A stretch of 24,000 bases of DNA from positions 194,845 through 218,844 of the forward strand of contig NZ_LKHP01000002.1 of the NCBI RefSeq assembly GCF_001440545.1, written 5' to 3'. Positions 1 to 24,000 of this stretch are shown here, in pieces (within the stretch, counting starts at the first letter, position 1; each line of letters opens with the position of its first letter). The translations under genes and the position numbers were made by a program. This stretch comes from Caloramator mitchellensis (GTDB taxonomy: Bacteria; Bacillota; Clostridia; Clostridiales; Caloramatoraceae). The notes below the pieces were generated by a model. The model had not been told where the DNA came from. It made no database searches and saw only the letters and a program-made list of their open reading frames with translations.

Positions 1-664
1 TTTCTTTATTTATAAACAATGTTGCTCCATTTAAAATTGCAAATATAAAGAATGCAAGTATTGCAATTTTTGCGTTTATATTCTTAACAAAGCCTAATGC
101 CCTATTAAGCACATAACTTTTTTTATAATAAATCTCATTCTTAAAAGTCAATTTAAGCTTTAACATATCTGGTTTCTTTTCAAGTTCTTCTACGCTTATA
201 TCCTCTTTAAAATGCTTGCTTGCCCCTTCTAAAAGTCCTAAGAAATAGTCAAACATCCCTCTGTGTGAACGATAAGTGAAAGTAGCTTCATGTGAAGATA
301 TAGGCTCTAGGTCAAGAACAGGTGGCTTTGCACCCTGTATTCTTTTTGTAACTTGCTTATGAACATCGTTCATTGATTTTAGAAAACCGTAAAGTGAATC
401 ATGGTTGAAAAATGCCGGATAGTCCTTTGACCATGTTAACACATTATCTATCCCTATCTCTCTCCAAAGTTTATCATATGGTTTACCTGAAAGCGAAGCT
501 ATTGTTGAAACTATTTTAAATATTTTATTATCTTCAACATCCTCGATAGGCGAGAAAATTTTATCTTTGCTGAACCCAACTTCTTCAAGAGCTCTATTGA
601 CTATATCATCATTAGTAATCTTTCTGCATGTTCTAATCCATGTCGAAACCGCAGTTCCTTTCAT
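1..664 (-). CDS. H-NOX (haem NO/O2-binding) sensor domain followed by a transmembrane helix. This is the N-terminal 221 codons only; the gene continues past the left window edge (probably an MCP-type receptor).
   Basis: Own minus-strand translation: ATG at 664-662 with a GGGGGTG RBS 5 nt upstream, open to position 1. The product starts MKGTAVSTWIRTCRK...SMNDVHKQVTKRIQGAKPP...TYRSHRGMFDYFLGLLEGASKHFKEDISVEELE, then hydrophobic IAILAFFIFAILNGATLFI. It is collinear with my recollection of the Caldanaerobacter/Thermoanaerobacter tengcongensis Tar4 H-NOX domain. It is not in the ORF track because no stop codon lies within the window. Confidence 0.85.
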   Translation of the reverse strand, partial: MKGTAVSTWIRTCRKITNDDIVNRALEEVGFSKDKIFSPIEDVEDNKIFKIVSTIASLSGKPYDKLWREIGIDNVLTWSKDYPAFFNHDSLYGFLKSMNDVHKQVTKRIQGAKPPVLDLEPISSHEATFTYRSHRGMFDYFLGLLEGASKHFKEDISVEELEKKPDMLKLKLTFKNEIYYKKSYVLNRALGFVKNINAKIAILAFFIFAILNGATLFINKE

Positions 665-829
665 TTTAACACCCCCAATTCAATTATAGAATATATTATA
701 CCACCTTTCAACAGATAATTATTATCTTTGACATGATTTGATTAATTTTTTTAAAACACTTTTTCTTAGTGTAGATTTTAACAATGTTTTGCAATATAAT
801 AATATTAAGAAAAGAAAAAGGGTGATTAA

Positions 830-2068
830 ATGATTAAACTTGATTCTCACGATTTACTTTCAGCTTTAAGTTTGGCAATTGATTTATCTGAATGCAGCTC
901 ACATTGTGAGGAAAAATATTATGAACCTACATTTAATATAAATTTATCTCAGCACAAATTCATAAACCATTCTAAGAGGACAACCTATGTTGCAATGAGC
1001 ATTGGGAAAAATATATCCAATGATACATCATTCTTGAAATTTTTATTTATAAGCGCCGCTCTTCATGACATAGGCGTTACTGGAACTGCAGACCTTTTAG
1101 ATGCACATTTGAAAAGTGAATATATATTAAGGCATAGTGAAGAAGGAAGTTTCCTAATAGATAAATTACCTATGGACTATAAAATTTCACAGGCTATTAA
1201 ATATCATCATGAAAACTATAACGGAACTGGTCCATTTGGTTTAAAAAATGATGAAATTCCACTAATCTCTCAAGTTTTGAGGATATCAGATTCATTTGAG
1301 CTTATATATGATGAAAATATCCCAAATTATATCCAGAGGGACTTTATATCCAAATTTTTTAAAACACATAAGGGTATTTACTTTAACCCCCACCTTATCG
1401 ACATACTTTTCGAATTGCAATCAAAGGAAAAATTCTGGTGGGATGTTGAAAACATAGGTCATATTCCAGAAATATACGATTCAATAAAGCCTGAAATAAC
1501 TAAAACATTCTCAATGCAGGAAATAAGAAAAATTGCCTATGTATTTGCAGACATAATTGACAAGAAAAGCCCATTTACCTATACACACTCGAAAAACCTT
1601 ACAAAAATAGCATTGAGAATTGCCGATTACTTAAATTTTGATAAAAACAAAAAGATAAGATTTGAGATAGCTGCTCTAATGCACGACGTTGGAAAACTTG
1701 CAATACCCAATTCTATCCTCAATAAAGAAGGTCCATTAAATCCAAAGGAAGTATTGATAATGAAAAGCCATACTTATTATACAAGGTTAATTTTATCAAG
1801 AATTAAAGGATTTGAAGATATAACAGATTGGGCGTCAAACCACCACGAAAAATTAAATGGACATGGCTATCCTTTAGGCTTATCCGCTGATAAACTTTCG
1901 ATGGAAGAGAGAATAATGGCTGTTTGCGACATTTATGAAGCATTGACATCGGACAGACCCTACAGAAAAGGTATGTCAAACGACAGAGCAATTGAAATAC
2001 TTAAGAAGATGGTAGATTTAAATGAAGTCTGCCCCATAGCGCTTGAATATCTGAAAAAAGTTTTGTAA
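830..2068 (+). CDS. Tandem HD-GYP domain protein (putative c-di-GMP phosphodiesterase). The N-terminal domain is degenerate and the C-terminal domain is canonical.
   Basis: The C-terminal half has LMHDVGKLAIP, NHHEKLNGHGYPLGL and CDIYEALTSDRPYRK. The N-terminal half has ALHDIGV and YHHENYNGTGPFGL, with GYP replaced by GPF. RBS AAGGGTGA lies upstream of the ATG. Confidence 0.85.
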   Translation: MIKLDSHDLLSALSLAIDLSECSSHCEEKYYEPTFNINLSQHKFINHSKRTTYVAMSIGKNISNDTSFLKFLFISAALHDIGVTGTADLLDAHLKSEYILRHSEEGSFLIDKLPMDYKISQAIKYHHENYNGTGPFGLKNDEIPLISQVLRISDSFELIYDENIPNYIQRDFISKFFKTHKGIYFNPHLIDILFELQSKEKFWWDVENIGHIPEIYDSIKPEITKTFSMQEIRKIAYVFADIIDKKSPFTYTHSKNLTKIALRIADYLNFDKNKKIRFEIAALMHDVGKLAIPNSILNKEGPLNPKEVLIMKSHTYYTRLILSRIKGFEDITDWASNHHEKLNGHGYPLGLSADKLSMEERIMAVCDIYEALTSDRPYRKGMSNDRAIEILKKMVDLNEVCPIALEYLKKVL

Positions 2069-2116
2069 GCTGCCTTTATCTAGAAGCATTTAATTTATTA
2101 AGCCATTACACTTTAA

Positions 2117-2155
2117 AGTCCCAAGATAAATTTTTAAAAAATATATCTTGGGACT
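2117..2155. terminator. Bidirectional hairpin between the convergent HD-GYP and ribU genes
   Basis: Perfect 12-bp arms agtcccaagata / tatcttgggact (2117-2128, 2144-2155) around an AT loop. The flanks are T/A-rich on both strands. Confidence 0.55.
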
Positions 2156-2162
2156 GATTATT

Positions 2163-2759
2163 TTATTTGTGTAATATAGGCGAAACCCTTTTGTAAATTA
2201 AAATTGTTACTGCGGATGCTATAAGACCCTTTACGAGATTAAAAGGCAATATGCTATAAACGATAAGAGTGTTTATATCCTTAATTGCAGGGTTAACCTT
2301 TGCTGCAATACCAACAATAGCATCAATAGGAAAATGTAATACTTTTTCATATAATGGAAGGAATATATAATAGTTTAAAAGTGAAGCTGTAACTCCCATT
2401 GAAATAATTCCACAAATCACTGCATAAATTGCACCTGTCTTCGTTTTATTCTTTCTGTAAATCAATGCAGCAGGCAATACAAAAGATACACCAACTAAAA
2501 AATTTGCCGCCTCACCTATTCCAGCCGTTTGATTCTTAACAGCAAAATGAATTAAATTTTTTACAAACTCAATCATAATTCCCGCCATTGGTCCTAATGC
2601 AAATGCACCAATCAGTGCAGGAACATCGCTTAAATCGATTTTTAAAAAGTCCGGGAAAATTGGCAATGCAAATTCAAAGAACATTAAAATTAGTGCAAAA
2701 GCCGAAAGAAGTGAAACTTTGATCGTCTTTGATAGATTTTTTGATTTAATTTTTTCCAT
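2163..2759 (-). CDS. ribU: ECF-transporter S component for riboflavin (RibU/YpaA family)
   Basis: Starts at internal Met46 of the listed ORF (MEKIKSKNLSK...) with RBS GGGGAGG. It is a multi-TM protein with FPDFLKIDLSDVPALIGAFALGPMAG and ILPFNLVKG, which resemble B. subtilis RibU as I recall it. An FMN riboswitch lies directly upstream. Confidence 0.8.
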   Translation of the reverse strand: MEKIKSKNLSKTIKVSLLSAFALILMFFEFALPIFPDFLKIDLSDVPALIGAFALGPMAGIMIEFVKNLIHFAVKNQTAGIGEAANFLVGVSFVLPAALIYRKNKTKTGAIYAVICGIISMGVTASLLNYYIFLPLYEKVLHFPIDAIVGIAAKVNPAIKDINTLIVYSILPFNLVKGLIASAVTILIYKRVSPILHK

Positions 2760-2762
2760 AAA

Positions 2763-2910
2763 AAAACCTCCCCTTTTTTTCAGGGCAGGAGAATAAATAA
2801 ATATCCTCTTCCATCCAGACTTTACTGTCGGCTCTGGAATCACACCAGATCTGCCTTTCGGCTCGCGGGCTTTACCGCCGGTCGGGAATTTCACCCTGCC
2901 CTGAAGATAT
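2763..2910 (-). promoter_or_regulatory. FMN riboswitch (RFN element) with expression platform
   Basis: The minus strand reads ATATCTTCAGGGCAGGGTGAAATTCCCGACCGGCGGTAAAGCCCGCGAGCC...GGTGTGATTCCAGAGCCGACAGTAAAGTCTGGATGGAAGAGGATAT. This carries the conserved RFN core blocks. It is followed by CTCCTGCCCTGAAAAAAAGGGGAGGTTTTTT, which can pair with and occlude the RBS or terminate transcription. Confidence 0.9.
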
Positions 2911-2950
2911 CTAAATATATGTTATCAAATTATCAACAAATATTCAATAT

Positions 2951-3643
2951 CTATTCCCTAAATTGTTTTAAAAAACCATTCATATCCCTAATTCTAATGT
3001 ATTTTCTTTGAGTTTCGATTATTCCTTTTCTTTTAAGGCTAGAAAAAATCCTTGAAACAGTTTCTCTAGTTAAGTTTAATGCCTTTGAAATATCTCCCAT
3101 ATTCACATCAAATTCAACAGATACATCTCCATTTGCCTCGATTCTTCCAAACTTCTGAACATTTTCAAGGACAAAATTTAATAATACTTCCTTTGCATCA
3201 TTGAGCATCAACATTGAATTTCTATTTCCCTGAGTTCTTACCGAATTCATAACTATATGCGCAGCTAGTTTACGCAACTCCTTAGATTCATCTATTTTTC
3301 TTCGTAGGTATATTGCATCAACAGCGTAGATAATACAACCGTTCAACGCCTTATACGTAGCTATTTCAGGAAGCTCAAAGTATGACGAATATCCAAAAAA
3401 CTCGTCTTGCATAACATATCCAATTGAATATTCATCACCCTTTTTGTCCTTTTTTATTATGATTACCTTCCCGCTGTCAAGATAATATATATATTCATCC
3501 CTATAACCTTCTTTTATTATATCTTCGCCCTTAAAATATATTATTTTTTTATAGTGTCCCTTTAATTCCTTATCAAATAGTTTCCTATAGTTATTGCTCT
3601 CCCCCATCTTGATGAAAAGCAATTCTTTTTGTAAAACGCTCAT
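2951..3643 (-). CDS. Crp/Fnr-family transcriptional regulator (cNMP-binding domain plus C-terminal HTH)
   Basis: 230 aa with an N-terminal beta-barrel-like region and a C-terminal HTH, GDISKALNLTRETVSRIFSSLKRKGII. Confidence 0.8.
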   Translation of the reverse strand: MSVLQKELLFIKMGESNNYRKLFDKELKGHYKKIIYFKGEDIIKEGYRDEYIYYLDSGKVIIIKKDKKGDEYSIGYVMQDEFFGYSSYFELPEIATYKALNGCIIYAVDAIYLRRKIDESKELRKLAAHIVMNSVRTQGNRNSMLMLNDAKEVLLNFVLENVQKFGRIEANGDVSVEFDVNMGDISKALNLTRETVSRIFSSLKRKGIIETQRKYIRIRDMNGFLKQFRE

Positions 3644-3873
3644 AAATAATTGCCCCTTTATAGTGTTCTATCACTAATTTTATCGACCTCTACACTAAAA
3701 AGTTTACATTAAATTAAAGCTCCATGATTGATTTCCTTGGTTTCGCTCATTTTGCCAAGTAATTCTAAACTTTTGTTTGTTTTCGAAAAGCAAGAATTAC
3801 TATGGTTTATGAAATGCGCTTTTAAAAATCAAATCATGGGGCTTTCAAGATACTTATATTCTAATATAACCTT

Positions 3874-6036
3874 TTACTTCAAATCCTTCATTGAAAGTGC
3901 TATTCTTTTTCGCTTTAAGTCTACATCAAGAACCTTAACGTCAACTATATCTCCAACCTTTGCAACCTCCATAGGATGTTTTACATAGAAATTCGCAAGC
4001 TCCGACTTATGAACGAGACCGTCCTGGTGAACTCCGATATCGACAAAGACTCCAAAATCTGCTACATTTCTAACAGTCCCCTTAAGTATCATTCCAGGTT
4101 TTAAGTGTTCCATCTCCATAACTGTTGACATAAATATTGGTGGCGGAAGTTCTTCCCTTGGGTCCCTTCCAGGCTTTTTAATTTCCTTAATTATATCCAT
4201 TAAAGTTGGAATGCCGCAGCCTATCTCATCTGCTATTTTCTCAACTCCTCCATTTCTCTCAACTAAAGCATCCAAATTTTCAAGTTTTCTATTTTTAACA
4301 TCATCTAAAGATAGGTTTAATCTTTCCAAAAAACTTTTACAAACATCGTAGGACTCAGGATGAACTGCAGTATTGTCAAGAGGATTGCTGCTCTCTGGAA
4401 TTCTTAAAAATCCTGCACACTGCACGAACGCCTTTTCTCCGAGCCTCTTTACCTTTAGAATTTCCCTTCTATCCTTAAACTTTCCATTCTGCTCCCTGTA
4501 TTCAACTATATTCTTAGCTATCGCAGAATTTATTCCCGAAACATATGATAACAGCGAAACCGAAGCAGTATTCAAATCCACTCCAACGCTATTAACAACA
4601 TCCTCAACTACTCCCTTTAATGTATCATCAAGCCTCTTTTGAGACACATCGTGCTGGTATTGCCCAACCCCTATTGATTTAGGGTCAATCTTAACAAGTT
4701 CCGCAAGAGGGTCCTGAAGTCTCCTTGCAATTGAAATCGCTCCCCTTAATGAAACGTTTATATCTGGGAATTCCTTGCTTGCAAGCTCCGATGCTGAATA
4801 CACAGAAGCACCTGCCTCTGAAACTACAACATAATAAATCTTTTTGCCTTTTTCATCCTGTATTTCCTTTATAAGCTCTGAAATAAATATTTCCGATTCC
4901 CTCGAAGCAGTTCCATTCCCAAGGGATATTATATCAACATCATGCTTATAAATAAGCTGCTTCAACACTTTTTTGCTGCCCTCGATATCGTTTTGAGGAG
5001 CTGTTGAATAAACAGTTGCAGTATCAAGAAGCTTTCCAGTTTCATCGACAACCGCCACCTTGCATCCGGTTCTAAATCCAGGGTCAAAACCTAAAACAAC
5101 CTTACCCTTAACCGGGGATTGCATCAATAGATTTTTGAGATTTGCTGCAAAAACCTTAATAGCTTGCTCTTCCGCCTTTTCAGTTAATTCGTTTCTTATT
5201 TCCCTTTCAATCGAAGAGGATATCAGCCTTTGATAGCTATCCTTTACCGTCCTTTGAATATATTCCTTTTCATATTCCCTTTTGATGAGCTTATTTTCTA
5301 AAAAGCTAATTATCCTTTCGACAGGTGCCTCAATCTTGACTGACAAAAATTCTTCCTTTTCGCCTCTGTTAATCGCAAGAACCCTGTGCGGAAGTATGCT
5401 CTTAACCGGCTCTTTATAATCATAATACATCTCATAGGGTGAAGTTTCTTCCTTAAGGGCCTTTGTAAGTATAATTCCTTCTTTGAAAGTTATATTTCTA
5501 ATATATTTTCTAAATTCGGCATTGTCTGATATTTCCTCGGCAATAATGTCAAGTGCCCCCGAAATAGCGTCCTCAACTGTTGCAACTTCCTTTTCAGCAT
5601 CGACAAATTGCTTTGCAATATCATAAATTGCCCCTTCGTAATTTTGTTCAAGTATTATATTAGCAAGCGGCTCAAGTCCTCTTTCCTTTGCAATCGTGGC
5701 TCTTGTTCTTTTCTTTGGTCTAAACGGTCTATAAATATCATCAACTTCAGTTATAGTATTTGCCTCATCTATAGCCTTAACTATTTCATCCGTAAGCTTG
5801 CCCTGTTCATCAATAAGCCTTTTAACTTCTTCCTTCTTAGAAAAAAGGTTTCTTAGATAATTTAACCTATCAAAGAGCTGTCTTAGTGTAACATCATCAA
5901 GTCCACCGGTAACTTCTTTTCTATACCTTGCTATAAAAGGAATAGTGTTTCCCTCGTCTATAAGCTCTACTGTATTTTTAACTTGATTTTCTCTAATATT
6001 CAGCTCGCGTGCTAAAATACTTATAATATCCATCAT
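3874..6036 (-). CDS. tex: Tex transcription accessory protein (Tex N-terminal, YqgF-like, HhH and S1 domains)
   Basis: 720 aa with N-terminus IARELNIRENQVKNTVELIDEGNTIPFIARYRKE and a C-terminal S1 domain GMILKGTVRNVADFGVFVDIGVHQDGLVH. RBS is GAGGTGAG. The start overlaps the upstream stop as ATGA. Confidence 0.92.
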   Translation of the reverse strand: MMDIISILARELNIRENQVKNTVELIDEGNTIPFIARYRKEVTGGLDDVTLRQLFDRLNYLRNLFSKKEEVKRLIDEQGKLTDEIVKAIDEANTITEVDDIYRPFRPKKRTRATIAKERGLEPLANIILEQNYEGAIYDIAKQFVDAEKEVATVEDAISGALDIIAEEISDNAEFRKYIRNITFKEGIILTKALKEETSPYEMYYDYKEPVKSILPHRVLAINRGEKEEFLSVKIEAPVERIISFLENKLIKREYEKEYIQRTVKDSYQRLISSSIEREIRNELTEKAEEQAIKVFAANLKNLLMQSPVKGKVVLGFDPGFRTGCKVAVVDETGKLLDTATVYSTAPQNDIEGSKKVLKQLIYKHDVDIISLGNGTASRESEIFISELIKEIQDEKGKKIYYVVVSEAGASVYSASELASKEFPDINVSLRGAISIARRLQDPLAELVKIDPKSIGVGQYQHDVSQKRLDDTLKGVVEDVVNSVGVDLNTASVSLLSYVSGINSAIAKNIVEYREQNGKFKDRREILKVKRLGEKAFVQCAGFLRIPESSNPLDNTAVHPESYDVCKSFLERLNLSLDDVKNRKLENLDALVERNGGVEKIADEIGCGIPTLMDIIKEIKKPGRDPREELPPPIFMSTVMEMEHLKPGMILKGTVRNVADFGVFVDIGVHQDGLVHKSELANFYVKHPMEVAKVGDIVDVKVLDVDLKRKRIALSMKDLK

Positions 6037-7112
6037 CTCACCTCAAGCTTGTTTTTTTTCTTTTGCTCATACATCTCATTGTCTGCAATTGTTATAAGCT
6101 TATCAGCGTTTCTTGTTTCAAATGTGCTGCTATACCCTGCACTAAACTTAACATTAATTCCATCCACAGGGTTTGTGTCTAAAAATTCCTTTATCTCATC
6201 TATTTTTTCTCTTAATATTTTTTTACTTCCCTTAAATACAATTACAAATTCATCCCCAGCATATCTGCAGATATACGCATTATCATCAAATTGCTTCCTT
6301 ATCGCATTTGTAAAGTGCTTTAAAGCTTCATCTCCCTTTTTATGTCCGAAGGTATCATTTATATATTTAAAATCATCTAAATCTATAAGGCAAATAGATA
6401 ATGTTTCCCCTGTGCTCAATAAATCATTTAATAATTCCTCAAATTTTCTTCTGTTCAATAACCCCGTTAAATGGTCATACGATGAGATAAACTTGAGTTC
6501 ATTCATAAGCTTTACAATTTTAATAGCTGCCTCGAGCTGTATTACTATATATTTTAATAGTATGATATCCCTCTTATTAAACGCATCTTCTCTAATATTA
6601 TTATCTAGATTTATAACGCCATAAAAATCTCCATCGATGTAAATAGGTGCAGAAATGGTGCATTTAATATCCAGAGCATTTGATTCAACAAGTTTTTTAA
6701 AACTTTTTTTACTTAAATGCTCATCATCAAATACCCTTGGGTTCTTAATTATGCTTGGCTCTTTAAGTTTTGTCGTCCTGTATAAATACAACTCTTCTTT
6801 TCTAAGATGAACATTTTTTAAAGATTCGATGTCAAAACCCACTGCCGCTTTATATTCCATGTGATTTTTATTTCTATCATAGATTAAAATACTACCCCTT
6901 TGAGCATTTTCAATCAAATCAATCGTATACTCTAGAATCCTTTGATACAAATCGTCAATTGATTTAAAATCCTCTATTTCCTTTGCAACGTCGATAAGAG
7001 TATTTTTTATTTTTTCAGTCCTTTGGTATTCACTTTTAAGTTTCATATTATTTACGATTAAATATATCGCAAACAATATCGCAATAATTGCAGCAGCAAT
7101 CTCCATAGACAT
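6033..7112 (-). CDS. Membrane-anchored GAF-GGDEF diguanylate cyclase with an AGDEF active-site variant
   Basis: N-terminal TM helix, GAF-like middle region, and a GGDEF domain (DHLTGLLNRRKF, DLDDFKYINDTFGHKKGD, RYAGDEFVIVF). The third codon (ATG at 7106) has better SD spacing (AGGAAGG-6 nt) than the listed start at 7112. Confidence 0.85.
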   Translation of the reverse strand: MSMEIAAAIIAILFAIYLIVNNMKLKSEYQRTEKIKNTLIDVAKEIEDFKSIDDLYQRILEYTIDLIENAQRGSILIYDRNKNHMEYKAAVGFDIESLKNVHLRKEELYLYRTTKLKEPSIIKNPRVFDDEHLSKKSFKKLVESNALDIKCTISAPIYIDGDFYGVINLDNNIREDAFNKRDIILLKYIVIQLEAAIKIVKLMNELKFISSYDHLTGLLNRRKFEELLNDLLSTGETLSICLIDLDDFKYINDTFGHKKGDEALKHFTNAIRKQFDDNAYICRYAGDEFVIVFKGSKKILREKIDEIKEFLDTNPVDGINVKFSAGYSSTFETRNADKLITIADNEMYEQKKKNKLEVR

Positions 7113-7130
7113 CCTTCCTAACCTTTAGTA

Positions 7131-8066
7131 TTAAAACATATCCTTCTTAGCAAGAAGGTATGTTACGCCACCAGACATGATAGCAATAATCAATAATACA
7201 AGGTAAAAACCGAACGGATTATCTCCAAATGGAACAGGAACATTCATTCCAAAAAGTCCAGAAACCATAGTTGGAATTGAAAGAACTATAGTAATTGAAG
7301 CCAAAAACTTCATTACTATATTCAGGTTATTTGAAATAATCGAAGCAAATGCATCCATAGTTCCGCTCAATATATTGCTATATATATTTGCCATTTCAAT
7401 AGCCTGCTTGTTCTCAATGATAACCTCTTCTAAAACGTCCTGGTCCTCTGGATATTTTTGCATCATCTCAAGTTTAAGCATCTTTTCAAGAGTTATTTCG
7501 TTGGATTTTAAAGAAGTTGAAAAGTAAACTAGGCTCTTTTCAAGAGATAATAGCTGTATAAGCTCTTTATTCTTCATTGATTTGTGAAGCCTTGCTTCTA
7601 TAATATGGCTTGTTTTGTCTATCTGCTTAAGATAACATAGATAATAGGATGCTACTTTATAAAGTATTTGAAGTATAAATCTTGATTTTTTAAACGTATA
7701 GAATGACTTAACTTTTTTTGCCACAAAATCATCAATCACCTTGTTTTCCTTTAAGCAGATAGTTACGATGAACTTATCGTTTAAAACAATACCTAATGGA
7801 ATAGTATAATATTGCAAAGACTTATCCTTAACATCCATAACAGGTATGTCGATTATGACTGAAGTTTGGTCTCCGTCGATTTCAATTCTTGAGCTCTCCT
7901 CTTCATCAAGCGGAGCTCTTAAAAATTCAATCAAAAGACCAGTCTTTTGCGATACATACTCAAGCTCAGTCTCATTTGGATTTGTAAGGCTAACCCAGCA
8001 GCCGTTTTCGATGCCATCGATTTCAAATGTCTGACCATCGACATTGGTCTTGTATATCTTTAACAT
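7131..8066 (-). CDS. corA: CorA-family Mg2+/Co2+ transporter
   Basis: 311 aa with two C-terminal TM helices and the GMN signature (LFGMNVPVP). RBS AAGGAG lies 7 nt upstream of the ATG. Confidence 0.87.
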   Translation of the reverse strand: MLKIYKTNVDGQTFEIDGIENGCWVSLTNPNETELEYVSQKTGLLIEFLRAPLDEEESSRIEIDGDQTSVIIDIPVMDVKDKSLQYYTIPLGIVLNDKFIVTICLKENKVIDDFVAKKVKSFYTFKKSRFILQILYKVASYYLCYLKQIDKTSHIIEARLHKSMKNKELIQLLSLEKSLVYFSTSLKSNEITLEKMLKLEMMQKYPEDQDVLEEVIIENKQAIEMANIYSNILSGTMDAFASIISNNLNIVMKFLASITIVLSIPTMVSGLFGMNVPVPFGDNPFGFYLVLLIIAIMSGGVTYLLAKKDMF

Positions 8067-8076
8067 TCTCCCACTC

Positions 8077-8113
8077 CTTCCTCGAGCCTCTAAGGCTCGA
8101 GGAAGCCTTAGAG
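8077..8113 (-). promoter_or_regulatory. corA 5' leader with two mutually exclusive hairpins abutting the SD
   Basis: The leader RNA reads CTCTAAGGC-TTCCTCGA-GCCTTAGAG-GCTCGAGGAAG-GAGTGGGAGA-ATG. Hairpin 1 is 9 bp (8113-8105 pairing with 8096-8088). Hairpin 2 is 12 bp (8105-8094 pairing with 8088-8077). They share 8088-8105. The 3' arm of hairpin 2 runs into the AAGGAG SD. Confidence 0.4.
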
Positions 8114-8295
8114 AACTCTATATTAATTTCTTCTTCCTGACGGGTAAATCATCCATACATAACACCTCATATGCAAAAAATTTTCACTAATTTTACTTTA
8201 CAACAATGAAACAAAAAATACAAGCCATTTATAAATCTCAAAACTATTAACGAATAATGGTTTTCTATTAAAATTCACAAAAAACCCACAAAACA

Positions 8296-8336
8296 ATCAA
8301 CAAGTTTATCCACATACTGTTGATAAACTTGTTGAT
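8296..8336. promoter_or_regulatory. Perfect 15-bp inverted repeat (candidate operator) overlapping the predicted peptidase promoter
   Basis: ATCAACAAGTTTATC (8296-8310) and GATAAACTTGTTGAT (8322-8336) are separated by an 11-nt spacer. The predicted promoter is TTGATA (8320-8325), 18 nt, TATAAT (8344-8349). TTATCCACA (8305-8313) lies at the left-arm/spacer junction. Confidence 0.4.
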
Positions 8337-8379
8337 ATTGGAATATAATAGTAATATATGTAAATGATGGGGTGAGGAA

Positions 8380-9756
8380 ATGAAGAACATTTTGAGCTTA
8401 ATATTTACCCTAATGCTGTTTTTCCAAAGCATTGCATATGCAAATGCATTTAATCCACAGAATGTGTATAACACGATAAGAGAACTAACCCAGGATAAGT
8501 ATGCTGGAAGACTTGCTGGGGATAAAGGAAATGAACTTGCCTGTGAATATGTGAATAAAAAATTTTTAGAAGCTAAATTGCAACCCCTTGGGGATAATAA
8601 ATCCTTCTATCAATATTTTACCGCATATGTTCCTTTTGTTGAGGGGGATATTTCCTTCAAAGTTTTTAATGGTGAAAAATTAGTTAAGGAATACGCCTAT
8701 GGTATTGATTATAAGGAAATATATACAGGGGCATCCGTTGGAGGGTTTGTAAGAGGCAAATTATATTCAGATGAAACCTCAAAGGGTGAGATTTATATTG
8801 GAGTGGATTATCCCTATGAAACGATGTCGACCTATGAATTTGATAAGACCCTTGCAGGAAAGGGAATTAAAGCTGCACTCTATTTTTCTGAAAGGCCTAT
8901 GAACTTTAAAAGCACATATAAAATTCAAAATGAATATAAAGAAGGGCTCATTAAGCTATTGATTGATTCAAGGTTATATGAAGAAATAAGAGATTTTTCA
9001 GATAAGGGATACATATTTGAAATAAAAAGCCCTGTAAAAGTTAAAAAAGTTAAAACAAAAAATATAATTGGAGTTAAAAAAGCTGCATCCTCTGAAAAAC
9101 CACCTATAATTTTTTCCGCCCATATAGACCATGTGGGATACGATGCAGGAGGAAGAATATACCCTGGTGCCCTTGATAATGCCTCAGGTGTTGCATTCAT
9201 GCTTGAAATATTAAACGTTTTAAAGGACGTTGAAACTAATAGAGATATAATTTTTATAGCATTTAACGCTGAAGAGGAAGGACTTATCGGCTCATATTAT
9301 TTTGTTAACAGGCCACCAATAAACATTGAAAATGCAGAATGTATAAACTTTGATATGATTGGCTCTCCAAAGGAAATTCCTCTATCTGCCCTGAGCTCCA
9401 GCCAAAGAAGCGATGAACTTAGTGCATTTGTTAATGAGCAAAACCTTAACAGATTATACGAAGACAACAGCGACCATGCTCCATTCAACATGAGAAACAT
9501 AAGCGCTGTTACGCTCATACATGACGATATGGAAAAGATTCATACAACATTTGATACCATTGAAAATATAGATGTTAAGAAAATAGAAGAGGCATTCGAA
9601 ACTATAGAAAAATATTTATTAGAGCGAGGCATCTTATTGACGAAACCTGAAGAACAGGAAAATGCTAAAAACACATATTTGATTTATGTAGCACTAATCC
9701 CTATTCTTGCTGCAGGTGTATATATTGGTATCAATAGAAAAAAATTTCAAATATAG
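8380..9756 (+). CDS. M28-family zinc aminopeptidase, secreted or membrane-anchored
   Basis: Signal-like N-terminus. M28 metal-ligand blocks are SAHIDHVGY, PGALDNASGVAFMLE, FNAEEEGLIGSYYF, NFDMIG and SDHAPF. There is a C-terminal TM helix. RBS is GGGGTGAGGA. Confidence 0.82.
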   Translation: MKNILSLIFTLMLFFQSIAYANAFNPQNVYNTIRELTQDKYAGRLAGDKGNELACEYVNKKFLEAKLQPLGDNKSFYQYFTAYVPFVEGDISFKVFNGEKLVKEYAYGIDYKEIYTGASVGGFVRGKLYSDETSKGEIYIGVDYPYETMSTYEFDKTLAGKGIKAALYFSERPMNFKSTYKIQNEYKEGLIKLLIDSRLYEEIRDFSDKGYIFEIKSPVKVKKVKTKNIIGVKKAASSEKPPIIFSAHIDHVGYDAGGRIYPGALDNASGVAFMLEILNVLKDVETNRDIIFIAFNAEEEGLIGSYYFVNRPPINIENAECINFDMIGSPKEIPLSALSSSQRSDELSAFVNEQNLNRLYEDNSDHAPFNMRNISAVTLIHDDMEKIHTTFDTIENIDVKKIEEAFETIEKYLLERGILLTKPEEQENAKNTYLIYVALIPILAAGVYIGINRKKFQI

Positions 9757-9764
9757 CTTATTAT

Positions 9765-10118
9765 TTAATATAACTTGCATTTATTTCTCCATAGATAATA
9801 CAACACTATTATTTGTGGCAACAAAATTAGTATTGCTCTTAAAATTGTAACTACATTTATACCCTCAGCAAGAAAATTTAGAACAAGTATTAATATAAGC
9901 AATACCAATACTAAAACATTCATTGAAAGCAAAGAAAAAAATGCCCTGCTTTTTCTTTTATAAATTCCTACCCCATTAATTGCAGTCATAAGCCCAAATA
10001 TAAAAATCAGAAGACTATATATGTCTATATCTTTATTCAGAAAGCCAATGAATAGATTCGGAATAGTCATTATACAAATAAATAAGCCATAAGCTATTAT
10101 CACAAAAGTAAACTTCAT
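9765..10118 (-). CDS. Small hydrophobic membrane protein, function unknown
   Basis: About four predicted TM helices. The start at Met12 of the listed ORF (MKFTFVII...) has RBS GGTGGTGA. The listed start at 10151 has none. Confidence 0.5.
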   Translation of the reverse strand: MKFTFVIIAYGLFICIMTIPNLFIGFLNKDIDIYSLLIFIFGLMTAINGVGIYKRKSRAFFSLLSMNVLVLVLLILILVLNFLAEGINVVTILRAILILLPQIIVLYYLWRNKCKLY

Positions 10119-10185
10119 TTTTTCACCACCATTATTTTCCATATATTTCAATTATAATATATAGCATAATCAATTACAACTTTAA

Positions 10186-10225
10186 AAGCCTCTATTGGGA
10201 TATCTTTTTCACCCAATAGAGGCTT
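10186..10225 (-). terminator. Intrinsic terminator after prfB
   Basis: Perfect 14-bp stem AAGCCTCTATTGGG / CCCAATAGAGGCTT, starting 3 nt after the prfB stop and followed by TTTAAA on the minus strand. Confidence 0.6.
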
Positions 10226-10228
10226 AAA

Positions 10229-11339
10229 TTACTTCTGGCTTTCGGATTTTAAATATGCGTTTATGAACTCATCTATTTCTCCATCCATTACTGCCTGGAT
10301 GTTACCTATTTCAACGCCTGTTCTGTGGTCCTTAACAAGGGTGTATGGCTGGAATACATAGCTTCGAATTTGGCTTCCCCATCCTATATCCTTCTGGTCA
10401 CCTGTTAAGTCCTCAATCTTTTCTTTTCTTTCTCTTTCCTTCATTTCAATGAGCTTTGACTTTAGCATCTTCATAGCCATTTCCCTGTTGGAATGCTGGC
10501 TTCTTTCTGTCTGGCAGGATACAATTATTCCGGTTGGAATGTGGGTAATTCTAATCGCAGATTCAGTCTTGTTTACATACTGACCACCTGCACCGCCTGA
10601 CCTGTAGGTATCAATCTTTAAATCCTCATCCCTTATTTCTATATCCTGTTCTTCTGTAATTTCAGGCAAAACTTCAATTGATGCAAAGGAAGTGTGCCTC
10701 TTTCCTGCTGCATCAAAAGGAGAAATTCTAACAAGCCTGTGAACTCCCTTTTCTGCCTTTAAATAACCATAGGCATATTCTCCTGTTATCTCAAGAGTAA
10801 CGCTCTTTACCCCTGCTTCGTCACCAGGCAGAAAATCCACTGTCTCAACCTTGTATCCTTTTCCTTCTGCCCACCTTGTATACATTCTAAGGAGCATCGA
10901 TGCCCAGTCGCAGGCTTCTGTTCCGCCTGCACCAGCGTGAATAGTCAATATTGCGTTGTTTTTATCATATTCACCAGAGAGCATTGTTTCAATTCTAAAT
11001 GCTTCTATCTTTTTTTCTATGTCCACTCTCTCATTTGTTATTTCTTCAAGATGTGAATAATCCTCTTCCTCATCACAAAGTTCAATAAGAACCTCAAGGT
11101 CTTCAACCCTCTTAAGAAGGCTCTCATACCTGTCTATCTTATCCTTAATGCTCTTTGCTCTTTGAACAACCTTTTGAGCCTCTTCTACATTGCCCCAGAA
11201 GTCTGCGTCCTGCATTTTTTCCTCAAGCTTTGCGTGTTCTTCCTTTAACTTAGCGATGTCAAAGAGAAGCCCCCACTTCGTTTAGGATTTTCTTCATTGG
11301 TTCAATCGCTGAATAATGTTCTTCGAATTGTAAATGCAT
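10229..11339 (-). CDS. prfB: Peptide chain release factor 2, expressed via a programmed +1 frameshift. Frame 0 is 11339-11262 and the +1 frame is 11260-10229.
   Basis: The listed ORF carries the SPF and GGQ motifs (RISPFDAAGKRHTSF, SGGAGGQYVNK) but lacks the N-terminus. Upstream, ATG at 11339 (RBS AGGAAGGTGA) encodes MHLQFEEHYSAIEPMKKILNEVGASL and then CTT TGA C, preceded by an internal SD-like GGGGG. Shifting +1 at CTT-T reads DIAKLKEEHAKLEEK into the listed ORF. Confidence 0.93.
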
Positions 11340-11354
11340 CCTAATCACCTTCCT

Positions 11355-13859
11355 TTACATGTTTCTTCCGCAACAATTCTTATATTTCTTGCCGCTGCCG
11401 CATGGGCAAGGGTCGTTTCTTCCTATTTTGTCGCTCTTTTTAACTGGCTGTTTTTTAACCGAATCGTCATAGTTAGTTGAAGTAGGTTCAGCAACCCTTT
11501 CTCTTTCAACCTTTCTTTCCGGTCTTACTCTAAATAGGAATCTTACAGTTTCTTCTTTTATGCTGTAAATCATCTCATCAAACATGTTCATACCTTCTAT
11601 CTGGTATTCACGAACAGGGTCCTGCTGTCTGTAGGCCCTTAATCCAATTCCCTGCTTTAAGTGTTCCATGGCGTCGATGTGGTCAATCCACTTTGTATCA
11701 ACTGCCCTTAAAAGAACAACCCTTTCAATTTCTCGGAACATGTCTTCTTCGAATTCCTTTTCCTTCTCTTCATAGTCAGCATAAATATGATTCAATATAT
11801 TTTCAAGTATCTCATCCTTTGAGTGCTTTTCAAGTTCGGCTGCATCGAATTCATGATTCAACATGAATACATCTTCTATATATCTTATAAGCGCCTTGAT
11901 ATCCCACTCTTCTCTATGCCTGTCGTCAGTAGCGTGGGCATTTACTATGGATGTAACAACATCCTTTATCATATCTCTTATGCTCTCTCTTAGGTTTTCA
12001 CCCTCTAAAACCTTTCTTCTCTGATTATATATTATTTCTCTTTGTCTATTTAATACGTCGTCAAATTGCAGTAATGATTTTCTTATTTCAAAGTTGTTGG
12101 CTTCTACTCTCTTTTGAGCCTGCTCTATAGCGTTTGAAACCATTCCGCTCTCGATAGGTTCATCATCTGGAAGCCCAAGCTTTGAAACTATATCCTTAAT
12201 TCTATCTGAACCGAATAGTCTCATCAAATCGTCCTCAAGGGATATATAAAATCTTGAACTACCTGGGTCTCCCTGACGTCCAGCACGACCTCTTAGCTGG
12301 TTATCGATTCTTCTTGATTCATGTCTTTCGGTTCCTATTATCTTCAAACCGCCAAGTTCAGCAACACCTTCGCCAAGTTTAATATCCGTTCCACGACCTG
12401 CCATATTAGTTGCTATTGTTACCATGCCCCTTTCACCAGCATGTGCAACTATTTCAGCTTCCTTTTCATGATACTTAGCATTAAGAACCTGGTGAGGAAC
12501 TCCCTTTCTTTTTAGCATATCAGAAATAAGTTCTGATTTTTCAATGCTGATAGTTCCAACCAATACAGGCTGACCTGTTCTGTATGTTTCAACTATCTCA
12601 TCAACAAGCGCATTAAACTTTGCCTTTTCAGTCTTGAAAACTATATCTGGAAGGTCCTTTCTAATCATCGGTCTGTTTGTAGGAATTACAATAACATCAA
12701 GACCATATATTTCTCTAAATTCTACTTCTTCAGTAAGAGCTGTTCCTGTCATACCGGATAGCTTCTCATATAATCTGAAGTAGTTCTGGAATGTTATTGT
12801 AGCAAGAGTCTTTGATTCTCTCTCAATCTTAACTCCTTCCTTTGCCTCAATTGCCTGATGAAGACCATCTGAATAACGTCTTCCATACATAAGTCTTCCA
12901 GTAAACTCGTCAACTATTATTACTTCATCGTCCTTAACAACATAGTCTATGTCCCTTTTCATAAGGTAGTTTGCCTTTAGAGCCTGAATAACATGGTGCT
13001 GTATTTCCATGTTTTGAGGGTCAGCATAGTTTTCGATATTGAAGAATTTTTCAGCCTTCTCAATACCCTTTTCAGTAAGAGTTACTGCATGTTGCTTTTC
13101 ATCAACTTCAAAGTCCCCTTCTTTATTTAGAGTCTTTACGAACATATCCGCAACTGAATAAAGCTTAGTTGACTTTTCTCCCTGACCGGATATTATAAGC
13201 GGGGTTCTTGCTTCGTCGATAAGTATTGAGTCAACTTCGTCGACTATTGCAAAATGTAAATCCCTTTGAACCATTTCTTCTTTGTATATAACCATGTTGT
13301 CTCTTAAGTAGTCAAAACCAAATTCGTTGTTAGTTCCGTATGTTATGTCGCTATTGTATGCCTTCTTTCTTTCCTCTGCGTCTAAATCATGTGTAATAAC
13401 TCCAACAGTTAGCCCTAAGAATTCATAAATCTTTCCCATCCATTCCCTATCACGCTTTGCAAGATAGTCGTTAACTGTAACAACATGAACTCCCTTGCCA
13501 GTTAGCGCATTAAGGTAGGCAGGCAAAGTAGCAACAAGAGTTTTACCTTCACCTGTTTTCATTTCAGCTATTCTTCCTTGGTGTAGGACTATTCCACCTA
13601 TAAGCTGAACCCTGAAGTGCTTCATTCCTAAAGTTCTCCATGCAGCTTCTCTAACAACTGCAAATGCTTCGGGAAGCAAATCATCAAGTGTCTCTCCCCT
13701 TTGAAGTCTTTCTTTAAATTCAAATGTCTTGTTTCTTAATTCCTCATCGGAAAGGCTTTGCATTTTGCTGTCCAAACTTTCTATTTTATCAACAAGCGGC
13801 ATAAGCCTTTTAATTTCTCTTTCGCTATGGCTACCGAATATTTTTTCAAGTAAACCCAC
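11355..13859 (-). CDS. secA: Preprotein translocase ATPase SecA
   Basis: Full-length SecA with Walker [13 protein letters not shown]-like [19 protein letters not shown], and a C-terminal zinc finger [14 protein letters not shown]. The likely start is GTG at 13859 (giving GLLEKIFG) after AAGGAAGGTGG. The listed TTG at 13877 has no SD. Confidence 0.95.
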
Positions 13860-13889
13860 ACTACCACCTTCCTTCAAAACAATACTAAT

Positions 13890-13918
13890 ATTTTAGCATA
13901 ATTTCATCAATTAAACAA
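13890..13918 (-). promoter_or_regulatory. Putative sigma-A promoter for secA
   Basis: The minus strand reads TTGTTT (13918-13913), 17 nt, TGC-TAAAAT (extended -10, 13898-13890). Confidence 0.35.
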
Positions 13919-13937
13919 TTAATTTGAAAATTTACAT

Positions 13938-13961
13938 AAGAAAAAGCACCCGATTGGGTGC
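13938..13961 (-). terminator. Intrinsic terminator after hpf
   Basis: The minus strand reads GCACCC-AATC-GGGTGC followed by TTTTTCTT. Confidence 0.65.
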
Positions 13962-13966
13962 CTTTA

Positions 13967-14503
13967 TTATACTTCTGGTTCTATTATGCCGTAATTTCCA
14001 TCTTTTCTCTTGTAAATTACATTGACTTCCTCAGTATCTGCATTTCTAAATACGAAGAAGCTGTGTCCTAAAAGTTCCATCTCAAGCATTGCTTCTTCAA
14101 GGTCCATTGGCTTAACTGAAAATCTCTTTCTCTTTACAATCTTTCCTTCTTCCTCATCAACATCTCTATCCCTGTATTCTGGAATATCTAAGAATCTTAA
14201 AGTTTCACCATTGTGAACCCTCTTTTGAAGCTTTGTCTTTTGCTTTATAATTTGTCTTTCTATCTTCTCAACTACATTATCTATAGATGAATACATATCA
14301 CCTGTTGATTCTTCACCTCTTAAAATCATTCCATTGAATGGAATTGTAACTTCGATTATCTGTTTGTTCTTTTGAACTGAAAGGAAAACGTGAGCCTCCT
14401 GTTCTGGACTAAAATACCTTTCAAGTTTGCCAAGCTTTTTTTCCACTGTGTCCTTTAAAGCGTCTGTTAACATTATGTTCTTCCCAGTGATCATGAATTT
14501 CAT
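13967..14503 (-). CDS. hpf: Ribosome hibernation promoting factor, long form (RaiA/YfiA/YvyD family)
   Basis: The true start is Met90 of the listed ORF (MKFMITGKNIMLTDALKDTVEKKLGKLERYF...) with RBS AAGGGGT. It has an S30AE-type N-terminal domain and a C-terminal dimerisation domain (PMDLEEAMLEMELLGHSFFVFRNADTEEVNVIYKRKDGNYGIIEP). Confidence 0.92.
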   Translation of the reverse strand: MKFMITGKNIMLTDALKDTVEKKLGKLERYFSPEQEAHVFLSVQKNKQIIEVTIPFNGMILRGEESTGDMYSSIDNVVEKIERQIIKQKTKLQKRVHNGETLRFLDIPEYRDRDVDEEEGKIVKRKRFSVKPMDLEEAMLEMELLGHSFFVFRNADTEEVNVIYKRKDGNYGIIEPEV

Positions 14504-14631
14504 AAGATCTACCCCTTTCAAAGTAAGATAAGGGAAAAATATTTTTCTTATAATAATTTTAATATTTTCTGACAATTTAATCAAGTATTTTTTGTCAAAA
14601 TGTGAAATATGTGAATATGTTGATAAATGTC

Positions 14632-14689
14632 TGTGGATAGTGTGGATAACTTTGTGCATAACTTGAATTTCAATGGTTTTGTATCCACA
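14632..14689. promoter_or_regulatory. Cluster of DnaA-box-like 9-mers upstream of hpf
   Basis: Reverse complements: 14632-14640 gives CTATCCACA, 14641-14649 gives TTATCCACA (perfect), and 14653-14661 gives TTATGCACA (fits TTATNCACA). On the plus strand, 14681-14689 reads GTATCCACA. Confidence 0.45.
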
Positions 14690-14765
14690 GCATTTGTTAG
14701 TAGTAAAAATTATGATTATTGATATTATTTTATGCAAATTAAAAAAATAAATACAAAAAGGACAT

Positions 14766-14974
14766 GGCACTGATTAGCTGACCTGGTCTTTGACCCCACA
14801 CTCGCCTGCTGGAAGTTTTGCTCAAGGTGGTATGCCTCTCACTAATCCTTCTCTCGGTTTTCCCGGCAGGACTTACTTCTAAACCGCACCATGCTCATCA
14901 GACCTTATCTGACTTACGTGGATCGTTTCGCCTGCGGCTGGCATCGACTTTCAACCACAGACCTAATCAGCGCC
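14766..14974 (-). ncRNA. Structured ~209-nt ncRNA, best candidate the raiA-motif RNA (comFC-raiA/hpf intergenic class)
   Basis: A GC-rich island in an AT-rich genome. A closing helix forms between GGCGCTGATTAG (5') and CTAATCAGTGCC (3'). Internal local hairpins include GTGG..TCG..GCC-AGCCGCA-GGC-GAAA-CGA..CCAC and CCTGC/GCAGG. No coding potential is apparent. It lies between comFC and hpf, the context reported for the raiA motif, and a T-rich run follows the 3' end. Confidence 0.6.
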
Positions 14975-14981
14975 ATATCCT

Positions 14982-15674
14982 TTATGTTGCAAATGTTAAA
15001 ACTATTATTTTTTTTGCATTTGATTTTTTAAGAGCTACTGAATTGAAGTGGGCTGTTGCACCGCTTGTAAATACATCATCAACAAGCAAAATGTTCTTAC
15101 CAGACAAATCAGTGCTGCACTTAAAAACTCCTTTTACATTATACCATCTATTTTGGTCTTTGAATAGTGTTTGTGATTTAGTATCCCTTATTTTTTCAAC
15201 GCACTCTAAAACTTTTTTTCCTGTTAAATTGGATATGTTCCTGGCAATTAAACTTGCCTGATTATAGCCCCTTATTCTTATTCTTTTTTTAGAAGATGGA
15301 ACAGGAACTATTATGTCAAAATCTATATTAAAATTATTTATAACATCCACCATAAATTTTGCAAATACATTTGCAAGTTCAACCTTTTCCTTGTATTTTA
15401 ACCTTCTAATCATTTCCTTTGGTAGTCCTTCGTATCTGCATACTGAATAAACTTCGTCAAATTCTACTTTGATTGGATAATTTCTTTGCACCTTGGAAAA
15501 TATTGATTTGTTTAAAACCTCAAAATAACATTCTTTGCATAATCCATAATCATAAACTTCAATCCTTCCGCAGTTTGCACAAACACTTTCTGACGGAAAA
15601 ATTATCTCTAAAAGCCCATCTATAGCTTCACATATTCCTTTTCCCAGGAAACTTTGTTTAAACTTCGTATACAT
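14982..15674 (-). CDS. comFC: ComFC-family phosphoribosyltransferase-like competence protein
   Basis: N-terminal Cys pairs (CANCG...CKEC) and a PRTase motif ILLVDDVFTSGAT. It overlaps the upstream gene by 55 nt. Confidence 0.8.
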   Translation of the reverse strand: MYTKFKQSFLGKGICEAIDGLLEIIFPSESVCANCGRIEVYDYGLCKECYFEVLNKSIFSKVQRNYPIKVEFDEVYSVCRYEGLPKEMIRRLKYKEKVELANVFAKFMVDVINNFNIDFDIIVPVPSSKKRIRIRGYNQASLIARNISNLTGKKVLECVEKIRDTKSQTLFKDQNRWYNVKGVFKCSTDLSGKNILLVDDVFTSGATAHFNSVALKKSNAKKIIVLTFAT

Positions 15675-17227
15675 TTCCTTGCTAAGGATATCTCCTCCGT
15701 TTCATTTTCGGCAACAAATAAAACCTCCCCTATTCTTTTGTTCCTTCCCGTTGACGCCATTGCTGAAATATAGATTAATTTTTCTGCATTAAAATAATTT
15801 GAATGTGCATTTAAAACTATAACATTTATGTCCTCAACCAATTGTCTTGAACATCTTATGTCGCTCGTTATAAAAACGTTTTTGCTGCTTCTTAAAGCCC
15901 TTGCAAAGTCGTCGTATTTAATATCTTTTTCAATTAAATCCATATCAATTCCACAGGAGACTAAAAAATTTAATATTTCCTGATGCCTACTTTCATCCGG
16001 GTAAAATATTACAGTTTTTGTTCCCTCTTTAATCGAAAACTTCAAAACATCTACAGCCATTTGAGGGACAAAAACTTCAAATTCGCTTAAAAATCTTGCA
16101 GTTTCCACTCTAGGTTCGGATATAAGATGGCTCCCATGTGCAAATGGAATATATATTAATTCATTGAAATGTTCTTTATTTCTTAGTGGGTTTGCTGAAA
16201 TATAAATAAATTTTGCCTTATCCTTAGCTGACCTTTTTACAACATAGCCAAAGTCAATATTTTCTTCAAAAGCACTATTTAAATCGTTCAATACTACAAG
16301 GTCGAATGATTTATAAAACCTAATTAAATTTGATTTATAGGCTATAACTATATCAAAATTTCTATAGTCCTCTATATTTTTGTTAGCAATTCCTATTCTT
16401 TTTTTAGTAAATGTATTTGACAGTATAGTATAAACCTCATTTATTTCATTAAAACTTGTAACGTATAAAACCCTTCCGCCTCTTTTAAATACTTCAGCAA
16501 ATGATGAAAAAAGCATCTTAATAGAAAATGAATGTGGAGCACTAAAAATAATGCTGCTAACTTTTTTTGATTTTGTAAATTTTAATATTTCCTGTGAAGC
16601 CTCTTCTTCAATTAAGTTCAATGACGGTTTTTTGTATGAAAAATCATTTAGCATCAAATAATTGTAATTGTCCGCCGCATATAGTAGAACATCATCTTGT
16701 TTAAAGCCAAACAGACACATTTCACATGGTTTTCTCTTGCAAAAATAACATTGCGGTTTGCCCTTGTTTTCTAAAAATGCAGGTGATATTTGTATTCTTC
16801 TTTCGCAGTATAGCATTTGGACTATATCCAAAAGAGTTTCATATTGAATAAAATTTTGCTTTGCAAATTCAACCAATTCTCTAAATGTAAGTATTTTACC
16901 AACTATAGCGCCTTCAACTAATTCAACATCTTTTTTAGAAGGCAGATTATACCCTTCCTTTAACCTTCTTTTCCACATTTCTATGGACTGTTTTTGAAGC
17001 ATAGGGATTGTTCTTTTTCCACTTATCTTAAAAATTTTATCAAACAACCTCGTTGAATACATGTTTTCAATCGATTCCTTTGCCTTATCGATGTCCATCA
17101 ACCCTAAAACTTCAAAATTATCAATCCTTCTTGTTTTCTTTAATATTTCATAATCAACGAGTGGATTAAAGGAAAAATCATATACAGTCCCTCTGCTGCC
17201 ATCTGCCCTATACAGGTAAACTTCCAC
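15620..17227 (-). CDS. ComFA-like SF2 helicase-fold protein with degenerate ATPase motifs
   Basis: GTG start after GAGGTGG. It has a Cys4 cluster CYFCKRKPCEMC. The region collinear with the ComFA motor has SAPHSFSIKML where the Walker A is expected, LVVLNDLNSAF where DExD is expected, and ISANP where SAT is expected. No GK[ST] P-loop occurs anywhere in the 535 aa. Confidence 0.65.
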   Translation of the reverse strand: MEVYLYRADGSRGTVYDFSFNPLVDYEILKKTRRIDNFEVLGLMDIDKAKESIENMYSTRLFDKIFKISGKRTIPMLQKQSIEMWKRRLKEGYNLPSKKDVELVEGAIVGKILTFRELVEFAKQNFIQYETLLDIVQMLYCERRIQISPAFLENKGKPQCYFCKRKPCEMCLFGFKQDDVLLYAADNYNYLMLNDFSYKKPSLNLIEEEASQEILKFTKSKKVSSIIFSAPHSFSIKMLFSSFAEVFKRGGRVLYVTSFNEINEVYTILSNTFTKKRIGIANKNIEDYRNFDIVIAYKSNLIRFYKSFDLVVLNDLNSAFEENIDFGYVVKRSAKDKAKFIYISANPLRNKEHFNELIYIPFAHGSHLISEPRVETARFLSEFEVFVPQMAVDVLKFSIKEGTKTVIFYPDESRHQEILNFLVSCGIDMDLIEKDIKYDDFARALRSSKNVFITSDIRCSRQLVEDINVIVLNAHSNYFNAEKLIYISAMASTGRNKRIGEVLFVAENETEEISLARKCIRSLNKVSWEKEYVKL

Positions 17228-17236
17228 AATACCACC

Positions 17237-19462
17237 TCATTTTAGCTCGGTTATAATCTTAACTATTCTTTCATTCAGGCCTGAATATCTATCTGCAATC
17301 TTTTCATTTTCAATCATAAATTGAAGTGCCTGCTTCATTCCAACAAGAACAACAAGTTTTTTAGCCCTGGTCACAGCCGTATATATTAGGTTTCTTGTCA
17401 TCAGCATAGGAGGTCCGAAACTTACTGGGACGACTATGACAGGGAATTCGCTTCCTTGGCTTTTATGAATAGTAATTGCATAGGCAAGGTCAAGCTCATC
17501 AAGGCTAGTAAAATCATAGGTTACCCTTTTTTCATCGTCGAATATAACTGTTGCCTTCTGCTCTTCATTATCAATTTTTTCTATAAATCCTATATCACCA
17601 TTAAAAACCCCTATCCCCTGTCCTTCACCTTCTAATGAAACTAAGCTGGTCCATTCTATGTTATAGTTGTTTTTGGTTTGCATGACCTTGTCGCCTTCTC
17701 TAAATATTATATCCCTTACTTCCTTCTCTTCCTTCGTGCTGGATGGAGGATTCAGTATCCTTTGAAGTTCTTTGTTTAAATTAATTATGCCATTCTCCCC
17801 CTTCCGCATAGGGGATAGGACCTGTATATCCCTTAACGGGTCAAAGCCTTCTTTAAAGGAAGGCAGCCTTCTATCAACGAGGTTTAATATTTCTTCTAAT
17901 ATGTCCTGAGGATTGCTTTTTGATATAAAGAAAAAATCCTTGTCCTTCTCATTCAGATATGGCATTTCACCACTATTTATTTTATGCGCATTGATTGCAA
18001 TAAGACTCTCATTTTTTTGTCTAAATACCCTATTCAGCCTCTTTACTTTAATACCTTTGCTATCGATTATATCCCTTAAAACATTTCCAGGTCCAACTGA
18101 AGGCAGCTGGTCAACGTCCCCAACTATTATAAGCCTTTTGCCAATCGTAATTGCCTTTAAAAGGCTGTTCATCAAAAGAATATCAACCATAGAAGCCTCA
18201 TCTACTATTATTACATCCTCATCAAGTGGATTTTTTTCATCCCTTGAAAAGATTGGTCCATCATCGGATTCTAAAAATTCCATCTCAAGCAGTCTATGAA
18301 GTGTTTTAGCCTCTTCTCCTGTTGCTTCTGTTATCCTCTTTGCCGCCCTTCCAGTTGGTGCACAGAGTGCAACCTCCATTCCCTTTTTCTTGAATAGCCT
18401 TATAATGCACTTAATAATAGTTGTCTTTCCTGTTCCAGGACCTCCTGTTATTACGCAAACTCCATTTATCAGTGCTTCCTTAACAGCATCAATTTGTTCA
18501 TCAGCAAGTTTAATGCAGCTTTCCTTTTCAAACTCAGCTATTTCATTCGTTATCCATTCTTCATCCTCTTCAACCGTTTGAAGCGATAATTCTATTATTT
18601 TTCTTGCAACTTTTGTTTCTGCATTGTAGTAGGAACTTAGATAATATGCGTCAGAACCGTTTATTTTATCGTATCTTATATCCTTTGATTCCTCTAAGCT
18701 TGCAAGTTGATTTTCTATAAGCTCTGAAGGTATATTTAGTAGTTTGCTGCATTCATCTAATAGTTCAAGTTTTGGAAGGTAAACATGTCCATTTGAAATG
18801 CAGCTTGCAAGGACATATTTTATACCTGACCTTATTCTATAAACCGAAGTTAAATCAACTCCAATGTTTCTTGCAATCTTATCTGCTGTTTTAAATCCGA
18901 TACCTGAAATTTCATCCGAGAGCCTGTATGGATTTTCCTTAACGACCTTCACAGTTTCGTTTCCGTATCTTTTGTAAATTTTTATTCCAAGGTTTGTTGT
19001 TATTCCATAGCTCTGAAGAAAAATCAAAACGCTCCTTAATTCCCTCTGTTCTACAAATGATTCGGCAATCCTTTGCGCCTTTTTCTCGCCAATTCCCTCT
19101 ACTTCTGTAAGCCTTTCAGGGTTCATTTCCATTATATCAAGCGTGTCCTTGCCAAATTTTTCAACTATTCTTTTGGCAGTAACAGGACCAATCCCAGGTA
19201 TTAGACCTGATGCAAGATATTTTTCTATTCCTTCTATCGTGTTAGGCTTAATCTCTTCGTAGGTTGTAAGTTTAATCTGCTGCCCAAAGGTAGGATGAAC
19301 TACCCACTCCCCTTGAACCTTTATCCTAATGTTTTCGCTTATATAGGGCATAGTTCCAACCACAGAGATAAGGTCGTTGTCATATCTTAGCTTTATAACA
19401 GTATAGCCATTTTCTTCATTTCTAAAAATAACGCTCTCGACAGTTCCTTCAATTTCAACCAT
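17237..19462 (-). CDS. recD2: RecD2-type SF1B ATP-dependent DNA helicase
   Basis: 741 aa with N-terminal OB/HhH modules (GIGPVTAKRIVEKFG), Walker A ITGGPGTGKTT, IIVDEASMV, VGDVDQLPSVGPG and a C-terminal YAITIHKSQGSEF. Confidence 0.9.
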   Translation of the reverse strand: MVEIEGTVESVIFRNEENGYTVIKLRYDNDLISVVGTMPYISENIRIKVQGEWVVHPTFGQQIKLTTYEEIKPNTIEGIEKYLASGLIPGIGPVTAKRIVEKFGKDTLDIMEMNPERLTEVEGIGEKKAQRIAESFVEQRELRSVLIFLQSYGITTNLGIKIYKRYGNETVKVVKENPYRLSDEISGIGFKTADKIARNIGVDLTSVYRIRSGIKYVLASCISNGHVYLPKLELLDECSKLLNIPSELIENQLASLEESKDIRYDKINGSDAYYLSSYYNAETKVARKIIELSLQTVEEDEEWITNEIAEFEKESCIKLADEQIDAVKEALINGVCVITGGPGTGKTTIIKCIIRLFKKKGMEVALCAPTGRAAKRITEATGEEAKTLHRLLEMEFLESDDGPIFSRDEKNPLDEDVIIVDEASMVDILLMNSLLKAITIGKRLIIVGDVDQLPSVGPGNVLRDIIDSKGIKVKRLNRVFRQKNESLIAINAHKINSGEMPYLNEKDKDFFFISKSNPQDILEEILNLVDRRLPSFKEGFDPLRDIQVLSPMRKGENGIINLNKELQRILNPPSSTKEEKEVRDIIFREGDKVMQTKNNYNIEWTSLVSLEGEGQGIGVFNGDIGFIEKIDNEEQKATVIFDDEKRVTYDFTSLDELDLAYAITIHKSQGSEFPVIVVPVSFGPPMLMTRNLIYTAVTRAKKLVVLVGMKQALQFMIENEKIADRYSGLNERIVKIITELK

Positions 19463-19470
19463 AGCATCAC

Positions 19471-19989
19471 CTATTCTAATAACTTTTTGATATCGTAAAT
19501 CTCCCTTAAAAGTAAATATACGTCTTCTTTAGTTGCAGGAAGTTTAAGGTCAAAGTTTACGCATAAATCACTTGATTTAATCTCCCTTTTTAAGATTCTT
19601 ACCAAATTTGTTCTTTTCAAAACAGCCCTTTGGCTTTCTATATAATATATTTTTTGTCCATCCTTTAAAACTATATGTCCCTCTTCTATTTTATCAATAA
19701 AATTGAAATTAATATAGCCATAAACTTCATCTCTTGAAACTTTTGGTTTTCTAATTTTAATTGGAAACATTATTTCATCTTTACTAAATAATAGAGGAAT
19801 AATATTGCTTTGCCCAACAGTTTTTCTGCTTTTTCTTTTAACTTCTTTAAAATCCAGCATCCTTTCCCTGCATATATTTTTCAATACCTGATTTATCTTA
19901 ATTTCATACATTTTTTCAACACCATCCTCTTTTACTATGCATCCATCGCCTATGTTTTTCATATATTGAGGTATAACATACAATAACAT
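19471..19989 (-). CDS. Small protein with weak ComK-family resemblance (tentative)
   Basis: 172 aa with RBS GGGGTGGGAA. The blocks IIPLLFSKDEIMFPIK, YGYINFNFIDKIE and IVLKDGQKIYYIESQRAVLKRTNLVRIL align loosely with ComK blocks as I recall them. It is the first gene of the recD2-comF operon. Confidence 0.4.
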   Translation of the reverse strand: MLLYVIPQYMKNIGDGCIVKEDGVEKMYEIKINQVLKNICRERMLDFKEVKRKSRKTVGQSNIIPLLFSKDEIMFPIKIRKPKVSRDEVYGYINFNFIDKIEEGHIVLKDGQKIYYIESQRAVLKRTNLVRILKREIKSSDLCVNFDLKLPATKEDVYLLLREIYDIKKLLE

Positions 19990-20019
19990 ATTCCCACCCC
20001 TTCCATTATCTTACACAAA

Positions 20020-20049
20020 ATTATAATACGAACATGTGTTCGGTGTCAA
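20020..20049 (-). promoter_or_regulatory. Strong sigma-A-type promoter for the comK-like/recD2/comF operon
   Basis: The minus strand reads TTGACA (20049-20044), an 18-nt spacer, then TATAAT (20025-20020). The start codon is about 30 nt downstream. Confidence 0.55.
20029..20042. promoter_or_regulatory. LexA/DinR SOS box (Cheo box) inside the promoter spacer
   Basis: CGAACATGTGTTCG is a perfect CGAAC-N4-GTTCG palindrome, lying between the -35 and -10 elements above. Confidence 0.6.
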
Positions 20050-20127
20050 ATCCATAAAATTAATTTTTCAGGGTGGCTAAAACTTAATTTTTTGTTATAA
20101 TCTTTATTAGGGGACGGGGGTGTTAAT

Positions 20128-21345
20128 TTGACAAGATTTAAGAATAACTATTTTCTCAATAATTTAAATGGAGTTTTGCAAATAATTGCAGTTAATTTAG
20201 CCACGGGATTTGCTGGATTGTTTTTGAAGCGATTAAACGCAGGGGATGAGCTTGTATCGCTTTTTAATTCTCTGCCTGCCTTTTTCAGCATACTGGCTAT
20301 TTTTATCGGTGGAATGGTTTTAAGCTCGACAAAAAATAAAAAAAAGGCAACCTCATATGCCTTTTTAACCACAAGGTCATTTTATCTTCTAATGGCGCTT
20401 GTTCCATTTCTAAATCAAAATTATAGGGCGCTTTTGTTTGTAATTTTATACAGTGCAATGAGCTTTCCTAACTCAATTGCTGTTTTCCTATGGCAATCCT
20501 TCATAGCAGATATATTCCCACCTGGAGAAAGGGAACAGAGCCTATCATCAAGAAATAGCATTGCAACAATTGCAGGAACAGCTACTACCCTTATTGCCGG
20601 ATTTTTGCTATCTTCTCTTTCCAAATCAAAATCCCAGCTCATTAGCTTTTACCAGGTTGTATTTATAATCGCATTTATATTTGGAATTATAGAGGTTTTT
20701 ACCCTTTTAATGCACAGAGATAGCAAGCACTCGCAGTTTGCAGAAATTTCAACCGAACAAAACAGGATTTCAATTGACTTTATTAAAAATCTTAAGCATC
20801 AAAGAGAATATCTTATATTTATAATAAGCGTCATTATATTCCATTTCACATGGCAAATGGCATGGCCATTATTTTTAACCTACGAAGTCGATTATCTTCA
20901 TACAAATGAATTTTGGACTTCTATTATTTCGACTATAAACGGACTTGCAATGGCATTTGGATATAGATTCTGGGGACGGTTCTCAAGAAATAAGGGAAAT
21001 TCAATTGCTCTAACTATATCTGCAATCGGTATTTCACTTGCACCATTTTTATATTCAATCTCTACTAAGATTTACCATGTAACATATTTTGTAGCAATTA
21101 CAGGCTTTAGTGTCTCAGGAGTTCTGCTTCTTCTTATAAACTCACTCTACGAAGTTGCTCCAAGGGAAAACAGAACCTCCTACATCGCCTTTTACAACCT
21201 GGTTACAAACATAACCCTTTTTATTTCTCCTTGGATTGGGATGCAACTTTCCCATATTACATCCATCAAAACCGCTTTCATTATAGTAGGCTTTTTAAGA
21301 ATACTCTCTGGCTTAGTATTCCTCCACCGCCACAAAATCACCTAG
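20128..21345 (+). CDS. MFS-family transporter
   Basis: 405 aa and about 12 TM helices. TTG start after GGGGGTG. The candidate promoter has an extended -10, TGTTATAAT (20093-20101). Confidence 0.78.
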   Translation: MTRFKNNYFLNNLNGVLQIIAVNLATGFAGLFLKRLNAGDELVSLFNSLPAFFSILAIFIGGMVLSSTKNKKKATSYAFLTTRSFYLLMALVPFLNQNYRALLFVILYSAMSFPNSIAVFLWQSFIADIFPPGEREQSLSSRNSIATIAGTATTLIAGFLLSSLSKSKSQLISFYQVVFIIAFIFGIIEVFTLLMHRDSKHSQFAEISTEQNRISIDFIKNLKHQREYLIFIISVIIFHFTWQMAWPLFLTYEVDYLHTNEFWTSIISTINGLAMAFGYRFWGRFSRNKGNSIALTISAIGISLAPFLYSISTKIYHVTYFVAITGFSVSGVLLLLINSLYEVAPRENRTSYIAFYNLVTNITLFISPWIGMQLSHITSIKTAFIIVGFLRILSGLVFLHRHKIT

Positions 21346-21361
21346 GGACGGTTCTCAATTT
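21343..21361 (+). repeat. 19-mer TAGGGACGGTTCTCAATTT, copy 1 (includes the MFS stop codon)
   Basis: Exact match to copies 2 and 3. A 20th base (T) is also shared with copy 3. Confidence 0.95.
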
Positions 21362-21369
21362 TATCTTCT

Positions 21370-21388
21370 TAGGGACGGTTCTCAATTT
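21370..21388 (+). repeat. 19-mer TAGGGACGGTTCTCAATTT, copy 2 (direct, 27-bp period)
   Basis: Exact match, read directly from the sequence. Confidence 0.95.
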
Positions 21389-21410
21389 ATTTTAATCCAC
21401 GAAAATTTCG

Positions 21411-21443
21411 ACAAAACAAAAGCTCAAGGCATTTGCCCTGAGC
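21411..21443 (-). terminator. Intrinsic terminator after the yvrJ-like gene. It may also serve the convergent MFS gene.
   Basis: The minus strand reads GCTCAGGGC-AAAT-GCCTTGAGC (one G-U pair) followed by TTTTGTTTTGT. Confidence 0.6.
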
Positions 21444-21444
21444 T

Positions 21445-21579
21445 TTAATTCTTAAATCCTTCAATTGTTCTTGATAGCTCATTTATGCTATCCGTTAATT
21501 TTTCCAATTTACCCTCAACCCTTACAAGAAGGTAAATCGATAAAACTATAGGAAATCCAAAATTAGCTATCTGATTCAT
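21445..21579 (-). CDS. YvrJ-family small membrane protein (44 aa), not in the ORF track
   Basis: Own translation: MNQIANFGFPIVLSIYLLVRVEGKLEKLTDSINELSRTIEGFKN. It has one hydrophobic helix followed by a charged helix, as in YvrJ proteins. It sits last in the DUF1659-DUF2922 operon, the usual partner arrangement. Confidence 0.6.
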   Translation of the reverse strand: MNQIANFGFPIVLSIYLLVRVEGKLEKLTDSINELSRTIEGFKN

Positions 21580-21602
21580 TATGGTGTCCACTCAATCACC
21601 TT

Positions 21603-21818
21603 CTATCTTACGTTAAATTCAGTAACATCCCTTGCAACAACATTAGCACTCATTGCTGCAATTAAATCTCCTCCTGTTGTTTCAAATATATTCTTTGAAA
21701 TTATAAGCTGCATAAGGCTTCGTATCTCTTCAACTGTAATTCCATCCTTTACATAAGGTATGTTAACGGATACGTTCTTTCCTGCCTGGTTTTGAAAAAC
21801 CATTTGAAGAGTCTTCAA
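21603..21818 (-). CDS. DUF2922-family small protein
   Basis: KTLQMVFQNQAGKNVSVNIPYVKDGITVEEIRSLMQLIISKNIFETTGGDL is typical of DUF2922. The likely start is TTG at 21818, 8 nt after GGAGG. The listed GTG at 21827 lies inside the SD. Confidence 0.7.
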   Translation of the reverse strand: MKTLQMVFQNQAGKNVSVNIPYVKDGITVEEIRSLMQLIISKNIFETTGGDLIAAMSANVVARDVTEFNVR

Positions 21819-21850
21819 TCTACTCACCTCCCACTTAGATTAAATTTAAA

Positions 21851-22075
21851 TTATAGATTTACAAGCTCTGCAAAATCCTGTCTTATAACGTTGTTAAGTG
21901 GTCCTTCTAAAATCCCTGCTAACGCTTGCGTTATTGCAAACACATCATCATTTGTAGCGTTGGCCTTAACTTTTCTTAAAGTTATAGCTCTTTCGATGTC
22001 GCTTCCGTTCTGGTCAACTCCAATTTTAACTCTTAAAACTACATTTGAAGTAAGTTGTAATGCACTAACTGCCAT
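21851..22075 (-). CDS. DUF1659-family small protein
   Basis: MAVSALQLTSNVVLRVKIGVDQNGSDIERAITLRKVKANATNDDVFAITQALAGIL... The start at Met8 of the listed ORF has RBS AAAGGGGGTGA. Confidence 0.7.
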   Translation of the reverse strand: MAVSALQLTSNVVLRVKIGVDQNGSDIERAITLRKVKANATNDDVFAITQALAGILEGPLNNVIRQDFAELVNL

Positions 22076-22150
22076 TCTCTCACCCCCTTTCACCATATAA
22101 ATAGGGGGTAGAAAATAATATTACACATTTAAATTGTTGCAGATGTAAAA

Positions 22151-22169
22151 AAATTGAGAACCGTCCCTA
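22151..22169 (-). repeat. 19-mer TAGGGACGGTTCTCAATTT, copy 3 (inverted)
   Basis: The plus strand reads aaattgagaaccgtcccta, the exact reverse complement of copies 1 and 2. It abuts the T-tract of the metK terminator. Confidence 0.95.
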
Positions 22170-22202
22170 AAAAAAAATAAGCCGCCTCATATGAGGCAGC
22201 TT
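22169..22202 (-). terminator. Intrinsic terminator after metK
   Basis: The minus strand reads AAGCTGCCTCA-TA-TGAGGCGGCTT (11 bp, one G-U pair) followed by ATTTTTTTTT. Confidence 0.75.
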
Positions 22203-22204
22203 AT

Positions 22205-23392
22205 TTACATTTCAGCTACTGCTTTTTTGATTTCTTCAACTTTGTCTAATCTTTCCCATGGAAGGTCAAGGTCTGTTCTTCCAAAGTGGCCATATGCTGC
22301 AACTTGTCTGTAGATTGGTCTTCTTAAGTTAAGATTCTTTATTATTGCAGCTGGTCTTAAGTCGAATACCTTGTTTACTATGTCAACAATCTTATCATCA
22401 GGAAGTTTTCCTGTTCCAAATGTTTCAACTTCTATTGAAACTGGTCTTGCAACACCTATAGCGTATGCAATTTCAATTTCAAGTTTTTCTGCTAGTCCTG
22501 CTGCTACAAGGTTTTTAGCAACCCATCTTGCTGCATAAGCTGCTGAACGGTCAACCTTTGTTGGGTCCTTTCCTGAGAAGGCGCCACCGCCGTGTCTTCC
22601 GTATCCGCCGTATGTGTCAACTATTATCTTTCTTCCAGTTAAACCTGAGTCTCCGTGTGGTCCTCCAACAACAAATCTTCCTGTTGGGTTTATTAAGTAT
22701 CTTGTGTTTTCATCTAAAAGATTAGCAGGAACAACCTTTCTTATAACATGTTCAATCATGTCTCTTTCGATTTGTTCCCTTGTAACCTCTGGGCTATGTT
22801 GTGTTGAAATAACTATAGTGTCAACTCTAACTGGCTTATCATCATGGTATTCAACAGTTACTTGAGTTTTTCCATCTGGTCTTAAGTAATCAACTGTTCC
22901 ATTCTTCCTAACTTCTGAAAGTCTTCTTGATAGTTTGTGTGCAAGTGCAATAGGAAGTGGCATAAATTCTGGTGTTTCAGTGCAAGCAAATCCAAACATC
23001 ATGCCTTGGTCTCCAGCACCTATTGCTTCAATAGCATCCATCTCTCCCTTTTTTGCTTCTAGAGCCTTATCAACACCCATAGCTATATCAGGTGATTGTT
23101 CATCTATAGCTGTTAAAACTGCACATGTGTCAGCATCGAATCCATATTTAGCTCTTGTATATCCTATTTCTTCTACTGTCTTTCTAACTATTTTTGGAAT
23201 GTCTACATAACATTTAGTTGAGATTTCTCCCATAACTAAAACCATACCTGTTGTAACGGCTGTTTCACAAGCAACTCTTGCCTCTGGGTCTTCTGCTAAA
23301 ATAGCATCAAGAACTGCGTCTGAAATCTGGTCGCAAATCTTATCTGGATGTCCTTCTGTAACTGATTCTGATGTAAATAATCTTTTTACCAT
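22205..23392 (-). CDS. metK: S-adenosylmethionine synthetase
   Basis: 395 aa with [32 protein letters not shown] and [22 protein letters not shown] is AAGGAGG. Confidence 0.97.
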
Positions 23393-23510
23393 TTTGAAAC
23401 CTCCTTCTTTATGTTATTGTTTATATAAAGGTAACTGTTGTTACCGGATTAATATAAGTTTACATTATTATATTTCTCTAAAATCGATATGTATATTACT
23501 TTTTTACATT

Positions 23511-23650
23511 AAAAAAACCCCTTCTGACAAGAAGAGGCACAATTTCTATCCTCATCTCCCAGAATGTAATCATTCTGCAGGAATTGGCACCTTGCATTAT
23601 GCAGGTTGCCGGGTTTCATTGGGCCCGTCCCTCCACCTCTCTGGATAAGT
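23511..23650 (-). promoter_or_regulatory. SAM-I riboswitch (S-box) with intrinsic terminator in the metK leader
   Basis: The minus strand reads CTTATCCAGAGAGGTGGAGGGACGGGCCCAATGAAACCCGGCAACCTGCA...TGCAAGGTGCCAATTCCTGCAGA...GGGAGATGAGGA, which carries the S-box core blocks. A terminator follows: CCTCTTC-TTGTCA-GAAGGGG plus TTTTTTT (23511-23537). Confidence 0.9.
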
Positions 23651-23686
23651 TTTACTTATCATATTCTGTTTTCTTGACAATAAAAG

Positions 23687-23715
23687 ATAATAGCACAATA
23701 GTATGTCGATGTCAA
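23687..23715 (-). promoter_or_regulatory. Sigma-A promoter for the S-box-metK transcript
   Basis: The minus strand reads TTGACA (23715-23710), 17 nt, then TGC-TATTAT (extended -10, hexamer 23692-23687). Confidence 0.5.
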
Positions 23716-23727
23716 TACAAATTTACA

Positions 23728-23756
23728 AAATAAAAAAGACGCAATTTGCGTCTTTT
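23728..23756 (-). terminator. Intrinsic terminator after the tRNA cluster
   Basis: The minus strand reads AGACGCA-AAT-TGCGTCT followed by TTTTTTATTTTG, immediately 3' of tRNA-Tyr. Confidence 0.65.
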
Positions 23757-23842
23757 TGGTGGAGCGGGGTGGATTCGAACCACCGAAGGCGTCTGCCAAC
23801 AGATTTACAGTCTGCCCCCTTTGGCCACTCGGGAACCACTCC
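23757..23842 (-). tRNA. tRNA-Tyr (GTA), class II with long variable arm, CCA encoded
   Basis: GGAGTGGTTCCCGAGTGGCCAAAGGGGGCAGACTGTAAATCTGTTGGCAGACGCCTTCGGTGGTTCGAATCCACCCCGCTCCACCA folds manually as a cloverleaf. Confidence 0.92.
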
Positions 23843-23845
23843 ATG

Positions 23846-23921
23846 TGGAGCCGGCTATAGGACTTGAACCTACAACCTACTGATTACAAGTCAGTTGCTC
23901 TACCGGTTGAGCTAAGCCGGC
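23846..23921 (-). tRNA. tRNA-Thr (TGT), CCA encoded
   Basis: GCCGGCTTAGCTCAACCGGTAGAGCAACTGACTTGTAATCAGTAGGTTGTAGGTTCAAGTCCTATAGCCGGCTCCA. The acceptor, D, anticodon and T arms all pair. Confidence 0.92.
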
Positions 23922-23926
23922 GTATA

Positions 23927-24000
23927 TGGTGGGCACAATAGGGCTCGAACCTATGACCCTCTGCTTGTAAGGCAGATGCTCTCCCAGCTGAGCTATGCGC
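23927..24000 (-). tRNA. tRNA-Val (TAC), 5' end truncated by about 2 nt at the window edge
   Basis: ..GCGCATAGCTCAGCTGGGAGAGCATCTGCCTTACAAGCAGAGGGTCATAGGTTCGAGCCCTATTGTGCCCACCA. Confidence 0.85.

Follow-up and report, generated by a model that had tools for sequence, protein, structure and literature searches.

A raiA-motif RNA that abuts comFC in Caloramator mitchellensis, where the promoter typical of its family is not found

Within the window examined here (the whole 24-kb stretch of Caloramator mitchellensis DNA), comFC and hpf follow one another on the minus strand and flank a structured RNA, giving the canonical order of comFC, RNA and hpf on one strand. The comFC gene (14982–15674, stop codon TAA at 14984–14982) encodes a 230-aa ComF-family phosphoribosyltransferase-like protein; its match to the TIGR00201 comF model (E 3e-31) lies below the curated cut-off, and weak matches to Pribosyltran and to a double zinc ribbon are likewise below cut-off. 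The hpf gene (13967–14503) encodes a long-form ribosome hibernation-promoting factor of 178 aa to which the family models align, starting from an ATG at 14503 with the ribosome-binding site GAAAGGGG upstream, and is followed by secA and then prfB. Across the class, raiA RNA has comFC upstream in 74% of cases and raiA/hpf downstream in 66%, on the same strand (PMC10861870). Of the 18 hpf loci closest to that of the window, 17 likewise have the RNA upstream on the same strand. The closest genome in our species collection is that of Caloramator australicus RC3 (locus L001; HPF 89% and RNA 92.6% identical), followed by other Caloramator and Thermobrachium genomes.

The preliminary description of this DNA placed the RNA about 260 nt from hpf and supposed that the spacer holds an independent hpf promoter. 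Both points agree with our reading: the distance from 14766 to the ATG is 262 nt, and the spacer contains a likely promoter (TTGATT-17-TAAAAT, 14556–14584, minus strand) whose two hexamers are identical in C. australicus. The same spacer also carries a conserved cluster of DnaA boxes upstream of hpf; a search of a literature collection on DnaA boxes at hpf returned no report of such an arrangement.

Upstream, comFC is the fourth of four tightly packed genes headed by a LexA-box promoter, which we read from the sequence as a −35 hexamer TTGACA (20049–20044) and a −10 hexamer TATAAT (20025–20020) at 18-nt spacing (20020–20049, minus strand), with the LexA (Cheo) box CGAACACATGTTCG at 20042–20029 between the hexamers. 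An SOS-box-controlled recD2–comF transcript had been proposed, and its LexA-box promoter is real, although the gene order needs amending: a 172-aa ORF (19471–19989) comes first, recD2 (17237–19462) second and a 535-aa ORF (15620–17227) third, before comFC. Searches against Pfam, NCBIfam and PDB sequences left both the 172-aa and the 535-aa ORF without a match. A minus-strand scan from 19800 to the RNA gave no hairpin-type terminator, so that read-through from the operon into the RNA is to be expected in any case.

The RNA stands out by composition, as had been pointed out when it was called the sole GC-rich island apart from tRNAs and riboswitches; a GC scan of the full window gives the same picture. 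GC content is 0.48–0.53 across 14766–14974 (in windows of 100–200 nt), as against 0.348 for the whole window, and the only other 200-nt windows with a GC content of at least 0.48 belong to the cluster of tRNAs with which the window ends. The 209-nt stretch folds with a minimum free energy of −77.5 kcal/mol (z −4.76, none of 200 shuffles being as good), and an extended stretch of 232 nt reaches −92.3 kcal/mol (z −6.56).

The identity of this island is established by the covariance-model search that had been proposed as a check on the raiA assignment, in which the threshold is cleared by a wide margin. The Rfam raiA model (RF03072), whose gathering score is 101.3, covers 14971–14769 on the minus strand with 193.3 bits and E 5.9e-50, aligns at full length (model positions 1–209 of 209) and occurs once in the window; the matched segment has a GC content of 0.51, and its flanks 0.21–0.38. 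A permissive Rfam scan of 14400–15100 returned no other family at E<=1. The region 14980–14760 (minus strand) is thus almost certainly a raiA-motif RNA, also called ModT, of the subtype with P8 and without P2, and the earlier placement of such an RNA between comFC and hpf holds, the full-length match having no competitor. The window copy presents no new fold or function relative to its class, which is on record from over 2,700 species, and Rfam-based annotation would label the RNA.

We next describe the anatomy of the 203-nt RNA core (14769–14971, minus strand, the Rfam match). Minimum free energy folding finds the closing helix but misdraws the pseudoknotted core, and we therefore mapped the published cryo-EM architecture (PMC12968392) onto the window sequence; all published helices and both pseudoknots can be placed with standard pairs. 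The closing helix P1 consists of P1a (14963–71 with 14769–77, 9 bp), P1b (14958–60 with 14778–80, CUG/CAG, nearly invariant, one pair varying in three of 21 sequences) and P1c (14954–57 with 14784–87, UGGU/ACCA, nearly invariant), separated by bulges of GU at positions 10–11 and GGU at positions 189–191. There is no insert between P1c and P3a, where P2 would lie, and for this reason we assign the RNA to the subtype without P2, as in C. acetobutylicum. P1c is instead joined to P3a by a UGAAA turn (14949–14953), which corresponds to the GAA(A) tetraloop-like motif of PMC12968392. P3a (14945–48 with 14922–25) carries P3b (14940–42 with 14930–32), whose apical loop (14933–14938) forms the 5′ strand of PK1; the 3′ strand, UGCGGU at 14883–88, completes six pairs. 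P4 pairs 14918–21 with 14796–99, the P5 hairpin (7 bp) pairs 14907–13 with 14897–14903, and PK2 pairs 14890–91 with 14791–92. Between PK1 and P6 runs the conserved, single-stranded linker UUAGAAGUAA (14873–14882), which agrees with the family consensus UUAGA(C/A)GUAA. The remaining domain (14804–14872, delimited by the Rfam match, the placement and covariation) comprises P6 (14866–72 with 14804–09), P7 (14863–65 with 14855–57) and P8 (spanning 14812–14851), the tip of P8 containing two non-standard pairs relative to the Rfam model. The family description further includes an A-rich internal loop in P3a/P3b and a conserved internal loop in P8, and treats P2 as optional.

Covariation among the window sequence and 20 aligned relatives supports this fold, with the reservations that the structure was drawn on the window's own sequence and that the sequences are related. 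Standard pairs occupy 88.9% of the pair cells, compared with 28–41% when partners are slid by one to three columns, a control that favors the drawn structure because the drawing is based on the window sequence. Two-sided changes occur in 36 of the 66 pairs, and compensatory changes are seen in P3a (three of four pairs), P5 (six of seven pairs), P6, P7, P8 (in P8a) and the inner pairs of P1a. P3a, P3b, P4 and PK1 are paired in 100% of cells, and PK2 in 88%; more than 90 positions are invariant across the 200-nt core. Neither PK1 nor PK2 displays two-sided compensatory changes among the 21 sequences (variation is one-sided or nil), so that both pseudoknots are compatible with the alignment, though covariation among these sequences does not prove them.

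The outer part of P1 required separate treatment, as MAFFT lost the register of this helix (many cells scored as "other" in columns 4–17); the flanks were instead folded locus by locus. In the window, the strand GGAUAUGGC (14972–14980) immediately outside P1a pairs with GCCAUGUCC (14760–14768), all nine pairs being standard, and a U-rich tract UUUUUGUAUUUAUUUUUUU (14741–14759) adjoins the foot of the helix as a candidate 3′ end or terminator. The closing helix hence reaches 18 contiguous pairs (nine of the Rfam P1a and nine extra), or 21 with AAA/UUU, and the mini-helix formed by the flanks has a ΔG of −38.0 kcal/mol, with a z of −7.5 relative to shuffles of these flanks. One extension pair is U·G in the window where C. 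australicus has U-A. The 12-bp closing helix reported initially (GGCGCTGATTAG/CTAATCAGTGCC, eleven Watson–Crick pairs and one G·U) is real, yet it is the inner part of this longer helix of 18–21 bp. In the same way, the start that had been put 8 nt after the comFC stop is about right for position 14974 (7 nt beyond), while the true foot of the helix, G14980, lies 1 nt past the stop codon. The predicted full RNA body accordingly runs from 14980 to 14760 (221 nt, minus strand) and takes in both strands of the extended P1.

Extensions of P1 by ~5–11 bp beyond the Rfam model (6–11 bp at most loci) are common among the relatives (per-locus folding). Outside the Caloramator/Thermobrachium lineage, a perfect TATAAT is present 4–13 nt before the helix foot at all 15 loci, usually accompanied by a −35 box with five of six matches; as the TATAAT ends at this short distance from the first paired base, the predicted transcription start coincides with the P1 foot. 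The extension and this predicted start refine the natural ends of the RNA beyond the Rfam model. A second, independent sample was assembled from metagenome loci picked solely by the RNA-core pattern, giving 44 distinct Firmicutes-type loci: a strong promoter ends 3–15 nt before the RNA in 40, a good −10 element is paired with a weak −35 in two, and two have no promoter. One of the two promoter-less loci (L191) is Thermobrachium-like, with a ComF ORF that abuts the RNA. Over both samples, 55 of 59 loci outside the lineage have a strong TATAAT-type promoter just upstream. Published work agrees with this pattern: C. difficile ModT is driven from one sigma-A start site, located in the intergenic region (PMC11706538), and the C. 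acetobutylicum raiA RNA gene was complemented with its own promoter and terminator (PMC10861870).

Consensus matching finds no −10/−35 pair at the family-typical position in the window, and a comparable promoter is present at none of six loci in the lineage (the window, L001, L066, L005, L006 and L002), the best hits not being conserved in position. The locus of Clostridium simiarum (L003) is instructive in this regard, for there the promoter sits within the last part of comFC itself, with I-L-T codons forming the −35 element and the −10 element overlapping the stop. In the window, TTAACA is retained in the homologous V-L-T codons, and comFC stops three codons earlier than in C. simiarum; because of this earlier end, the position at which a −10 element would be expected falls inside the helix (where it reads TATGGC). 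The window copy is in this sense a natural variant, with the usual strong promoter missing and the RNA abutting comFC.

A second feature lies on the 3′ side of the RNA. No separate hairpin terminator was found between the RNA and hpf by terminator scan, and the layout of a helix followed by a U-tract recurs at L001, L066, L005, L006, L002, L191 and L129. Intrinsic terminators consist of a short GC-rich hairpin, with a loop of 3–8 nt, ahead of a U-tract; viewed in these terms, the element has a U-tract and a GC-containing stem foot, with a "loop" that is the whole 185-nt body; a standard scan makes no call here. A U-tract directly after the foot is present at eight of ten loci without a strong promoter, compared with seven of 56 with one (Fisher p 4e-5, a value that overstates independence in that the promoter-less loci derive mostly from one lineage), and the link between U-tract and promoter loss may reflect a single evolutionary event.

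From these observations we somewhat favor a route in which the RNA in the window would be made from the recD2–comFC operon transcript, or from an internal operon promoter, and then trimmed. The RNA would be transcribed as the 3′-terminal part of the operon (from the LexA-box promoter, or from a promoter internal to the operon), a proposal resting on the want of a recognizable dedicated sigma-A promoter together with a P1 that begins 1 nt past the end of comFC. Nucleases would trim the 5′ end back to the base of the 18-bp helix or cut inside this helix, and the 3′ end would lie in the U-tract adjoining the helix, through termination or 3′ trimming. Some considerations weigh against this route. 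Orthologues are among the most abundant cellular RNAs, which is hard to fit with a LexA-repressed operon unless RNA stability or an internal promoter compensates, and classical terminator hairpins do not take the form of a helix that closes a 200-nt domain. The original suggestion that the RNA has no obvious promoter of its own and is processed from the operon transcript is strengthened by the comparative analysis but not proven. The account as a whole—a raiA/ModT RNA that would function in trans as its orthologues do, with production from the comFC operon as the somewhat favored route—is one that we hold to be highly probable.

More tentatively, the raiA/ModT RNA of Caloramator/Thermobrachium could have lost its housekeeping promoter and become a 3′ module of a LexA-controlled operon, with P1 and the U-tract serving as both terminator and boundary. 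Were this so, the level of an RNA of growth transitions would be tied to DNA damage or competence signals, and the long-noted association of raiA with comFC would here be transcriptional. If the RNA is indeed made from the comFC transcript, the lineage would be well suited to testing the raiA–comFC adjacency (which holds in three quarters of genomes).

The main competitor to operon-derived biogenesis, less probable in our judgment, is that the same RNA is itself a primary transcript: the final ~50 nt of comFC would contain a weak or non-canonical promoter, and a short 5′ leader would be either kept or trimmed. Two candidates can be named: TTAAAA-16-AATAAT within comFC at 15031–15004 (start near 14997), and TAACAT at 14998–14993 (start near 14986). 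The former is a weak consensus with nine of 12 matches, and the retained TTAACA at 14999–14994 resembles a −35 box at five of six positions. A cryptic promoter would be in keeping with the sigma-A promoters of other clostridia (PMC11706538 and the loci compared here) and with the C. simiarum promoter situated within the end of comFC, and the abundance of orthologues argues for dedicated transcription. The TTAAAA-16-AATAAT candidate, however, sits 32 nt upstream of Rfam position 1, at odds with the 3–15 nt spacing of all 40 strong promoters; its −10 element is not kept in C. australicus (AGTAAT/GTAATA, with K-V-I versus K-I-I codons), no candidate is conserved in position across the six lineage loci, and consensus matches are found at chance density (26, against 24.8 expected by chance in AT-rich DNA). 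Several further elements had been considered as promoters by eye, namely a CATAAA overlapping the stop, TAACAT, a sigma-H-like AAAGGATAT and GATGAT hits ~95 nt upstream; these were dropped as being without a −35 element, not conserved in position, predicted to start inside P1, or explained by codons (the DDV motif).

It is improbable that the structure simply stays on the comFC operon mRNA as a 3′ UTR or terminator, where it would end transcription and block 3′ exonucleases. The foot of the helix 1 nt past the stop codon, the adjoining U-tract and the lack of any other terminator after comFC are all compatible with such a role, but a simple hairpin would suffice for it. The full 200-nt core of the window RNA is instead conserved as in trans-acting orthologues, with both of its pseudoknots and over 90 positions that do not vary, and distant clostridial orthologues cross-complement in trans (PMC11706538).

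Much less probable still is a cis-acting leader or riboswitch for hpf, the reading that originally motivated the name and that Rfam's type label reflects. The RNA does lie upstream of hpf on the same strand with no hairpin-type terminator between the two, and RF03072 is typed "Cis-reg; riboswitch" in Rfam; against this, a 256-nt AT-rich spacer (14759–14504) intervenes, with the U-tract, the conserved hpf promoter and the DnaA-box cluster, another gene stands between RNA and hpf at L008 and L010–L016, no expression platform and no alternative terminator/antiterminator pairing was found, and knock-outs elsewhere were complemented in trans (PMC10861870, PMC11706538). Cis control of hpf by the RNA is unlikely, and published experiments conflict with the Rfam label. 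In riboswitches, an aptamer is coupled to an expression platform immediately before the gene under control; raiA RNA resembles them in its complex conserved fold, its pocket-like tertiary structure and its position upstream of a same-strand gene, but differs in having neither an expression platform nor a ligand found to date (PMC5737381, PMC10861870, PMC11706538) and in being trans-complemented in two species, while the RNA in the window is further parted from hpf by the U-tract, the promoter and the 256 nt of spacer.

The chance of a fortuitous GC-rich stretch or of coding sequence is negligible, for although ORFs of 147 aa (plus strand, 14818–15261) and 267 aa (the GTG-extended hpf ORF, 13967–14770) formally span the region, this reading was ruled out by the RF03072 match (E 6e-50), by covariation and by the want of any protein-family match to either ORF, the first of which runs antisense to comFC. 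The similarity to HPF sets in at the 14503 ATG, the family models matching the 178-aa protein from its first residue onward, and we therefore take both longer ORFs to be artefacts; the plus-strand ORF had been judged implausible from the outset, and the family searches bear this out.

The class is no longer wholly uncharacterized, with trans action, a c-di-GMP link, cryo-EM structures and KhpA–KhpB binding now published. Knowledge of an abundant, stable, trans-acting RNA whose loss alters the entry into stationary phase and sporulation comes from C. acetobutylicum and C. difficile. The raiA RNA is complemented in trans, and its knock-out brings sporulation and aggregation defects (PMC10861870); ModT in C. 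difficile is highly abundant and stable and is linked to c-di-GMP (PMC11706538). The fold has been solved by cryo-EM, and KhpA–KhpB binds the RNA in vitro with a Kd of ~2 μM, probably at the exposed linker that corresponds to UUAGAAGUAA, the binding site proposed in the same study (PMC12968392). Lence et al report that ModT binding went undetected in their previous KhpB analyses (PMC11706538), and for this reason KhpA–KhpB is a candidate partner. By analogy with these orthologues, the window RNA would be a stable molecule in which P3a/P3b, P4, PK1 and PK2 make up a compact core and the long P1 forms an arm projecting from it, acting in trans, probably within a ribonucleoprotein (KhpA–KhpB binds orthologues), and it may influence the stationary-phase transition and sporulation, as in C. 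difficile through c-di-GMP levels.

Two characterized members serve for comparison. The window copy shares with C. acetobutylicum Ca-raiA (PMC12968392) the helices, pseudoknots, bulges, GAA(A) turn, linker and comFC/hpf context, and departs from it in a P7 of only 3 bp, in the tip of P8 (which deviates from the model), and in a closing helix of 18 bp followed by a U-tract, with no canonical sigma-A promoter at the typical position. The body of C. difficile ModT, which has short and long isoforms (PMC11706538), likewise ends at the foot of P1, yet its single intergenic sigma-A start is not recognizable in the window. Two other Caloramator loci (L066 and L005) combine a U-tract at the foot with a hairpin terminator ~20 nt further on, an arrangement that would give two isoforms, whereas the window and C. 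australicus have the foot U-tract only, and a single short form is predicted for them.

Small RNAs derived from 3′ UTRs in enterobacteria (CpxQ, SroC) end at the same terminator as the mRNA that precedes them. The route that we propose is analogous, in that the 3′ part of an operon would be released by processing and would end at the operon terminator. CpxQ/SroC-type RNAs are short, Hfq-dependent and act by base-pairing, whereas raiA RNA measures 220 nt, has a fixed tertiary fold and is distributed over two phyla, its route of production in the window being inferred. As raiA/ModT is a widespread structured bacterial RNA, well-characterized members are of some use, and the 18-bp P1 of this copy, coming from a thermophile lineage, may suit structural or biochemical work.

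The DNA separating the raiA RNA from hpf, the gene for the long-form ribosome hibernation-promoting factor, carries five clustered DnaA-box-like sites (14618–14689; sites defined as having at most one mismatch to TTATCCACA). A single perfect box, at 14641–14649, lies within this cluster, which is positioned ~35–105 bp 5′ of the likely hpf promoter. Across the whole window, such sites number 21, compared with 7.7 expected. Comparison with other hpf loci reveals that at least three DnaA boxes fall within 350 bp upstream of the gene in 16 of 81 cases, spread over several genera (background of 0.18 boxes per 350 bp), and that the boxes remain with hpf where another gene splits it from the raiA RNA. 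The placement of these boxes suggests that ribosome hibernation is under DnaA control; our literature search found no paper linking DnaA boxes to hpf. Another cluster, of seven DnaA-box-like sites (8306–8597), occupies the region between the divergent corA-like gene (7131–8066, minus strand) and M28-type aminopeptidase-like gene (8380–9756, plus strand), and extends into the start of the latter.

The raiA RNA family (RF03072) is typed as “Cis-reg; riboswitch” in Rfam release 15; knock-out and complementation in two species show that the RNA acts in trans (PMC10861870, PMC11706538). A different arrangement around this RNA is displayed by eight loci from Lutisporaceae-like metagenome-assembled genomes (L008, L010–L014, L016, and L040), in which no terminator follows the raiA RNA and a conserved leader of ~100 nt is instead found 3′ of it, together with a downstream ORF encoding a small four-cysteine zinc ribbon; hpf is located ~1 kb beyond these two elements. 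This downstream region gave no Rfam match at the gathering threshold.

The operon lying 5′ of the raiA RNA is preceded by a sigma-A promoter of textbook form (20020–20049, minus strand), in which a perfect LexA/Cheo box, CGAACACATGTTCG, is placed between the −35 and −10 elements, upstream of the 172-aa ORF, recD2, and comFC. Two genes of this operon, at 19471–19989 and 15620–17227 (both minus strand), returned no Pfam, NCBIfam, or PDB-sequence match. The 535-aa product of the latter occupies the position expected for comFA and, inspected by eye, presents a Cys-rich CxxC...CxxC stretch and degenerate helicase-like motifs; this protein may represent a ComFA relative that has diverged.

Further RNA elements in the window, all on the minus strand, comprise an FMN riboswitch (2799–2912; Rfam match, 126.1 bits), a SAM-I riboswitch (23549–23651; Rfam match, 91.2 bits), and three tRNA genes (23760–24000), the last of which is truncated by the window end. 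The listed ORF at 2163–2894 overlaps the FMN aptamer, and hence its start is probably over-extended. Immediately 5′ of the listed RF2 (prfB) ORF (10229–11215) is a CTTTGAC motif (11258–11264, minus strand), and the PCRF domain match of this ORF begins at profile position 12, an arrangement that fits the programmed +1 frameshift site usually found in prfB.

Follow-up and report, generated by a model that had tools for sequence, protein, structure and literature searches.

The three copies of the 19-mer TAGGGACGGTTCTCAATTT that bracket the DUF1659/DUF2922/YvrJ operon in the window (the whole 24-kb stretch of DNA that was analyzed) are probably arms of a REP/REPIN-type, RAYT-associated repeat family that lie beside a resident operon; we put the probability of this reading at about 0.75. 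Sequence comparison identifies the 19-mer as the outer arm of a REP/REPIN-type family of small mobile palindromes, which REP-associated tyrosine transposases (RAYTs) spread in several bacterial phyla. The window copies and the features around them are arranged as follows.

20128-21345, plus strand: MFS ORF, with its TAG stop taken from arm copy 1
20973-20986, plus strand: copy of the 14-nt core GGGACGGTTCTCAA, in frame within the MFS gene, coding for WGRFS
21343..21361, plus strand: arm copy 1, exact match to TAGGGACGGTTCTCAATTT; outer arm of the RAYT-associated repeat family, present as a singlet
21370..21388, plus strand: arm copy 2, exact match, in tandem with copy 1 at a 27-nt period
21419..21446, minus strand: terminator hairpin in the gap where yvrJ and the MFS gene converge, kept in the relative L013
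21445..22075, minus strand: DUF1659/DUF2922/YvrJ operon (Pfam matches), bracketed by the arms
21591..21445, minus strand: YvrJ, Pfam match
21827..21603, minus strand: DUF2922, Pfam match
22075..21851, minus strand: DUF1659, Pfam match
22151..22169, minus strand: arm copy 3, exact match in the opposite orientation to copies 1 and 2
22206..22175, minus strand: stem of the metK intrinsic terminator, with its T-run immediately before arm 3

Exact search bears out the three perfect copies, one of them inverted, that the earlier note had described, and allowing up to 3 mismatches adds no further match to TAGGGACGGTTCTCAATTT in the 24-kb window. No copy of the 19-mer arose in 100 dinucleotide-preserving shuffles, and the chance expectation is none. 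All three arms in the window flank one operon. Copies 1 and 2 are placed between the yvrJ terminator hairpin and the MFS stop, which is itself part of copy 1, and copy 3 is placed between the T-run of the metK terminator, which it directly follows, and the DUF1659 leader. Both of these contacts had been pointed out before and hold in the sequence, as does the description of the 827-bp span as containing three small genes and a terminator (Pfam; terminator hairpin 21446..21419). The promoter, genes and terminator of the operon all fall inside this segment, its outer ends both read TA/GGGAC...GTCCC/TA, and the two tandem arms face the single inverted arm at distances of 796-823 nt. The window arms have no inner arm, GGGAC occurs only in the three copies, and the local DNA folds at only about -2 kcal/mol; the copies do not form the local hairpin of arm plus partner that constitutes the RAYT substrate. 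Rfam returned no family over the window arms at either gathering or permissive thresholds.

Copy 2 is missing from the 95%-identical relative L013, and tandem direct arms also occur in L006, L046 and Acetoanaerobium noterae. A simple 27-bp tandem duplication was rejected as the origin of copies 1 and 2, since the flanks fit neither an A-B-A-B nor a B-A-B-A arrangement. The 14-mer GGGACGGTTCTCAA inside the MFS gene shows 1-3 mismatches in relatives, with synonymous drift, whereas the intergenic arms are exact. This drift rules it out as a source or fourth site, and it is probably a coding look-alike outside the repeat element. Read by eye, the sequence holds a possible TTTACA-18-TGTAAT promoter with arm 3 just upstream of it. 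TTGAGA occurs within the arm, and the tandem pair generates a sigma-70-like TTGAGA-16-TAAAAT on the minus strand, a predicted promoter that aims antisense into the MFS gene and away from the operon.

Beyond the window, the exact 19-mer is found at 12 loci in genomes and 30 in metagenomes. These come from Omnitrophota, Planctomycetia and Clostridia, and Caloramator australicus is among them. Most of these copies belong to nested palindromes of 72-96 nt with the structure TA-GGGACGGTTCTCAATTT..AGAAGTGTCCC..GGGACACTTCT..TTGAGAACCGTCCC-TA, and more than 20 distinct elements of 48-96 nt fold as DNA at -12 to -32 kcal/mol. The family has the palindromic or inverted-doublet hairpins of REP/REPIN families; in place of the conserved unpaired GTAG (or CGTC) head, it carries the variant (T/C)AG. 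Few exact copies were seen in any one genome (1-4, with 2 exact loci in each of the Omnitrophota MAGs), far below classical REPs. TA precedes 52 of the 68 distinct arms collected, many of which came from a search pattern that itself included TA, and CA or TG precedes the others; in the A. noterae arm flank the constant base is A alone. At about 40 non-syntenic motif loci, no homologues of DUF1659, DUF2922 or YvrJ were present and the neighbors were unrelated housekeeping genes. The tie between 19-mer and operon drawn in the earlier note does not hold up here: the 19-mer is essentially a dispersed intergenic repeat without link to the operon, the outcome that the note had named as telling against it. 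Other searches gave little: within the plasmid collection, the palindromic element gave only irrelevant matches, to its inner stem, on enterobacterial plasmids, the 17-mer had two matches among viral sequences, both apparently within coding sequence and probably due to chance, and a literature text search for the core returned only unrelated eukaryotic papers, taken as incidental primer sequences. Beside the L004 element, a candidate transposase gave no Pfam match.

Inverted REPs are known to flank RAYT genes (PMC2817692), and inverted copies of the arm flank a RAYT gene in L038, L041 and L052, where arms 606-623 nt apart enclose an ORF of 161-163 aa. These ORFs match Pfam Y1_Tnp and score 80.4-88.1 bits on the NCBIfam equivalog REP_Tyr_transpos (NF047646), all above its cut-off of 80 bits, as compared to 26-30 bits on the IS200 model. 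The HUH motif and the YIE-NP tyrosine are retained in the enclosed RAYT ORF, and the sole match of the RAYT profile against PDB is 4ER8, the E. coli TnpArep (E = 6e-6). The RAYT genes of L038 and L041 occupy one shared spot beside phosphoglycerate mutase, which fits vertical inheritance of a RAYT at a fixed site. An IS630/Tc1-like MITE, a DDE-type element with TA target duplication, was rejected because the enclosed genes are Y1 transposases and not DDE enzymes; the TA flanks are frequent without being constant, and no clean filled-versus-empty pair shows a duplication. The earlier note had seen no target-site duplication; this stands insofar as no clean filled-versus-empty pair shows one, but the outer ends do carry TA flanks. 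No RAYT was seen in the 24-kb window or among the Caloramator loci fetched. A clostridial cognate was sought among the best 120 homologues and the 10 best cluster representatives at 50% identity, and those that were named came from Omnitrophota; the search yielded none for Caloramator.

The nearest clostridial example is in A. noterae, where perfect 25-nt inverted repeats containing TAGGGACGGTTCT flank a RAYT-like gene with 41% identity to the L052 RAYT over the tblastn match (plasmid collection). Its product scores 73.7 bits on NF047646, under the 80-bit cut-off. With a second tandem arm upstream, the gene has a tandem pair on that side and a single inverted arm on the opposite one, about 890 nt apart. 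Within 47 kb around the gene there are 25 arms, mostly in palindromes of 75-126 nt, and the next 200 kb past this cluster contain none; searching the replicon with a 55-nt query that contains both arms gives 33 matching places. The short A. noterae derivatives still carry the final ~50 nt of the RAYT coding sequence.

Comparison of orthologous sites separates the history of the operon from that of the arms. In Caloramator fervidus (L056/57) and in another Caloramator species (L058-63), metK is followed by DUF1659, DUF2922 and YvrJ, with a convergent MFS gene, a 172-aa ORF and RecD2, and the operon has the orientation and place that it has in the window. The motif, with up to 3 mismatches allowed, is absent from either side of the operon in L056-L063; in C. 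fervidus and L058 the metK/DUF1659 gap lacks any arm, and the C. fervidus MFS protein is of the same length and ends in TAA, again without an arm. L064 likewise has the operon near metK and no motif at up to 3 mismatches. Because the same site and orientation occur in these arm-free relatives, the operon is an ancestral resident beside metK, and not cargo. The arms would have reached the lineage of the window, L013 and L014 after its split from C. fervidus. Within that lineage, the MFS end carries two arms in the window, one in L013 (at the place equivalent to copy 1) and none in L014. The metK end carries a singlet in the window and, in L014, a full doublet upstream of DUF1659 (GGGACGGTTCTTAATTTTTT, an 8-nt loop, then the complement). 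In L014 the motif precedes each of the two DUF1659 copies by about 30 nt; the metK/DUF1659 spot is arm-occupied in two diverged relatives.

These sites decide against the operon segment as a mobile cassette, that is, an 827-bp non-autonomous unit in which cargo has replaced the RAYT gene and which a RAYT moves in trans. The layout does mirror RAYT units, with their inverted arms 606-623 nt apart, and resembles A. noterae in having two tandem arms and one inverted arm (~890 nt apart there, 796-823 nt in the window); both outer ends also read alike across the TA junction. However, the operon occupies the same site and orientation in species without arms, which largely refutes the idea, L014 has the operon and no MFS-end arm, no second copy of the unit was found and the small proteins occur solely at syntenic loci among all loci fetched, and the ends lack the subterminal hairpins used by Y1 transposases. 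We regard this cassette as highly improbable. A composite element or mobile insertion cassette was rejected as well, since arms and operon are not present or absent as a block (L056-L063 are arm-free and L014 lacks the MFS-side arm). The earlier proposal, in which the 19-mers are the inverted ends of a mobile cassette, holds in part: the 19-mer is the end arm of a mobile-element family, but the 827-bp operon segment is not its cargo, given the arm-free syntenic relatives. The comparison of the MFS-metK junction proposed at the time finds the operon there without arms in relatives.

An invertible switch, in which a recombinase would act on the inverted 19-mers to reverse the segment between them, had also been offered and is extremely unlikely. 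Its appeal is the inverted geometry alone, but no recombinase ORF is present in the window, all related assemblies examined carry the segment in a single orientation, and expression would not obviously be altered because promoter, genes and terminator all lie within the segment. Efficient homologous inversion also needs repeats longer than 19 bp. The comparisons are likewise at odds with the proposal of operator sites, in which the arms would be an operator or promoter for a dedicated operon regulator such as an alternative sigma factor. DUF1659/DUF2922 pairs and yvrJ are alternative-sigma targets in other Firmicutes, where SigS drives sroAB in S. aureus and SigO-RsoA drives yvrJ in B. subtilis (bioRxiv 10.1101/2022.10.19.512975; PMC8103513); the position of arm 3 upstream of the possible promoter and that of the L014 motif ~30 nt upstream of both DUF1659 copies agree with such a role. 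Yet the motif is absent upstream of the orthologous operons in three other lineages, no -10 partner at a fixed distance is common to the window and L014, and in other phyla the motif flanks RAYTs and unrelated genes, including housekeeping genes. A dedicated regulator is very unlikely, and the comparative data make the alternative-sigma promoter unnecessary.

The preferred reading, repeat arms beside a resident operon, must also account for the perfection of the arms. The arm is identical at 19/19 positions between the window and L013, although 157 of 405 MFS third codon positions differ (39%) and the adjoining spacer is unalignable. By our own estimate, neutral survival of a perfect arm has a probability of ~0.61^19, or ~1e-4. 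Because this identity persists despite the divergence of neighboring DNA, the window arms show no decay of the kind expected of neutral relics; perfect arms need recent insertion, homogenization or selection, and perfect singlets point to recent RAYT activity or selection. Under selection, the arms may be exapted, as REP-derived singlets now kept for a function at the locus, with host-protein binding, insulation from metK/MFS read-through and promoter parts as candidates. Besides the 19/19 identity to L013, this would explain the arm kept after the metK terminator in both L014 and the window, whose MFS proteins are 78% identical, and perhaps the TTGAGA of the arm and the sigma-70-like sequence of the tandem pair; E. 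coli REPs bind IHF, gyrase and Pol I (PMC2817692, PMC3479197). However, the operons of C. fervidus, L058-63 and L064 do without arms, the form and number of arms vary between close relatives, the same arm lies beside unrelated genes in other genomes, and the predicted promoter runs antisense into MFS and not toward the operon. We therefore consider exaptation improbable.

In the mechanism that we favor for repeat arms beside a resident operon, the RAYT, an HUH/Y1 enzyme acting on single-stranded DNA, would recognize and spread the repeats. In the full form, the outer arm has a partner, either an inner arm or another outer arm, with which it produces a hairpin, and two such inverted hairpin ends enclose either the RAYT gene or a short spacer alone. 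Ends without a RAYT gene constitute palindromes built like MITEs or REPINs. In the window, three singlet arms lie in the two intergenic gaps that adjoin the operon, at the MFS stop and past the metK terminator, and the bracketing would reflect where the repeats settle and not a unit moved, flipped or regulated via its arms. The window arms would have no role of their own, and their perfection is likely to stem from recent or continuing RAYT-dependent copying rather than from host function. A local role is conceivable, given the clustering at the operon and the occupation of the metK/DUF1659 spot in two diverged relatives.

It is possible, if doubtful, that the singlets are still used by a RAYT or a host protein, in a lineage with a live RAYT-repeat system; the window singlets lack the hairpin structure on which RAYTs are known to act. 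If they are in use, the 19-nt recognition arm would be identical to that of the Omnitrophota and Planctomycetia elements, and RAYT systems would have been transferred between phyla. RAYT systems are usually described as inherited vertically. Such use would also imply that hairpin-less singlets can spread or persist at gene ends, for example as the arm that provides the MFS stop codon and as one that protects the DUF1659 operon against read-through from metK.

For annotation, the operon is best treated as an old resident that is neither a mobile nor an invertible cassette, and the 19-mers as RAYT-family repeat arms. More broadly, the comparisons document a RAYT-linked family with the core GGGACGGTTCT in Omnitrophota, Planctomycetia and Clostridia, groups barely represented in the searchable REP/REPIN literature. 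Its arm is conserved at 19/19 bases across phyla, and the A. noterae derivatives crowd within ~50 kb of the transposase gene. These observations provide leads on RAYT DNA recognition and spread and leave the picture of RAYT systems unchanged. The pattern in the window is fairly ordinary, and RAYT repeats are of an already known kind.

Several known systems resemble this family to different degrees. Mobile insertion cassettes, such as MIC231 of Bacillus cereus, carry cargo genes between transposon ends without a transposase. The window is similar in having small genes between inverted terminal repeats and no transposase, but here relatives possess the cargo and lack the repeats, which contradicts presence/absence polymorphism of the unit. 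IS200/IS605 elements and their MITE-like derivatives share a Y1/HUH transposase, hairpin ends and short derivatives made of the ends only; they differ in that the enclosed ORFs score 80-88 bits on the RAYT model and 26-30 bits on the IS200 model, and that the present ends are true inverted repeats, whereas those of IS200/IS605 are asymmetric.

Closer parallels exist among RAYT units. Longer terminal inverted repeats border some RAYTs, which go with moderately abundant repeat families (Di Nocera et al. 2013, PMC3733652), and in Clostridia, RAYTs of Group 1 have low-copy 16-mers at their flanks (PMC5581495). As in those units, the bounding inverted repeats here are at least 25 nt, and derived palindromes appear to number in the tens per genome, with 33 matching places in A. 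noterae and clustering near the gene there; the present sequence family is not described there. From the REP/BIME-TnpArep system of E. coli (PDB 4ER8; PMC3479197; PMC2817692), the family differs in its unrelated stem and loop sequences and in distant protein similarity (E = 6e-6), although the HUH and catalytic-tyrosine regions align and the TAGGG start recalls the GTAGGG heads of REPs in PMC2817692. With respect to the Pseudomonas REPIN-RAYT systems (Bertels & Rainey 2011, PMC3116915; PMC5581495), the head is (T/C)AG instead of GTAG or GTGG, each half forms a two-arm hairpin of its own, the copy numbers seen are low, an identical 19-nt arm occurs in three phyla and the window holds hairpin-less singlets only. 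In common with those systems, inverted doublets form long hairpins, copies are intergenic with singlets beside doublets, and a RAYT gene bounded by the same ends keeps one site across related organisms.

An exact scan of the window recovers the 19-mer repeat arm TAGGGACGGTTCTCAATTT in three perfect copies, the third inverted:

21343-21361 (+), copy 1
21370-21388 (+), copy 2
22151-22169 (-), copy 3

No fourth match is present in the window even when up to three mismatches are allowed, and 100 shuffles of the window give none. The earlier description of the surroundings is also correct: the MFS gene (20128-21345) takes its TAG stop from copy 1, copy 3 starts directly past the T-run of the metK terminator, and the DUF1659, DUF2922 and YvrJ genes lie with a terminator between the copies, all on the minus strand. 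The window arms have neither an inner arm nor a local hairpin. Jointly, the two tandem arms form a sigma-70-like site, TTGAGA-16-TAAAAT (10/12 matches), at 21358-21385 (-), whose direction is antisense to the MFS gene, into its 3' end. The 14-nt core, GGGACGGTTCTCAA, recurs exactly once more, in frame within the MFS gene at 20973-20986 (+), in the WGRFS loop. Since it gains synonymous changes in relatives where the intergenic copies remain exact, it is a coding look-alike and probably a coincidence, although a priori a chance match of 14 nt is improbable.

By its MFS homologues the window belongs to the Caloramator/Thermobrachium group, and relatives share the gene order RecD2, 172-aa ORF, MFS, convergent YvrJ-DUF2922-DUF1659, metK. 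Caloramator relatives likewise have the 172-aa ORF (window 19471-19989, minus strand) at its place between RecD2 and MFS; it has no Pfam match.

Repeat arms at the two ends of the operon (L-numbers are fetched loci)
Window: two arms at the MFS end; one singlet at the metK/DUF1659 end
L013 (95% MFS identity): one arm at the MFS end; contig stops short of the metK/DUF1659 end
L014-16 (C. australicus-like, 78% MFS identity): none at the MFS end; two DUF1659 copies, each preceded by a full doublet
L056/57 (C. fervidus): none at either end
L058-63 (another Caloramator species): none at either end

The operon also lies near metK in a more distant organism (L064), and the motif is absent from L056-L064 with up to three mismatches allowed. 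The C. fervidus MFS protein ends in ...RHKIS followed by TAA and the window protein, of equal length, in ...RHKIT followed by the arm's TAG; the C. fervidus MFS-yvrJ gap is only 16 nt and contains the shared hairpin. Each L014 doublet (GGGACGGTTCTTAATTTTTT, an 8-nt loop and the complement) lies ~30 nt ahead of a DUF1659 copy, and the two copies derive from a 636-bp segmental duplication (97.5% identity). The duplicated stretch (7360-7993 / 9738-10373, the same as L051) spans part of yvrJ, DUF2922 and DUF1659 and has its upstream edge at the doublet; its two copies are separated by three additional small ORFs (78, 53 and 129 aa).

These comparisons bear on each proposed role for the 19-mers. 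First, syntenic sites with the operon and no arms contradict an 827-bp mobile cassette, and no tie between the 19-mer and DUF1659/DUF2922/YvrJ cassettes exists in other genomes: across all loci fetched, homologues are confined to the syntenic sites. Second, inversion of the segment finds neither a recombinase in the window nor an orientation variant, the operon having the same orientation relative to metK in every assembly. Third, the arms could be operators or sigma-factor promoter elements, as DUF1659/DUF2922 and yvrJ are sigma-factor targets in other organisms (bioRxiv 10.1101/2022.10.19.512975; PMC8103513); this reading does not hold, since the motif is missing from orthologous operons and elsewhere flanks unrelated genes and, as described below, a transposase gene. 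The operon is thus resident, not cargo of the arms, which on the most economical reading would have entered both intergenic gaps in the window/L013/L014 lineage after its split from C. fervidus.

Scanning one genome per species identifies 12 loci with the exact 19-mer, in several Omnitrophota MAGs (two loci each), a Planctomycetia MAG and several Clostridia, among them Caloramator australicus RC3, an isolate. Our own uniform-composition estimate of chance matches in this collection is ~4; most of the 12 are non-random, to judge from the pairing of arms, their placement between genes and the recurrence of contigs of one MAG. A metagenome scan with TAGGGACGGTTCTYAATTT adds 30 loci. Most of these carry the 19-mer as the outer arm of a nested palindrome of 72-96 nt, in the order TA-GGGACGGTTCTCAATTT, loop, AGAAGTGTCCC, loop, GGGACACTTCT, loop, TTGAGAACCGTCCC-TA, with DNA folding energies of -12 to -32 kcal/mol and unrelated housekeeping genes adjoining. 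In C. australicus (L011 5523-5541) and a matching metagenome genome (L039 7022-7040) the 19-mer lies within a microcompartment shell-gene cluster, where it again forms the TAG stop of the upstream gene, the next gene following 41 nt on. At L007 3433-3843, L010 1-499, L042 325-700 and L048 1-264, from one Clostridia-labelled MAG and a metagenome, it is enclosed by TGTACAC / GTGTACA and followed by a different repeat family with units GGGCGAAATGCCTTTCGCCCCTAC. An arm pair in a C. australicus-like genome (L045 2802-3013) lies 212 nt apart around AT-rich non-coding DNA; the surrounding ~2 kb (1687-3692) contains no ORF of at least 60 aa.

Three loci (L038, L041, L052) have a single ORF of 161-163 aa between the same kind of ends, complete with outer and inner arms and 606-623 nt apart. 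We identify this ORF from its sequence as a REP-associated tyrosine transposase (RAYT) because it matches Pfam Y1_Tnp, scores 80.4-88.1 bits on the NCBIfam equivalog of that name (curated cut-off 80; the IS200 model gives only 26-30), retains in an alignment of 18 members the HUH motif (PNHVH) and Y-I-E-x-N-P tyrosine region, and has as its sole PDB profile match 4ER8, E. coli TnpArep. One search returned 1143 relatives at E <= 1e-20, those with a named source being Omnitrophota, and the family comprises 35,277 cluster representatives at E <= 1e-3. The gene occupies an identical position next to a phosphoglycerate mutase gene in L038 and L041, and L028 and L052 have a common flank, consistent with the vertical inheritance at a fixed site described for RAYT genes (PMC5581495). 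The short palindromes are the ends of RAYT units minus the gene, the same relation as that of REPIN (an inverted doublet of REPs) to RAYT (PMC3116915, PMC2817692). Neither the window nor the Caloramator loci fetched contain a RAYT.

A tblastn search of a plasmid collection locates in Acetoanaerobium noterae (NZ_CP154629.1, a plasmid-labelled, almost unannotated 2.63-Mb replicon) a RAYT-like gene whose product is 41% identical to the L052 RAYT over the matched part; the RAYT model is its best family at 73.7 bits, yet under the cut-off. Perfect inverted repeats of 25 nt bound the gene (AATCATTAGGGACGGTTCTTTTTGA and its complement), with a second tandem arm 20 nt upstream. The layout, a pair of direct arms and, ~890 nt away across the gene, a single inverted arm, is the same as in the window, and tandem arms, seen in L006 and L046 as well, are a trait of the repeat family. 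The GGGACGGTTCT core is thus common to RAYT units with only ~40% protein identity. A 55-nt query with both arms matches 33 places in the replicon. Within the 300 kb fetched, 25 arms fall inside 47 kb around the gene (376-423 kb; L067, L068) and none in the next 200 kb, which suggests very local spread. Most form palindromes of 75-126 nt in which the final ~50 nt of RAYT coding sequence are retained.

The window arms lack the hairpin structure to which RAYTs are known to bind (PMC3479197), yet they show no decay. Between the window and L013, 157/405 third codon positions of the MFS gene differ and no alignment is possible for the spacer next to the arm, whereas the arm itself is identical; by our own rough estimate, 19 bases would survive neutrally with a probability of ~1e-4. 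The two also differ in arm number at the MFS end, which simple tandem duplication does not explain. Such sequence-perfect arms do not fit the picture of a dead relic. Either a RAYT elsewhere in the genome still lays down or homogenizes them from a master copy, or they are under selection; exaptation of the singlet arms has a low probability.

The DUF1659 leader (~22074-22118, minus strand) has a strong hairpin (-20.8 kcal/mol, z = -3.8) that pairs ACCCCC with the GGGGG of the ribosome-binding site and may exert translational control of the operon. The CCCC/GGGGG pairing is found in C. fervidus and L058 too, where folds are no better than shuffles. Rfam gathering-level matches in the window are:

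2799-2912 (-), FMN riboswitch
14769-14971 (-), raiA RNA (193 bits)
23549-23651 (-), SAM riboswitch, metK leader
23760-24000 (-), three tRNA genes, of which the last is truncated at the window end

What the window shows is real but ordinary: an ancestral operon with three stray repeat arms in its flanking gaps. A literature text search returned no description of the core sequence, and Group 1 RAYTs with low-copy flanking 16-mers have already been reported in Clostridia (PMC5581495). The family works like a REP/REPIN-RAYT system or, alternatively, like the RAYTs bounded by terminal repeats and moderately abundant repeat families of Di Nocera et al. (PMC3733652). It differs from known systems in its (T/C)AG head in place of GTAG, the nested two-arm design of its ends, the low copy number seen here, and a 19-nt arm that is identical across three phyla.
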